Of a stretch of DNA of 64,000 bases, positions 1-64,000 are shown in pieces. The notes under the pieces were generated by a model that saw nothing but the letters and a program-made list of their open reading frames with translations, was not told the origin of the DNA and ran no database searches. The position numbers and the translations under genes were made by a program. The stretch is from Candidatus Nomurabacteria bacterium (GTDB lineage: Bacteria; Patescibacteriota; Patescibacteriia; HK-STAS-PATE-3), in contig CP060223.1 of assembly GCA_023898465.1 (NCBI GenBank), positions 992,001-1,056,000 of the forward strand, in the 5' to 3' direction. Each line of letters opens with the position of its first letter. Within the stretch, counting starts at the first letter, position 1.

Positions 1-330
1 CTATATAGGTATCAGAGCGCGGGATGTAGGCCTCTGGTTGGTAGTAGTCATAGTAGGACACAAAGTAGTCAACGGCGTTCTCCGGGAAAAATTCTTTAAA
101 CTCAGAAGCCAGCTGAGCGGCCAATGTTTTGTTATGCGAAATGATTAAGGTTGGTTTACCAATATTGGCAATGACATTTGCCATGGTAAAAGTTTTACCT
201 GAGCCCGTGACGCCCAGGAGGGTTTGATAATGATTACCCTTTTGCAGACCCTTGGTTAAGCCCTCGATTGCCTTGGGTTGGTCGCCGGTTGCTTGGAATG
301 GAGAGACGAGCGTAAATGGAGAAGACATAG
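1..330 (-). CDS. uvrB: Excinuclease ABC subunit B (UvrB), N-terminal fragment truncated by window edge
   Basis: Reverse-strand translation beginning at 330 reads [28 protein letters not shown]...[17 protein letters not shown]...[21 protein letters not shown], the classic UvrB N-terminus with Walker A GSGKT. Confidence 0.85.
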
Positions 331-413
331 TTTAGGTAGTGTAGCATGTCTTGACATTCATGTATGGTCCGCTATGGTTGCTGCAGTTCTTTTGAGTTTG
401 CCAAGGAGGGACT

Positions 414-776
414 ATGGCATACCGAGCACTTCGGCAGGAAACCCGAAAAAAGAGAGTTGGCTACCCGGTCATATTGAGGAAGGTGTCTCTCACGGGTCAC
501 CAGCAGCATTTCGGATGCTTGGCGACTTTTGTATGGATGTTAGCCTTTGTTTGGCTCTGTCTTTTCCTGGAGTGGTGCCTTGATCTAAAGGTTGATACAG
601 TGCTGAGTTCGACACAAGTCGCTCATCTCATGTATGAGGCCGGATTGAGGTTGATCACCCTCGCGGTGCTCATCGGCGCGTATGGCTACTTCAGTGTTCA
701 AGCAACTCGCCAAGTCCTTATCCGACGTCCCACCAGTAAGAGGCGGCCGAAGCTGACAAAGGAGGATGCTCAATGA
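414..776 (+). CDS. hypothetical small membrane protein (GC-rich ORFan)
   Basis: AGGAGG 4 nt upstream of ATG; hydrophobic segments; no recognisable family. Confidence 0.4.
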   Translation: MAYRALRQETRKKRVGYPVILRKVSLTGHQQHFGCLATFVWMLAFVWLCLFLEWCLDLKVDTVLSSTQVAHLMYEAGLRLITLAVLIGAYGYFSVQATRQVLIRRPTSKRRPKLTKEDAQ

Positions 777-997
777 GTTGGCAACAGCGCGTGGAGGTGA
801 GAGGTAATGAAGAGGTCGTGCAATCACAAGATGTGTGGCTGACACACAGGCCTGGACCAGGCGAGCAGCTCATCCTCGAGCTTCAACTCGTGAGAGGTGG
901 TCGGCAGGCATTCTCCTGCTTCGTGGATGAGGCTGCCTCGACAGAGTCACGGATGGTTTTGCGAGATTTGCAAGAGACTCGCATCTCAGTGGGCTGA
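773..997 (+). CDS. hypothetical protein, translationally coupled (ATGA overlap) to upstream ORF
   Basis: ATG overlaps stop of 414..776; GC-rich; no recognisable family. Confidence 0.3.
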   Translation: MSWQQRVEVRGNEEVVQSQDVWLTHRPGPGEQLILELQLVRGGRQAFSCFVDEAASTESRMVLRDLQETRISVG

Positions 998-1133
998 ACT
1001 TGAGGCGCAGCATGAAGAGTATTTGAGAGCAGTGTGGTACACCCCGCTGCTCTTTATCTTGACTTTCTTCCTCTTTTTTCGCACACTGTGGCTGGTTCCT
1101 TGCATTTGAATGAACAAAAGGCTGGGGGAAGAT

Positions 1134-1634
1134 ATGAGGCTAATCCAAGTAGGCGAATTGGTACTGAGCCTGCGGAGCAATTTAGGAACTTTGGTCAGTC
1201 TGAGCGATGACATTGTTCGCATGGACGACAAGGTGGACAATATGGCTCAGGACGAAAGTCAGGAGTCGACTCCGAGCCCGGAGGATGATGATGGACCAGA
1301 GGCAAGCCCGGTGATGTCCATGGAACAACTCATGGGGCAGATCGGGGAAACCTGGCAGCGGATAGGGGGAGCCGCAACTACTCTTCTCGACGAAAGAGAG
1401 AGCCCCGGCTATGGAGCCGCGTGCCACTGCATGGGCGAGATGTTGATGGGTCTTCATCAGCGCCTCGGTGGGAGGTCCCTGGATGACAGTGGCAGGGAGC
1501 TTGTTGCTGCACTGCATGAATCTTTGCAGGGAATAGGCACTGACCCTGGCAACATCTCAATGATGAGTCTCGGGCATTACAGTAGCGATTTCAGTGAGCG
1601 CTATCTTGGCTGGTGCGCGAGACAAAGGGGCTAG
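1134..1634 (+). CDS. hypothetical acidic protein (start at 1110 or 1134)
   Basis: ORF in the same GC-rich block; followed by a hairpin/T-run terminator. Confidence 0.35.
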   Translation: MRLIQVGELVLSLRSNLGTLVSLSDDIVRMDDKVDNMAQDESQESTPSPEDDDGPEASPVMSMEQLMGQIGETWQRIGGAATTLLDERESPGYGAACHCMGEMLMGLHQRLGGRSLDDSGRELVAALHESLQGIGTDPGNISMMSLGHYSSDFSERYLGWCARQRG

Positions 1635-1659
1635 CCAGGATTACTCGGAGGGTTACGCA

Positions 1660-1692
1660 CAGCGCTTTGTCGATTGATAGAGCGCTGTTTTC
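1660..1692 (+). terminator. intrinsic terminator (CAGCGCT...AGCGCTG + TTTT)
   Basis: 7 bp GC stem followed by T-run immediately after ORF 1134..1634. Confidence 0.5.
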
Positions 1693-1736
1693 TTGCTTAG
1701 TAGCCGAAAGAGATAAACCTACGCTATACTCCAAAC

Positions 1737-2309
1737 ATGATTGCCATACTCCGCGGAAAAGTTATTCAACTTGGTGAAAAAACTGCCATTCTCGATGTGC
1801 AGGGCGTTGGTTATGAGCTTTTTCTCAGTCCAAATGTGCGCGCATCGTTGAACGTAGATCAAGATATTACTCTGCATACCTATCTGAATGTGCGGGAAGA
1901 TGCCATGGAACTCTATGGTTTTCAATCAGCGGCCGAGCGTTCATTCTTTAAGCAGCTTATTTCGATTTCCGGTGTTGGACCAAAAAGTGCGCTGGGTGTG
2001 TTGGCAGTAGCAAGCTTGGATGAGGTGAAACGAGCAGTGGCCTCTGGTGATGCCAGTATGCTGACCAAGGTGGCCGGTATAGGGCGTAAGACGGCTGAGC
2101 GTATTGTGGTTGAGTTGAAGGAAAAACTAGTCGGAGAAGTATTAGAATCCCAAGGCGCCACAGCCGGCGACAGTGGTATTTTGGAAGCGCTGCAAGGCTT
2201 AGGGTATTCACTTATGGAAGCACGTGAGGCAGTTCGCGGGATCCCGGCTACTATTGAGGGTTTTGATGAGCGATTGAAAGTGGCCTTAAAGATGATTGGA
2301 AAGTCATAA
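1737..2309 (+). CDS. ruvA: Holliday junction branch migration protein RuvA
   Basis: MIAILRGKV...LDVQGVGYEL, HhH region GVGPKSALGVL, C-terminal domain; about 190 aa. Confidence 0.9.
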   Translation: MIAILRGKVIQLGEKTAILDVQGVGYELFLSPNVRASLNVDQDITLHTYLNVREDAMELYGFQSAAERSFFKQLISISGVGPKSALGVLAVASLDEVKRAVASGDASMLTKVAGIGRKTAERIVVELKEKLVGEVLESQGATAGDSGILEALQGLGYSLMEAREAVRGIPATIEGFDERLKVALKMIGKS

Positions 2310-3316
2310 TGGACGTTAGGGAAATAAGTGACGCGGTAGCTTGGGATGGATTTATCGGAGCGCAAAATCAAGCGCAGTTTTTACAGTCTTGGCATTGGGG
2401 TGAATTTCAGCGAGCGCTAGGTCGACAAATAGTACGCCTGGGTGTCTTTGACGGAGCGCGGCAACTCGCAGCCGCCCAAGGTGCCATTTATCATCTGCCG
2501 ATGAATCAACGCTATCTCTATATTCCTCGTGGCCCCATTATGCTGGACTATACTGACAAAGCAGTGTGGCAGGCGCTTCATCAAGCCTTATTGGAGCGGG
2601 CGCAACAAGCTCGTGCATTGGCGATTCGGATAGAGCCACTCATGCTCCGCAGCGCTGAAGCACCATCGATTGTTGAGTTGGGGTATCAACAGACTGAGGC
2701 AATGCAGCCGGCTGATACACGACTCCTTTCCCTTCACACAAGCGAGGATGACATCCTAAATGCAATGCATCAGAAGACTCGCTACAATATTCGCTTGGCT
2801 GAGAAGAAGGGTGTGCAGGTGATAACGACACACGCGGAAAAAGACCTCGAGACCTTTTTACAGCTCCAGCACGTGACCGCGAGCCGCGATAACATTAGCC
2901 CCTTCCCAGACAGCTACTTCCGCACAATGTTTGCGACTTTACCAGAGCTCATGCGCTCCATCGTGCTGGCGCAATACAACGGCATGACCCTAGCAGCCAA
3001 TCTCATGATTCGTTATGGCGATACCATGACCTATAGTCATGGTGCTTCATCAAATGAGCATCGAAATGTGATGGCACCCTATCTTGCCCAATGGCGATCA
3101 ATTCAACACGCAGCGCAGTCAGCTTTGAAATGGTATGACTTCCGTGGTATTGCACCGAGTGACGATCCACAACATGCCTGGGCTGGTATTACACGTTTCA
3201 AAGCCGGCTTCGGTGGCGAGGCGGTGCATCTCATTGGCACCTATGATTTCCCAGTTGAAAAAGGTTGGTATCAAGCCTATATGTTTGGTAGGAAGTTAGT
3301 CGGCTTGGTCCGTTAG
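2309..3316 (+). CDS. FemAB-family peptidoglycan bridge-formation (aminoacyl-tRNA dependent peptidyltransferase)-like protein
   Basis: N-terminal FLQSWHWGEF... and overall size/pattern typical of the FemAB/GNAT-fold family; start overlaps ruvA stop. Confidence 0.55.
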   Translation: MDVREISDAVAWDGFIGAQNQAQFLQSWHWGEFQRALGRQIVRLGVFDGARQLAAAQGAIYHLPMNQRYLYIPRGPIMLDYTDKAVWQALHQALLERAQQARALAIRIEPLMLRSAEAPSIVELGYQQTEAMQPADTRLLSLHTSEDDILNAMHQKTRYNIRLAEKKGVQVITTHAEKDLETFLQLQHVTASRDNISPFPDSYFRTMFATLPELMRSIVLAQYNGMTLAANLMIRYGDTMTYSHGASSNEHRNVMAPYLAQWRSIQHAAQSALKWYDFRGIAPSDDPQHAWAGITRFKAGFGGEAVHLIGTYDFPVEKGWYQAYMFGRKLVGLVR

Positions 3317-3480
3317 CTCTGCAGCAATTTACAATACGCAGGCTTCCCGCTATGCTGATTTTGCTTCCTTACTTTGCGCCCGTAGCTCTCGCCCGCTACG
3401 CCTGAGCGAAGCGATGGCGAGTGGGCAGTTGGCCCCTCGGCCATCTCGATGACAATATTAAAATCTTACGCATTATATAT

Positions 3481-3557
3481 GCGCCCGTAGCTCAGTTGGA
3501 TAGAGCGTATGGTTCCGGTCCATAAGGTCGTAGGTTCGATTCCTGCCGGGCGCACCA
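3481..3557 (+). tRNA. tRNA-Arg (anticodon CCG)
   Basis: Cloverleaf: acceptor GCGCCCG/CGGGCGC, anticodon stem TATGG/CCATA, loop TTCCGGT, T-arm GGTTCGATTCC, encoded CCA. Confidence 0.85.
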
Positions 3558-3578
3558 CGCGAAGTACGTTATTACTAA

Positions 3579-4142
3579 GTGACAGTACATAACATGCAGT
3601 TTGGCTTCCTGACACTTACCTATCTCTTCTTTATTGCCCTGGCCCTAGCAGTCATGGAAATTCAAATTGAGGGGAAGCACGGTTGGGCAACTCAGTTACC
3701 GACTTGGCGTTATGCACGTCCATGGCTCCTGCGGCTCACCAATGGACGACCTCTCACGGGCTATCACATTGCCCTTGGCGCTTTACTCCTCCTCTTCTTT
3801 CATTTACCACAGGCGTGGTTTGGTTGGTCGCGACAAGCTGAGGCAGTGACCCTTGCCTCTTTCTTTTTCCTTACAGTGTTTTGGGATTTTCTTTGGTTTG
3901 TTTTGAATCCACACTACGGATTGCGTCGTTACTCCCAAGCTCATGTATGGTGGTTTCCTAAACGCTTCCTGGGTTTACCGGTGGAGTATTACGGCGGCCT
4001 CTTTCTCTCCGTGTTGAGCTATGTAGCACTCTCTTCTCAGGACATCCCTACAGCCCTAAGTGAGTGGGCGATTGCTGGCGTCATTTTCCTTGGCTATGTA
4101 GTTGTTACAGCGCTACTGAGTTTACTTATTCGGCGACAATAA
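3579..4142 (+). CDS. hypothetical polytopic membrane protein
   Basis: Several hydrophobic helices, Trp/Phe-rich; no recognisable family. Confidence 0.45.
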   Translation: MTVHNMQFGFLTLTYLFFIALALAVMEIQIEGKHGWATQLPTWRYARPWLLRLTNGRPLTGYHIALGALLLLFFHLPQAWFGWSRQAEAVTLASFFFLTVFWDFLWFVLNPHYGLRRYSQAHVWWFPKRFLGLPVEYYGGLFLSVLSYVALSSQDIPTALSEWAIAGVIFLGYVVVTALLSLLIRRQ

Positions 4143-4300
4143 TACATTACTTGACTGCATATGCATGACTTGCTAGTGTCTCAAGTCGTTCTTTAGCATA
4201 GTCTCAGTAGCGAGGTGGGCAAGCGTCTTGCTTAGCTCGCTGCTGAGATGGCAGCTGTTCTCAGATGTCCTGAGGACACTTCCCGAGATGGGAGGGATAG

Positions 4301-4693
4301 ATGTACCCGAAGCCGATTAACTTGGAGTTGACCGAGTCGCTGCTGGTTGCCATTACGGCAATTCTGCGAGGAGTTGCCTTCCTGTGCAAGCTCGAAGTGA
4401 GTGCGCTCAAGTTGGTGAATGAAGACGGATCCGGCAGTGATAGAATCCGGCACATCAACTTCGAGGTGAAGTGCGTCATCGACGGCAAGCCCGTTGTCAT
4501 GACTGGTCGGGTATCAGTCGAGCGAGGCAGTGAGGACGATCCGACGCCTTGGCAGCCGATGCTTCTGGATCTCGATTTGGCTGAAGGTAAAGGAAGCGTC
4601 AGTTGTGGTTTCGACTTCGAGGCCGTCTGCGGCAAGGTGCTCGTGATTCGCTGCGTCCCCATGGAGTCGTGCCAATCACGCCCTAGAGCCTAG
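4301..4693 (+). CDS. hypothetical protein (GC-rich cassette)
   Basis: GGGAGGG RBS 4 nt before ATG; TTGACT-17-TAGTGT promoter at about 4151; terminator plus TTCTTGACA after stop. Confidence 0.45.
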   Translation: MYPKPINLELTESLLVAITAILRGVAFLCKLEVSALKLVNEDGSGSDRIRHINFEVKCVIDGKPVVMTGRVSVERGSEDDPTPWQPMLLDLDLAEGKGSVSCGFDFEAVCGKVLVIRCVPMESCQSRPRA

Positions 4694-4810
4694 GCCCAAC
4701 GAGCCGTCGTACTCTTTGTTACGGCGGCTTTTTCTTGACACTCAGCAGTGAACAGCGTAAAGAGACCGTGAAGTTAGTCTTGCACATTTACTTTACTGAA
4801 GGAGGATTTC

Positions 4811-5386
4811 ATGAGTGGCAAAACACTCATCTCTGTATTCGACAAGTCTGGATTGGTTGAAGCCCTTGCTCCACTTCATAAGCTCGGCTACACGGAGCGA
4901 CTGGCTTCGGCGGGTACGGCGAAACTACTGACCGAGTCTGGTATGCCGACCGATGACGTAGCGAGCTTGGTCGGCGGAGGACCGATCCTGGGACACAAGG
5001 TAGTGACTTTGTCCCGTGAGGTTCACGCAGGTCTTCTGGCCAGCGAGGCTGAGCAAGCTGAGCTGAATGAATTGGGCATCCCACGGATCGAAATCCTCAT
5101 CGTCGGGTTCTATCCACTGCACGCGGCGCTGGTTGACCCGGGCCGTACTTTGGCATCTGTGCTGCAGTCGCTCGACATCGGTGGTCCGACCATGGTGATG
5201 TCTGCAGTGAAGGGTGGACGCATTGTCGTGGTCGACCTGAACGATATTCCCCAGCTCGTGCGCTACCTGAAGGGCGAGTTATCGGATGGTCCCGGCTTCC
5301 TGGCCACCTTGTGGTGGAAGGCGGCAGCCAGGGTGGCTGAGTACTACGCTTCCCTGGCAATGTATCTCAATGAGTACCGCCGTTAG
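4811..5386 (+). CDS. stand-alone PurH N-terminal (IMP cyclohydrolase / MGS-like domain) homolog
   Basis: ISVFDKSGLVE...SAGTAKLL...LDIGGPTMVMSAVKG...LATLWWKAAARVAEYYASLAMYLNEY aligns with PurH residues about 1-200, but the KTLHPKVHGG motif is altered to VTLSREVHAG; GGAGG RBS. Confidence 0.7.
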   Translation: MSGKTLISVFDKSGLVEALAPLHKLGYTERLASAGTAKLLTESGMPTDDVASLVGGGPILGHKVVTLSREVHAGLLASEAEQAELNELGIPRIEILIVGFYPLHAALVDPGRTLASVLQSLDIGGPTMVMSAVKGGRIVVVDLNDIPQLVRYLKGELSDGPGFLATLWWKAAARVAEYYASLAMYLNEYRR

Positions 5387-5514
5387 CCTGATCTCAGGAT
5401 CGTACAGTGACATCCACTCGGTTCTTTGCCCCGCCACGATCTACATACAGTAGTAGTGGGCGGGGCTTTTTCTTGACTGCGTACAACTATGTGCTAAGGT
5501 CGGCGTAGAGTTTC

Positions 5515-6531
5515 TTGAGCGGGGTAGAAACAGAAGGAGGGTGTGACATGCCGTTCTTTGACAGTAGTCCTGTAATCCTGAGTGGTAGTGCACACCCGGC
5601 ATTAGCCACTGCGATTGCCAGAAACCTGGGACTAGATCCGGGGGCTATGAATGTCGGTCGCTTTCCGGATCATGAGATCAAAGTGCAGATCGGCGGAAAC
5701 ATTCGTGGTAAGGACGTTTTCATTGTCCAGCCAACGCATGCAACTGCTGATCGAGGCTCGGACAACTTGCTAGAACTACTCATCATGACTGATGCTGCAC
5801 GGCGTGCGTCGGCCGAACGCATCACTGTTGTTCTTCCTTACTTCGGGTACGCCCGACAGGATCGGAAGGACAAACCTCGGGTGCCTATCACTGCGAAGTT
5901 GGTGACGAGCATGATTCAGCATGCCGGCGCTGATCGCTTCCTCAGCATTGATTTGCACTCGGGCCAGATCCAGGGCTTCACTGACGCTCCCTTTGACCAT
6001 CTCTATGGTTGGATCGTCTTGCTGCCGGTGATCAAGTCCCTCAATCTTGCGGCACTTTCCATCGGGTCGGTCGATCTGGGCGGAGCAACTATGGTTGGGA
6101 ACTGGCGCTCGCGTATTCCGGGGTCTGATGTGGTGCTGATCGACAAGCAGCGATTGGGCGATCGAAGCACCAGGATCAGGCAAGTGATCGGCGAAGTTGA
6201 AGGCCGCGATATGGTTCTGGTTGACGATGTGCTTAGCAGTGGCATTTCCATGGAGGTAGCGGCTAGGGCTATGCAAGAGCGAGGCGCGCGTAGTGTTCGT
6301 GCAGCGGTGACCCACGGAGTTTTCTGTGAAGACTGTATTCGTCGGTTGGAGGAGGCGCCGATAACCGAAGTGTATGTGACCGATACCTTGCCTCTCCCGA
6401 GCAGCCTTCCAGGCAAGTTCCGCGTTTGTTCGGTGGCACCGTTGCTCGGCGACGCCATCATGGACATTCACAACTCGAATTCACTCACCCACCATTTTGG
6501 GCTGGATGGATCGGATGTGAAAAGCGAATGA
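5515..6531 (+). CDS. prs: ribose-phosphate pyrophosphokinase (PRPP synthetase) homolog, divergent
   Basis: RFPDHEIKVQI...TVVLPYFGYARQDRK...PITAKLV...DLHSGQIQGF...GRDMVLVDD; the canonical DTGGT motif reads SSGIS and RFSDGE reads RFPDHE; GAAGGAGG RBS; true start may be the internal Met (MPFFD, 5548). Confidence 0.8.
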   Translation: MSGVETEGGCDMPFFDSSPVILSGSAHPALATAIARNLGLDPGAMNVGRFPDHEIKVQIGGNIRGKDVFIVQPTHATADRGSDNLLELLIMTDAARRASAERITVVLPYFGYARQDRKDKPRVPITAKLVTSMIQHAGADRFLSIDLHSGQIQGFTDAPFDHLYGWIVLLPVIKSLNLAALSIGSVDLGGATMVGNWRSRIPGSDVVLIDKQRLGDRSTRIRQVIGEVEGRDMVLVDDVLSSGISMEVAARAMQERGARSVRAAVTHGVFCEDCIRRLEEAPITEVYVTDTLPLPSSLPGKFRVCSVAPLLGDAIMDIHNSNSLTHHFGLDGSDVKSE

Positions 6532-6649
6532 CGCAGCAGCAACGCCCGTCTCTTTCGAGAGCCGGGCGTTTTTCTCATATTGACCCAGGAAAATACCTAT
6601 GTTACAACGCTAACGCATTGGCGTGTGTAGCGAGAGTATTGGAGGGCGC

Positions 6650-6769
6650 ATGACTACGCTAAAAGGGAGTCGTCGTAACGAGCGCTGCCTGCGATGCGGG
6701 TACAAGCTCAAGTCCTGCATTTGCCCTAAGGGCATCTTTGGTTGGTTCCGGCGGCTTTTTCCTGGATAG
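6650..6769 (+). CDS. putative 39-aa zinc-ribbon micropeptide
   Basis: GGAGGG RBS; MTTLKGSRRNERCLRCGYKLKSCICPKGIFGWFRRLFPG with a CxxC...CxC pattern; below the ORF-track size cutoff. Confidence 0.25.
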   Translation: MTTLKGSRRNERCLRCGYKLKSCICPKGIFGWFRRLFPG

Positions 6770-6920
6770 GACGGGATAACTCCTTGATGTGCCAATTGAT
6801 GAGGCGACATCCACTTCCCGGCGGCACTGCATTGCAGGTCGCCGGCGTTTTCATTGACAAAAAAGCCTTGAGGTTGTTTTGTGATAGCAAAACACCGCCC
6901 TTTGTCATGAGGAGGGAAAG

Positions 6921-7124
6921 ATGGACTCAAAGGAAATAGAACGCATGCGTGAATTGCTGGCCCTCGGCGACCGCCGAGAGTTGACCATGCCTGAAGTAAT
7001 CGAGCTTCAGGAGCTACGAAGGCAGGTGGGAGAATTGAGTCCGGGAACAATCCCAGAAGCAATGTTCCCTCAGGGGCCACCCAGAGAATCAGGCGATGAT
7101 GAGAGCATTGGACTCATTGCCTAG
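6921..7124 (+). CDS. hypothetical small protein
   Basis: GAGGAGGG RBS; preceded by a hairpin plus TTGACA; followed by terminator GGCGACG...CGTCGCC TTTCTTTTT (about 7138-7175). Confidence 0.35.
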   Translation: MDSKEIERMRELLALGDRRELTMPEVIELQELRRQVGELSPGTIPEAMFPQGPPRESGDDESIGLIA

Positions 7125-7205
7125 ACGATCTTCGCAATTGGCGACGTGCGTTTGTGCGTCGCCTTTCTTTTTCCAGGATTTTCGAAAAAATGCTACACTT
7201 TTACC

Positions 7206-7448
7206 ATGGAAGAAAAACATCGTGACGTGCATGGCCACAAAGTATTCTATGCCGAGGAGGCAAAACGCGGCGTGGAATATTTAGATAATGCTCTTGATTA
7301 TAAAGAGGCTGAGGTATTTTTTCGCGATGCAAAATCACATGGAGAAAGTGAATTCGAAGACGAAGATCGGAGAAACTTCACTTTAGTGTATAATAAAAAC
7401 GGAACCTACACCCTAGTGTACCGTAAAGAATCTCGAGGCTGGTTTTAA
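7206..7448 (+). CDS. hypothetical small protein (possibly leaderless mRNA)
   Basis: MEEKHRDVHGHKV... with repeated TLVY(N/R)K motif; TACACT -10-like box 7 nt upstream of ATG and no SD. Confidence 0.35.
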   Translation: MEEKHRDVHGHKVFYAEEAKRGVEYLDNALDYKEAEVFFRDAKSHGESEFEDEDRRNFTLVYNKNGTYTLVYRKESRGWF

Positions 7449-7454
7449 TACCAT

Positions 7455-7850
7455 ATGCGAAAACGAGTAAAAAAAGAATTTGAGCAGCGCTCTACGTGGC
7501 AAGATAGAATCGCCGATACAATAACTCGTTTTTCCGGTTCAATGACTTTTGTTTACCTCCACATCGGATGGTTTATTTTATGGTTAATAGTGAATGGTTT
7601 AGAGGGAACAAAGCCATGGGATCCCTATCCATACAACTTCCTCACTCTGATTGTTTCACTGGAAGCGATTTTCCTTTCCACCTTTGTGCTTATTTCACAA
7701 AACCGTGAATCTGAGCGGACCGATGTGCGCGATCAGCTTGACTATGAAATTGATGTGAAGGCTCAGGAGCAAATCGAACGCATTATGAAGAGCCTGGAAC
7801 GCATTGAACGCAAACTCAATACTAGCAGCAAAAAAACAAAGCAAAAGTAG
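7455..7850 (+). CDS. DUF1003-family membrane protein
   Basis: PWDPYPYNFL...SLEAIFLSTFVLISQNRESERTD matches the DUF1003 signature (PFDPYPF...SQNRQ). Confidence 0.7.
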   Translation: MRKRVKKEFEQRSTWQDRIADTITRFSGSMTFVYLHIGWFILWLIVNGLEGTKPWDPYPYNFLTLIVSLEAIFLSTFVLISQNRESERTDVRDQLDYEIDVKAQEQIERIMKSLERIERKLNTSSKKTKQK

Positions 7851-7880
7851 TTCCTGATTCTTTGTAATTCCGGCCGGCAT

Positions 7881-9188
7881 ATGTTGAAACAGCTACTCAG
7901 ACCTTTTATCCCACGATCAATCCTTTTAAGTTATCATCGTTGCCGAGCGCATTTGACCGCGTTTCGTTTTGGCTATCCGGGTAAGAAGCTGCGCGTCATT
8001 GCGGTGACCGGCACAAATGGGAAATCAACAGTAGTAGAGTGGATCGGGCAATTGCTTGCTCTCATGGGTGAGCCGGTAGGATGGATTTCTACCGCATCGG
8101 TTCGTATCGGCGATGAGACAAAGCTAAATACAACGAAGTTGACTACGGCTGATACGAGTTTTTTACAGTCTCATCTTGCTAAAATGGTGCGAGCAGGCGC
8201 AAAGTATGCAGTTCTAGAAGCTTCCTCTCAGGGCTTAGCGCAAGGTCGTTTGAACGGGGTGCCGATTCAGGGTGCAGTTTTTACCAATCTCACACCAGAA
8301 CATATTGAATGGCACGGATCGATGTTGGCATATCAACGGGCTAAGGAGCTATTGTTTCAAAGACTCATGTCGAGTGCTCGTGTAACAGATGCCCCAAAAG
8401 TGAGTGTGGTAAACGGAGACGACCCAGTGGCTGATGCCTTTCTTCGCTACCCAGCGGATAAAAAGGTTGTATGTACTCTGTATGGAAGCGTGCACACAAA
8501 AGCTGACGTGCATCGTCGAGCCGAAATTGTTGAGCAAAACGAAAAAGGAACCCGCATTCGTATTGAGGAGCATGAGGTGTTTTTACCTTTTCTTGGGCGC
8601 TTCAATGTGATGAATGCCCTGGAAGCAGTAGCCGTGCTTGAGCAATATGGTTTCCCATTAGCTAAGCTAGTACCTGCATTGGCGCAGTTAGTGCCGGTAC
8701 CGGGACGCTTAGAGTTTATTCCAAGTAAGCGCGATTTTCAGATTTTAGTCGACTATGCGCCTGAACCAGCTTCTATGCAGGCGCTTTATCAAGTGCTTGA
8801 GCAGCTCCATCCAAAGCGTATATTGCATGTTTTTGGTTCGGCTGGCGGTGGACGTGATAAGAGTCGGCGTCCAGTGCTCGGCAAATGGGTGGCCGAACAC
8901 GCAGACCTTGCTATTGTGACAAACGAGGATCCTTATGACGAAGACCCAGAGCAGATAATTGACGATGTTGTAGCCGGAACAAAAGAGGCCTCACCCCTTC
9001 GTGCCCAAGTTGAACGGGTATCTGATCGTCGGCAAGCCATTGCCCATGCACTTTCCCTAGCAAAATCAGGCGATTTAGTCGTAATTACCGGCAAAGCATC
9101 TGAACAATGGCTGATGGGCCCAAAAGGTACGCGCCAGGCCTGGGACGATCGTCAGGTTGTGCGCGAAGAACTCGGGAATAGACTTTAA
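7881..9188 (+). CDS. Mur ligase family protein (MurE-like UDP-MurNAc-tripeptide synthetase)
   Basis: VIAVTGTNGKSTV P-loop, TNLTPEHIEWHGS, DYAPEPASMQAL, VFGSAGGGRDKSRRP...IVTNEDPYDEDP typical of the MurE/MurF middle and C-terminal domains; the N-terminal domain is short. Confidence 0.7.
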   Translation: MLKQLLRPFIPRSILLSYHRCRAHLTAFRFGYPGKKLRVIAVTGTNGKSTVVEWIGQLLALMGEPVGWISTASVRIGDETKLNTTKLTTADTSFLQSHLAKMVRAGAKYAVLEASSQGLAQGRLNGVPIQGAVFTNLTPEHIEWHGSMLAYQRAKELLFQRLMSSARVTDAPKVSVVNGDDPVADAFLRYPADKKVVCTLYGSVHTKADVHRRAEIVEQNEKGTRIRIEEHEVFLPFLGRFNVMNALEAVAVLEQYGFPLAKLVPALAQLVPVPGRLEFIPSKRDFQILVDYAPEPASMQALYQVLEQLHPKRILHVFGSAGGGRDKSRRPVLGKWVAEHADLAIVTNEDPYDEDPEQIIDDVVAGTKEASPLRAQVERVSDRRQAIAHALSLAKSGDLVVITGKASEQWLMGPKGTRQAWDDRQVVREELGNRL

Positions 9189-9344
9189 GAAGTTTTTCGT
9201 TACAGCTTTCTCCCTGCGCAAGGGGGGAATTCGGATAAAATGTGGATAAGTGTGCACGCACTAAAAGTGAAATAGGGCAATCCGAAAACATATTTTGCTA
9301 ATATTAGCAGAAAATAACAAAAAATAGCCCTGAGAACACTACCC

Positions 9345-9373
9345 TTGACAGCTGTCAAGTTGATTGGTATGGT
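9345..9373 (+). promoter_or_regulatory. putative sigma70 promoter for rpoBC (TTGACA-17-TATGGT) with the -35 embedded in perfect palindrome TTGACAGCTGTCAA
   Basis: Sequence inspection; 17 nt spacer; about 140 nt upstream of rpoB. Confidence 0.35.
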
Positions 9374-9510
9374 GTTGAAGCATCTATTTTGACCCTAAAT
9401 CGCGATTCCTGACCTTGCGGAAGAACATTTCCTCAGTCCGAGGCACACAATAGGCGACGCGACAGTATATTACGTCCCCGGGACTACCGAGCGGACGTGG
9501 TAATTTTTTA

Positions 9511-12500
9511 ATGCAAAAAAACTCATCAGGGGTAACTAAAGAACGGAAGTTTTTTACAAAACTTCACGAAGCCATTCCGCTGCCTGATCTCATCGAGATT
9601 CAGAAGCGTTCCTATGAATGGTTTTTCCGCGATGGGCTCAAAGAGCTTTTCGAGGAGATTTCACCTATCCGCGACTTTATCGGTCGTGACCTTGAGTTAT
9701 ATTTTGGTGACTACTACCTGGATGAGCCAAAGTTTGATGAAGTAGCTGCCAAAGCAAAGAACGTAACCTATGAGGCTGCACTTCGCGTACAAACTCGTTT
9801 AGTTAACAAAAAGACTGGTGAAATCAAGGAACAGGAAATTTACCTGGGTGATTTCCCACTCATTACTGATCGCGGCACTTTCATTATCAACGGTATTGAG
9901 CGCGTGGTTGTTTCACAGCTGATTCGTTCAGCTGGCGCCTTCTTTACTGCTGAGTACTTGCGCGGACGTTATTACTATGGTGCAAAAATTATTCCAAACC
10001 GTGGCGCTTGGCTGGAATTAGAAACTGATGCGAATAATGTTATCTCAGTAAAGATTGACCGTAAGCGCAAAGTACCGATCACATCACTGCTTCGCGCCTT
10101 TGGCCTTGGTTCTGATGAAGAATTGCTCGGCCTCTTTAAAGAAGTTGATACTCACGCGACTGATAAATATCTAGAAGCAACGATTGCTAAGGATGCCGCT
10201 CGTTCAGAGGCAGAGGGCTTGAAGGAAGTCTACAAGCGTATTCGTCCAGGTGACTTGGCTACAACTGACAACGCACGTGAATTGATTCACAAGATGTTCT
10301 TCTCATTCGATCGATATGACTTCGGTCGAGTTGGTCGTTACAAGCTGAATCATCGCTTCGGCTTTGATTTCCCAAATGACAAAGAGCATCGTGTCTTGCA
10401 AAAAGATGATGTGATCGCCATTGTTCGCGAAATCATCACCTTGAATAACCGCCAAGCAGAGCCGGATGATATCGACCACTTAGGTAATCGACGAGTTCGC
10501 GCCATCGGTGAATTGGTTCAAAACAAGTTCCGCGTTGGTTTGGCTCGCATGGAGCGTATCGTAAAAGATCGCATGTCCACTCGCGACATCACTACACTCA
10601 CTCCAAACCAATTAATTAATGCGCGTCCAATTATTGGTGCAGTAAAAGAGTTCTTCATGAGCTCCCAGTTGTCCCAATTCATGGATCAGCATAATCCATT
10701 GGCTGAGTTAGAGCACAAGCGCCGCTTGTCTGCTATGGGTCCTGGTGGTTTGTCACGCGAACGAGCCGGATTTGATGTGCGTGACGTGCACCGCACCCAC
10801 TATGGTCGTATCTGTCCAATTGCCACTCCAGAAGGACCAAACATTGGTTTGGTCGGACACTTGGCCAGCTACGCACGTATTAATGACTATGGATTTATCG
10901 AAACACCGTTCCGCCGAGTTATTCATGATATACCAAACGATCCTAAGCAAACTGAAGGTGAAGAGCTACGTGAGGATGTACAAGATGCAGCTGGTCAGAC
11001 TGTGGCCAGTGCCGGCACAAAAATCACTAAGGATATCGCTGAGAAGTTAAAGCAATCTGGCAAAGAGCTTATTCCGATTAAGCCACGTGTGTTAAGCGAT
11101 GTGCTTTACTTGGATGCCTTTACTGAAGAGCGTGCTGTGACCACTGCCGCAACCACCCCGATTGATGAAAACGGTTATTTCATGAGCGAGCGGGTTGAGG
11201 TTCGACGTCATGGTGAGCCAACCATTGGTACACCGTGGGAAGTTGATTACATGGACGTTTCACCGAAGCAGATTGTGAGTGTGACCACGTCCTTAATTCC
11301 TTTCTTGGAACACGATGACGCGGTACGTGCCCTGATGGGTACCAATATGCAACGCCAGGCTGTGGCTGTTATTAACCCACAATCACCGATTGTTGGTACT
11401 GGTGTTGAGGGTCGCGCAGCACGTGATTCTGGTCAGGTTGTCTTAGCGAAGAATGCCGGTGAGATTGTGAAGGTGCAAGGTAACCTTATACAGATTAAGG
11501 AAGCTGATGGTACTATTCGTGATTATCCTTTGCGTAAATTCAATCGATCAAACGCTTCCGGATCAATTAACCAGAAGCCTTTAGTTGATCGTGGACAAGA
11601 AGTAGAAGCCGGTGCGCTTTTGGCTGATGGTCCTTCCACTGAAGACGGTGAATTAGCACTTGGGCAAAACATTCTTGTGGCTTTCATGCCATGGGAAGGT
11701 GGTAACTACGAAGACGCTATTCTCTTGTCTGAACGTTTGGTGCAGGGCGACCGCTACACTTCTATTCACATCGAGGACTACTCAATTGATGTACGCGACA
11801 CAAAGCTCGGACCAGAAGTAGTTACGCGCGATATTCCTAACGTGTCTGAAGAGAAGTTAAAGGATTTGGATGAAGACGGTGTGATTCGCATCGGAGCAGA
11901 AGTTTCTTCAGGTGATATTTTGGTCGGCAAGATCACCCCGAAGGGTGAGACCGAGCTCTCAGCTGAGGAAAAATTACTCCGGGCAATTTTTGGTGAAAAA
12001 GCGAAGGATGTAAAAGATAGCTCACTCTACTTAGAGCATGGTGAGCACGGTAAAGTGGTTGACATCAAAGTCTTTTCACGAGAAAAGGGTGACAAACTTT
12101 CATCCGGCGTGATCAAGACTATCCAAGTTTCAGTTGCCCAACTTCGCAAGATTCAAGTTGGCGACAAGATGGCTGGCCGACACGGAAACAAAGGTGTTAT
12201 TTCTCGCATTGTGGCTGTAGAAGATATGCCATTCCTAGAGGACGGTACCCCGGTCGACATTATTCTCAACCCGTTGGGTGTTGCCTCTCGTATGAACCTC
12301 GGACAAATTTTGGAAACCCACCTCGGGCTCGCCGCAAAGAAGCTTGGTTACAAGGTTGCCAGTCCAGCTCTCGATGGCGTACCAGAAGAAACCATTCGTG
12401 AAGAATTAGCCAAGGCTGGTTATCCAGTTGACGGTAAGCTGACCTTGATTGATGGTCGTACTGGTAAGCCAATGGATCAAAAAGCTACCGTGGGTAACAT

Positions 12501-12963
12501 TTACATGTTGAAATTGAATCACTTGGTTGAAGATAAGATTCACCAACGTTCCATTGGTCCATACTCTCTCGTTACGCAGCAGCCGCTCGGTGGTAAAGCT
12601 CAGTTCGGTGGTCAGCGCTTTGGAGAAATGGAAGTGTGGGCACTCGAAGCATATGGTGCCGCCCATACCCTGCAAGAAATGTTGACCATTAAGTCTGACG
12701 ACGTACCAGGTCGCTCCAAGGCCTATGAGTCAGTCATTAAGGGTGAACCAATTACCCGACTCAATGTTCCAGAATCCTTTAACGTATTAGTCCGTGAATT
12801 AAAGGGTCTTGGTTTGGATGTTGATTTGATCGGCGCCAAACCACGTGATGGAGAAGAAGAAAAACCTCGCCAACCCTCTGAAGAAGAGAAAAAACTAGCA
12901 ACGGCTGAAACAGGTGGAGGAGAGGACGTCCCCGAAGAACCTAAAGAATCAAGCGATGATTGA
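9511..12963 (+). CDS. rpoB: DNA-directed RNA polymerase subunit beta
   Basis: 1150 aa; conserved blocks ([42 protein letters not shown]). Confidence 0.97.
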
Positions 12964-15900
12964 AGAAGTAAAGCCAGCAGATTTTAAAGCCATCCGATTA
13001 AAGCTCGCCTCCCCGGACGCGATTCATGCGTGGTCCTATGGTGAAGTCACCAAACCAGAGACGATTAACTATCGGACACAAAAACCGGAAAAATCCGGTC
13101 TCTTTGCCGAGGAAATTTTTGGACCTTCCAAGGACTGGGAGTGTTACTGTGGCAAATACAAGCGCATCCGCTATAAGGGCATTGTCTGTGACAAGTGTGG
13201 AGTAGAAGTTACTCGCTCACTGGTTCGACGTGAACGCATGGGTCACATTGATTTAGCTGCTCCATGTTCACACATTTGGTTCCTCCGCGGCGTGCCATCC
13301 AAGATCGGCTTGATTCTCGATCTCTCGGTACAGGAGTTAGAGCGCGTTATTTACTTTGCAAATTTCATTATCACCGATGTCAACGAAGAGTTACGTAAGA
13401 TGACATTGGAGCAGCTTGATCAAGAAGCTCAAGCAAAGAAAAAGGCCATCGAGTCTGAATTGCATCAGCAGATCCAGTCTGTGAAACAGCGCCGAGCCGA
13501 TGCTGATAAGAATGGTAAAGATACTAAAGCTTTTGATGAAGAGCTCGACGGTTTGCAAAAGATGAAAGAAGAGCAGCTGCAGAATTTGAGCGAAGTGGTT
13601 GACATTGCTAAGAAGGAATTAAAGGATCTGCAAAAGTATCAGATCGTTTCTGAGAACGTGTATCATAATCTTTCCTTGAAATACGGCCAGGTTTTTGAGG
13701 CCGGTATTGGTGCTGAATCAATCCGTCAGCTCTTGGTGGAAATCGACCTCAAGGAAATGGCAAAGCAACTCGAAAATGAACTAATTGATGCGCCAGAAAA
13801 TAAGGCCCGTCGTTTAGTTCGTCGCTTGAAGCTGGTAAAGAATTTCCTCCGCAATGGTTTGCGACCTGAATGGATGATTTTGTCTGCTATCCCGGTTATC
13901 CCACCGGATTTGCGTCCGATGGTGCAATTGGATGGCGGTCGCTTTGCTACCTCTGATTTGAATGATCTCTATCGCCGCGTTATCAATCGTAACAATCGAT
14001 TGAAGCGTTTGATTGAATTGAATGCACCTGAAGTTATCTGTCGCAACGAAAAGCGTATGTTGCAAGAAGCAGTTGACGCCTTGATTGATAATGGTGCTCG
14101 ACATGGTAAGACGGTAACTGCTTCAACCGGTCAGAAGCGCATGCTGAAATCAATTGCTGACACCCTTAAGGGTAAGCAAGGTCGCTTCCGCCAAAACTTG
14201 CTTGGTAAGCGCGTTGATTATTCCGGTCGCTCGGTTATTGTTATCGGTCCTCACCTGAAGCTCTACCAATGTGGTCTGCCAAAGCGCATGGCCCTCGAGC
14301 TTTTCCGACCATTCGTGATTTCTGAATTGATTAAGCGCGAATACGTCCATAACGTTCGTAGCGCATCCCGTTTCATTGAAGCAAACCGTCCGGAAGTTTG
14401 GGATATCCTAGAAGAAATTACCAAAGGCGCGCACGTGCTCTTAAACCGTGCTCCTACTTTGCACCGACTTGGTATTCAGGCTTTCCAACCAATCCTTATT
14501 GAAGGTAAGGCTATTCAAATTCACCCATTGGTGTGTGCAGCTTTCAACGCTGACTTCGATGGTGACCAAATGGCCGTCCACGTTCCGTTAACTGAACAAG
14601 CCAAATGGGAGGCTAAGGAATTAATGCTTTCGAGCAAGAACTTGCTGAAGCCGGCTACTGGTTCACCAGTGGTTAGCCCCTCACAGGACTTGGTCTTGGG
14701 TATGTACTACCTCAGCTTAATGGATGAGTCTGATAAGAATATTGCCTTCTCTTCACCAGAAGAAGCTAAACTAGCCTATGACACTGGCCGAGTAACACTC
14801 CACCAGCAAGTGAAGATCCGTCTCACGCCAAGCACCCTTACTGAAACAACAGTTGGTCGGGTTATCTTCAATGAAATCGTGCCGAAGGAAATGGGTTTTG
14901 TGAACGAGGTACTTGATAAGAAGACCCTTTCAAAGTTGGTAGGTGGCATCCTCAGTCTCCTTGGCAACGATCGCACAGTAGAATTTTTGGATGCAGTGAA
15001 GCGACTCTCCTTTGAAACCCTGACCTCATCCGGTTTGTCCTGGGGTATGGATGACTTACCAATTCCTGAAGCAAAGCAGGATGTTATCAAAGAAGCTGCC
15101 ACGAAGGTTGATGAGATTCACTCTCACTACGAATCAGGATTACTGACTGAAGAAGAACGTCACGCCAAGATCATCGAGATTTGGGCAAGTGTGAAATCGC
15201 AACTGCAGGCTATTAGCCGAGACCGATTAGATAAGTCCGGTCCGGTCTACATGATGATTGAATCAGGCGCCCGTGGTTCCTGGGAACAGATTACTCAGAT
15301 GATGGGTATGAAAGGTTTGGTAACCAACCCATCCGGAGGCATTATTGAACTGCCGGTAAAAGGTAGCTTCAAAGAAGGTTTCGATGTACTGGAATACTTC
15401 ATCTCCACTCACGGTGCACGTAAAGGTTTGTCTGATACCGCCCTCCGTACTGCAAATGCTGGTTATCTGACTCGCCGTCTCATTGATGTAGCGCAGGACA
15501 TTGTTATCCGTGAAGAGGATTGTGGTGATACCGCAGGCTTCACCTATGTTGCCGAAGAGGCTGAACAGATGGGTGAGAGTCTGCAAACCTTTGTACACGG
15601 TCGCGTGTTGGCAGCTGATATTGTCCATCCAAAGACCAAGAAAGTCCTTATCGCAGCCGGCACCCTCGTAACCGATGAAGAATACGCTAAGCTTGAAAAA
15701 GTGCAGCTTGAGTCAGTAACGATTCGCAGCGTATTAAGCTGTGTATCCCGACGCGGTATTTGTCAGAAGTGTTATGGATATGACTTGGCTTACAACCGCA
15801 TGGTGAATATGCACGTGGCGGTCGGTATTATCGCTGCACAGTCTATCGGTGAGCCTGGTACTCAGCTGACAATGCGTACTTTCCACACTGGTGGTGTGGC

Positions 15901-16867
15901 CGGACAAGATATCACCCAAGGTTTACCTCGCGTTGAAGAGTTATTTGAAGCACGTCCAGTCCGCAAGCCATCTATCTTAGCTGACCAAGCTGGAACCGCT
16001 CGAGTTGAAGAGCGCGATGGTCAAACCATTGTGACTATCCGTGGTATTGGCACCACTCCTGAAGCGTATAAATTCCCTCGTAAGAAGGCCGGCTTAAAAG
16101 TGCTCGTAGAGGATGGGTCTGAGGTCCAAGAAGGCGATGTGCTTTATGAAATTGACGGGGATAAGACGCTTAGCAAATCGGCTGGTAAGTGTAAGGTAAA
16201 CAAAACCGCTGTGACAGTGATTACCGAAGGCATGTCTGATAAGGAATATATCATCCCGGCCGGGTATACACTCTGGGTAAAAGACGGTGATCTCGTGAGC
16301 GTTGGTGACACCTTAACTGAAGGTAGCGTGAACCTGGGCGAGCTCTATCACCTGAAGGGCGTCTCAGCAGTCCAGAAATACGTTATCAAGGACATTCAGT
16401 ACATCTACTCATCTCAGGGTCAGAAGCTTAATAACAAGCACATCGAAGTTATTGTGCGCCAGATGTTCTCACGTGTGTACGTGACCGATCGCGGTGAAAC
16501 AGAATTGCTTGATGGTGATATTGTTGAATACACTCGATTAGTAGAGGCTAATGACAAGGCAAAGAAAGAAAAGACCAAGCCAGCTACTTATGAGCATCTC
16601 TTGCTCGGTATTACCAAGGCTAGCTTGACCACCGAAAGCTTCTTGTCCGCTGCTTCTTTCCAAGAAACCGCCCGCGTCCTCATTGATGCCGCAGTTTCAG
16701 GTAAGATGGACACATTGCGCGGTCTCAAAGAAAACGTGATCATCGGTAAGCTTATTCCGGTTGGAACTGGCGTCACTATGCCGCGTGTAGAGAACGCAGA
16801 AGCAGAGGCTGACGAGACTGAAGTCGATCCAGCACCAGAGGCAGAGAAAGAAGCCGAAAAGGCCTAG
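12956..16867 (+). CDS. rpoC: DNA-directed RNA polymerase subunit beta prime
   Basis: Zn finger [29 protein letters not shown] catalytic motif; start taken at ATG 12956 overlapping the rpoB stop (the ORF is open from 12914). Confidence 0.95.
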
Positions 16868-16962
16868 GATTTATTCTACCCTCCCTTTGCCTAGATGCAT
16901 GTCACATGCTATGCTTTTTGAGTTGCCGCAATGTTGCGGTACGAGCCTCGAAGGAGGACTAG

Positions 16963-17091
16963 ATGCACACGACGACTCGACTCAGGGGACCGACGACGTC
17001 GACAACGAAGGCGCGGTATCAGAAGAAGACGACGGCCTGGCTCGATCAAGGTGTGATCGCCAGCGTCACGAAGTCGGGCGGCCAGGACTAG
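16963..17091 (+). CDS. putative Thr-rich micro-ORF (42 aa) in its own promoter/terminator cassette
   Basis: GAAGGAGG RBS 6 nt before ATG; MHTTTRLRGPTTSTTKARYQKKTTAWLDQGVIASVTKSGGQD; TTGCCT-17-TATGCT upstream; 10 bp GC hairpin terminator downstream. Confidence 0.3.
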   Translation: MHTTTRLRGPTTSTTKARYQKKTTAWLDQGVIASVTKSGGQD

Positions 17092-17116
17092 CGCATCCCT
17101 GCTAGCTCTTGGAACA

Positions 17117-17150
17117 GCGGCCATACTCCGTGTATGGCCGCTCCTTTTCT
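17117..17150 (+). terminator. intrinsic terminator GCGGCCATAC-tccgt-GTATGGCCGC + TCCTTTTCTT
   Basis: Perfect 10 bp stem plus T-rich tail. Confidence 0.6.
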
Positions 17151-17192
17151 TGCTTTGTTTATTGCCTAAAAAAGTGGTACAATACGCAGGCT

Positions 17193-19493
17193 ATGGCAAC
17201 GAAAAATGTCCGACGTCGGGGCCGTCCGACGCCTTGGGATACTGACGAAGAGCAGGCCCCAGAGGAATCACAACTCAGTCCAGAGACGAAGCGCGGAATT
17301 ATAGTAGTTGTGATTTTTGTGGCCGCCCTTGTTTTCATTTTAGGATTTTTTGACTTGGCTGGTGTGGTGGGCGAGTGGCTAGACAAAGGTCTAGGTTGGC
17401 TTTTTGGTTGGTCAAGGTATCTCCTACCTCTTTTTCTGGTGGCTATCGGCTTCGCGCTACTGAAACCTGACACGATTCGCCTGCGCGCCTGGGCCTATGT
17501 GGGCGCTGGGCTATTTATGATTGCTTTTGCTGGTCTACTTCACCTCCTGGTTGATGAAGCAGAAATACAAAATGCGATAACTGACGGGCGCGGCGGCGGC
17601 GGAATAGGATATGTTATGCGACAAGGTTTAGAAAGCATGTTTGGCCAGATCGCGGCGATCACTATTCTCTTAGCCCTGTTGATCATCGGTGTACTTGTTA
17701 TGTTCAACACTACATTGCACGCTATTGCCGGACAGCGCACGGTGGTAGATCGCAGCATGAACCGTCTACGCTTCTGGTTTTATCGTCTGAAGATTGCTTT
17801 TGAGTCTCACAAAGATGAAGAACCAGAAGAAGAGGAAGAAGATGTAGAGGAGGATGAGCGAGAATTCACTGCTCGTGATATTGCTGGTGCAGAAGATGGT
17901 GAGGAAGAGGGAGAAGGAGAAGAGGACATCCCAGCTCATGGTGAAGGCACTCAAGCGCAAATATTTCCAAAAGTCCGTCGCAAGAAGCGCAAGGCTGACG
18001 TGCCGATTAATCTCTTAGAACAGAAACACGAAAAGCCGATGAGCGGCAACATTGAAGAAGGCAAGCAAAAAATTAAGCGTACACTTGAGACTTTTGGCAT
18101 CGACGTAGAAATGGATGAAGTCAACGTAGGTCCAACAGTCACTCAGTACACTCTGAAGCCAGCCGAGGGTGTGAAATTGGCTCAAATAACCACACTGCAG
18201 AACGATCTCGCGCTTGCCTTGGCGGCCCACCCAATTCGTATTGAGGCGCCGATTCCCGGTAAGTCCTTGGTTGGTATTGAAGTGCCGAATAAAGCCAGCG
18301 CGGTGGTAACTATCCACGAAATGCTCAGCTCGGATAATTACTCCAAGCGTAAATCAAACCTAAGCCTCGCTCTAGGTAAGGATGTGGCGGGCAATGCTTG
18401 GGTAAGCGATCTCGATCCCATGCCTCACTTGTTGATTGCTGGTTCAACTGGATCAGGAAAGTCGGTTTGTATCAACACAATTCTGATGAGCTTGCTCTAC
18501 AGTAATACACCTGACGACTTGCGACTTATCATGGTTGACCCAAAGCGGGTGGAGTTAAGCAACTATAATGGTATTCCACATTTGCTCACGCCAGTCATTA
18601 CTGATGTTGATAAAACAGTGCACGCTTTGAAATGGGTGGTAGGTGAAATGGATCGCCGCTATGAAACACTCTCTCAGACGGGCAAGCGAAATATTAAAAT
18701 GTATCGCGAGGAAATCGACGATGGCATGCCATACATTGTCGTTGTCATCGATGAGTTAGCTGATTTAATGGCTGTGGCCTCTCGTGATGTAGAAGCAGCA
18801 ATTGTTCGCTTAGCTCAAATGGCTCGAGCAGTTGGCATCCACTTAATCGTAGCAACCCAACGACCATCGGTTGATGTTATTACTGGGCTTATTAAGGCAA
18901 ACATCACTGCACGTATTGCTTTTAACGTTGCATCAATTATCGACTCACGCACGATTTTAGATTTGAGTGGCGCTGAGAAGCTGCTTGGTAAAGGTGATAT
19001 GCTTTTCCTATCTTCCGACCTCTCTAAGCCAAAACGTTTGCAGGGTGCCTTTGTTTCAGAAAAGGAAATTGAGCGAGTGGTTGATTATCTCAAAGATCAA
19101 GCTGAACCGCAGTATGTTGAAGAAGTGACCGCTCGTCCGAAATCAGCCATTGGGGCGGGTGGATCCGATATGAGCGGCGAGGATGACTTACTCGAGGAAG
19201 CAAAAGAAGTTATTTTACGGGCTGGTAAAGCCTCGGCCTCTCTTCTCCAGCGGCGTTTACGCGTTGGCTATGCTCGAGCTGCTCGTTTGCTCGACTTACT
19301 CGAAGAGGAAGGCTTCATTGGTCCAGGTGAAGGAGCAAAGCCGCGTGAAGTTTTGGGCGGAGTGCCGGTCAGTAATGATGGCTTTGATGTAGCAGAGGAG
19401 CTAGATGATGAAGAAATTGTTGAGGATGATGGCGAAGAAGCAGAAGTGGCAGATGACGATGAAGAAGAGGACGAAGAAGAGTCGCGCGCATGA
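17193..19493 (+). CDS. ftsK: DNA translocase FtsK/SpoIIIE
   Basis: N-terminal TM helices, acidic linker, GSTGSGKS Walker A, RecA-like motor, C-terminal gamma winged-helix (LLQRRLRVGYARAARLLDLLE), acidic tail; start at 17193 preceded by TACAAT. Confidence 0.9.
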   Translation: MATKNVRRRGRPTPWDTDEEQAPEESQLSPETKRGIIVVVIFVAALVFILGFFDLAGVVGEWLDKGLGWLFGWSRYLLPLFLVAIGFALLKPDTIRLRAWAYVGAGLFMIAFAGLLHLLVDEAEIQNAITDGRGGGGIGYVMRQGLESMFGQIAAITILLALLIIGVLVMFNTTLHAIAGQRTVVDRSMNRLRFWFYRLKIAFESHKDEEPEEEEEDVEEDEREFTARDIAGAEDGEEEGEGEEDIPAHGEGTQAQIFPKVRRKKRKADVPINLLEQKHEKPMSGNIEEGKQKIKRTLETFGIDVEMDEVNVGPTVTQYTLKPAEGVKLAQITTLQNDLALALAAHPIRIEAPIPGKSLVGIEVPNKASAVVTIHEMLSSDNYSKRKSNLSLALGKDVAGNAWVSDLDPMPHLLIAGSTGSGKSVCINTILMSLLYSNTPDDLRLIMVDPKRVELSNYNGIPHLLTPVITDVDKTVHALKWVVGEMDRRYETLSQTGKRNIKMYREEIDDGMPYIVVVIDELADLMAVASRDVEAAIVRLAQMARAVGIHLIVATQRPSVDVITGLIKANITARIAFNVASIIDSRTILDLSGAEKLLGKGDMLFLSSDLSKPKRLQGAFVSEKEIERVVDYLKDQAEPQYVEEVTARPKSAIGAGGSDMSGEDDLLEEAKEVILRAGKASASLLQRRLRVGYARAARLLDLLEEEGFIGPGEGAKPREVLGGVPVSNDGFDVAEELDDEEIVEDDGEEAEVADDDEEEDEEESRA

Positions 19494-20200
19494 GCACCTT
19501 CCGGAGAAAGCAACTGCGAGCTAGCATCACTTTGGGTGAGCGCCTAAAATCCCATCGCCTTGAACAGGGCTGGGAAATTTTTGATGTAGCTGAGTCTACT
19601 CATATTGCACAGAAATATATTCAAGCCCTAGAAGAAGGCGCCTATGGTCAATTGCCTGGCGAAGTGTACATTCGAAATTTTCTCCGCCAGTACGCAAACT
19701 TTCTTCGCGTGAGTCCTGATGATGTTATTAGCTCATATGAAAAAGAGCGAGGCCTGGTTAAGCATCTGTTAAATAAAGATAAGAAGTTTGTCCAACGACA
19801 CGTAGATGTGAAGCCAGTCTTCACTCCTCGAAGATTGCGCATCCTAGGCTTTACTACCATTGTCGTCGTCGTTCTTGCGTACTTAGTTGTACAAGCGTGG
19901 TCAATTATTCGGGCGCCGGAACTTGTGGTAGATAGCCCGGAGCCACAACTGACAACCATCGAACGGACTATTAAGGTGGGCGGAATGACCGAGGCAGAGA
20001 GCGAAGTAACTATCAACGGACAGCGAGTTTTAATTGATACCGAAGGGCGTTTTAGCGAGTTAATTGATTTACATGAAGGATTAAATACCATTCAGGTGGT
20101 GGCGAAGAAAAAGCGTAGTCAGGCCAGCACCATAACCCGACAAGTATTAGTGACCATCCCGGAAATCCAGGACGTTGACACGAATAGTGACAACCGATAG
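19490..20200 (+). CDS. RodZ-like HTH (XRE) membrane protein
   Basis: [17 protein letters not shown]...[40 protein letters not shown], single TM, C-terminal domain; typical RodZ architecture. Confidence 0.6.
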
Positions 20201-20235
20201 GCTTAGAGCGGTGGCACATAAGGAGTACCAAATTT

Positions 20236-21276
20236 ATGGCAACAAAAACAAGCAGTCAGGAAAACGATAGCGCCGGACGCGGCAAAGCAGCTGAAATAGC
20301 TATTGAGCAAATTCGCGAGCGTTTTGGCGACGGTTCGATTATGAAGCTGGGAGAAGCACGTAAATCTGATGTGGAAGCAGTTTCCACTGGATGCTTATCC
20401 CTTGATATTGCTCTTGGTGTTGGCGGCGTACCCCGTGGGCGCGTTATTGAGATTTATGGACCGGAAGCTTCAGGTAAAACAACCCTTGCTCAGCACATTG
20501 TCGCCGAGGCACAGAAGAAAGGCGGTTTAGCGGCTTTTATCGATGCTGAGCACGCGCTTGACCCTGACTATGCTCGTAAGATTGGCATTAAGGTTGATGA
20601 TTTACTCATTTCTCAGCCTGATACCGGCGAGCAAGCCTTGGATATCTTAGAGACCTTGGTGCGTTCAAACGCAGTAGATATTATCGTCGTTGACTCGGTT
20701 GCTGCCTTAACACCAAAGGCGGAAATTGAAGGAGAAATGGGTGACTCACATATGGGTTTGCAAGCTCGCCTCATGAGTCAGGCCTTACGTAAGCTTACCG
20801 CTCTAATTTCTCGATCTCGCACCATTGTTATCTTCATCAACCAAACACGCATGAAGATCGGTGTCTTCTTTGGGAATCCTGAGACAACCACAGGTGGTAT
20901 GGCGTTGAAGTTTTATTCCTCAGTTCGCATCGAGATTCGACGTATTGGTCAAATTAAGCAGGGCGAACGGATTATTGGTAGCCGCACTAAAGCAAAAGTA
21001 GTGAAGAATAAAGTGGCCGCACCATTTAAGGTGACCGAGTTCGATATCATGTACAACGAAGGAATCTCCGTAGCCGGCGACCTCATTGATACTGGTCTCC
21101 AATATGGCGTGGTTGAAAAACGAGGTAATACCTATTCCTTTGGTGAAGCCAAGTTGGGAGTAGGTAATTACGCAGCACGCGACTTCCTTAAAAATGAGCA
21201 GAAATTACAGCAAGAAATTCGTACGCAAATTCTCGCTGCCGTGAAAGCAGAGCAGGAAGAAGCAGACAAAAAATAG
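20236..21276 (+). CDS. recA: recombinase RecA
   Basis: GPEASGKTT Walker [38 protein letters not shown]. Confidence 0.95.
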
Positions 21277-21325
21277 CTATTGTAGCAGATAAAAACAAAA
21301 GCGCGGTGATATGCCGCGTTTTTGT

Positions 21326-23710
21326 TTAGTAGCCAGTATTCGCGATGATCGTAGAGAGAAACTCAGCCGGAAATTTCGGGGGCTGGTCGGCTAAGGCTTG
21401 ATGGTAAATAACCGTAGATCCAGTTAAACCTGGTAAGGTGTTTACCTCAATAACATGTATTGCCCCAGTTTTGAGATGAACAAAGATATCGATCCGCGCG
21501 TAGCCTCGTATGCCTAGTGCAGTGGCTAGTTCAGCAATACGCTGCCTTACCTTCTCCACCGTCGATCCTTGAATCAAATGTTCAGGCGGTGGCGTGATAT
21601 TAATTCCAGTACCACCTTGGAATTTTTCTTCAACAGTGAGGACTTCACCCTCCGCGATCGTGATACTCGGAGCTAAGGCGTGTATTTTTCCTCGCACCTC
21701 AATCACTCCGGCAGTCATTTCCACCCAACCTGATACTGGCAGGTGCTTCATTTTATTCGCTTTGACCCGTAGCTTGTCAGTGGCAATGAAGCGTTCAATG
21801 AGGAGGCGCTTCGGAGCGGCGCTTGGTAACTCAATAATATCAGCCTGTCCGTGGAAAGTATTTTTAGGTATGTACGCAGCTCTTTTTTGTAGATACGCCA
21901 AGTAGGTTTTAAGATCCTGCGCGGTGAAGATGTGTGCGACTCCAGTTGTGCAGCCATCACTTTGCGGCTTGATAATAAAGGTTTTTGAATGAAGTTCTGT
22001 ATGTAATTTTTTCCAGAGCGCTTCAATTTGGCTACTTGTCATATGCAAAAGCGTGCTCGTCAAGAAGCTTTCTCCAGCAATTGCCTGCACCCCGGGTATG
22101 TTGAGTTGGCGAATGGCTTCCGCAGTTTTCCATTTATCCATACAGAGTTGAGAAGTCGTGGCTGGGGAGCCATTAAATTTTACCTTTGCCTTTTCGCAGG
22201 CTGCCTGAAGTGTCCCGTCTTCACCCTTACCACCATGCAGTGCAATGAAAAGGAAAGATGATGAGTGAAGGAGTTCATTCAGACTCAGTTTTCTCGGGTC
22301 AAAAAAGTCTTGTGCATTCTTCTCTTCTCGTAAACCTAGCTTGATTCGGGCCCGACGCTCAAAGTCCTCCAGCCGATGTTTTTCGTTTGGGTATTGCTGA
22401 CAGTTTTCCATTATTTCCTCTACCGTGTGATTCAAGCTGAGATGGTAGGGCAGCTTCCACACATCGCCATGTGTATCAAGCAAGTAGGGCTGTGGCTCAT
22501 ACTCTTTTGTTTGCCGTAGCTTTAGCCAGACATTTGTTCCACTCATGAGAGAAACCTGGCGCTCGGAGTTGCTCCCACCCATGAGAATTGTCACCGTCTT
22601 CCCTTTCTTTTTTTGTGAAGAGATTTCAGGGAAGTGAACACCTTGACGCGCGCTAGAGTGCTGTACAATGTATTGCAAAACATCCCGATGCGTTAGTCCT
22701 ACTCGAGCGGCCTGCTGGAAAAGAAAACTGTTTTGCTCCATACCGCTTACGGTATTAAAGTCACAGAACCATATTTTTCCATTAGGTAACACCCATCCGT
22801 CAAAACGAGCAGCATCGTGCATGCCAAAGAGGCGGAAGAGCTGTTCCCCTTGCGCCTGAATGCGTTCAATAATCTCTTGGCTAAAGCGAGGAGGGCAGTG
22901 CCATGTTACCTGTCGAGTTGGTAAATATTTCCTGCGGAAGTCAAAGATTTGATGCTCTGTATAGTCTGTTTCAATCTCAGTTGGCGGTAGGGCTACCGGC
23001 AGGGCAAACTGGTTTTCTAGTATGATCATGGTAAATTCCTTGCCCTGCGCAAAAGGCTCCACAACCACCCGGGTATCCATTCGCTTTGAGAAAATGAGTT
23101 TTGTTTTCTCGAGTGCTTCCTGAGGTGTTGCCACTGAAAATACTCCGATACTTGATCCGCCGCTAGCGGGCTTTACTACTGCGCGCTGGACTTTGTTATT
23201 TGCAAAAAAATCTTTGAGTATTTTTTCGTGATCAGTATGAAAAATTTTTAATACCGCGGAGGGAAGGGTAAAAAAATCGTGCCCAGCAATAAATGTATTT
23301 GCCGTGTGCTTATCAAAAGCCAGTCGACAAGCCTTTGATCCGGAGCCAACAAAAGGGATAGCATGTTTTTCTAAGAAACGCTGGATGCCACCATCCTCCC
23401 CAAAAGGTCCGTGCATCGCCGGGAAGGTGATAGCCACTTCTCGTAGCTTTTTCACTAGCGCTGCTGTGGTGAGTGGTGTGGCTGTTTGTTGAAGTTTAAA
23501 ATCAAAATCCGAAGGGGTGTTACTGTAGAGTTGGGCTTGAGAAATTTGATAGGCTTGTTTTTTGTTATCAAAATAAATTGGCACAATCTCAATTTGCTCA
23601 GATTTTAAGTGATCCATGAGCGAGCGAGCCGAGTTTAAAGAGATACCCCGTTCGAGTGAGGGGCCTCCGCAGAGCACTGCTACAGAAAATTTTGCAGATT
23701 TTTTTGCCAT
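21326..23710 (-). CDS. ddl: tandem-fused double D-alanine--D-alanine ligase (two Ddl / ATP-grasp modules in one 794-aa polypeptide)
   Basis: Two Ddl-type N-termini (FSVAVLCGGPSLERGISLNSARSL and VTILMGGSNSERQVSLMSGTNVW), each followed by ATP-grasp regions. Confidence 0.75.
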   Translation of the reverse strand: MAKKSAKFSVAVLCGGPSLERGISLNSARSLMDHLKSEQIEIVPIYFDNKKQAYQISQAQLYSNTPSDFDFKLQQTATPLTTAALVKKLREVAITFPAMHGPFGEDGGIQRFLEKHAIPFVGSGSKACRLAFDKHTANTFIAGHDFFTLPSAVLKIFHTDHEKILKDFFANNKVQRAVVKPASGGSSIGVFSVATPQEALEKTKLIFSKRMDTRVVVEPFAQGKEFTMIILENQFALPVALPPTEIETDYTEHQIFDFRRKYLPTRQVTWHCPPRFSQEIIERIQAQGEQLFRLFGMHDAARFDGWVLPNGKIWFCDFNTVSGMEQNSFLFQQAARVGLTHRDVLQYIVQHSSARQGVHFPEISSQKKKGKTVTILMGGSNSERQVSLMSGTNVWLKLRQTKEYEPQPYLLDTHGDVWKLPYHLSLNHTVEEIMENCQQYPNEKHRLEDFERRARIKLGLREEKNAQDFFDPRKLSLNELLHSSSFLFIALHGGKGEDGTLQAACEKAKVKFNGSPATTSQLCMDKWKTAEAIRQLNIPGVQAIAGESFLTSTLLHMTSSQIEALWKKLHTELHSKTFIIKPQSDGCTTGVAHIFTAQDLKTYLAYLQKRAAYIPKNTFHGQADIIELPSAAPKRLLIERFIATDKLRVKANKMKHLPVSGWVEMTAGVIEVRGKIHALAPSITIAEGEVLTVEEKFQGGTGINITPPPEHLIQGSTVEKVRQRIAELATALGIRGYARIDIFVHLKTGAIHVIEVNTLPGLTGSTVIYHQALADQPPKFPAEFLSTIIANTGY

Positions 23711-23866
23711 ATTTTTCTTAAAAAATATAGCATTTTCTTATATTTTTAGCAATAACGCTAATAATTACTATTTTTTTTGCAAAAATATTACTATTGCTTT
23801 GGTGATAAACCATATTGTTTCTTTGTTTCGTCAGGAGTAAACTAAAGCTAAAGATTAGTAACTAGT

Positions 23867-25000
23867 ATGCTTATGAAACGCTGGCAGAAGATTGTTCTTT
23901 CCGTCGCAGGAGTCTTTTTAATTCCCGGCATAGCTCTGGCAGCTACTATCCAGAGTGGAAATACCTATACTTTAGCCACTAGTGAAACCCTGGAAGGGGC
24001 TTTGTATGTGGCAGCTGGTACAGTAAATGTGGATGGCACAGTCAACGGAGATGTGATGGTGGCTGGTGGCACAGTTACAATCTCCGGCACAGTCAACGGA
24101 GACGTTCTTGCAACAGGCGGGACGGTCTCAGTGACTGGTAGTGTAAGTGAAGATATTCGTTTAGCTGGTGGTCAGTTAACCATTGCCACAACAGTGCCGG
24201 GAGATGTAACAGTTGCCGGTGGATCAGTTACCTTAGAAGATAATGCCGAGGTGATGGGAGATGTGCTAGTGGCCGGCGGTGACCAAATGTTGCACGGCAA
24301 GATCCACGGTAAAGTACGAGCAGCGGGTGGAGATATCACCTTAGCTGGAAGTATTGACGGTGATGTTCGCGTGTATGCTGGTGCGCTTAGCGTGGCTGAT
24401 GGTGCGGTGGTAAACGGTGACCTTACCTATTCCTCGGAGCATGAAGCAAGTATTGCCGCTGGAGCGAATATTGTAGGCACAGTGCATTATGACAAAACCA
24501 CCTATCGCTTAAGCTATGGCTTACTCGGTCTAACTATTGTAAGTCTGATTATCAAATTCCTTGCCTTGATGGTAGCGGCAGTTGTTGTGGCGGCTGGTTT
24601 CCGACGCTACAGCGAGAAGATTGTACACCTCGGACGGATGCAAATTGGTAAGCAGTTTGTGATTGGCTTACTCGTCTTCATTGTTACTCCAATCGCCTTT
24701 GCCATTCTCTTTAGCACGGTTATAGGGAGTATGCTTGGACTTCTCCTCCTTAGCATTTATATAGCCGTACTGATTGGGGCTGGCATCTTTGCTGGCATCC
24801 TTTTTGGAGCTATGGGTATGCGCTTCTTGAAAAAGGATTACCCAGAAAATGGCGACTGGGTTTCCGCCCTCCTAGGAGTATTAGTCTTGCAGCTAATTGT
24901 CCTGATCCCTATCGTGGGTTGGTTAGTCGGATGCTTCTTCTTCCTGCTCGCCCTCGGTAGTATTTGCACTGATAAATGGGTGACGATCAGAGGAAAATAA
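23867..25000 (+). CDS. beta-helix repeat protein (bactofilin/DUF4097-like GDV...GG(T/S)V repeats) with N-terminal signal peptide and C-terminal multi-TM domain
   Basis: About 10 tandem roughly 19-aa repeats (GTVNGDVMVAGGTVTISGTVNGDVLATGG...), then 4-5 hydrophobic helices. Confidence 0.45.
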   Translation: MLMKRWQKIVLSVAGVFLIPGIALAATIQSGNTYTLATSETLEGALYVAAGTVNVDGTVNGDVMVAGGTVTISGTVNGDVLATGGTVSVTGSVSEDIRLAGGQLTIATTVPGDVTVAGGSVTLEDNAEVMGDVLVAGGDQMLHGKIHGKVRAAGGDITLAGSIDGDVRVYAGALSVADGAVVNGDLTYSSEHEASIAAGANIVGTVHYDKTTYRLSYGLLGLTIVSLIIKFLALMVAAVVVAAGFRRYSEKIVHLGRMQIGKQFVIGLLVFIVTPIAFAILFSTVIGSMLGLLLLSIYIAVLIGAGIFAGILFGAMGMRFLKKDYPENGDWVSALLGVLVLQLIVLIPIVGWLVGCFFFLLALGSICTDKWVTIRGK

Positions 25001-25061
25001 CTGAGTAGATAAAGCAAAGGCCCCGGTGAGTACTAGGGGCTTTTGTTATTACCTAGATATC

Positions 25062-26774
25062 TTAGCTCAGTTGCTTTTTTAGCGAATCAAGAATTTTTAC
25101 GTCATGTCGTCGCCATTGCTGCATAGTTGCCGTATTAAGACGCCCACTTTTCAGTAAGGTTGCTAAGTGTTGACCGCTCACAAAGTGTGGCAGGATAACG
25201 TAGTCTGCTCCAGCGTCATAGAGTTGCTGCGCTTCCCAATTTGTATACGCAGTTACGATAGTAGTAGGACGATTTTTTTTGCGGTCCTGTTCACGGAGTA
25301 TGCCCAGCAAAAGTAGCGTGTCATTTAAATCCGGAATAGTTGAAATGATCACTGACGCATCCTCTAGTCGAATATGTTCTTGGATGTCCGGCTCTGTCAC
25401 ATCGCCAAATACAACTCGATAACCATCTTCTTCTAGTCGTTTTGCTACGACTGGGTCAAGGTCAACAATAACCACTTTTTTCTTTTGTATCTTTCGAAGT
25501 AGGTGTCCACCTAAGCGATTTGCCCCAGCAATAACAATTGATCCAGCTGGGATTGCCGGCATGGCTGATTCTTCTTTCGCATTCTTTTTTTCAAAAATAC
25601 CGAGTATTTTTTCAAGTCTAGGATAGAGCTCTTTACTATAAAGAATGAGATAGGTGGATAGTACGATGGTAATAATGCCGACCAGAGTAACAAGTGAAAC
25701 CTCTTGTGATCCAATATGCCCAAGCGTTAATCCCATACTCATGACAATGAGGCTGAATTCAGAAATCTGGGCGACAGTGACACTGGCATAGAAGCTAGTT
25801 TTTTTACGGTATCCCAAAAGCCCCATAATAATCAGCACAATGAGCGGGTTGCCAATCAGGACAAAGAATGAGAGTAAAATTGCTGGTCCAAGTACGGACG
25901 AGAAATCAGAGATGACAAGTGTCGAGCCGAGTACAATGAAGAAAATAACAATGAAGAAATCACGCAGAGGTCGAATTTGTGATTCAATTTGATATTGTTC
26001 TAGCGACTTGGCCAAGGCAACACCGGCTAGGAAGCCACCAATTTCAATAGAGAGGCCAATAATATCACTGGCAACAAAGAGGCTAATGCCAAAGGCCCAG
26101 GCAATACTCGTGACAAAGAGGAGCTCTTGCGATCGGGCAAGTTTTTCAAAAAACCAGGGCAGAACTTTTTGCGATAACCAAAGCATGATGCCAAAGAGGG
26201 CGGCGCTCTTCGCTAAAGTTAAGAGAAAGGGAGTGATTTGTAGACCAGTGGCGTTCTGCTGATAGCTGGCCAAAAAGATAAGCATGAAAATAGCCACCAC
26301 ATCTTGGACAAGCAAGAAGCCTACCACGATGCGGCCATAGAGGCTTTGGAGATCTCGTTTTTCCGATAACAGTTTCACCACGATGATTGTGCTCGAGAAG
26401 GTGATGGCCACTGCGATGTAAAGTGCAGAAACGGTGCTGTAGCCAAGTAGCTTCACAATTCCAAAGCCGATCAAACAGGTAAAAAGAATTTGTCCTACCC
26501 CAGTTAAGAGCGCTGCCCGTCCTACCGTTTTTAATGTATCAAAGCGCATCTGCATACCAACTAAGAAGAGGAGCAAGGTAATACCAAAAGATGCCATCAG
26601 GTCGAGAACGTGTGCGCTCCCATCAAATTCGAGTAAGCCAAATGCTCCAACTAAAATCCCAGCAACCAAGTAGGCCACTAAGGTAGGTTGACGTAGCACT
26701 CGGGCAACGAGTCCGAGAATTGCAGCGAGAACGATGACAAGGGTTACGTCGGCAAATGCAGCAGGCATATACAT
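25062..26774 (-). CDS. CPA2-family cation:proton antiporter (KefB/NhaP-like) with C-terminal RCK/TrkA-N domain
   Basis: 12-13 TM helices, then a Rossmann-like VVIVDLDPVVAKRLEEDGYRVVFGDVTEPDI; start taken at the internal MYMPAAF. Confidence 0.75.
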   Translation of the reverse strand: MYMPAAFADVTLVIVLAAILGLVARVLRQPTLVAYLVAGILVGAFGLLEFDGSAHVLDLMASFGITLLLFLVGMQMRFDTLKTVGRAALLTGVGQILFTCLIGFGIVKLLGYSTVSALYIAVAITFSSTIIVVKLLSEKRDLQSLYGRIVVGFLLVQDVVAIFMLIFLASYQQNATGLQITPFLLTLAKSAALFGIMLWLSQKVLPWFFEKLARSQELLFVTSIAWAFGISLFVASDIIGLSIEIGGFLAGVALAKSLEQYQIESQIRPLRDFFIVIFFIVLGSTLVISDFSSVLGPAILLSFFVLIGNPLIVLIIMGLLGYRKKTSFYASVTVAQISEFSLIVMSMGLTLGHIGSQEVSLVTLVGIITIVLSTYLILYSKELYPRLEKILGIFEKKNAKEESAMPAIPAGSIVIAGANRLGGHLLRKIQKKKVVIVDLDPVVAKRLEEDGYRVVFGDVTEPDIQEHIRLEDASVIISTIPDLNDTLLLLGILREQDRKKNRPTTIVTAYTNWEAQQLYDAGADYVILPHFVSGQHLATLLKSGRLNTATMQQWRRHDVKILDSLKKQLS

Positions 26775-26782
26775 AGTATAAA

Positions 26783-26817
26783 GTGACAAGTAATAAGTGA
26801 CAAGTAATAAGTGACAA
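26783..26817. repeat. tandem direct repeat GTGACAAGTAATAA x2.5 in the promoter region of the antiporter gene
   Basis: Seen directly; on the gene strand reads TTGTCACTTATTAC repeats ending TTGTCA...TATACT. Confidence 0.6.
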
Positions 26818-26885
26818 TAGATACAAAGCAATTTCTCTTTGTTTACTTGTGAGAAAGGCAAGTTACTTGCTATACTTTTGCTGTT

Positions 26886-27530
26886 ATGTTCACACGTAAA
26901 ACATTCATTCTTAGCATAAGCGCGCTTGGTCTGCTTGGTTTGATTTTCGCCTTCACTCGTTCCGGGGGAAATGTGAGTGAATCAAATACCAATACAAGTC
27001 GCGTTGAAGGAGTAGCCACTATGTCTAGTCAGCAGGAGAAGCTTGCCCAGTCGCCGACAGCTGTTGTAGAAACAAATTTCGGGACAATGAAGATTCGCTT
27101 TTATGCAGATGATGCGCCAGAGCTAACAAAAAACTTTATTGAGCTAGCCAAGAGCGGGTATTACGATGGATTAACTTTTCATCGGATTGTCCCGGGTTTT
27201 GTTATTCAGGGTGGTGACCCAAATGGTACAGGTACAGGCGGGCATAGCTATAAAGGTGAGGGTCAGGGCTTAGCCGATGAGCCAGGTGCTTTAGCGCTTA
27301 CGCATGAAGTTGGTGCGGTGGCCTGGGCAAAATCAAGCCTACCGAATTCTATTGGTAGTCAATTCTATATCGCTTTGCAGGAGTTACCAATGCTTGATGG
27401 TGGTTACTCAGTTTTTGGTCAGGTTGTTGAAGGTATGGATGTAGTGCAAAAAGTTGCTGCAGTGCAAACTGATGCCAGTGACATGCCAGTGGATCCGGTG
27501 ACCATTACAAAAGTAAGCTTGTTAGAATAA
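26886..27530 (+). CDS. peptidyl-prolyl cis-trans isomerase, cyclophilin type, with signal peptide/TM anchor
   Basis: FHRIVPGFVIQGGDPNGTGTGG... cyclophilin core. Confidence 0.85.
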   Translation: MFTRKTFILSISALGLLGLIFAFTRSGGNVSESNTNTSRVEGVATMSSQQEKLAQSPTAVVETNFGTMKIRFYADDAPELTKNFIELAKSGYYDGLTFHRIVPGFVIQGGDPNGTGTGGHSYKGEGQGLADEPGALALTHEVGAVAWAKSSLPNSIGSQFYIALQELPMLDGGYSVFGQVVEGMDVVQKVAAVQTDASDMPVDPVTITKVSLLE

Positions 27531-27545
27531 CTTAGCAAAAAAATA

Positions 27546-27578
27546 AAAATCAGCTCGTAAAAAGCTGATTTTTATTTA
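27546..27578. terminator. bidirectional intrinsic terminator AAAATCAGCT-cgtaaaa-AGCTGATTTT
   Basis: Perfect hairpin flanked by A/T runs between convergent ppi and efp. Confidence 0.65.
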
Positions 27579-27627
27579 GTCAAATTTATGCGCGCTCGAC
27601 CTCTCAACTTGCTCGAAGTCTCGCTCG

Positions 27628-28200
27628 CTACGCTCTCTCGACGTATTCGCCGGTTTCAGTGTTGACGCGGATGACGTCGCCGTTTTTCACAAATGCCGGG
27701 ACGCGGATAGTCGCACCAGTTTCCACTTTTGCTTCTTTTAAAACAGCACCTTGGGCAGTATCACCACGGACAGCGTCTGTGGTTTCTGTTACCGTCAGAG
27801 TTAGCTTCATTGGCAATTCAATAGTAACTGGCTTGCCGTTGTAGTTCATGATATCGACATCGAGTCCCTCAGTCATGAATTGCACTTCGTGTTCGAGTTG
27901 TGTTAGGGGGAGGGAGAATTGGTCGTAGCTTTCCGAGTCCATAAACACGCACTGATCGCCCTCGACATAGAGGAAACTTGCTTTGCCACGGCTAAGATCA
28001 GCCCGCTCTACTCGGTCGCCTGACTTAAAGGTCTGCTCGATAACCCGGCCATCCAACAAGTTTTTCAACTTCGTACGCATGTTCGGCTTACCCTGCGATT
28101 TGCGCATGAAGGATGCTTCCACAATCTTATATGGTGCACCACTCCAGTTAATCACCACGCCGAGTTTTAGGTCGGTGAGGTTTTGTAGAATGTCAGCCAT
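27628..28200 (-). CDS. efp: elongation factor P
   Basis: MADILQNLTDLKLGVVINWSGAPYKIVE...KPGKG-region; 190 aa. Confidence 0.9.
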   Translation of the reverse strand: MADILQNLTDLKLGVVINWSGAPYKIVEASFMRKSQGKPNMRTKLKNLLDGRVIEQTFKSGDRVERADLSRGKASFLYVEGDQCVFMDSESYDQFSLPLTQLEHEVQFMTEGLDVDIMNYNGKPVTIELPMKLTLTVTETTDAVRGDTAQGAVLKEAKVETGATIRVPAFVKNGDVIRVNTETGEYVERA

Positions 28201-28203
28201 ATA

Positions 28204-28428
28204 CTATTGAACCACAAATGGGATAAGCGCCATGAAGCGAGCACGCTTGATTGCTTCGGCCAGGCGTCGCTGGTGCTTCATGCAGACACCTGATCGGCGC
28301 CGCGGCACAATCTTCCCATATGAAGAAGTGAAACGCTGCAAGAGGCGAGTATCTTTGTAATCAATGTCTTCGATTGCGTTGACGCAAAAGTGACATGAGT
28401 GAGGTTGGATTTTTTGAGTGTTGTTCAT
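28204..28428 (-). CDS. rpsR: 30S ribosomal protein S18
   Basis: [49 protein letters not shown]. Confidence 0.9.
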
Positions 28429-28429
28429 A

Positions 28430-28870
28430 CTAGAAAGGAATTTCTTCTACATTAATTTCGCCGTCATCAGCTGGGGCCGATTGAGGAGCACTTGCACCAG
28501 CACTGTCCTGTGACGGTGCGCTAGACATCGGGCTTTGGCCAGGTCGGTCAAGCATAATCATATTCTCAGCTACGATTTCTGTTCGGTTTCGCTTATTGCC
28601 TGATGGGTCTTCCCAGTTACGGGTTTGCATGCGACCTTCGATGAAGACGCGGCTACCCTTTTTGAGATATTGACTGCAGGTTTGTGCTAAACCAGACCAG
28701 GCGACAACATTATGGAACTCAGCAGCTTGCTTTCGTTCTCCGCTGTCTCGGTCTTTCCAAGTGCGGTTTGTAGCGACGCCGAATGAGCAGACTGATTGTC
28801 CGTTTGGAGTGTTACGGAGCTCAGGGTCTCGAGTGACGTTGCCGATAATTTGTGCGCGATTGAAATCCAT
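28430..28870 (-). CDS. ssb: single-stranded DNA-binding protein
   Basis: OB-fold [16 protein letters not shown]...[12 protein letters not shown]; acidic tail [12 protein letters not shown]. Confidence 0.9.
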
Positions 28871-28882
28871 AGGTGTGTTTGC

Positions 28883-29380
28883 TTATTTGATGAGATCTTG
28901 TTCAAGGAGCTCGTCGATTTTTTCGTCTAAGTTTTCGAGAGAAGCGCGATCGTCTTCTTTTTCCACCTTGCGAGAAGAGGTGTTTTCCTCTTTTTCATCG
29001 CGTGACTCTTCAGCCTCGCTTTGCGCTTCTGCGCGTCGCTTGGCTTGAATGCGTTCTTGCAATTCCCGCTGGGCTGCTTCCATTTCTGGAGTGCGGACTG
29101 GCAAACGGATAATCTGATGACGTACTAAGTCTTGCTCGAGTCGAAAAATGCGATCGAGCTCAGCTAACTTTGTGCCGTCGATATCAAGCTCAAGAAGGAC
29201 ATAGAAGCCCTGCTTTAAGTGATTAATCTCATAGGCTAAGCGGCGCTTGCCCATGTTTTCGATTTTGGTGATTTGTCCACCAATATCGCTGATGTGCTTT
29301 TGCAACGTAGAAGCGTATTGTTCAGCTTCTTCGTCAGTAAAGCGGGGGTTGATGAGGAGGAGTAATTCGTAGTGTTGCAT
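28883..29380 (-). CDS. rpsF: 30S ribosomal protein S6 with acidic C-terminal extension
   Basis: MQHYELLLLINPRFTDEEAEQYASTLQ...GKRRLAYEINHLKQGFYVLLELD; conserved rpsF-ssb-rpsR order. Confidence 0.85.
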   Translation of the reverse strand: MQHYELLLLINPRFTDEEAEQYASTLQKHISDIGGQITKIENMGKRRLAYEINHLKQGFYVLLELDIDGTKLAELDRIFRLEQDLVRHQIIRLPVRTPEMEAAQRELQERIQAKRRAEAQSEAEESRDEKEENTSSRKVEKEDDRASLENLDEKIDELLEQDLIK

Positions 29381-29688
29381 ATGCTGAATTAAGAATATCG
29401 CACGGATGGCGGACCCGGGCGATGTAGACTTAGCTATATCGTGCGGGGGCCCTTGAGGGGTAATCCTTACTTCGCATAGAGCTCGAAGGACTGTCCGCAA
29501 TCTCGTTGTAAAAGCACCCTAACACAGGGTTATTTTTTTGGCAAGGGTAGAGAAAGTAAAGCACGAAACTCCAAATACAAGGCTCTAAACAAATTCTAAA
29601 TCCAAAACATTTACTAAATAGACTGAATTTAGGTCATTGAAATTTCTTATTTGTTTGGATATTCGATATTAGTATTTAGAATTTATCT

Positions 29689-30921
29689 ATGAGACTGTGC
29701 TACACTTCTCCTATGCCCCAGTATTACTTTATTCTTGGTAAAAACCCGAAGCTCTCTTTAGCAGAGCTAGACCAAGCCCTGCAGACTCGTGCCATTACCA
29801 GCGAAGTGGTGGCTCGTGCTTCTGACTACTGTATTTTGGAGACCAAAGAAGAGTTAAATCTGGTGGAGTTATTGCAGCACTTGGGAGGTACACTGAAGGC
29901 AGGGCAAATACTTGAAGGGCTTTCTTCACGAGATGAAGTACAAAGTATCTGCGCAAATGTAGATTGGGCAGAGAAAAAACTACCGCTCACAAAACATCGG
30001 GCAGAATTTGGTATAAGCGTCTACGGGACAAAAAAGTCTGGACCCTTAAGTAAGCGCTATGGTCTAGGTTTAAAAAAAGCATTGCAGTCAATTGGACATT
30101 CTGTGCGGATGATTTTTGATCCAAGCGGCCAACTCAGCAGTGTTACCGTAGCAAAGAATGGATTACTGAGTAAGGGTTTTGAGCTTTGCGTGTTAGAAAG
30201 TGCCACTCAACATTGGCTTGGACTTAGTCAGGCAGTGCAATCATTCCGCAAGTTTAGTGAGCGGGATTATGGCCGACCTGACCGTGATGCGCGCAATGGC
30301 ATGCTTCCGCCAAAGTTGGCACTCATGATGCTTAATATTGCGGGCGCAAAAAGCGGAAGCGTCGTGCTCGATCCTTTTTGTGGATCAGGTACTGTACTGC
30401 AAGAAGCACTTTTGCTGGGATGCAAAAAAGTTTATGGTTCGGATATTAGCGAGAAGGCGGTAAAAGATTCGCAAAATAATGTACAGTGGCTTAGTACGCA
30501 GGAGAAGTCGATTGGCACTGTGCAGATACGTAAAGTTGACGCTCGTCAGCTGCGTCCTACCTATGTCGCAGAGTCGGTTGATGTGATTGTGACCGAGCCA
30601 GACCTTGGTCCGCCGCGACCGGCGCGTAACGAGGAGCAAATAGAAGAACGACGACAAGAAGCCATTGCTTTGTATCGATCTTTCTTATCATCAGCGACCA
30701 AGGTGTTGAAGGCAAACGGTCGGGTGGTTATGGCTTGGCCCGTTTGGTCTCTGCAGGATACTCGTTATCACTTGCATCCAAAGAAAATACTACCAGACGG
30801 CTGGACACTACTTTGGCCCTATGGTGATCTAGTATCGCAGGATGGTGAAAAGACCTTGCTCTATGAGCGACCAGGTCAGTTTGTAGCTCGTGAGATTGTG
30901 ATACTCTCCCCAAATAAATAG
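29689..30921 (+). CDS. putative RNA methyltransferase (UPF0020/Trm11/RlmL-like SAM-dependent MTase)
   Basis: LDPFCGSGT motif I and VTEPDLGPP motif IV; probable start at internal MPQYY (29713). Confidence 0.55.
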   Translation: MRLCYTSPMPQYYFILGKNPKLSLAELDQALQTRAITSEVVARASDYCILETKEELNLVELLQHLGGTLKAGQILEGLSSRDEVQSICANVDWAEKKLPLTKHRAEFGISVYGTKKSGPLSKRYGLGLKKALQSIGHSVRMIFDPSGQLSSVTVAKNGLLSKGFELCVLESATQHWLGLSQAVQSFRKFSERDYGRPDRDARNGMLPPKLALMMLNIAGAKSGSVVLDPFCGSGTVLQEALLLGCKKVYGSDISEKAVKDSQNNVQWLSTQEKSIGTVQIRKVDARQLRPTYVAESVDVIVTEPDLGPPRPARNEEQIEERRQEAIALYRSFLSSATKVLKANGRVVMAWPVWSLQDTRYHLHPKKILPDGWTLLWPYGDLVSQDGEKTLLYERPGQFVAREIVILSPNK

Positions 30922-30991
30922 CCTTGACATTGATGTCGGCATTACTTATGTTGGCAGTGTTTGTTGCACCTTAAAGAGGAGGGAAGAGTCG

Positions 30992-31180
30992 ATGGGAGAT
31001 TGTGAGGGTGAACACGAGGGCGTTAGGACTGGACTTACGGAAGTCTACTGGGATCCCAAATCAGGGAAGTTTCTATATAGAGGCCGTACGCGTCCGGGTG
31101 TGCCCAGTGAAAGGTCCATCAAGTCGAAGCTCGGGGAGAAGTCGAAATCTCGAAAGAAAAGGAGTGGCAAGAAGAAATGA
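30992..31180 (+). CDS. hypothetical small Lys/Arg-rich protein
   Basis: AGGAGGG RBS; followed by two hairpin/T-run terminators (31188-31225 and 31277-31305). Confidence 0.35.
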   Translation: MGDCEGEHEGVRTGLTEVYWDPKSGKFLYRGRTRPGVPSERSIKSKLGEKSKSRKKRSGKKK

Positions 31181-31305
31181 GGCGGCGTATGGCGACACAT
31201 CAGGACGATGGTCGCCTTTTTCTTATAAAAAGCAAAAAGCTGAGATAGTGACTAGTTTCAAAAAATGAACGAAAAAGAGACTGACACAGAGGCCAGTCTC
31301 TTTGG

Positions 31306-31600
31306 AATTCAATCAGATCGCGTTATCGAACACGAGTCCCCATCATTTGTTGACGGGGCCGCGGAATGACGCGGGGAGGTGGCGAGGGTCGAGTGGTGCG
31401 TCTGCTTTGGATGAGCAGGCGGGCCGCCATTCGTACAGCAAATCGTCCGTCAACACAAGGGCGAAGTCCGTATTTGAAATTCGCCCACAGGGTTCTCCTG
31501 TTCGTGGCGATCATGCCAGTCCTTTCGTTGCAGTGTGGAAAGTGCATTCCCTCCACTAACATAGCTAGTATAGCGCGTTCCTATACGACTGCAAGTGGAT
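31306..31600. ncRNA. candidate structured non-coding RNA (unclassified), GC-rich, no credible ORF
   Basis: About 295 nt at about 58% GC between two terminators and the promoter of the next gene; all three plus-strand frames and one minus-strand frame are open with no RBS or start context; nested helices GTTGACGG/CCGTCAAC, CCGCG/CGCGG, TCTGC/GCAG, GGGCGAA/TTCGCCC. Confidence 0.25.
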
Positions 31601-31616
31601 AGCGTACAATGCACAT

Positions 31617-32303
31617 ATGTCAGAACGATTACAGAAATTTATTGCCCGTTCGAGTCAGTATTCGCGACGCCGAGCTGAGGAGCTCATGAAAAGCGGTGTG
31701 GTAAAAGTAAACGGCCAGGTTATTCGCCAACTCGGCACCAGTGTAAATCCAGAAGAAGACGTGGTGGAGGTGCTTGGTAAGAGGGTGAATCCAGAAACGC
31801 GGATCCGCTACATAGTTGTACATAAGCCGCGCGGGTATGTGTGTACACGGGCGCGTCATGCAAAAGAAAAAACAGTCTACGACCTTGTGCCAAATAGTCG
31901 AGACCTGGTGATTGCTGGGCGCTTGGACAAAGAGTCAGAGGGTCTCGTACTACTCACCAATGATGGCGCATTAGTGCAGCAGCTGACCCATCCTAGTTAC
32001 CAGCATGAGAAAGAATACGAAGTAGTAACTGCGCAGCGAATCACTGATGCTCATATTGCCAAACTGCTTCGTGGAGTGCCGCTTAAGGAAGGTTTGGCAA
32101 AAGCGGATAAAGTACAACGAATAAGTGAGAAGAAAATAAGACTAGTACTTCATCAAGGTTGGAAACGGCAAATTCGTCGTATGTGTGAAGTGATTGGCTT
32201 AAGCGTATTGCGATTGAAGCGAATTCGCATGGGGAGTCTGAAGCTTGATACACTTGAACTTGGCGCATCCCGCGGTGTGAAAAGGGATGACTTTTTAAGT
32301 TAG
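31617..32303 (+). CDS. pseudouridine synthase, RsuA/RluB family (S4 domain + catalytic domain)
   Basis: S4 motif RLQKFIARSSQYSRRRAEELM..GVVKVNG, then VVHKPRGYVCT...GRLDKESEGLVLLTNDG. Confidence 0.85.
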   Translation: MSERLQKFIARSSQYSRRRAEELMKSGVVKVNGQVIRQLGTSVNPEEDVVEVLGKRVNPETRIRYIVVHKPRGYVCTRARHAKEKTVYDLVPNSRDLVIAGRLDKESEGLVLLTNDGALVQQLTHPSYQHEKEYEVVTAQRITDAHIAKLLRGVPLKEGLAKADKVQRISEKKIRLVLHQGWKRQIRRMCEVIGLSVLRLKRIRMGSLKLDTLELGASRGVKRDDFLS

Positions 32304-32398
32304 ATATTGTTGAAGAAAAAGCATTGTAACAGCTGCTTGTCTATTTTTTTGCTATGTGTTAAAAAAGGGAATGGATCTTTTCAACCTGGAGGTGAGTT

Positions 32399-32623
32399 AT
32401 GGGTTGTCATGAGTCTAGTAATGGCCCCGATGCACATGACTGTGCCGACTGGGAAAGTTGGGTGGAGTTTTTGCAGGGACCTAAGCCAACTTCTCCGCTG
32501 TTGGATGTACCTCGAGAATCGAGCGGATTTTCTGGAATCGATGAAGGTCTGAGACAGGATTTCTGGGCTAGCCTTTTGCGTTTTTCGAAGATCCTGAATG
32601 AAGAGAAGCCTGAGTCGAGCTAA
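32399..32623 (+). CDS. hypothetical small protein
   Basis: GGAGGTGAG RBS; GC-rich. Confidence 0.3.
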   Translation: MGCHESSNGPDAHDCADWESWVEFLQGPKPTSPLLDVPRESSGFSGIDEGLRQDFWASLLRFSKILNEEKPESS

Positions 32624-32634
32624 GGAGGGACAGT

Positions 32635-32892
32635 ATGGGAACCGGAGAATGTACTGGTGGAGAACGCATCCGGACTGGTGAGTCCTGGGAGGAGCATCAG
32701 GAAGGCTATCGCTATCTCGAGATGCAAGCGCGCTTGGACGCTATGTCAGATGCTCTTGGTCTGCCCTTGGCTGGTTCGAGTCGTCGAATGGAAGTGGTGC
32801 CGCCTGCTCAGGTGCCGAGGTGGTTGCGACCTGACGCATCAATGCAGCGGCCGAAGTATGCACCTTGGTATCGCCAGTCGCATGAATGGTGA
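32635..32892 (+). CDS. hypothetical small protein
   Basis: AAGGAGGGAC RBS; 12 nt after the previous ORF. Confidence 0.3.
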   Translation: MGTGECTGGERIRTGESWEEHQEGYRYLEMQARLDAMSDALGLPLAGSSRRMEVVPPAQVPRWLRPDASMQRPKYAPWYRQSHEW

Positions 32893-33025
32893 GTCGGCAT
32901 GCACGACATCAACATCCAATAGAGAGGTCGTCCTATCAAGGAACGACCTTTTTCTTATAATAGTTTTTTGAAAAAAAATTTAGTTTGGAATAGTATAATA
33001 AAAGAAAGCATTAAACAAATAGCAT

Positions 33026-33643
33026 ATGCAATCAAAAATACTCACCGCAACACTTTCTGTAGCTATTATCATAATGGCGGGTGTAATTATCTATTTATTA
33101 GGAACAAATAAGGAGAGTCAGACCACGGCGACAACAAATTCTTCATTAACGAACACTAGTGTCTTGGTTGATACGGTGACCGAAAAGAATTGTTTGGCTG
33201 ATGATTGTCTCTTGGTTGATAACCTGGAATACCCAGCAGCCAATCTTCCTTCATATGTAATCACCGCGCTTGGCAAAGCAATTGATGATGAGTATAAAGC
33301 GCGAGCGACTTACGAAGCGGTAATTGATCAATTTGGTTCCACTCGACCCTTCTCCATGATCATCCGGGCTGAGGAGCAGCACATTAGCTCACTTAAAGCT
33401 ATATATGATAAGTATGGAGTAGATATCCCGGTTGATCCGTATGAGGTCGACGCTCTCGACATCCCCGATACAATTGCGGAAGCGTGTCAACTTGGAGTAG
33501 AGGCGGAAATTGCAAATGCTGCGTTATATCGAGATGAGTTATTACCAGAGGTGAGCGCATACGCCGACATAATCTCAGTGTTTGAAAGCTTAATGAATGC
33601 CTCACAAGAGAAGCATCTTCCGGCATTTCAAAAGTGTAGTTGA
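33026..33643 (+). CDS. DUF2202-type ferritin-like secreted protein
   Basis: N-terminal TM/signal; AIDDEYKARATYEAVIDQFG...IRAEEQHISSLKAIYDKYGVDIP and a second half-repeat, typical of the DUF2202 ferritin-like domain. Confidence 0.6.
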   Translation: MQSKILTATLSVAIIIMAGVIIYLLGTNKESQTTATTNSSLTNTSVLVDTVTEKNCLADDCLLVDNLEYPAANLPSYVITALGKAIDDEYKARATYEAVIDQFGSTRPFSMIIRAEEQHISSLKAIYDKYGVDIPVDPYEVDALDIPDTIAEACQLGVEAEIANAALYRDELLPEVSAYADIISVFESLMNASQEKHLPAFQKCS

Positions 33644-33693
33644 GTAATGAGAAAAACCGCGCAGCCTGTGAGAAGCGTGCGCGGCTGGTCGAG

Positions 33694-34206
33694 TCATTCG
33701 GGGTAGAGGGCGAGCGATGAGCGGTCAACATCTGGCACGTCAGCTAGGCAGAGTGCAGGGGTGAGCGTGGGATCGCGAATGAGCAGGCTGATGTGAAGTA
33801 GATCCTCATCACCGGTACGTTTTGACCGGAAGATGATGGGGTCGCGATACCAAGGCTTGATGATGAGCGTCCATCCCTCTCGCATATGACCTGGATTTGC
33901 AAAAGTGATTGACTGATCGTGCACAGACGGACTCCAAGGAAAGGAGCTCGTATGTTTCCCTGCTGCGGTTGTGAGTGTAACTCGCGAGCCAAGGAAGGCG
34001 CGATTACAGTGATAGACTTGAATCGAGTCAGGTTCGATGTCCTCGAGTTCGGGGTCAAAGACGGCGATCCGTGGATAAGGAGTCACTTGGACTCGCTTCG
34101 GACCATAGACATGATCATAGACCCAGGTCACCGAAGCAGGGAATACGCCGATGAGAAGCAGTAGTGAGACGATCACAAGGGAAATCCAGCCAAAAGCCTT
34201 TCGCAC
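33694..34206 (-). CDS. hypothetical membrane-anchored protein (GTG start)
   Basis: AGGAGGTG 6 nt upstream of GTG; one N-terminal TM; GC-rich. Confidence 0.45.
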   Translation of the reverse strand: MRKAFGWISLVIVSLLLLIGVFPASVTWVYDHVYGPKRVQVTPYPRIAVFDPELEDIEPDSIQVYHCNRAFLGSRVTLTTAAGKHTSSFPWSPSVHDQSITFANPGHMREGWTLIIKPWYRDPIIFRSKRTGDEDLLHISLLIRDPTLTPALCLADVPDVDRSSLALYPE

Positions 34207-34380
34207 TACGCACCTCCTGTGCAGGTTTTCCTAAAGAGCAATTGCTATAGAGCACAGCTTAACTGGATTTTGTATTTTCGCCAAGTCTAAAGTAGCACTT
34301 GCAAATTTTTAGCTCCCTGTGGTAAAGCAAAGAAGCTCTTTATCCCGTGAACGCAAAACATTCAAGTAAAGGAGGTTGCG

Positions 34381-34653
34381 GTGTCACCGGAACAGCGGAA
34401 TAGGAAGCGTTTGCGCAAGAGTTGCGAAAAGCAACTTCAACGGAACGGAACCATGCCTCCTGGTCCGTGGAGGTGGGTGCATGGCGTGCTCTATGATCGC
34501 AATGATCAGGAGTTGACTCGCGAGCGTCCAGAAGCCCTTGGTCTCGAGGGCCTCCCAAAGCCGCTCGAACGGTCAGGATCTCGTTTCCCGAATCGACCGA
34601 GGGAGTATGGGCGGGACGGTTCGTCCACTCAGCAGAGGCCAAGCTGGTGGTGA
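34381..34653 (+). CDS. hypothetical Arg-rich small protein (GTG start)
   Basis: AAGGAGG RBS. Confidence 0.25.
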   Translation: MSPEQRNRKRLRKSCEKQLQRNGTMPPGPWRWVHGVLYDRNDQELTRERPEALGLEGLPKPLERSGSRFPNRPREYGRDGSSTQQRPSWW

Positions 34654-34713
34654 GATGTCTGCAGGTGAGTTGCAATATACTCACCTGCCTTTTTATTAGT
34701 AAAGCCGCGCAAC

Positions 34714-34935
34714 TCAGAGTGAGTGCGCGGCTGAAGCCGGACAAGAATCTTCTTCGCAGTCGGTTTCGTGGTTTCCGGTGGAAACATCGGGCTTCTGACG
34801 AGTCACGACGAGTACGACGACGAGGAAAATGGACAGTGCGCAGAGAAAGCACACCATAAGTATGGTGTAGTCGGGGTCCGGCGCAGGCTGAGGCGGATCG
34901 ACTAGTCCAAAGATAGGGTCAAGGTAAAAGAGCAT
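34714..34935 (-). CDS. hypothetical single-TM small protein
   Basis: GGAGGT 5 nt upstream of ATG (MLFYLDPIFGL...); Cys-containing hydrophobic segment. Confidence 0.3.
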   Translation of the reverse strand: MLFYLDPIFGLVDPPQPAPDPDYTILMVCFLCALSIFLVVVLVVTRQKPDVSTGNHETDCEEDSCPASAAHSL

Positions 34936-35078
34936 GACTACCTCCGAGTTTGCAGCCATTTGCATGGTAGTTAGTTTTTACCTTTAGGTCAATAAAAACC
35001 TGCGAGTATATTCTTGACAAAGGGTCATGAATTGCTAAGGTGGTTTTGTTTACTAGGCTCTTTTTAGGCGAGGTGCAC

Positions 35079-35249
35079 ATGGCTGAGAAAATGCCCAAAT
35101 CAGTAAAGGCCAAGAACGCTCAGTTTGAGCAATGTCCGATCTGCCGACAGGTAGATATCCGACCACTTGTAGATCATCTCACCCCGGACGGTAAGATGAC
35201 CTGTCCTGGACCGCGGCTTCAGGTATGTGACGGTGAATCAAGCAACTGA
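35079..35249 (+). CDS. hypothetical small Cys-containing protein
   Basis: TTCTTGACA-16-TAAGGT promoter at about 35001; CPICRQ...CPGPRLQVC. Confidence 0.25.
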   Translation: MAEKMPKSVKAKNAQFEQCPICRQVDIRPLVDHLTPDGKMTCPGPRLQVCDGESSN

Positions 35250-35258
35250 GGAGGTGTT

Positions 35259-35477
35259 ACCGTGGCGGATGGTGAATCGACTGGCGGATCGATCGAGTAC
35301 TCGATCGGCACGCCTGAAGGGTGGGAAGAGCTCAAGCGAGCTCAACGAGACCTTCGAGATGCGCAAGCGGGTTCGAGCGGCTGTTTTCTCCGGCCTCATT
35401 GGCCAAAGAGAGAGGTGGTCAGAGCACTGAAAGAGCATGGACTCTTGAAGTCCAAGACTCGTGAGCGACCGTCCTAG
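35259..35477 (+). CDS. hypothetical small protein (GTG/ATG start)
   Basis: AGGAGGTG RBS; followed by a 22 nt palindromic terminator. Confidence 0.3.
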   Translation, partial: TVADGESTGGSIEYSIGTPEGWEELKRAQRDLRDAQAGSSGCFLRPHWPKREVVRALKEHGLLKSKTRERPS

Positions 35478-35494
35478 GATGGTCGCTTTTTCTT
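35465..35494. terminator. bidirectional terminator GCGACCGTCCTAGGATGGTCGC + TTTTTCTTT
   Basis: Near-perfect 22 nt palindrome followed by T-run. Confidence 0.55.
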
Positions 35495-35521
35495 TATTGC
35501 AAAAACGCCTCGCTAAGAGAG

Positions 35522-36040
35522 TTAGTATGGGATCGAATCAATCAAAGAGTAGTTAGCATTTACAAAATCTTTATAGCTTGACCACGGCCAGTCCTCAGGT
35601 TTATTTACCAACCCATCCCTCACTGGATTATAATGAATATAGTTCACGTGATGATTTAGATCTTGTTGGTCACGGATGATGTGGTCGTAAAATGATTTTT
35701 GCCAAATAAATTTCGTAGATAGCCGAGGATGATCATCCTCGGCTATGAGGTGTGGATATATAATATTAATACTCCTTGAAATGTTTCTTTTTAGGCAATG
35801 CATAAGATCAGAAATATTACTTTCATAACGAGGCCGTAACAAAAAATGTGCATGATCATGCATTACAACATACGCGTATAGATAATAAGGTTGGATATTT
35901 TTTGTTATTTGGAGTCGGGAGATAACAATATTCGCAAGATGAGAATCTTTGAAGAAGGGAATTCTATTGTGAGTTACAATTGTGACAAAATATATTCCAT
36001 CCGGAATATAGATTCGTTTAAGCTTACTAATAAACAACAT
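35522..36040 (-). CDS. IS200-like / REP-associated tyrosine transposase (RAYT, HuH Y1 family)
   Basis: HuH motif VVMHDHAHFLL, downstream Tyr-containing region, 172 aa; markedly AT-rich versus neighbours; AAGGAG RBS. Confidence 0.75.
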   Translation of the reverse strand: MLFISKLKRIYIPDGIYFVTIVTHNRIPFFKDSHLANIVISRLQITKNIQPYYLYAYVVMHDHAHFLLRPRYESNISDLMHCLKRNISRSINIIYPHLIAEDDHPRLSTKFIWQKSFYDHIIRDQQDLNHHVNYIHYNPVRDGLVNKPEDWPWSSYKDFVNANYSLIDSIPY

Positions 36041-36118
36041 GGCGTCTCCTTAAAGATCGCCACATTTCCAGCCTATACTGCTGTTCTGGAAAAGTAAAGC
36101 TGCGCGATACTGAGTCCC

Positions 36119-37168
36119 TTACTGACTGATATGGAAATGCACAACGTCTCCATCTTGGATGATGTACTCCTTGCCTTCCATGCGCATGAGGCCTTTTGCT
36201 TTTGCGTTAGCTTCGCTCCCAGCCTCAAGTAAGGTTTTCCAGTTAATCACTTCAGCTCGAATGAAAGCCTTAATAAAGTCGGTATGAATCACTCCAGCAG
36301 CTTGCGGGGCGGGACTTCCTTGCTTCACAGTCCAAGCGCGGGTTTCCTTCGGACCCGTGGTCAACATGGTGATGAGGTTGAGCAATTCGTAGGAAGCGCG
36401 AATGAGTCGATCAAGTCCACTCGATTTCCATCCCAATTCTTGCAGCATGGCTTTTGCGTCTTCGCTGGGGAGCTCGGCTAGTTCAGCTTCCATTTTTACG
36501 CATACTTTTAGCGGAGTGGTGGCCTCACTTACCTCATCTTCGCTCACGTTATAGAGAGTGAGGATAGGCTTCATAGTAAGTAGATTGAGGTAGCGAATCG
36601 CCTCCTTTTCCTCTTTACTGAGATCGACAGTATTGGCTGGCTTCCCTTCATTCAGAGCTGCATTTATTCGCTCTAATATACCCACCTGCAACTTGGCTTC
36701 TTTGTCACCTGATCGAGCTTTACCGTTTTGTGTATCTAAAGCTTTTGTCACCTGATCTAAATCAGCCATAGCCAGTTCATAGAGGATAGTTTGTTCATCC
36801 TCATCTGGGTTGACTCGACCGGATACATGATGGACATTCGCATCTTCAAATCCACGTACGACGTGACAGATTGCATCAACCTCTCGGATGTTTGAGAGAA
36901 ATTTATTACCTAAGCCTTCACCTTGCGAAGCACCTTTGACCAAACCGGCAATGTCGACAAACTCAATTGTCGTAGGAATAATTTCCTGCGATGCTGAGAG
37001 TTTTGCTAAAGGCTCCAATCGATCATCAGGCACGGCAACGACGCCCACATTTGGGTCAATGGTAGCAAAAGGATAGTTAGAGGTATCAACCTGCTTTTTG
37101 GTTAGCGCTTGGAAAAGGGTTGATTTACCGACATTGGGTAGTCCGACAATTCCGACCTGCAGTGACAT
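36119..37168 (-). CDS. ychF: ribosome-binding ATPase YchF (Obg-family)
   Basis: GIVGLPNVGKSTLF, DIAGLVKGAS, C-terminal TGS domain. Confidence 0.9.
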   Translation of the reverse strand: MSLQVGIVGLPNVGKSTLFQALTKKQVDTSNYPFATIDPNVGVVAVPDDRLEPLAKLSASQEIIPTTIEFVDIAGLVKGASQGEGLGNKFLSNIREVDAICHVVRGFEDANVHHVSGRVNPDEDEQTILYELAMADLDQVTKALDTQNGKARSGDKEAKLQVGILERINAALNEGKPANTVDLSKEEKEAIRYLNLLTMKPILTLYNVSEDEVSEATTPLKVCVKMEAELAELPSEDAKAMLQELGWKSSGLDRLIRASYELLNLITMLTTGPKETRAWTVKQGSPAPQAAGVIHTDFIKAFIRAEVINWKTLLEAGSEANAKAKGLMRMEGKEYIIQDGDVVHFHISQ

Positions 37169-37186
37169 AGAGGAGTGGGTTACAAA

Positions 37187-37519
37187 TTATGAAACATTTT
37201 TCTTCCACTCGCGCTGCTGATTTTTTTCTTCTTTCGCGCGCAGTGCTTGAGGAAGGTCTATAGAAAGCTTATTCGCAATATCAGTCAGGTAAATTATGCA
37301 GTCGGCTATTTCCTCAGCTGCTTCTGACCGCTTGGTGTCATCGGCCATTGCTAGGCCTTCTGACTTTCGAATCGCCCTAGCGAGCTCGCCGATTTCTTCC
37401 ATTAGGAGCACGAGCTTATCTTTGACTGACTCATCATCAAAACCCCGTTCAGTGAGTACTCGTTGAAAATACTCTTGGAGCTCGCTTAAGCTGGGATTAT
37501 GTGATAGTTGCATAGACAT
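37187..37519 (-). CDS. MazG-like nucleotide pyrophosphohydrolase (small all-alpha NTP-PPase)
   Basis: LLMEEIGELARAIRK...EEIADCIIYL; EExxE-type motifs. Confidence 0.65.
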   Translation of the reverse strand: MSMQLSHNPSLSELQEYFQRVLTERGFDDESVKDKLVLLMEEIGELARAIRKSEGLAMADDTKRSEAAEEIADCIIYLTDIANKLSIDLPQALRAKEEKNQQREWKKNVS

Positions 37520-37523
37520 AGCG

Positions 37524-38261
37524 CTACCCTTTTCCCTTACGCCAACGCACCGCGTTCAGTAGCGGCCCATAGAGATCATCACGTTTGTTGATATGCAAAT
37601 TGCGAATCTCCTTTGGACTAGGATTTCGTTTTTGGAATTGCACGAAAGGGAGCTTGGTGATAAGAGCGAGTGGTGTTTGTTCAGTACCCTCACCCATAAC
37701 GGCAACTGCTGCAGCGGCTAAGGCATCACTGTGATTTGCCTGCGATAAGTACATGGGATGACCAAATAAATCCTTAGTCCCGCGATAATCTTTCAGTGCC
37801 AAGAAGCCAGAGTGGGCAATCGCAACTCCAGTGGTTCCCCAGCGCAAAGGTCGAGTAGTGCTGTCACTGATGATAACGCCGATCTGCTGACGCCGGAAAC
37901 GCTTTTGCAAATAGGTTCGAATCGCATTAGCACTTTTTTTAGGATGCTTTGGCAGCATCACGTGCGCGCCCGCCGCATTCGAGTGATCAACTCCCGCTGC
38001 AGGGAATAAGTGCGAGTATTTAATTGTCAGCATGGTGTGATATTTACTGCGCTGTCGTGGTAAATACCATTCAGCCTCTCTTTGAATCAAGGTGTCTTTA
38101 TCTGTCCTACGGTCTATATGACCCTCACACAGTGCTACGATTTTTGACGTTACGACGAGGATGCTTTTTTCCGGAATGTTTTTTACTGCGCGATCAAGAA
38201 TACCGGTCAGTGGGCCGGATTCCTCAGTTATACGTGGAGTGCGGATCGCTTTGATATTCAT
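37524..38261 (-). CDS. CofE-like (F420-0:gamma-glutamyl ligase family) protein
   Basis: VVTSKIVALCEG... and AAGVDHSNAAGAHVMLP resemble CofE family signatures. Confidence 0.55.
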   Translation of the reverse strand: MNIKAIRTPRITEESGPLTGILDRAVKNIPEKSILVVTSKIVALCEGHIDRRTDKDTLIQREAEWYLPRQRSKYHTMLTIKYSHLFPAAGVDHSNAAGAHVMLPKHPKKSANAIRTYLQKRFRRQQIGVIISDSTTRPLRWGTTGVAIAHSGFLALKDYRGTKDLFGHPMYLSQANHSDALAAAAVAVMGEGTEQTPLALITKLPFVQFQKRNPSPKEIRNLHINKRDDLYGPLLNAVRWRKGKG

Positions 38262-38944
38262 CGAGGGTATTGTATACCGTATCGCAGGAAAAGTTCGCTG
38301 TCTAGCTCTTTTTGGCTGATAAGCTTCAGCTGAGGCAGGCGCTTTGGTTGGAACATGCTTCCTTCTAGCAAATGAAGACTATTACCTTTTTCACTGCCTA
38401 GCAACTTTGGCGTGAAAGTGAGGAATAGTTCATCGAGTAATTTTGCCTGTACAAAACTCTGTACTAATTGCGGGCCGCCCTCAACTAAGATGTGATGATA
38501 GCCATCCCGATAGAGTTTGGCGCTTAACTTTTTTGCAGAAAAGTTTTTATCCTTCACTTGCTGTATCGCCGTATAGGCAGGTGCAGATCTGCGAAGGCCT
38601 TGCATAATCTGCGCTTGCCTACTGACTACGATATAGAGGAGCGGTCGGTGTTTGCCAAGCTGCTTTCGTCGCTTTTGAAAGTTCGGGTCAGTCAGGCGCT
38701 GCAGAGTGGGTGAGTTTAGTGCAGTATTGCGGCCATGAATAAGCACGTCAGCATGGGCCCGCAATTCAAGCAGCGTTGCAAAATCACGCTGGCTGCCGAG
38801 AGGCCAGTATGCTCGGGGATGTTTCCTTGATTGCACTACACCGTCTACTGATTGAACAAAGTTCGTGTAGAAGTAAGGGCGCTTAGACTTCAGCGGAAGC
38901 TTCAGCCGTCGGTAAAGTGCTTGGTTTGCTCGGTGTTTTGTCAT
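38258..38944 (-). CDS. RibD C-terminal-domain (dihydrofolate reductase-like) reductase
   Basis: FVQSVDGVV...LR..ADVLIHGRNT pattern of PF01872-type reductases; overlaps the next gene by about 60 nt. Confidence 0.55.
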   Translation of the reverse strand: MTKHRANQALYRRLKLPLKSKRPYFYTNFVQSVDGVVQSRKHPRAYWPLGSQRDFATLLELRAHADVLIHGRNTALNSPTLQRLTDPNFQKRRKQLGKHRPLLYIVVSRQAQIMQGLRRSAPAYTAIQQVKDKNFSAKKLSAKLYRDGYHHILVEGGPQLVQSFVQAKLLDELFLTFTPKLLGSEKGNSLHLLEGSMFQPKRLPQLKLISQKELDSELFLRYGIQYPR

Positions 38945-39584
38945 TGCGTAGCCAACGAACGCCTAGGTAAACAAATGGCGTTTCAATAATAGACATAGCG
39001 CATTTGAGCAACCAGTATGGCAAGATGAGACTGAAGAGGAAGCTGGCGTTATTTCCCAAACCTTTATCAAATGCGTAGAAGGCCAAGGTCATGAATACAA
39101 CTGTATCGACGAGTTGTGCCACGATATTAGAAAGGTTATTGCGTAACCACAAACCTTTGTCCTGCATTTTTTTTCGTAGGCGGGCAAAGACAGCTACATC
39201 AAGGAATTCAGCCAGAGCAAAAGCGATCAGACTAGCGGCGGAGATGCGAATTGATTGTACAAAGATAGTATCATAAGCTGCTTCGCTCCCAGAAAAACGA
39301 GTGGAGGGTGGCAAGCTGGTCGCCAGTGCAGTGAAGAGAAAAAGCAAGAAAATCATGAGTAGCCCAGCGCGGATAACGCTACGAGCTCGTTCGCTTCCGT
39401 ACACCTCAACAATGACGTCGTTAATGGTGAAGAGGATTGGAATCACAAAAATTGCTACGCTGGCATTCAGGGTGTAGGAGCCGAGGTGCAGCAATGGAAA
39501 AGTCTTGGCGCCCAGCAGCTCAGAGCACATGATGCAGAAGATGTAGATGGCGACCAGTAGGTCAAATTTGCGGATGGAAAACAT
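38883..39584 (-). CDS. YhhQ/DUF165-family (queuosine precursor / vitamin uptake transporter-like) membrane protein
   Basis: Six TM helices, FTINDVIVEVYG motif typical of YhhQ. Confidence 0.6.
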   Translation of the reverse strand: MFSIRKFDLLVAIYIFCIMCSELLGAKTFPLLHLGSYTLNASVAIFVIPILFTINDVIVEVYGSERARSVIRAGLLMIFLLFLFTALATSLPPSTRFSGSEAAYDTIFVQSIRISAASLIAFALAEFLDVAVFARLRKKMQDKGLWLRNNLSNIVAQLVDTVVFMTLAFYAFDKGLGNNASFLFSLILPYWLLKCAMSIIETPFVYLGVRWLRNDKTPSKPSTLPTAEASAEV

Positions 39585-39714
39585 CTCGCCAAGTTTATCA
39601 GTGAGCTCTCAGAAAAGCAAGTAATATTGACAAGCTGCAGTTGTGTTGTTAAATTGTCGTGTCGTTCATTAAGATTTCTTTTTTCCACGTGCCCTGACTA
39701 GAGGAGGTAAGGCC

Positions 39715-40329
39715 GTGCATTGGAACTTTGGGCCCCGATTCGGCACCCCGGGGAAAACGTTTCAGAGGTATCAGGTGATTCTGACTGAAGAGCAGGAAGA
39801 GCGTCTGGCCGGTACCTGCTTCCGCCCTACTCACGCGGCATTGTCGGGACGGATCATGCGAGCTGGCTTTGCTTGTTTGCTTTTCTCTGAGGACTTGTGC
39901 GAACAGATCCTGGGAAAGATCGAGGAACAGATCCGGTTCTTGATTCCGGTACCGTGGCGTGGCTACACGTTTCGTCTTTCCGTGAGCAGTGTTGGGCCGA
40001 TTGGTTGGACCTCAACCATTACCAAGGAGCACCTGCTCTGGCGCAGTTTGCAGCCGCGGTATATGGAGCTCTTTCAGATCAACAAGCATGCAAACGGGTA
40101 TCGGGTACGACCGGCTTACCATGATCGTTTCCCGGCACCTCTGACGAGCGTGATCACCATGGCCACTACCATTCGCTGGAATCCGATTGATGCGAGATGG
40201 AACGTGTATGTCGAGACGGTGTACCCGGGAGTTGACATTGGACCCCTGCGTGCTCCCAGTTGTAGCTCTCGGATGATCAGGGATGTGAAGTTTTGGGATT
40301 GGAATGCGCCCGGCCAGCCGCTTAGCTGA
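39715..40329 (+). CDS. hypothetical protein (GC-rich ORFan, GTG start)
   Basis: GAGGAGGTAAGG RBS; 204 aa; no recognisable family. Confidence 0.45.
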   Translation: MHWNFGPRFGTPGKTFQRYQVILTEEQEERLAGTCFRPTHAALSGRIMRAGFACLLFSEDLCEQILGKIEEQIRFLIPVPWRGYTFRLSVSSVGPIGWTSTITKEHLLWRSLQPRYMELFQINKHANGYRVRPAYHDRFPAPLTSVITMATTIRWNPIDARWNVYVETVYPGVDIGPLRAPSCSSRMIRDVKFWDWNAPGQPLS

Positions 40330-40381
40330 GCGTGAAAGAATCGTAACGAAGCCTTATCCTACTTGGATGAGGCTTCTTTCT

Positions 40382-40888
40382 CTATCTTAATATACGCCGA
40401 ATTTTTGGTAGCGCCTCAAGCATATGCTTAAAAGCTATATTTTCAGGCGTATGATCAATCGGAATCCACTCATAGCCATCAACATCATCAGATGGTTGAA
40501 TGTTCTGATCAAGTAATTCGCAGTAGTAGTAGAGATTGAGTACTTTTGTTCCATCACTAACACTTGGATGCTGATAGGTATCAATGTAAGAGCCAAGGTA
40601 ATCTCGAACCTCCACATCAACTTTGAGTTCCTCTTTGCACTCTCGCAGTATGCATGATTCGCCACTTTCACCGTTGTCGAGAAAACCACCAGCAAAATCT
40701 AGACATCCTTTCCGTGGTTCACGAGCACGTCGGACGTAAAGCAGTTTTCCATTTTGATAAAAAATACCCACAGTGGCTGGAATGGGATTATGAAACTGCA
40801 TAGTATTGCATTGGCTGCAGCGGAGATGTTGTCCATCAAATTGTACGAGTCGTCCACCACAGTACATGCAAAATTGTCGTGTGCGCAT
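40382..40888 (-). CDS. NUDIX hydrolase with N-terminal C4 zinc ribbon (NudC-like)
   Basis: CMYCGG...CSQCN zinc ribbon, Nudix box GGFLDNGESGESCILRECKEELKV; AT-rich versus neighbours; start at internal MRTRQF. Confidence 0.75.
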   Translation of the reverse strand: MRTRQFCMYCGGRLVQFDGQHLRCSQCNTMQFHNPIPATVGIFYQNGKLLYVRRAREPRKGCLDFAGGFLDNGESGESCILRECKEELKVDVEVRDYLGSYIDTYQHPSVSDGTKVLNLYYYCELLDQNIQPSDDVDGYEWIPIDHTPENIAFKHMLEALPKIRRILR

Positions 40889-41010
40889 AGCCCTAGTGTA
40901 CTGCGGAAATGGTTTTGCGAAAAGAGCAAGGATTGACAAAATTGCGATTTTGAGGTAATAAATGAAATAGATACAACACCATTGTCCTTTGACAGAAAAG
41001 GAGGCAGCCG

Positions 41011-41544
41011 ATGCGTAAATCGCTTGCTTTTTTGTTGTTTGTCTTGGCTCTCTGCCTGGCTCACTTGCCTGCTCGCGTTTACGCGGAAGGCTGCAACGGC
41101 CAGAAGTGGTGCGTCGAGACATCGGAGTTCGCTTTTCGATTGGGTGAATACCCGATCGAGATCGACCGCCTGCGTCACTTGGAAGAAAAGGGTGCGCCAG
41201 ACATGGCGAGTACCATCCGGTACATTCTCCAGCATCCGAAAACCATCACGTATATCGGGTGGATTCGCCCGACTCCTGAGATGCACTATCTCAGCCTACG
41301 GTGGAACGTCGGTCTCCAGCTCAAGAGCGGCGAAGTCATTTGGGCTCAGCAGTGGATCTACGAAGAGAATGGTCACATGGTTCAGAGTGATCCAGGAAAC
41401 TTGCATTTCTCACCCATTTCTAGCGGTAGGAGTGGCGAGAACAATCAAGGAAAGTCCTACCTCGCTTTTGTGGTTTTCCCGGAGCGGAAGGCCGACGGAA
41501 AGGATTGGAAAGACAAGGAAGTCGCGGGATTGGTATTCGAGTAA
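41011..41544 (+). CDS. hypothetical secreted protein
   Basis: AAAGGAGG RBS; signal peptide MRKSLAFLLFVLALCLAHLPARVYA. Confidence 0.5.
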   Translation: MRKSLAFLLFVLALCLAHLPARVYAEGCNGQKWCVETSEFAFRLGEYPIEIDRLRHLEEKGAPDMASTIRYILQHPKTITYIGWIRPTPEMHYLSLRWNVGLQLKSGEVIWAQQWIYEENGHMVQSDPGNLHFSPISSGRSGENNQGKSYLAFVVFPERKADGKDWKDKEVAGLVFE

Positions 41545-41631
41545 CCCCGGTTTCGTGGCGTCATCATGATAGACACATCGTGAGCCACGGAAGAAACGCA
41601 GTCCGACGACTGCACAAGAAGGAGAGCGGAG

Positions 41632-41847
41632 ATGAAGAAGCTTTTGATCTCTCTGTCGGCGATTGCGCTCCTCGCCAGCCCGGCCGTGATCCCGAAGGTC
41701 GATGTGGCTGACAACGGAAGCGTCGAGATCAGTCAGAGCGGTGACGCTCAGGCCTGGAATCTCGTTCTCATCATGTGTAAGGAGTTGCACGTCGATGAGA
41801 TGTGCGATCTCTACGACCACGGTGTGGACGAGGGCTGGTGGAACTAG
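41632..41847 (+). CDS. hypothetical small secreted protein (71 aa)
   Basis: AAGGAGAG RBS; signal peptide MKKLLISLSAIALLASPA; Cys pair in the mature part; followed by a strong terminator. Confidence 0.45.
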   Translation: MKKLLISLSAIALLASPAVIPKVDVADNGSVEISQSGDAQAWNLVLIMCKELHVDEMCDLYDHGVDEGWWN

Positions 41848-41863
41848 CCATCGACGGGCTACC

Positions 41864-41915
41864 GCGCCGTATTCTTCTCGCTTACTAGCGAAGAGAGTGC
41901 GGCGCTTTTTCTTTT
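41864..41915. terminator. bidirectional terminator (nested hairpin GCGCCG...CTTCTCGCT/AGCGAAGAG...CGGCGC + TTTTTCTTTT) overlapping the folD stop codon
   Basis: Seen directly. Confidence 0.6.
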
Positions 41916-42745
41916 ACTATAAACGCCTCTACCGTGCTCTGCAGCAACATTGCGACAGTTACAGGACCAACGCCACCAGGTACCGGACTGCGCCAGGCAG
42001 CCACACCTTCAACACTCTCAGCATCAACATCTCCAGTCACGCTCCCATCAGGCATTTCGTTTATTCCTACGTCGATCAGTATGCTCTTGGGTTTAAGCAT
42101 GTCACCCCGGAGGTATTTAGACTTCCCTGCAGCAATAATAACGACGTCGGCTTTTTTTACATCATCAACTTGCATTTCATCAGCTCGTTGCGCGCTCACT
42201 TGTAAGCCTACGCTTTCTAGTGCTTTACGCATGGGTAGGAAAAAGGTGTCAGAGTAAGCTAAAACCAGCGCCTCTTTGTTATTCATTTGCTCATCGGTTT
42301 TTTGTAGAAGCGCCATAATGCTGCGAATCAGGCTGGGCGCTTGACCGCTCTGTCCAGTCAGGTAGCGCTCTACATTCATTGGATGAAAGCCATCCACATC
42401 TTTACGCCAGTCTATGGCCTGGGTGATACGATCTTCATTCAAGTGCGAAGGCAAAGGCAGCTGCACCACAATGCCGTGCACTTTTGCGTCACTATTCAAC
42501 TCTTCGAGCTTTCGTAGTACATCAGCCTCATTTGCATCAGCTGGAAATCGATGGAGCGCAAAATGAATGCCGAGTTTTTCGCAGGCTCGCTCTTTTACTT
42601 TCACATATACCTCAGAAGCCGGATCATTGCCAACTAGGATAATAGCTAAACCAGGCGTGCCTGAGATTTTAGCAAGTTGCGCGGCAGTACGATCGGTAAT
42701 TTCTTTGGCCAGTGCTCGGCCATCAATGAGTTGGGTTGTGAACAT
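41885..42745 (-). CDS. folD: bifunctional methylenetetrahydrofolate dehydrogenase/methenyl-THF cyclohydrolase
   Basis: IDGRALAKEI...LAIILVGNDPASEVYVKVKE...GVGPVTVAML. Confidence 0.9.
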   Translation of the reverse strand: MFTTQLIDGRALAKEITDRTAAQLAKISGTPGLAIILVGNDPASEVYVKVKERACEKLGIHFALHRFPADANEADVLRKLEELNSDAKVHGIVVQLPLPSHLNEDRITQAIDWRKDVDGFHPMNVERYLTGQSGQAPSLIRSIMALLQKTDEQMNNKEALVLAYSDTFFLPMRKALESVGLQVSAQRADEMQVDDVKKADVVIIAAGKSKYLRGDMLKPKSILIDVGINEMPDGSVTGDVDAESVEGVAAWRSPVPGGVGPVTVAMLLQSTVEAFIVKEKAPHSLR

Positions 42746-42747
42746 GA

Positions 42748-43977
42748 TTACAACTCAGGATAGAGTGGGAAGGCGGCAGTTAATTCCTCTACCATTTGTA
42801 TTGTCTGCTTTTGCTGCTCCTCGCTCTTTGGATTCTTGAGCAGTGCGGCAATAGCCTGACCAATGCGAGTGAACTCAGCTTCTTTCATGCCTCGGGTAGT
42901 CAGTGCAGGAGAGCCTAAACGGATTCCTGACGGATCCATAGGCTTGCGCGGATCATCCGGGATCATGTTTTTATTCAAAGTAATGTGAACGCTGTCGAGT
43001 AATTCCTGGGCTTCTTTACCGCCTAAACCAAGCGGAGTGACATCAGCCAGGATAAGGTGATTTTCCGTGCCACCAAACATTATGCGCATACCACCTTCTT
43101 GTAATGCATTGCAGAGTGCCTGTGCGTTCAACTTAATTTGCTTCGCGTAGTCTTTAAACTCAGGAGTAAGCGCTTCTCCAAAAGCAACAGCTTTCGCCGC
43201 AATGTTATGTTCATGCGGACCGCCCTGCATACCAGGGAAGACTGCTTTATCAATTGCTTTGGCATGTTGCTCTTTGCACATAATCATACCGCCGCGAGGT
43301 CCGCGTAGGGTTTTGTGCGTAGTGGTAGTAACGACATCAAAGAGCGGCACTGGATTCGCCATTTCTCCAGCAGCAATTAATCCGGCAATATGGGAAATAT
43401 CGGCCATGGTCAGCGCGCCAACCTCATCAGCAATTTTTTTTACCCGCGCATATTCAATTTCTCGCGAATAAGCAGAGTAGCCAACCAGGATGAGTTTCGG
43501 ATGATGCTCTTTTGCCAATCGCTCCATTTCTTCGTAATCGATCTGTCCCTCGGCGGTTGTTTTGTAGCGAATGAAGTTAAACAGTTTAGCCATCCAGGTC
43601 ACCGGATGTCCGTGGGTGAGGTGACCGCCATGACTGAGGTCCATACCTAGCACTGTGTCGCCCGGTTCCAGCAAGGCAGAGTACACCTCGATATTTGCTG
43701 GTGCGCCTGAGAGGGGTTGCACATTCACATGCTCGGCGCCAAAAAGCTGTTTAGCTCGGTCAATCGCCAACTGCTCAACCGTATCGACATGTTCGGTACC
43801 GCCATAATAGCGTTTACCAGGATAGCCTTCGGAATATTTATTTGTGAGCACAGAGCCGAGTGCCTCAAGTACAGCCAAGGAAACAAAGTTCTCGGATGGA
43901 ATCAATTCAAGGCCGTGGCGCTGGCGTTCCAGCTCAGCCTTGATGGCTTCTTGGATAATTGGGTCGTGGGTTTGCAT
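42748..43977 (-). CDS. glyA: serine hydroxymethyltransferase
   Basis: [14 protein letters not shown]-binding [14 protein letters not shown]. Confidence 0.95.
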
Positions 43978-44818
43978 CGGACTTGAGTGTAGAATGCTCT
44001 GGGCGGACTGGCAAGGGATAGCGTTTCTGGCTAATACGAATGAGCATCCAGAAACCGAGCAGGATAAAAAGTGCGCTCACAATGAGCGGCAGACGTATAC
44101 CGATAATATGTGGCGTTGCATCAAAGCGAAAGAGCTCGGCTGCAAAACGGCCAACTCCATAGAGTAGGAAAAAGAGGGCGGTAACAACCCCAATCGCTGT
44201 GTCATTTTGACGTTTTCGTTCCAGCCAAATAAAGCCAAGTAGTAGCACTACACCGAAAAGATCAATGAGCGATTCATAAAGGAAGACCGGATGAAAGTAG
44301 CTGGCGTTGATATAGCTTTCTGGTCGAAGTGATTCAGCAATTGGAATGCCCCAAGGCAAGCTTGTTGGTCGTCCAAATAACTCTTGATTAAAATAGTTTC
44401 CCCAACGCCCAATACTTAAGCCCAGGAGTACGCCAGGCGCCAGGAGGTCCGTCAGGCGAAGGAGGGGAAGTTGCAAGCGCCTTGCTCCATAATAGAGCAC
44501 TAGTAATCCGACAAGTATGCCACCATGGATAGCCAGGCCGCCCTGCCAAATTTGGAATATGTCACCTGGGTGTTGCCAATAGTACACGGGTTCGTTCAGC
44601 ACGTGATAGAGCCGCGCGCCAATGAAGCCGAGAAAGGCAGTGAGCAGGAGGAGGTCGGTCAGTCGGCCGAGCGGGATATTTCGCTTACGAGAAAGGAGGT
44701 AGGTAATAAAATACGCGCTCAGCATGCCCAGACTTAAGCAGAGTCCGTACCAGCTAATAGAGATATTTCCTAGCGTAAAAGCGACGGCATTGGGAAGTGT
44801 TTCGTGGAGGAAATCCAT
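43934..44818 (-). CDS. lgt: prolipoprotein diacylglyceryl transferase
   Basis: GIHGGILVG...[15 protein letters not shown] signature. Confidence 0.85.
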
Positions 44819-44908
44819 AGCTCAAGTGTAGCACGCTTGCGAATCTCTGCACTTCGCGCTACCTTAGGGCATGTCTGCCTACGCGAAGCCGCTTTGGCAG
44901 ACGGGCAC

Positions 44909-44994
44909 GCCGGAGTGGTGAAATGGCAGACACGCCAGGTTTAGGACCTGGTGGGAGCAATCCCGTGGAGGTTCAAGTCCTCTCTCCGGCACCA
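44909..44994 (+). tRNA. tRNA-Leu (anticodon TAG), long variable arm
   Basis: Acceptor GCCGGAG/CTCCGGC, anticodon loop TTTAGGA, variable arm, T-arm GGTTCAAGTCC, CCA. Confidence 0.85.
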
Positions 44995-45012
44995 CGGCCC
45001 ATCGCGGGCTGC

Positions 45013-45051
45013 GGCTTCCGTAGATTCAAACAAGTTGAATCTACGGAAGCC
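45013..45051 (+). other. perfect 17 bp hairpin (GGCTTCCGTAGATTCAA-ACAAG-TTGAATCTACGGAAGCC) immediately 3' of tRNA-Leu
   Basis: Seen directly; no T-run follows directly. Confidence 0.6.
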
Positions 45052-45066
45052 TCCACCCGCGTGTGC

Positions 45067-45104
45067 CTCTTCGTCTCGCGCTTAACCCTTCGGGCCCAAG
45101 TCTT
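45067..45104 (+). repeat. copy A of about 38 nt tRNA-downstream motif (...CTTAACCCTTCGGGCCCAAGTCTT)
   Basis: Near-identical copy B at 61938..61975 downstream of the tRNA-Cys/tRNA-Gly pair. Confidence 0.6.
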
Positions 45105-45170
45105 GAATATACATACAAAACAAGGTCAGCGCGCTGCTGGCCTCTTTCTTTTTCCCGTAATGTGAGCGCA

Positions 45171-45896
45171 CTACGCTTTGGCGAGCGTATCGTCCTTCTT
45201 ATCCTCACTCTCCTTTGTTGCTGTTTCTTTCATTTCAGCAAAGTGTGCATCTAGGAATCGATTCAGGGCAGTACGGAGAGCGTTGGCCTGCGGTTTTGCT
45301 TCAAAGATTTTTACAATATCCTCTTTTACCTCCGCCCAAAGTTCCTTACTTACCTGGGACTCATATCGCAAAATATCTGGCAACGCATTTTTTTGCCAAC
45401 TGATTAGAGCGCGACCGCTTCGATTTTTTTCACTTAACTCATCGCGCAATCGCATGAGCTCATTGCGTAATTCACTTCGATAATAGCGACGATGAATGCG
45501 TCGGTGGCGTTCGTCCTTCAGCACGCTGAAAAGGAAGAGAAGCAACCAACCTGCGCCAAGTAGCACCACGCCAAAGAGTAGTGCTTGGAGCCAGCCAGCG
45601 CCAACCATTTCCATGAGGGTGGTTGAGAAGAGGAAGGAAAATCCTGCCACAATCATAGCTAGGCCATTTCGGGTAGCCCGACGTTCCGCTAAAAGATTCA
45701 CAGCCGCAAAGGGATTCTGGCCATAGAATCCGCGTGTCTCATCTTCAATCTGTTGAGGAGATTTTACCAAACTGAAACTGAGGAGAATACCTCCGATAAA
45801 CTGCATGCCAAGTCCGATAAGTTGCAGTGCTTCCATAACAATAGTATAGCGATTTTTTATTGAGAACCCAAATGCGCTATACTGCAAATGAGACAT
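45171..45896 (-). CDS. hypothetical membrane protein with C-terminal coiled-coil/charged region
   Basis: Several TM helices, then a charged region RHRRIHRRYYRSELRNELMRLRDEL. Confidence 0.45.
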   Translation of the reverse strand: MSHLQYSAFGFSIKNRYTIVMEALQLIGLGMQFIGGILLSFSLVKSPQQIEDETRGFYGQNPFAAVNLLAERRATRNGLAMIVAGFSFLFSTTLMEMVGAGWLQALLFGVVLLGAGWLLLFLFSVLKDERHRRIHRRYYRSELRNELMRLRDELSEKNRSGRALISWQKNALPDILRYESQVSKELWAEVKEDIVKIFEAKPQANALRTALNRFLDAHFAEMKETATKESEDKKDDTLAKA

Positions 45897-46080
45897 TCCT
45901 TACCGAGCCATCGTGCTGGTTTCACAAAAAAACGTTCGATCGATTTCACGTCCTCCTCTTATCCGCTCCTTTTTTCTCGGCTCATGATGTCTCATTTGAC
46001 TGCGTAAGGTAGCCCACTGACCTTGCGTAGTTTTTTTATAGAAAAAGTCCCGCCTCATTGCGTGAAGCGGGACTCGTAGG

Positions 46081-46911
46081 TCAGGACAGATGGAGACGTC
46101 GCATCAGCGATGGGATCGCCAGAGGAAGGTCATCGTCAGACAGTTTGGCAAGCTCAGGTAGAGCACCCTTAATCGCATGAAGTATGCGAGGCATCTTTTC
46201 AGAGGCGACACCGATTACCTTATCCTGCGTCGTTCCTTCATCAGGCTTGTCAGTGATGAGACAGACCGGGGTGACAGCCATGCCCAGTTCCCTGCCCAAG
46301 AATGCCTCGGGTAGAACAGTGAGCATGCCAGCAATCGTCACGCCGAGTGCGCGCATGCGTTTCACATCAGCGCGGGTTTCGAACTTTGGTCCGCGAATCA
46401 CCTCAAGTGTTCCGAAATCACGCCACCCAATACCCTGCTGGGTGAGGTGATTGCTTACTTCGTGGTGCAGCATAACACTGAATGGATTCGGCATGTCGCC
46501 GAAGAACTCGGGACCGTCGTCGGGTTCGGCGAAGCTCAGTCTGCCAAAGCATGGCGTAATACATTGGTTAGGTAAGACGACCTGACCAATGTATGTCTTG
46601 TCTGCTACTCCTCCCACGAGACTCGTGCCGATGATCCGACGAACACCTATCTTCGCTAGAGCAGCGATGTAGATACGATGATCGATGAACTGGGGGAGTA
46701 TGTAATGTCCCGACTTGAGCGTTCGCCCGTACCCATGTCGGTTTACATGGGCAATCGGGATGTCGCCGACTCGGAAGACCTGAACGAACACGTTTCCACC
46801 TGTCGGAGGGTTCATCTCGTATTCTTGGTAGTCACCAAAGACGCTCTGCAGATCGTGCGCTCCAGTCCCTGTAGTAAGGGCAAAGCGGCAAAGAGGCGGT
46901 TGATGAGACAT
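46081..46911 (-). CDS. 5'-methylthioadenosine / purine nucleoside phosphorylase family protein
   Basis: RHGYGRTLKSGHYILPQFIDHR..., GTLEVIRGPKFETRADVKRMRALGVTIAGMLTVLPEAFLGRELGMAVTPVCLITD match MTAP/PNP family blocks; AGGAGGAG RBS; GC-rich. Confidence 0.75.
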   Translation of the reverse strand: MSHQPPLCRFALTTGTGAHDLQSVFGDYQEYEMNPPTGGNVFVQVFRVGDIPIAHVNRHGYGRTLKSGHYILPQFIDHRIYIAALAKIGVRRIIGTSLVGGVADKTYIGQVVLPNQCITPCFGRLSFAEPDDGPEFFGDMPNPFSVMLHHEVSNHLTQQGIGWRDFGTLEVIRGPKFETRADVKRMRALGVTIAGMLTVLPEAFLGRELGMAVTPVCLITDKPDEGTTQDKVIGVASEKMPRILHAIKGALPELAKLSDDDLPLAIPSLMRRLHLS

Positions 46912-47036
46912 GATTCTCCTCCTAAGGTTTGCGCTTTCAAGGATCTTTCTTTCTCTTAGCATGGCGAAATAAGAGCTTACAAGTACCATTGTCCACATTT
47001 TATTGACATGTACGCATAAAATATGGCGAAATACCC

Positions 47037-47066
47037 CTTGACAAGGCTTTTCGGCAGCAGTATACT
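47037..47066 (+). promoter_or_regulatory. near-consensus sigma70 promoter CTTGACA-17-TATACT with no downstream ORF
   Basis: Seen directly; divergent from the MTAP-like gene. Confidence 0.45.
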
Positions 47067-47162
47067 GTCTGCGCATTATTCAATCGTAGCTTTTCACGAT
47101 ATGACTCAGTTACTTACTCCTAATACTACCGTCGGCTAATACCGAGCCTTTTTCGTTCGGTT

Positions 47163-47186
47163 GCGCCGCCGGAAGGCGGTTTTTTA
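47163..47186 (+). terminator. intrinsic terminator CCGCC-GGAA-GGCGG + TTTTTT
   Basis: Seen directly, about 100 nt downstream of the orphan promoter. Confidence 0.55.
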
Positions 47187-47702
47187 GTCCTCAGGCCCTT
47201 TCACAACTGGAATATCGAGATATAAAGCTGGTCGACAGCACGCTGTCCATCAACTTTGTACCTTGAATTGTCGAGAGGGAGTTAGCCAGCTGGCTATATG
47301 GGACGTGGTCCCTGACGCTTGAGCTGACCCGGTCTAATGCTGACCCCTTTCGCTGTTGCGCCAGACTATCGGATTTCGGCAGTGGATCCATCCCCGGGAA
47401 AAACTCTGAAAACCTCTCTAGTCCGGCGTAACTCTTCGACTGCACTGCAACACCCCTCCTTATGTTGGCTGGTAGTTCCAAATCCCATCCTTCCTAAAGA
47501 CGTGTTGCAGTGCAGTCCCTTTTTCTCCCTTGAACTGATGCGGGAATGACTCGATCTCGATTGTGTCGTTCCCGTGTCTGCTCAAGGCATGAACCTTGAA
47601 AACTGAATGATGATGCGGATAACCCAAATATCTACACATGTTAGTTAGTAAGTTAGTTTAGTTAGTGTTTCGTAACGGAAGAATTCTTAATTCTAACGTT
47701 AC

Positions 47703-50790
<3,088 letters not shown>

Positions 50791-51036
50791 ACATTAGAGT
50801 TTGGAATAACGAATGCAACAAACATTGACATTCGAGTTATTCCGCGTCATCATTCTTTGCAGCTATGGAAAGACTTAAGCAATTTCGTGTCAGTCTGAGT
50901 CTGATTATCCTCGGATTGGTAGTAACGGCCTTTGTTGGAATCGTTTTAGCCGTCTCGCCAGCCACGTTAATTGGTCCACAATAGTCCTATTCATGAGGGG
51001 CCGGTGGGTAGTAATTCGTCCTAGGCGGATTACTAG

Positions 51037-51152
51037 CCTCCGGTGCTTCAAGCGATGAGGTCACACCCGATCCCATTCCGAACTCGGTCGTTAAGCTCAT
51101 CAGCGCTGATGATACTACGGGGCATACCGTTGGGAAAGTAAGCCAGTGCCGG
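51037..51152 (+). rRNA. rrf: 5S ribosomal RNA
   Basis: CCGATCCCATTCCGAACTCGGTCGTTAAGC...GGGAAAGTAAGCCAGTGCCGG matches the 5S core. Confidence 0.75.
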
Positions 51153-51263
51153 TTTATCAAGAAACTCTTGGAGAAATTCAGGAGTTTTTTGTTTTTTTGC
51201 CCGTGTGCTAGGCTGTAAATAAGGATGTCGGGGATAGTTCTTTGGAAAAGGAGGACAGGACGC

Positions 51264-51989
51264 ATGCGACCTATCATGTTTGTTATCTGGCTGCTGGTAG
51301 TCAGCAGTATTGGGCTTGGGATCGCCCAAGCCAACCCTCGCACGGATCGGCAGGACCTCCTGATCGAGGATCAGGTAGCTCCTCACTTTGAGTTGAGGGA
51401 GGCACTGGGTAACGATGGCTACAACACCATCTTCGATGGCCAAGTCATCGAGGCTGACCAGCTGACTCAGCTCATTGCGGTTGTCGATACGATGAGCGCC
51501 AACGACGTCGAGTACGTGGAGTTTGTCTGGCGACCCATCGGCGAGACCAACTGGAACCTGATCGATGCAGATCTGCATATCAAGGACGGTGTCACTTGGG
51601 AACTCGGATCCTGGCAACCGGTGGATCTAGGCTATCCTATCATCGAGCTGGCTCCAGTCGGAGTTGACTACGTTGGAAATGTGGATTGGAATCCGGAGAC
51701 GCTGATCATCAGAACCTCGGCTTCAGCTCCATCGGCACCAGTGCGGCTGCGAGTCTACCGTGCTGGAGATGCTGGATATCAATTCCAGCTCATGTCACAG
51801 GGCGTACCTTCGGAGATTCAGATCTTCAATGTCGCCGGGCGTCGAGTCGCCCTACTGCCTGTACCGAGCAATGCGGAGCGCGTTACTTGGTCAGGTCGTA
51901 GCATGAGCGGCGAGCAGGTCGCCAACGGCGTTTACTTCGCCCGAGTAGCTGACAGCGATCAGCAAGCTCGAGTCGTGGTTCTGCGCTAG
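51264..51989 (+). CDS. secreted protein with C-terminal beta-sandwich sorting-like domain (T9SS CTD / FlgD-Ig-like)
   Basis: AAAGGAGG RBS; signal peptide; C-terminus IQIFNVAGRRVALLPVPSNAERVTWSGRSMSGEQVANGVYFARVADSDQQARVVVLR resembles Por/T9SS C-terminal domains. Confidence 0.5.
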   Translation: MRPIMFVIWLLVVSSIGLGIAQANPRTDRQDLLIEDQVAPHFELREALGNDGYNTIFDGQVIEADQLTQLIAVVDTMSANDVEYVEFVWRPIGETNWNLIDADLHIKDGVTWELGSWQPVDLGYPIIELAPVGVDYVGNVDWNPETLIIRTSASAPSAPVRLRVYRAGDAGYQFQLMSQGVPSEIQIFNVAGRRVALLPVPSNAERVTWSGRSMSGEQVANGVYFARVADSDQQARVVVLR

Positions 51990-52000
51990 TCAGTCTTCAA

Positions 52001-52036
52001 AAGCCCCATCTGGAAACAGGTGGGGCTTCTTCTTGA
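52001..52036 (+). terminator. intrinsic terminator AGCCCCATCTG-gaaa-CAGGTGGGGCT + TCTTCTT
   Basis: Seen directly. Confidence 0.55.
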
Positions 52037-52099
52037 CACATTTTTCCATGCCTGACAAAGTATGTCTGGTCGTTCTTTTTTGAGTAGTGGAGGTGAACG

Positions 52100-52420
52100 A
52101 TGGACCGGCCTGAGTATACCTTTCAGAATGGAGATGCGGTGTTCCGATTCACGGGGCATCTTGGTCGAGGCGGCGAGCACAATGGCGGATGTCATTGCGG
52201 ACAGGGAATGAGCGATCAGGCACACTATGTCCTGGCCACCCAGATTGACCCCGCCGGATCAGCCAGTGATCGGAATAACTGGCAGGTGGTTGCGGAGTTC
52301 TGTGATCCCTGGCGTGACTGTATGGCAGCCGAGCGTGGCAGCCGAGGTGATCGTACCTCAGCAGAACAGTGGGAGAAACCCGAACGAATTCAGGAGGCCT
52401 TGGAGCAGCTCCAGTCCTAG
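52100..52420 (+). CDS. hypothetical His/Cys-containing small protein
   Basis: GGAGGTGAACG RBS; HLGRGGEHNGGCHCGQG; terminator follows. Confidence 0.4.
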   Translation: MDRPEYTFQNGDAVFRFTGHLGRGGEHNGGCHCGQGMSDQAHYVLATQIDPAGSASDRNNWQVVAEFCDPWRDCMAAERGSRGDRTSAEQWEKPERIQEALEQLQS

Positions 52421-52522
52421 GATACATAAACGCCGTCGAGCCTGTCTCCGCGGCGTTTTCATAGCTCGCTACCCTATTCAGTAAAGGCGTTTTTTGGTAT
52501 ACTCATACCACGCAGAAACGGT

Positions 52523-54271
52523 ATGACACCAACAACGCAAAGGAAAGCAAATACAGGACAACATCGACGACGTCGACGATCCCGCAATCAAACAGCACCG
52601 GGACAGTCTTCTCCAAAGCTACGCCTGATACCCCTGGGTGGCATGGAAGAAGTTGGGCGAAATTCGATGATTTTAGAGTATGGGAAAGATATTCTCATTA
52701 TTGATTTGGGCTTGCAGTTTCCTGAGGAGGATATGCCGGGCGTGGATTATAGTATCCCAAATATTTCCTACCTCAAGGGCAAGGAAAAAAATGTACGAGG
52801 AATTCTCATCACGCATGGTCATTATGACCACATTGGAGGCGTGCCACATTTAGTGCATAAGTTAGGTAACCCAACCATTTACGGATCAGACCTTACTCTG
52901 GCGTTAATAAAGAAGAAGCAGGAAGATATCAACCCGCAGCACAAGCTGCGTTTAGTAACGGTAAAGAAAGATACGAAGTTAAAAATTGGCCCTTTCCGTA
53001 TTGAGTTTGTAGGCCTGTCTCATAATATCCCTGCTAGCTTTGGTATTATCATACATACCCCCCTCGGCCCAGTGATGCACACGGGTGATTTTAAGATTGA
53101 CCATAAGGGTGGCTATCGCAACGAGACTGATATTCAAAAAATCGAGCGTTTGAAAAAAATGCGGATGTTGGCGCTCATGTGTGATTCAACCAATGCCCCA
53201 CATCAAGGCCATCAACTTTCTGAGAGTGAAATTACTCAGAACCTAGAAGAAATGTTTAAGCGAGCAAAAGGACGCATAATTTTTGCTACTTTTGCATCTT
53301 TGCTTACTCGCATTCAGCAGATTGTGTGGCTGGCCGAGAAGCACAATCGTAAAGTGCAGGTTGAAGGCTTCAGCATGCGTACTAATATTGAGATTGCGAA
53401 ACAGCTAGGCTATCTCAAGTCAAAAAAAAACACTTTTGTGAAAGATAAGGAAGCAGCGAAATTGCCCGACAGTCGCCGTGTGATTCTTTCCACCGGCGCG
53501 CAAGGTGAAGAGCGGGCAGTGTTGATGCGTATGGCAAACGGCGAACATAAGTATTTGAAAATCCAAAAAGGCGACCTAGTCGTATTTTCATCTTCCGTGG
53601 TGCCGGGGAATGAGCGGGCAGTGCAGCGCTTAAAGGATGGACTCTTCCGCGAAGGTGCAGATGTATATGACAACCAGATGCTCGATATTCACGCTGGCGG
53701 TCATGCCAAAAGCGAGGATCTTCGCTGGTTCATCCGCACGATTCGACCGCAGTACTTTATTCCTATTGAAGGCAATCACTCTTTCCTACGCATGAACGCA
53801 CGCTACGCTATGGAGGAGGGCATGGCCGAGGATCACGTCTTAGTCGCTGATAACGGTCAGGTGATTGAATTTACGAAGCAAGGTGGCAAGTTGACCAAGG
53901 AATATGTCCCAACCGATCATGTTTTTGTGGATGGCTTAGGCGTGGGCGATGTTTCTCATGTGGTGCTCCGTGATCGTAAGCATTTATCAGCCGACGGCAT
54001 GGTGTTGATTGTAGCGACTGTCGATGGTCGGACTGGTCGGCCCCTTGGGAAGCCCGACATTATTACGCGAGGTTTTATTTTCCCACAAAGCAATCAACAG
54101 TTGTTGAATGAAATTCGTAAGACGGTGCAGGGTGAGCTCAAAGACACCGAGCCAAAGACTCAGGCAAATGAAGCTGATTTGCGCAATAAAATTCGTAAGG
54201 CATTAGAAAAGCTCATCTTCAAGCGCATTGAGCGCACGCCAATGATTTTGCCAGTAATCATAGTGACCTAG
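52523..54271 (+). CDS. rnj: ribonuclease J (metallo-beta-lactamase / beta-CASP)
   Basis: HGHYDHIGG motif, beta-CASP region, Lys/Arg-rich N-terminal extension. Confidence 0.9.
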   Translation: MTPTTQRKANTGQHRRRRRSRNQTAPGQSSPKLRLIPLGGMEEVGRNSMILEYGKDILIIDLGLQFPEEDMPGVDYSIPNISYLKGKEKNVRGILITHGHYDHIGGVPHLVHKLGNPTIYGSDLTLALIKKKQEDINPQHKLRLVTVKKDTKLKIGPFRIEFVGLSHNIPASFGIIIHTPLGPVMHTGDFKIDHKGGYRNETDIQKIERLKKMRMLALMCDSTNAPHQGHQLSESEITQNLEEMFKRAKGRIIFATFASLLTRIQQIVWLAEKHNRKVQVEGFSMRTNIEIAKQLGYLKSKKNTFVKDKEAAKLPDSRRVILSTGAQGEERAVLMRMANGEHKYLKIQKGDLVVFSSSVVPGNERAVQRLKDGLFREGADVYDNQMLDIHAGGHAKSEDLRWFIRTIRPQYFIPIEGNHSFLRMNARYAMEEGMAEDHVLVADNGQVIEFTKQGGKLTKEYVPTDHVFVDGLGVGDVSHVVLRDRKHLSADGMVLIVATVDGRTGRPLGKPDIITRGFIFPQSNQQLLNEIRKTVQGELKDTEPKTQANEADLRNKIRKALEKLIFKRIERTPMILPVIIVT

Positions 54272-54272
54272 T

Positions 54273-55262
54273 ATGGCAAAAACCACCCCTCGAGTTTTTT
54301 CAGGCATTCAGCCTTCCGGTACTCTTCACCTTGGTAATTACCTGGGTGCGTTAAAACAATGGGTGCCGCTGCAAGAGACCCATGACTGTATTTTTAGCAT
54401 TGTTGATCTGCACGCGATTACCGTTCCCTACGAGCCTAAAGATTTGCAGCAGCGTATCCTTGATGTCGCGCTAGATTATTTAGCAGCAGGTTTAGATCCA
54501 AAAAAGGCGACCTTATTTGTCCAATCGCATGTGCCTGAGCACGCTGAGTTGGCTTGGTCATTAAATACGATTACCCCTCTAGGGGAGCTTGAAAGAATGA
54601 CGCAGTATAAAGAGAAGTCCTATCAGCACGCATCAACGAGTGCGGGTATTTTAACCTATCCCGTGCTCATGGCCGCAGATATTCTTCTTTATGGCACGCA
54701 GATTGTGCCAGTTGGTGAAGATCAGCAGCAGCATGTAGAGCTCACCCGTATTATCGCACGGAAGTTTAATAGTCGCTTTGGTCAAACCTTCATCGAAGCA
54801 AAAACGCAATTAACTGAGGCAAAGCGTGTTATGTCGCTGGCTGATCCCTTAAAGAAAATGTCCAAATCGCTCGGGCCGAAGCATTATATTGCACTGACTG
54901 ATGATGAAAAAACGATTCGCGAAAAAGTTGCCAAAGCAGTGACGGCCAGCGGTGGGCAGACTACAGGTGAGATGGATCCTGGGGTGAAAAATTTACTCGT
55001 GCTTTTGAAGGAGTTTGGCACCTCAGCTCAGGTGAAGAAGTACGAAGCAGCCTATGCTGACGGTAGTATTCGTTATAGCGACCTGAAGCACGATTTAGCT
55101 GATGCTTTGGTAAAAGGTTTAGCACCGTTCCAAGAGCGCCGGGCCAAGCTGGCCAAAGATCCCAAAAAGGTTTGGAAGATCTTGCACGATGGTGCGAAAA
55201 AAGCTCGACCGATTGCTCAGCAGACAATGCAAGACGTGAAGCAGGTAATGGGTTTAGCTTAG
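54273..55262 (+). CDS. trpS: tryptophan--tRNA ligase
   Basis: GIQPSGTLHLGNYLGAL (HIGH-type) and KKMSKS. Confidence 0.9.
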   Translation: MAKTTPRVFSGIQPSGTLHLGNYLGALKQWVPLQETHDCIFSIVDLHAITVPYEPKDLQQRILDVALDYLAAGLDPKKATLFVQSHVPEHAELAWSLNTITPLGELERMTQYKEKSYQHASTSAGILTYPVLMAADILLYGTQIVPVGEDQQQHVELTRIIARKFNSRFGQTFIEAKTQLTEAKRVMSLADPLKKMSKSLGPKHYIALTDDEKTIREKVAKAVTASGGQTTGEMDPGVKNLLVLLKEFGTSAQVKKYEAAYADGSIRYSDLKHDLADALVKGLAPFQERRAKLAKDPKKVWKILHDGAKKARPIAQQTMQDVKQVMGLA

Positions 55263-56039
55263 ATTTACTTTTTCGAAGCGGACCGGATGGCCCAGCCAGC
55301 GAGCAGCCATGTCATTTGCGTGCGGGGTGACATCAGTCAGCGTGAAAACCGCTTCACCGTTTTTTGCTAATTGCGCGTCCAAATCAGGATGCTCCTGCAG
55401 GTAATGCTTAATAGTAGCAGCTGTCTCTTCTGCTGGGTCAATAATAGCAACTCGCTTGCCAGCTTTCTGATGAATGATGTTCTTCAGCAAGGGGTAATGG
55501 GTGCAGGCGAGAATGAGGGTATCGATTTGCTGTCGCTTCAAAGGATAGAGATAGCTGCGTAGGACCATTTTTGTGGCTGGTTTATCCAACCAGTTTTCCT
55601 CCACTAACGGCACCAAGAGAGGACAAGCTTGCCCAAACACCTCAATCTTTTTTGCATTGGTTAACTCGCGCTCATAAATACCCGAGTTGATAGTTGCTCG
55701 CGTGCCAATCACTCCGACACGGCCCTTGCTTACATCATGGGCGTGTTTTACTGCTGGACCAATAACGTCAAAGATTGGAATCTCGGGATATTTTTCACGC
55801 AGGGCAGGGAGCGCAACACTCGAAGCTGAGTTGCAGGCAACTACCAGGATTTTCGCACCGTGCTTTACTAATTCCTCCGCGTCATCCAAGGCATACTGAA
55901 TAATCGCCTCAGGGCTTTTGTTGCCATAGGGCATCCGGGCCGTATCGCCCAGATAACGAAAAGCATAACCAGGTAAGACCTTTTGCAATTCTTTAACGAC
56001 AGTTAAGCCCCCGATGCCTGAGTCAAAAATGCCGATCAT
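55254..56039 (-). CDS. murI: glutamate racemase
   Basis: MIGIFDSGIGGLTV..., LVVACNSAS, ILACTHYPLL. Confidence 0.9.
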   Translation of the reverse strand: MIGIFDSGIGGLTVVKELQKVLPGYAFRYLGDTARMPYGNKSPEAIIQYALDDAEELVKHGAKILVVACNSASSVALPALREKYPEIPIFDVIGPAVKHAHDVSKGRVGVIGTRATINSGIYERELTNAKKIEVFGQACPLLVPLVEENWLDKPATKMVLRSYLYPLKRQQIDTLILACTHYPLLKNIIHQKAGKRVAIIDPAEETAATIKHYLQEHPDLDAQLAKNGEAVFTLTDVTPHANDMAARWLGHPVRFEKVNLS

Positions 56040-56042
56040 ATA

Positions 56043-57467
56043 TTATTCCAGCGCTTCTAAGTTTACATTAATCTTTGCCTTCCAGTCGATTTCTAGGAAG
56101 GTGTGCAATTTATCAGAGAGATATTTTCGCAGCTCGTCGTAACGTCCTTGGGCTGTTGCCTCGTATTTTACCGTGAGGTAGGGACCGTTTTGCGAATAAC
56201 GCACCACAAACATCGCATCTGGTAATTCTAAACGCACGCCATCACCAGCTCGCTCGTCATCAATTACGTCCGCATCAGGGTAATCCTTTTTCAACTCAGC
56301 GCTAATTCTTTGGACCACATCAACTTTTTTTGTATCGTCGCAGTAGAGTTTAATTTCCGGACTGGAGATAAACTTTGGTAGTTGCTCAAGTGCTTGTGAA
56401 AGGGTTTGGCCGCTTCGTGAGAGATAGTGCAGTAGGCGCATGGTGGAGTAGAGGCCATCATCGTGGTTGTAAAAGTCAGCCGAAAAAAAGAAGTGGCCGG
56501 AAAGCTCTCCAATAAAAGCAGCTTTTACTTCCTGGTTTTTCTTTTTAAGGAATGAATGGCCGGTTCGCCACATGAATGGCTCGCCGCCGTGCTTTGTAAT
56601 AGTTTCCGGCACGACTTTTGAGCAGAGGGTGTTAAACATTATTTTGGCGCCTGGATGATCCTCTAATACCTCAACCGCAAAAAGGGCAACCAGCACGTCG
56701 TTCCAAATAATGGTGCCTTTTTCATCCACTACGCCAATACGGTCTCCATCTGGATCATAGGTGAAGCCAATGTCAGCCTTAGCTTCTAATACCGCCTTAC
56801 GAAGGTCTTCTGCTACATCATTTTCCGTTGGGTCGCAGGTCATAGGGAAGCTCGGATCGACCTCAGTTCGATATTCAATAACTTCGCAACCAGCCTGCCG
56901 GAGGAGCTCTGGAGCAATTGCGCCTGAGGTGGCATGACGAGCATTCACGACCACGCGGAATTTCTTTTCAAGCGGCAAACGCTTAATGAGATCGGCATAA
57001 TAAGCGGGTCGAATATCTTGCTGACGTATCTGACCTGCTTCCTCCCCTTGCTCATAATCCTCTTCTTCAACCATGCGCTGAATTTCCTGCATACCTTCAG
57101 TGACCAGTGTTTCAGAAAGGCCAATTGCGAATTTAAATCCGTTGTATTCAGCCGGGTTATGAGAAGCGGATACCATAGCGCCGCCCGGGCGATTAAGATA
57201 GTGCTGCGCCCAATAAAAAGTGCCAACTAAGTTCATGCCAATATCGACCACATCGATTCCTGCCCAGCTGTATCCTTTCATGAGCGCTTCACTATAGGCA
57301 GGACTGGATGCTCGAAAGTCGCGCGCCACCACTGCTTGGGTGATGCCATGTCGCTTCATATAGGTACCATGCGCCCGACCAAGATGTTCAGCGATTTCCG
57401 GGTTTAATTCTTTATCAACAAGGCCGCGGAGATCATAGGCACGGAACATCGTTGGGGTGATTTTCAT
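56043..57467 (-). CDS. phosphoglucomutase/phosphomannomutase family protein
   Basis: Active-site SASHNPAEYNGFKF; four-domain architecture. Confidence 0.85.
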   Translation of the reverse strand: MKITPTMFRAYDLRGLVDKELNPEIAEHLGRAHGTYMKRHGITQAVVARDFRASSPAYSEALMKGYSWAGIDVVDIGMNLVGTFYWAQHYLNRPGGAMVSASHNPAEYNGFKFAIGLSETLVTEGMQEIQRMVEEEDYEQGEEAGQIRQQDIRPAYYADLIKRLPLEKKFRVVVNARHATSGAIAPELLRQAGCEVIEYRTEVDPSFPMTCDPTENDVAEDLRKAVLEAKADIGFTYDPDGDRIGVVDEKGTIIWNDVLVALFAVEVLEDHPGAKIMFNTLCSKVVPETITKHGGEPFMWRTGHSFLKKKNQEVKAAFIGELSGHFFFSADFYNHDDGLYSTMRLLHYLSRSGQTLSQALEQLPKFISSPEIKLYCDDTKKVDVVQRISAELKKDYPDADVIDDERAGDGVRLELPDAMFVVRYSQNGPYLTVKYEATAQGRYDELRKYLSDKLHTFLEIDWKAKINVNLEALE

Positions 57468-57598
57468 AGCGTGAATATTAGGATGAAAAGCTGGATAAGA
57501 CTGCTTATCTGCTGCCTTTATCCTACGCTTTTTTTAGGCTTTTTTCAATAGGAAAAGGCGCATCCGGAATGTTCCAGATGCGCCCTGATGTCCCCCAG

Positions 57599-57895
57599 CT
57601 ACCGACTGGCAGCGACGCCCTTCCAGCGGCCGTTGAAGTGGGTTTTGATGCCCCGCTTCTCGAGCCAGGTGGCGTTTGCAGCCGTGTCGGTGGTGACCGA
57701 CGTGGCGTCCGCCCGGAGATGAGTAGCAAGTCGATGCATATCCCCGACTACCTGACCGTCCGAGAAGACAGTCATCTCTTCGTCACCTTCAGGTCCGACC
57801 ATGTAGTTGAGTCGACGACCATCATGCAAGGAGAGAGTGAGCGGAACGCGCTTGGGCTTACGAGCCCGTGTCGGTTTCCCAGTCTTTGCCGTCAT
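57599..57895 (-). CDS. hypothetical protein (GC-rich)
   Basis: Hairpin/T-run terminator (GGCGCATC...GATGCGCC) downstream on the gene strand; weak RBS. Confidence 0.3.
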   Translation of the reverse strand: MTAKTGKPTRARKPKRVPLTLSLHDGRRLNYMVGPEGDEEMTVFSDGQVVGDMHRLATHLRADATSVTTDTAANATWLEKRGIKTHFNGRWKGVAASR

Positions 57896-58387
57896 ACTTG
57901 AGCCCTTCTTTCGAAGTGTGAATCTTCCTATGTCCCATCCATGGGACGCGAACGAAACGTAGAGCAGGCTCTACTAAAGGAATTTCAGTGTCATTCGACC
58001 TCCACAGCTAGCTCCCAATTCCCCCAGTTTCCTCGGATGAACACTCCTTCGATTGAAGGATGAAAAAGGCGAGGTGAGTCTCTACATGTTCACTCGGACA
58101 CAGATAGCAGAGTGTGCTGACGGGTGAGGGCTCAAGCTAACCCAGTCAGTCACAATGCTACCGTGCCGTTTCCTTAGAACAGTCTACAGAGAGACTCACC
58201 TCAGATCGGTAGTTTGAGATTGCGAAAGAGCAATCGAACTGTACGCACAAAAATAGCCCCTATTTGGGCTTTTGTCAAGACTATAGCGATAGTAAAAAAT
58301 TTCCTGGAGCGGGTAGCTCCCGCAATTCAGCGGGATAAAGTCCATCGAACCCGCACTGTATGTAAGTATTTCTCCTTACGTCCTCTG

Positions 58388-58458
58388 AGCGGGTGAGGGG
58401 AATCGAACCCCTGGCATCAGCTTGGAAAGCTGAGGTATTACCACTATACGACACCCGC
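58388..58458 (-). tRNA. tRNA-Gly (anticodon TCC)
   Basis: Acceptor GCGGGTG/CACCCGC, D-stem GTAT/ATAC, anticodon stem TCAGC/GCTGA with loop TTTCCAA, T-arm AGGGGTTCGATTCCCCT. Confidence 0.8.
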
Positions 58459-58524
58459 TCAGAAGAAATAAGACTTAGTAGAGCCTTTAGAGCAGAATTA
58501 CCCTAGCAGCTTTTTTCTACCGTT

Positions 58525-58875
58525 TCAAGTCTTAGGCGGCTGCCAAAGATATTTTTTTAGATCCACGGTATACACGCCATTTTTGATCTCTACTTGCACA
58601 CCCTCTTTTTCCAAGAGTCGTTTCTGTGTGACCTGGGTATGAGTTTCGCAAGTCGTACTTATTTCTCCTCGGCTATTAATTACTCGATGCCAGGGCAGAG
58701 CTTGATTATCCAGTTGATGAAGTGCCCAGCCAACCACGCGGGCTGCTCGGGGTGTACTGATGAGTGCGGCAAGTTGCCCATAGGTAGAAACTCGCCCATA
58801 GGGGATTTGTTCCATTAGCACATAGACAGCTTGGAAGAAATTTTTATTTTGCACTTTCTTTTTTTGTCTCACCAT
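58525..58875 (-). CDS. alkyltransferase-like (ATL) protein: MGMT/Ogt DNA-binding domain with Cys replaced by Trp in the PCHR motif (PWHRV)
   Basis: YGQLAALI...RAARVVGWAL...LPWHRVINSRG. Confidence 0.65.
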   Translation of the reverse strand: MVRQKKKVQNKNFFQAVYVLMEQIPYGRVSTYGQLAALISTPRAARVVGWALHQLDNQALPWHRVINSRGEISTTCETHTQVTQKRLLEKEGVQVEIKNGVYTVDLKKYLWQPPKT

Positions 58876-58994
58876 AGGCCTACTCTAGAGCGCTTCTCTC
58901 CTATCGTCAATTGCTTGGGACCAAAGCATTACTATGGTATAATAATGCTTGAAGTATTTTCTTATTTCTAGTTATTTTTTAGGGGACACGGGGG

Positions 58995-61136
58995 ATGGAT
59001 CAACACAATTTTTCTTCGGCAGGGAATACGTCGGGTACACCACAACCCCTGGATGACTTTTCTGTACCATCGCATGCGCCGGTAGCTCCAACGCAGCCTT
59101 CATATACCCCTCGAGTCGCTTTTACACCACCATCCACCCAAGTGCAGACTCCAACTGACAAGCAAATGCCAAACTTAAATGCACAACAAATGCCGCCAGT
59201 GATTCCGCCAAGTACTCCTGAGCCGCTTCATCAATCTCCAGCATATACCGGGCAGGGTCGGACGCCTCGTCGCAGTTCGTCAGCCCCTAAAATTCTCCTG
59301 GGGGTTTTATTTGGATTACTCTTGGTCGGAGGTACGGCCTGGGCTTCAATGACTGGTTATCTCCCTTTTGAAATTCCCTTCCTACCAAATAACAGTTCAG
59401 CAAAGCTGCTAGGTGAGGCATTTAGCAAGTTGAACAATGCGACTGAAGGACAAACAAAAATAGAAATCAGCGCAAAAGTAGAAACAAAAGGAGTTGATGT
59501 TCCTACACCACCAGAAGCTTTACATTCTACAAATACTAATAGTGAAAGCACGGTTCGTACTCTTCTTGCAGATTTTTCTGACGGTTCAGCAATGAATATT
59601 TCCATTGATGGATTTACAGTTAAGTCAGACAAAAGCGATTTATTGAATTCCGAAGGTCATATTACTGCTAACCCGGTAATCAATGGTCAAAGCTGGCCTA
59701 CGGTCGTTAATCTGAAACTTGTAGATGGGGTTTATTATATCAACATTGAGAAGCTACCAGAGATACCATTCTTTCCTAGCGATACAACAGCAATCGTTGG
59801 TAAGTGGATTAAAATTGACTTGGCAGAAATTGCCGGCTTGGCTGCAGGAGAAGATTTGCCAGTTAATATCCAAAAAACTCCGTCGGCAGATCAAGAAGAG
59901 CAATTGATGCTCATTGTGCAGTCAGCTTATGAGGATGGCGTGTTCACTGTTGATGAGTCAGTCGAGAGTGAGAATATAAATGGAATCTCCACAAAGCGAT
60001 TCAGCGTGCATTTTCAGGCAGCGGCTATTCCGGCTTGGTATAACAATATTACTCAGGATTTGATTGAGCGTTATCCCAGTACGGCACTCTTACCTTATGA
60101 TGCGAGTTTCTACAAAGAATTAATAGATGCAGATAACCAAGCTGCGATGCAGTACCTCTTTGACCTTTCAGAAGTAAATTTTTGGGTCCAGCCAACAAGT
60201 AAAGAAATAGTACAGTACAGTCTTGCTACTCGAATTCCTTTTTCTTCGCAGCTTGACGGCCAGTATGATAAACAACTTACTCTTTCATTTACTCAAACCT
60301 TGACTGATCTCGATCCCGGTCAAAGCGTGACTGCGCCAACCGAAACGATGAGCGCCGAAGAAGCGCAGTTGGCACTCCTAGGAAGTGTTGAGAATGGCTT
60401 CAGTACAGACCCTGTTTCTGCCGAGATACAAAATCAATTTGTGAAGCTAGTAAACGTCTGGGGAGCGCTTGATGAATATTACGCTCAGAACGAGACCTAC
60501 CCACTTGTCTTAAGTGATTTACTCACTGACTACCTTACCGAGGAAGATATACTCGATGTATTTACTGCTGCAGAATTTCCTTATAGCAGTGACGGGACTA
60601 CCTATTCTTTAACATATCAAATGCTGAATGTATCAGTTTCTGTGAGGGATTATGTGGAGGGCGAAAACACTATGACACCAGACCTGCTTTCAGTTGAGGC
60701 GCAGACAGTGCAAACGAGCGCAAACGCGAATACAAATACCAGCACAGCAAACACGAATAACAATGTTCTGGATGATGACGTGGTAGTAAATCTAGATTCA
60801 GATAAGGATGGCTTGCCGGATTCACGAGAAAAGATTTATAAGACCGATCCCTATGATGCTGATACGGACGATGATGGGTATTTAGATGGCGCAGAAGTTT
60901 CTAGCGGTTACGATCCACTTGGTCCAGGCTTGCTGGAAGACTCGATTATTTACAATTACAATACCAATACTTCTTCAAGTAATGGTCTAGCAGATTCCGA
61001 TAGCGATGGACTAACTGATGATGAAGAAGCGCAATACGGCACTGATCCGAATAACCCTGACACTGATGGTGACGGATATGCTGACGGCGAGGAAGTGCAG
61101 AACGGCTACAATCCCAACGGGTCCGGGACACTTTAA
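58995..61136 (+). CDS. large secreted/membrane-anchored protein with Pro/Thr/Gln-rich N-terminal region and C-terminal thrombospondin-type-3-like calcium-binding Asp-rich repeats
   Basis: TM at about residue 100; C-terminal DSDKDGLPD...DADTDDDGYLDGAEV...DSDSDGLTDDEE...DPNNPDTDGDGYADGEE repeats. Confidence 0.55.
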   Translation: MDQHNFSSAGNTSGTPQPLDDFSVPSHAPVAPTQPSYTPRVAFTPPSTQVQTPTDKQMPNLNAQQMPPVIPPSTPEPLHQSPAYTGQGRTPRRSSSAPKILLGVLFGLLLVGGTAWASMTGYLPFEIPFLPNNSSAKLLGEAFSKLNNATEGQTKIEISAKVETKGVDVPTPPEALHSTNTNSESTVRTLLADFSDGSAMNISIDGFTVKSDKSDLLNSEGHITANPVINGQSWPTVVNLKLVDGVYYINIEKLPEIPFFPSDTTAIVGKWIKIDLAEIAGLAAGEDLPVNIQKTPSADQEEQLMLIVQSAYEDGVFTVDESVESENINGISTKRFSVHFQAAAIPAWYNNITQDLIERYPSTALLPYDASFYKELIDADNQAAMQYLFDLSEVNFWVQPTSKEIVQYSLATRIPFSSQLDGQYDKQLTLSFTQTLTDLDPGQSVTAPTETMSAEEAQLALLGSVENGFSTDPVSAEIQNQFVKLVNVWGALDEYYAQNETYPLVLSDLLTDYLTEEDILDVFTAAEFPYSSDGTTYSLTYQMLNVSVSVRDYVEGENTMTPDLLSVEAQTVQTSANANTNTSTANTNNNVLDDDVVVNLDSDKDGLPDSREKIYKTDPYDADTDDDGYLDGAEVSSGYDPLGPGLLEDSIIYNYNTNTSSSNGLADSDSDGLTDDEEAQYGTDPNNPDTDGDGYADGEEVQNGYNPNGSGTL

Positions 61137-61139
61137 TCT

Positions 61140-61568
61140 TTAGCGAACTCCCAGCTCTTTACGCATCAGCGCTTCGATTTTGCTAATGGTTTGACTCAGT
61201 TGCTCATCAAGCTGCGCGGCCTCTTCTTCACTAGTCTCATCCTTATTCATCCGTTCCTCAACTTCATCGACTTCATCCATATACGCATGGATTGCTTCTT
61301 GGAGTTGTCGACCACCGAGGAGGAGAGACTCGCTGAAAAAAGAGTTCATTCGCATGCGTCGTTCGAGCCGGCCTAAGCCTCGCATATCGTCCTCACTAAA
61401 GAAGTTGTTAATTCGGCCGATCACGTCTTTGTAGGCCCTGCGTCTAGCTTCAAAAAGCATCACCTGACTGTTTCGTGATTTATCAAGGAAGTGTTTGATA
61501 AGAATACCCAGGAAGGCGCCTAGGCCGAGGGTAGAGGCGAGTTGGGCGATGTCAGTGAGGAGTTCCAT
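61140..61568 (-). CDS. hypothetical membrane-anchored coiled-coil protein
   Basis: N-terminal TM, remainder charged/helical. Confidence 0.4.
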   Translation of the reverse strand: MELLTDIAQLASTLGLGAFLGILIKHFLDKSRNSQVMLFEARRRAYKDVIGRINNFFSEDDMRGLGRLERRMRMNSFFSESLLLGGRQLQEAIHAYMDEVDEVEERMNKDETSEEEAAQLDEQLSQTISKIEALMRKELGVR

Positions 61569-61698
61569 AGGCGCAGTATAGCACCATATTTCGCTTTTCC
61601 AAGAGGCTTGATTTTCGGATAAGTCTTTGCTACACTCATTGACGCTAACCTCGTCTTGGCGTTGTTTTAAAGAAGGTATTGTTAGGCAAAGCGCTCAG

Positions 61699-61773
<75 letters not shown>

Positions 61774-61788
61774 GAAGTAAATTTACAT

Positions 61789-61865
61789 GCGGGTGTAGTT
61801 CAGTTGGCTAGAACGTCTCCTTGCCAAGGAGAAGGTCGGCGGTTCGAATCCGCTCACCCGCTCCA
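61789..61865 (+). tRNA. tRNA-Gly (anticodon GCC)
   Basis: Acceptor GCGGGTG/CACCCGC, anticodon stem TCTCC/GGAGA with loop TTGCCAA, T-arm GGTTCGAATCC, CCA. Confidence 0.85.
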
Positions 61866-61937
61866 CGGGCCATCACTTACTGCGGGCTCCGTGAAGACAA
61901 ATACATTGTCCTCACTGCGCCCTTCGCAAGGATGTCC

Positions 61938-61975
61938 CTTTACGCCTCAGACTTAACCCTGCGGGCCCAAGTCTT
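61938..61975 (+). repeat. copy B of about 38 nt tRNA-downstream motif (...AGACTTAACCCTGCGGGCCCAAGTCTT)
   Basis: Aligns with 45067..45104; contains the AGACTT/AAGTCT inverted repeat. Confidence 0.6.
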
Positions 61976-62113
61976 CGGCGTTTGAGCAGAGAAAGAGCTT
62001 AATTTCATATCCTGTTGGCGGACCACTTCGACCCCTTGTGCATTGAAGAAACCTTTTTGTTTTTTTGATGTGCGTTTGTTATAGTAAAAAAGTCTCAATT
62101 AATATCAATGTAA

Positions 62114-63145
62114 ATGCATAATCAACGTGGTTTCTCGCTCATCCCTGCGCTCTTTGTACTGATTGCAGTTGGTTTAGGTATTAGCGTGGGATATGCCCTG
62201 TGGGCTAATTATCAAAATAGCAAAACAACCAATAGTGTGAAAGTAAATAACGTAGCCTGTACCGAGGAGGTCAAACTCTGCCCCGACGGCTCCTACGTTG
62301 GTCGCACTGGGCCGGATTGTGAATTTGCGGAGTGTTCAGCAGCGAACACAAACATTAACAGTAGTGATGATTCCTCAGAAGATGAGTATCTTCAAATTAC
62401 TGAATGGGGTGTTGAACTACCTATTACTGAAGGAGTTGAGTATACTTATGTAGCAGATTCAGGCCGCGCTTCTTTTTCAACAATTGGACTTGAGGACCAT
62501 GATTACTGCGGGTCAAGTGATGATGGTATTGGAATAATTTCTCGATACACCTCGCCTATTCCCGAAGGCCCTCTTAGGTTTCAGGACCCGATCCAAATTA
62601 ATGATTGGTATTATTACTATACCAGGCCGCAATCAGCTTGTTCGCCTAATGCCACAATAGTTGAAATGCAAACCTTGGCCAGCACAGCACTTGAAGAGAG
62701 TTTTGCAGGATTACGTGAGAGTGTAGATGAATGGCAGACATATACGAATGCGGAGCTTGGAATAGAATTTGAAATTAGGGCTACCGATAATACTTATTAT
62801 TATAGTCAATCCGATGCCCACTATATTGATCTTTATCCTACTGGCGAGGATGATCACTACGCTTATGTTAGAATTGGTTCAATCGCAGACCAGGACGCAA
62901 TAGTTAATGATGAAGTTGTATCAATTAACGGCCACGAACCGGTTTCTGAAGGTGTGCTAAGTGGACAACCAGCGAATATCTTTTTATTTAGGCCAGCATG
63001 CGATGATGGTCCAGGCTGTGGGCCGTACAATATGGGATACGCATTAGTTCATAACGATACTATGTTTAGCCTTTGGTTTGTTGGTGATGACCAGTTAAAT
63101 GACGTAGAGAGGCACATCCTTTCTACATTTGAATTTACTGAATAA
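62114..63145 (+). CDS. type IV pilin-like / pseudopilin-like protein (N-terminal prepilin-type hydrophobic segment)
   Basis: MHNQRGFSLIPALFVLIAVGLGI resembles a class-III signal peptide; conserved Cys-rich block VACTEEVKLCPDGSYVGRTGPDCEFAECS. Confidence 0.5.
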   Translation: MHNQRGFSLIPALFVLIAVGLGISVGYALWANYQNSKTTNSVKVNNVACTEEVKLCPDGSYVGRTGPDCEFAECSAANTNINSSDDSSEDEYLQITEWGVELPITEGVEYTYVADSGRASFSTIGLEDHDYCGSSDDGIGIISRYTSPIPEGPLRFQDPIQINDWYYYYTRPQSACSPNATIVEMQTLASTALEESFAGLRESVDEWQTYTNAELGIEFEIRATDNTYYYSQSDAHYIDLYPTGEDDHYAYVRIGSIADQDAIVNDEVVSINGHEPVSEGVLSGQPANIFLFRPACDDGPGCGPYNMGYALVHNDTMFSLWFVGDDQLNDVERHILSTFEFTE

Positions 63146-63156
63146 ATAGCACAAAT

Positions 63157-64000
63157 ATGATAAATAAAGGCATCACTTGGCTTCCCATCCTCTTCATCTT
63201 CGCCGCACTTGGTGTTGGTTCATTTATCGTGTACATTGGCTGGCAAGTTGCAACGCAGACGCAGGAAGTAGCTAATGTAAATAATGACGTGGCCTGCACT
63301 TTAGAGGCCAAACTCTGCCCCGATGGTTCCTACGTAGGTCGCACCGGACTGAATTGTGAGTTTGCGGAGTGTTCTGAGGAGGTAACTTGCGGTACTATCG
63401 CCGGTCTAGAGTGTCCAAGCGGATATAAATGTGAATATGATAATCCAGAAATTGCTGACGCTGCCGGGACGTGTGTTTTAGATACAGAAACCAGCACTGA
63501 AGAAGATTATTCCAATTGGTCTCGATCAATGAATTGGCGGGAATATAGCTATCGTTATACTACAAAAGAATTTATACATACTACACAGGATGCTGGAGAA
63601 GAGATAATTACAACTCCATTTAATGCGTCTGAATACACCGGGACAGTTACCTGGAATGGTGCGCTTTTCTGGAGAACAGGTCCGAGTGCAACAACCTATA
63701 TTCCTGATATCTCAAGCGACTTTGAATATGAGGCAGGCGTAGATCCAGATTTTTGGTTTTATGACTATGCGTCTGAACAGTTTATCCATCTTCCAAAAGT
63801 TGACTACCTAGATGGTACGGAACTATTTGAAAGTACGGTACAAGTTTTTCCATCTCTCAATGAACCTAAACTACTTCTTGAAGTAGGAAAATTTGATATA
63901 CAAAGTGAAGAGTTTATTCCCGGTTTCAGCAGTCCCATGCCGGTATCAACACGGGGCTTGGTGTATAACTTTGCTAAGAATACTTTTGAAGACGCAGTCG
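63157..64000 (+). CDS. paralogous pilin-like protein, 3' end truncated by window edge
   Basis: MINKGITWLPILFIFAALGVGSFIVYIG..., shares the block VACTLEAKLCPDGSYVGRTGLNCEFAECS with the upstream gene. Confidence 0.45.
   Translation, partial: MINKGITWLPILFIFAALGVGSFIVYIGWQVATQTQEVANVNNDVACTLEAKLCPDGSYVGRTGLNCEFAECSEEVTCGTIAGLECPSGYKCEYDNPEIADAAGTCVLDTETSTEEDYSNWSRSMNWREYSYRYTTKEFIHTTQDAGEEIITTPFNASEYTGTVTWNGALFWRTGPSATTYIPDISSDFEYEAGVDPDFWFYDYASEQFIHLPKVDYLDGTELFESTVQVFPSLNEPKLLLEVGKFDIQSEEFIPGFSSPMPVSTRGLVYNFAKNTFEDAV

Follow-up and report, generated by a model that had tools for sequence, protein, structure and literature searches.

Type I toxin mRNAs carry a 5' stem-loop, an occluded initiation region, a long-distance interaction between the 5' and 3' ends and a terminator, and these determinants have been gathered in T1TAdb (PMC8594479; PMC6733600). 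In hok/sok of plasmid R1 and aapA1/IsoA1 of Helicobacter pylori a small ORF is held in a highly folded, closed mRNA, an arrangement also found in the small gene described here, which like type I toxin genes is lineage-restricted and overlooked by annotation. The toxins themselves are usually hydrophobic membrane peptides, whereas the protein encoded at this locus is hydrophilic and Arg-rich; further differences are that a consensus scan found no antisense RNA gene for it, that it is single-copy in the window (the whole 64 kb stretch of DNA that was analyzed) and that it is fixed beside rluB. Unannotated bacterial small proteins have also come to light through ribosome profiling and comparative genomics, as outlined in PMC5345727 and PMC4633059. 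The product of the present gene resembles those of other small ORFs (sORFs) in having fewer than 70 residues, in being missed by gene callers, in having its own Shine-Dalgarno (SD) sequence and promoter, and in being visible only through conservation among close relatives. It differs from them as an apparently new family with no relatives detected beyond one Patescibacteria subclade, and its mRNA has an unusually strong conserved closing helix. The small basic ribosomal proteins bL34, bL36 and bS21 are similar in size, extreme basicity and structured mRNA, and the genes around the small gene (rpsF, a UPF0020 methyltransferase gene and rluB) are ribosome-related as well. In contrast to these proteins, the small protein matches no Pfam, NCBIfam or PDB profile, its gene is absent from most Patescibacteria, and it evolves much faster, its homologs being 35-54% identical to the window protein compared with 56-63% for RluB. 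Arginine-rich-motif RNA-binding peptides are known from phage lambda N and from HIV Rev and Tat. Here too a short Arg-rich N-terminal segment is predicted to be helical, whereas the small gene is cellular and not viral; this likeness is a lead only.

The region of interest, positions 31306-31600, had been described in an earlier note as a GC-rich, ORF-free segment and a candidate structured RNA. Comparison with related loci indicates instead that 31514..31323 on the minus strand is probably an unannotated, lineage-restricted small protein gene, with its own sigma-70-like promoter, leader, SD and intrinsic terminator, oriented divergently from rluB. The quoted sequence of the region was confirmed, while several descriptions of it required revision. 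GC content, given as about 58%, was measured at 54.2%, with 57.8% in the core (31323-31514) and 48.3% across the whole window. The three plus-strand frames, said to be open, contain 5, 1 and 2 stops, so that their openness was overstated. The open minus-strand frame, said to lack start context, has AAAGGA, a spacing of 5 nt and ATG at 31514; it forms a complete ORF of 63 codons that is intact in all seven sequences compared and shows a coding pattern of substitution, at odds with the description of the region as free of ORFs.

The neighboring rluB-type pseudouridine synthase gene (31617..32303, plus strand; Pfam S4 and PseudoU_synth_2) is divergent from the small gene, and its homologs are named 23S rRNA pseudouridine 2605 synthase. 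Among species-representative genomes, the best matches to the window RluB are Patescibacteria MAGs, several of them labeled Kerfeldbacteria, at identities of no more than 56%; an RluB protein search yielded closer relatives with 56-63% identity. Several relatives have ssb, then rpsF, then the UPF0020 methyltransferase gene, an uncalled gap of 300-630 nt and finally rluB; in most contigs read, the gene callers left 300-600 nt empty here. One Logan assembly contig (run SRR12358676) is identical to the window, and the only gene call it carries in 31306-31600 is a 34-codon ORF at the left edge. When compared by eye, the gaps of contigs L082, L083 and L085 were found to have TTCGTGGCGATCATG..AGTCCTTTC in common with the window, which reads on the minus strand as a Shine-Dalgarno sequence and a start codon ATG, with M-I-A-T-N-R-R-T encoded from there. 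The comparison comprises seven distinct sequences (the window, L082, L083, L085, L086/L087, L090-L092 and L093) in two clades, one formed by the window and L082 and the other, clade B, by L083, L085, L086, L090 and L093; L084 and L088 were left out because their upstream sequence was too short, and L089 has a different upstream context. The six homologs are all the relatives found, and each has the minus-strand unit in the gap that separates the UPF0020 methyltransferase gene from rluB, transcribed divergently from the latter.

Beyond these relatives, searches of 31181-31616 against 80 rluB loci from species-representative Patescibacteria genomes by blastn, nhmmer and six-frame tblastn returned no significant match; these genomes are either too distant or devoid of the small gene. 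We also screened the sequence upstream of rluB for a divergent, SD-preceded, basic ORF of 40-100 codons. Of the 80 other Patescibacteria loci, 79 had sufficient sequence upstream, and none of these contains one, whereas every similarly complete member of the small-gene clade has one such ORF, which argues that the gene is no by-product of composition. No repeat or paralog of 31306-31600 occurs elsewhere in the window, and neighboring ORFs of 62, 74 and 85 residues lack homologs in the related loci. A metagenome scan with back-translated motifs recovered one locus, encoding a protein identical to that of L086.

The predicted transcription unit begins with a promoter-like pattern, TTGnnn-N16-18-TAnA[CA]T, that occurs exactly once per sequence and at the homologous place in 7/7 sequences. 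In the window it reads TTGCAG-16-TATACT on the minus strand, the -35-like hexamer lying at 31589..31594 and the -10-like hexamer at 31567..31572, whose end lies 52 nt before the ATG. A five-sequence alignment (A2) shows TTG and TA.ACT without variation; a generic promoter scan missed TTGCAG because only three of its six positions match TTGACA. From the end of the -10-like hexamer to the ATG there are 52-60 nt in the window and L082 and 89-93 nt in the other five sequences. The window leader, about 45 nt long, has at its start a stem-loop, GUGGAGGG-AAUGCA-CUUUCCAC (31535..31556, minus strand), which appears in both the MFE and the centroid structure near the predicted transcript start. Equivalent 5' hairpins are formed by GCGGGGGG/CUUUCCGC in L082, by GAGGG/CCCUC in L083, L090 and L093, and by GGGAG/CUCUC in L085 and L086. 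Between the window and L082 one U-A pair of this stem-loop has become C-G, and its G-U pairs exist on the minus strand only, being C-A mismatches on the plus strand. The Shine-Dalgarno sequence AAAGGA (31520..31525, minus strand) stands 5 nt before the ATG at 31514, and a purine-rich AAAGG(A/G) or GAGG is present 5-7 nt upstream of the ATG in every one of the seven sequences.

The coding sequence (31323..31514, minus strand; stop codon TAA at 31325-31323) is recognized by its translation and by intact ORFs in the six homologs, and is followed by an intrinsic terminator (31260..31303, minus strand) with a folded stem AAAGAGACUG/CAGUCUCUUU at 31303-31274 and a U-rich tail at 31273-31260. Homologs likewise have a G+C-rich hairpin and a U-run downstream of the stop codon on the same strand. 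Two intrinsic terminators had earlier been thought to flank the region on its left. Both hairpins (about 31191-31216 and 31274-31303) exist, and the reading of the second as a plus-strand terminator does not hold, for its U-run UUUUUCGUUCAUUUUUU is on the minus strand only while the plus strand continues GGAAUUC; it therefore ends the minus-strand unit and marks no boundary of a plus-strand RNA. The upstream genes end at a terminator of their own, GGCGAC...GUCGCC with UUUUUCUU behind it (31191..31225, plus strand; recognized from fold and sequence), which is convergent with that of the small gene. Together, the G-U pairs of the 5' stem-loop and of the long-range helix of L090 described below, the promoter, the terminator and the ORF fix the minus strand as the transcribed one.

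GC-rich composition can hold long ORFs open by chance, and among the contigs read just two had this ORF called. Nevertheless, 7/7 sequences keep intact a minus-strand ORF, 61-66 codons long, that begins with M-[ITV]-A-T-[NKH]-R-[RK]-T and has its stop codon just before the terminator in each. In nucleotide-level pairwise alignments of four pairs, pN/pS was lower for the sense frame than for the other five frames in 4/4 comparisons (0.52-0.73 vs 0.73-2.0); an antisense frame likewise lacks stops in two of these four comparisons, and its pN/pS is 1.35-1.63. As a whole the protein is weakly constrained (pN/pS 0.5-0.7), with the constraint concentrated toward its start. Over codons 1-19, pN/pS falls to about 0.1 with an excess of third-position changes (binomial p=4e-4), and two independent pairs show differences by codon position of 1/2/8 (window vs L082) and 0/3/7 (L085 vs L086). 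Averaged over all pairs of the seven sequences, the differences at the three codon positions are 0.19/0.25/0.55 in codons 1-19 and 0.50/0.49/0.68 in codons 20-45; in the C-terminal third of the ORF they are flat (0.54/0.62/0.65), with no codon periodicity. The coding sequences of the window and L082 differ by indels of 6 and 3 nt, their leaders by indels of 1 and 7 nt. On this comparative evidence the substitution pattern of the minus-strand ORF is that of protein-coding sequence, the ORF is a real small gene, and selection acts on the N-terminal two-thirds of its product. Both a conserved start codon with a ribosome-binding site and intact ORF, and a substitution pattern under amino-acid selection, as looked for in bacterial sORFs, are thus found at this locus.

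The mRNA of this gene is also predicted to fold strongly. The region 31306-31600 folds better than its dinucleotide shuffles on either strand (z -3.11 plus, -2.84 minus), as do all six of the family transcripts folded (z -3.65, -5.31, -1.73, -1.63, -2.44 and -1.78), and each independent fold joins the first codons to the stop region in a helix that closes the reading frame. For the window, the 5' arm of this helix (31490..31512, minus strand; coding nt 3-25) consists of GAUCGC, CGAACA, GAG and CCC, and the 3' arm (31316..31341, minus strand) of GGG, CUC and UGUUCG before the stop codon and GCGAUC after it, as given by RNAduplex and, for the 5' arm, also by the MFE structure. GAUCGC (coding nt 3-8) pairs with GCGAUC just 3' of the stop, CGAACA (11-16) with UGUUCG (183-188), GAG with CUC and CCC with GGG. 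This start-stop helix, which involves codons 2-9, has an RNAduplex energy of -29.1 kcal/mol compared with -15.8 +/- 3.4 for shuffles (p about 0.001), and comprises about 19 pairs in both the window and L082. Relative to the window, L082 has three compensatory pairs, two where GAUC:GAUC has become GACU:AGUC and one where GAG:CUC has become GAA:UUC. Throughout clade B, coding nt 16-23, which belong to Arg-Arg-Thr codons, pair 8/8 in all five sequences with eight bases that begin at the G of the stop codon, or in L090 one nt after it. The pairing is CGAAGGAC:GUCCUUCG in L083, L085 and L086, CGGAGAAC:GUUCUUCG in L090, with one G-C changed to A-U and one A-U to G-U, and CGGAGGAC:GUCCUCCG in L093, with an A-U changed to G-C. 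The G-U pair of L090 exists on the minus strand only and would be a C-A mismatch on the plus strand.

The start-stop helix is accordingly found in 7/7 sequences with five compensatory pair changes in total. The changes in the 5' arm of clade B fall on synonymous sites and are matched in the 3' UTR, with no broken pair; compensatory changes at synonymous sites of invariant Arg-Arg-Thr codons are as expected where protein and RNA are both constrained. The leaders of clade B carry about 35 nt more, a segment whose GUGGCGAU is paired in the folds with AUCGCCAC of codons 2-4, and L085 and L086 are more alike in the leader (92.5%) and 3' UTR (92.9%) than in the coding sequence (82.1%). RNAalifold found no global consensus structure in a five-sequence MAFFT alignment (-16.4 kcal/mol, covariation term +2.96). 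The helix occupies different aligned columns in the two clades, and L090 lies one column off in the MAFFT alignment; the helix emerged only when start regions were compared directly with stop regions, the pair table being counted by script. By these comparisons the mRNA appears to be under structural constraint and the start-stop helix to be selected. The helices listed in the earlier note are all present in the window: GTTGACGG/CCGTCAAC at 31349-31356/31447-31454, the long-range one, 1-2 nt from where it had been placed; CCGCG/CGCGG at 31359/31370; CTGC/GCAG at 31402/31415; GGGCGAA/TTCGCCC at 31459/31480; and GGAA/TTCC at 31537/31547. Column-wise counts show that only GTTGACGG/CCGTCAAC is kept, in the nearest relative, L082, alone and with one U-A to C-G change. 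That reading was partly right in seeing a structured RNA, as the transcript folds well and one long-range helix is conserved, and mistaken in taking it for a non-coding RNA of the plus strand; the conserved helix proves to be the outer start-stop helix of an mRNA, which was absent from its list.

The encoded protein, MIATNRRTLWANFKYGLRPCVDGRFAVRMAARLLIQSRRTTRPSPPPRVIPRPRQQMMGTRVR, has 63 residues and is Arg-rich, with a pI of 12, 15 Arg+Lys vs 1 Asp+Glu and a GRAVY of -0.59. Across the family, GRAVY ranges from -0.59 to -0.89, with 15-17 Arg+Lys per 61-66 residues and a pI of about 12. An AlphaFold2 model of low confidence (pLDDT 62, from a three-sequence alignment) places helices at 6-15 and 23-39, followed by a disordered tail. 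The conserved part would thus be the approximately 45 N-terminal residues with two predicted helices, and the variable, basic tail is probably disordered. Searches against Pfam, NCBIfam, PHROGs, PADLOC and PDB sequences gave nothing better than E=0.05, far under curated cut-offs. A word-indexed search of 5.8 billion proteins returned two called relatives only, and an exhaustive HMMER profile search of 1.84 billion representatives returned the family itself, with one called relative, and repeat-protein noise; the eukaryote-like repeat proteins in this second search were rejected as spurious, judged on their sequences. Within the scope of these searches, the small protein is a new, narrow family known in one Patescibacteria subclade.

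Strong folding on both strands leaves the question of whether an RNA and not a protein is the product of the region. The reading with which the locus was introduced, a plus-strand structured RNA, either a divergent RNase P or a new class, lying between the terminators and the rluB promoter, can point to the favorable z-score of that strand, which is explained by the symmetry of Watson-Crick helices between strands. As the earlier note suspected, no Rfam family was matched: Rfam 15 at gathering thresholds across the whole window left the region without a match, a search of 31100-31700 at E<=10 gave two chance-level matches (GRIK4 3' UTR, 16.8 bits; STnc450, 16.3 bits), seven related loci gave nothing at E<=1, and ARAGORN found no tmRNA. 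Identity as RNase P, tmRNA, SRP or group II RNA was rejected on Rfam and ARAGORN results, and the region matches none of the Rfam covariance models, those for RNase P RNA, tmRNA, SRP RNA, 6S, group II intron, OLE, HEARO and GOLLD among them. Add to this that no plus-strand promoter-like site was found by consensus scan, that the terminator U-run is on the opposite strand, that G-U pairs of the 5' stem-loop and the L090 helix become mismatches on the plus strand and that four of the five listed helices are kept in no homolog, and a plus-strand RNA becomes scarcely credible. Homologs carry an intact protein-coding gene in one frame of the minus strand, and the reading of the region as an ORF-free plus-strand RNA therefore fails. 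A non-coding structured RNA of the minus strand, with the fold as the functional product and the ORF an incidental result of GC-rich composition, fares somewhat better and is still unlikely. It would account for the strong folding of every family transcript folded, for the compensated start-stop helix, for UTRs better conserved than the ORF and for the lack of codon periodicity in its final third; at the same place in L094, moreover, an equally well-folded transcript (z -3.5) contains a non-homologous ORF, hhalign having found no homology between the family and that ORF. It would leave without explanation the third-position excess and low pN/pS of codons 1-19, the rank of the sense frame as best of six, an SD and ATG kept at the right spacing in all seven sequences, indels that come in threes in the ORF and otherwise in the leader, and compensatory changes of the 5' arm confined to synonymous sites of invariant Arg-Arg-Thr codons, and it too is without an Rfam match. 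That the region is instead a decaying pseudogene or functionless spacer is very improbable: the ORF has no protein family match, as a remnant might, but it is intact in 7/7 sequences with promoter, SD, start, stop and terminator all kept, and its six frames show no similarity to any gene in the 80 related loci.

If the gene is accepted as coding, a type I toxin-like role has to be weighed, in which the panhandle would block synthesis of a harmful protein until the mRNA is processed and a putative antisense RNA would serve as antitoxin. The predicted folds show every item on the feature list for type I toxin mRNAs (PMC8594479), including the 5' stem-loop, the sequestered initiation region, the 5'-3' long-distance interaction and the terminator stem-loop, and the gene itself is short, evolves fast, is confined to one lineage and had escaped annotation. 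Against this stand a hydrophilic, Arg-rich protein with only the helices at 6-15 and 23-39 and no membrane-spanning stretch, no plus-strand promoter-like site in 31260-31600 by consensus scan and by eye, no PADLOC match, a single copy in the 64 kb window, and one fixed syntenic position although the RluB neighbors are only 56-63% identical to that of the window. Such a fixed position across diverged RluB lineages suggests vertical inheritance as a housekeeping neighbor. A type I toxin-like gene is accordingly a decidedly unlikely reading, and because the protein is hydrophilic, the scan found no antisense promoter and the gene keeps one position beside ribosome-related genes across fairly distant relatives, we prefer to regard the product as a tightly controlled, nucleic-acid-binding small basic protein. 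Its charge, together with neighbors that include rpsF, an rRNA/tRNA-type methyltransferase gene and rluB, suggests that it may bind nucleic acid, perhaps RNA or the ribosome.

Control of such a nucleic-acid-binding protein could act through the mRNA itself. The start-stop helix would close the whole reading frame into a panhandle which, along with the leader stem against codons 2-4 in clade B, may occlude the translation initiation region. The helix would cover bases within the footprint of an initiating ribosome, and translation would be poor until the mRNA is opened or processed. As the stop codon falls within the 3' arm or on its margin, a terminating ribosome would keep the helix open. We tentatively propose, as a possibility well short of probable, a post-transcriptionally gated switch in one Patescibacteria subclade, wherein a stop codon inside a start-occluding panhandle helix controls a new Arg-rich protein that binds nucleic acid or arrests growth.

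Members of the candidate phyla radiation have tiny genomes in which a large fraction of genes lacks a known function and small genes are systematically missed. The locus contributes a new small-protein family, for which coordinates, signals and one specific helix are given, and illustrates that a GC-rich, well-folding and seemingly non-coding segment can be a small gene, in which mRNA structure is selected alongside the protein. Its importance is modest, as unannotated small genes are common and this one bears on no long-standing question. Should the gated switch be real, it would represent either a relative of type I toxin logic with a non-membrane protein or a ribosome-associated factor not known before, at a fixed position beside rluB, and the unit in L094 would then be a case in which the RNA architecture and the genomic slot were conserved while the encoded protein was replaced. 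If the panhandle does gate translation, the small gene would join the handful of cases in which control at the mRNA level has been proposed in these organisms.

The promoters of rluB, the pseudouridine synthase gene, and of the small gene are arranged back to back, and rluB itself looks, from its sequence, to be leaderless. The rluB ATG follows 6 nt after the end of a -10-like hexamer in the window (TACAAT; hexamer and start region at 31605-31619) and in L083 and L085, two contigs of relatives (TAGCGT in both; about 2983-3003 and about 866-903, respectively), with TTGCGA located 17 nt upstream of this hexamer in L085. No Shine-Dalgarno was found at a normal distance from rluB in the window, L083 or L085 sequences. 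Downstream, another GC-rich stretch lies 3' of rluB at 32623-32917 (up to 60% GC), within the region 32303-33026. Gene callers place two ORFs in it, of 74 and 85 residues, neither of which has a Pfam match or a homologue in related loci, and 32303-33026 has no Rfam match at gathering thresholds. This GC-rich stretch may again be non-coding or have been miscalled.

A second small ORF left uncalled lies on the plus strand of the window, at 30992-31180, encoding 62 residues (MGDCEGEHEG...KKRSGKKK); the gene callers made no call for it on L081, the assembly contig identical to the window. It is preceded by a strong Shine-Dalgarno, GAGGAGGG, and its whole unit spans 30924-31225 (+), from a promoter-like TTGACA-17-TATGTT at 30924-30952 to a plus-strand terminator hairpin at about 31191-31225. 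No homologue of this ORF was found in related loci. Elsewhere in the window, a 23S rRNA gene followed by a 5S rRNA gene occupies 47703-51154. At 3087 nt, the 23S rRNA match is longer than its model (2925), and the gene therefore probably contains one or more insertions. The 64 kb window as a whole yields no match to 16S rRNA, and thus the rRNA genes appear unlinked.

In some relatives the 3' end of the small gene overlaps the convergent methyltransferase ORF, at the basic C-terminal extension of the latter, by 59 nt in L085 (542-600) and by 8 nt in the related contig L093 (1137-1144), so that the convergent transcripts would be partly antisense to each other. A further contig, L094, from a relative with an RluB that is 57% identical, carries a non-homologous 64-residue basic ORF (1355..1161, minus strand) in the position and orientation of the small gene. 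Its unit (1095-1470, minus) includes TTGCCA-17-TACAAT, the Shine-Dalgarno AAAGGAAG and a strong terminator, and the transcript has a folding z of -3.5 with a closing helix pairing its 5' and 3' regions. An hhalign comparison of the small-gene family with this ORF detected no homology. Between L094 and the family, the slot and its architecture may be conserved while the encoded protein differs.
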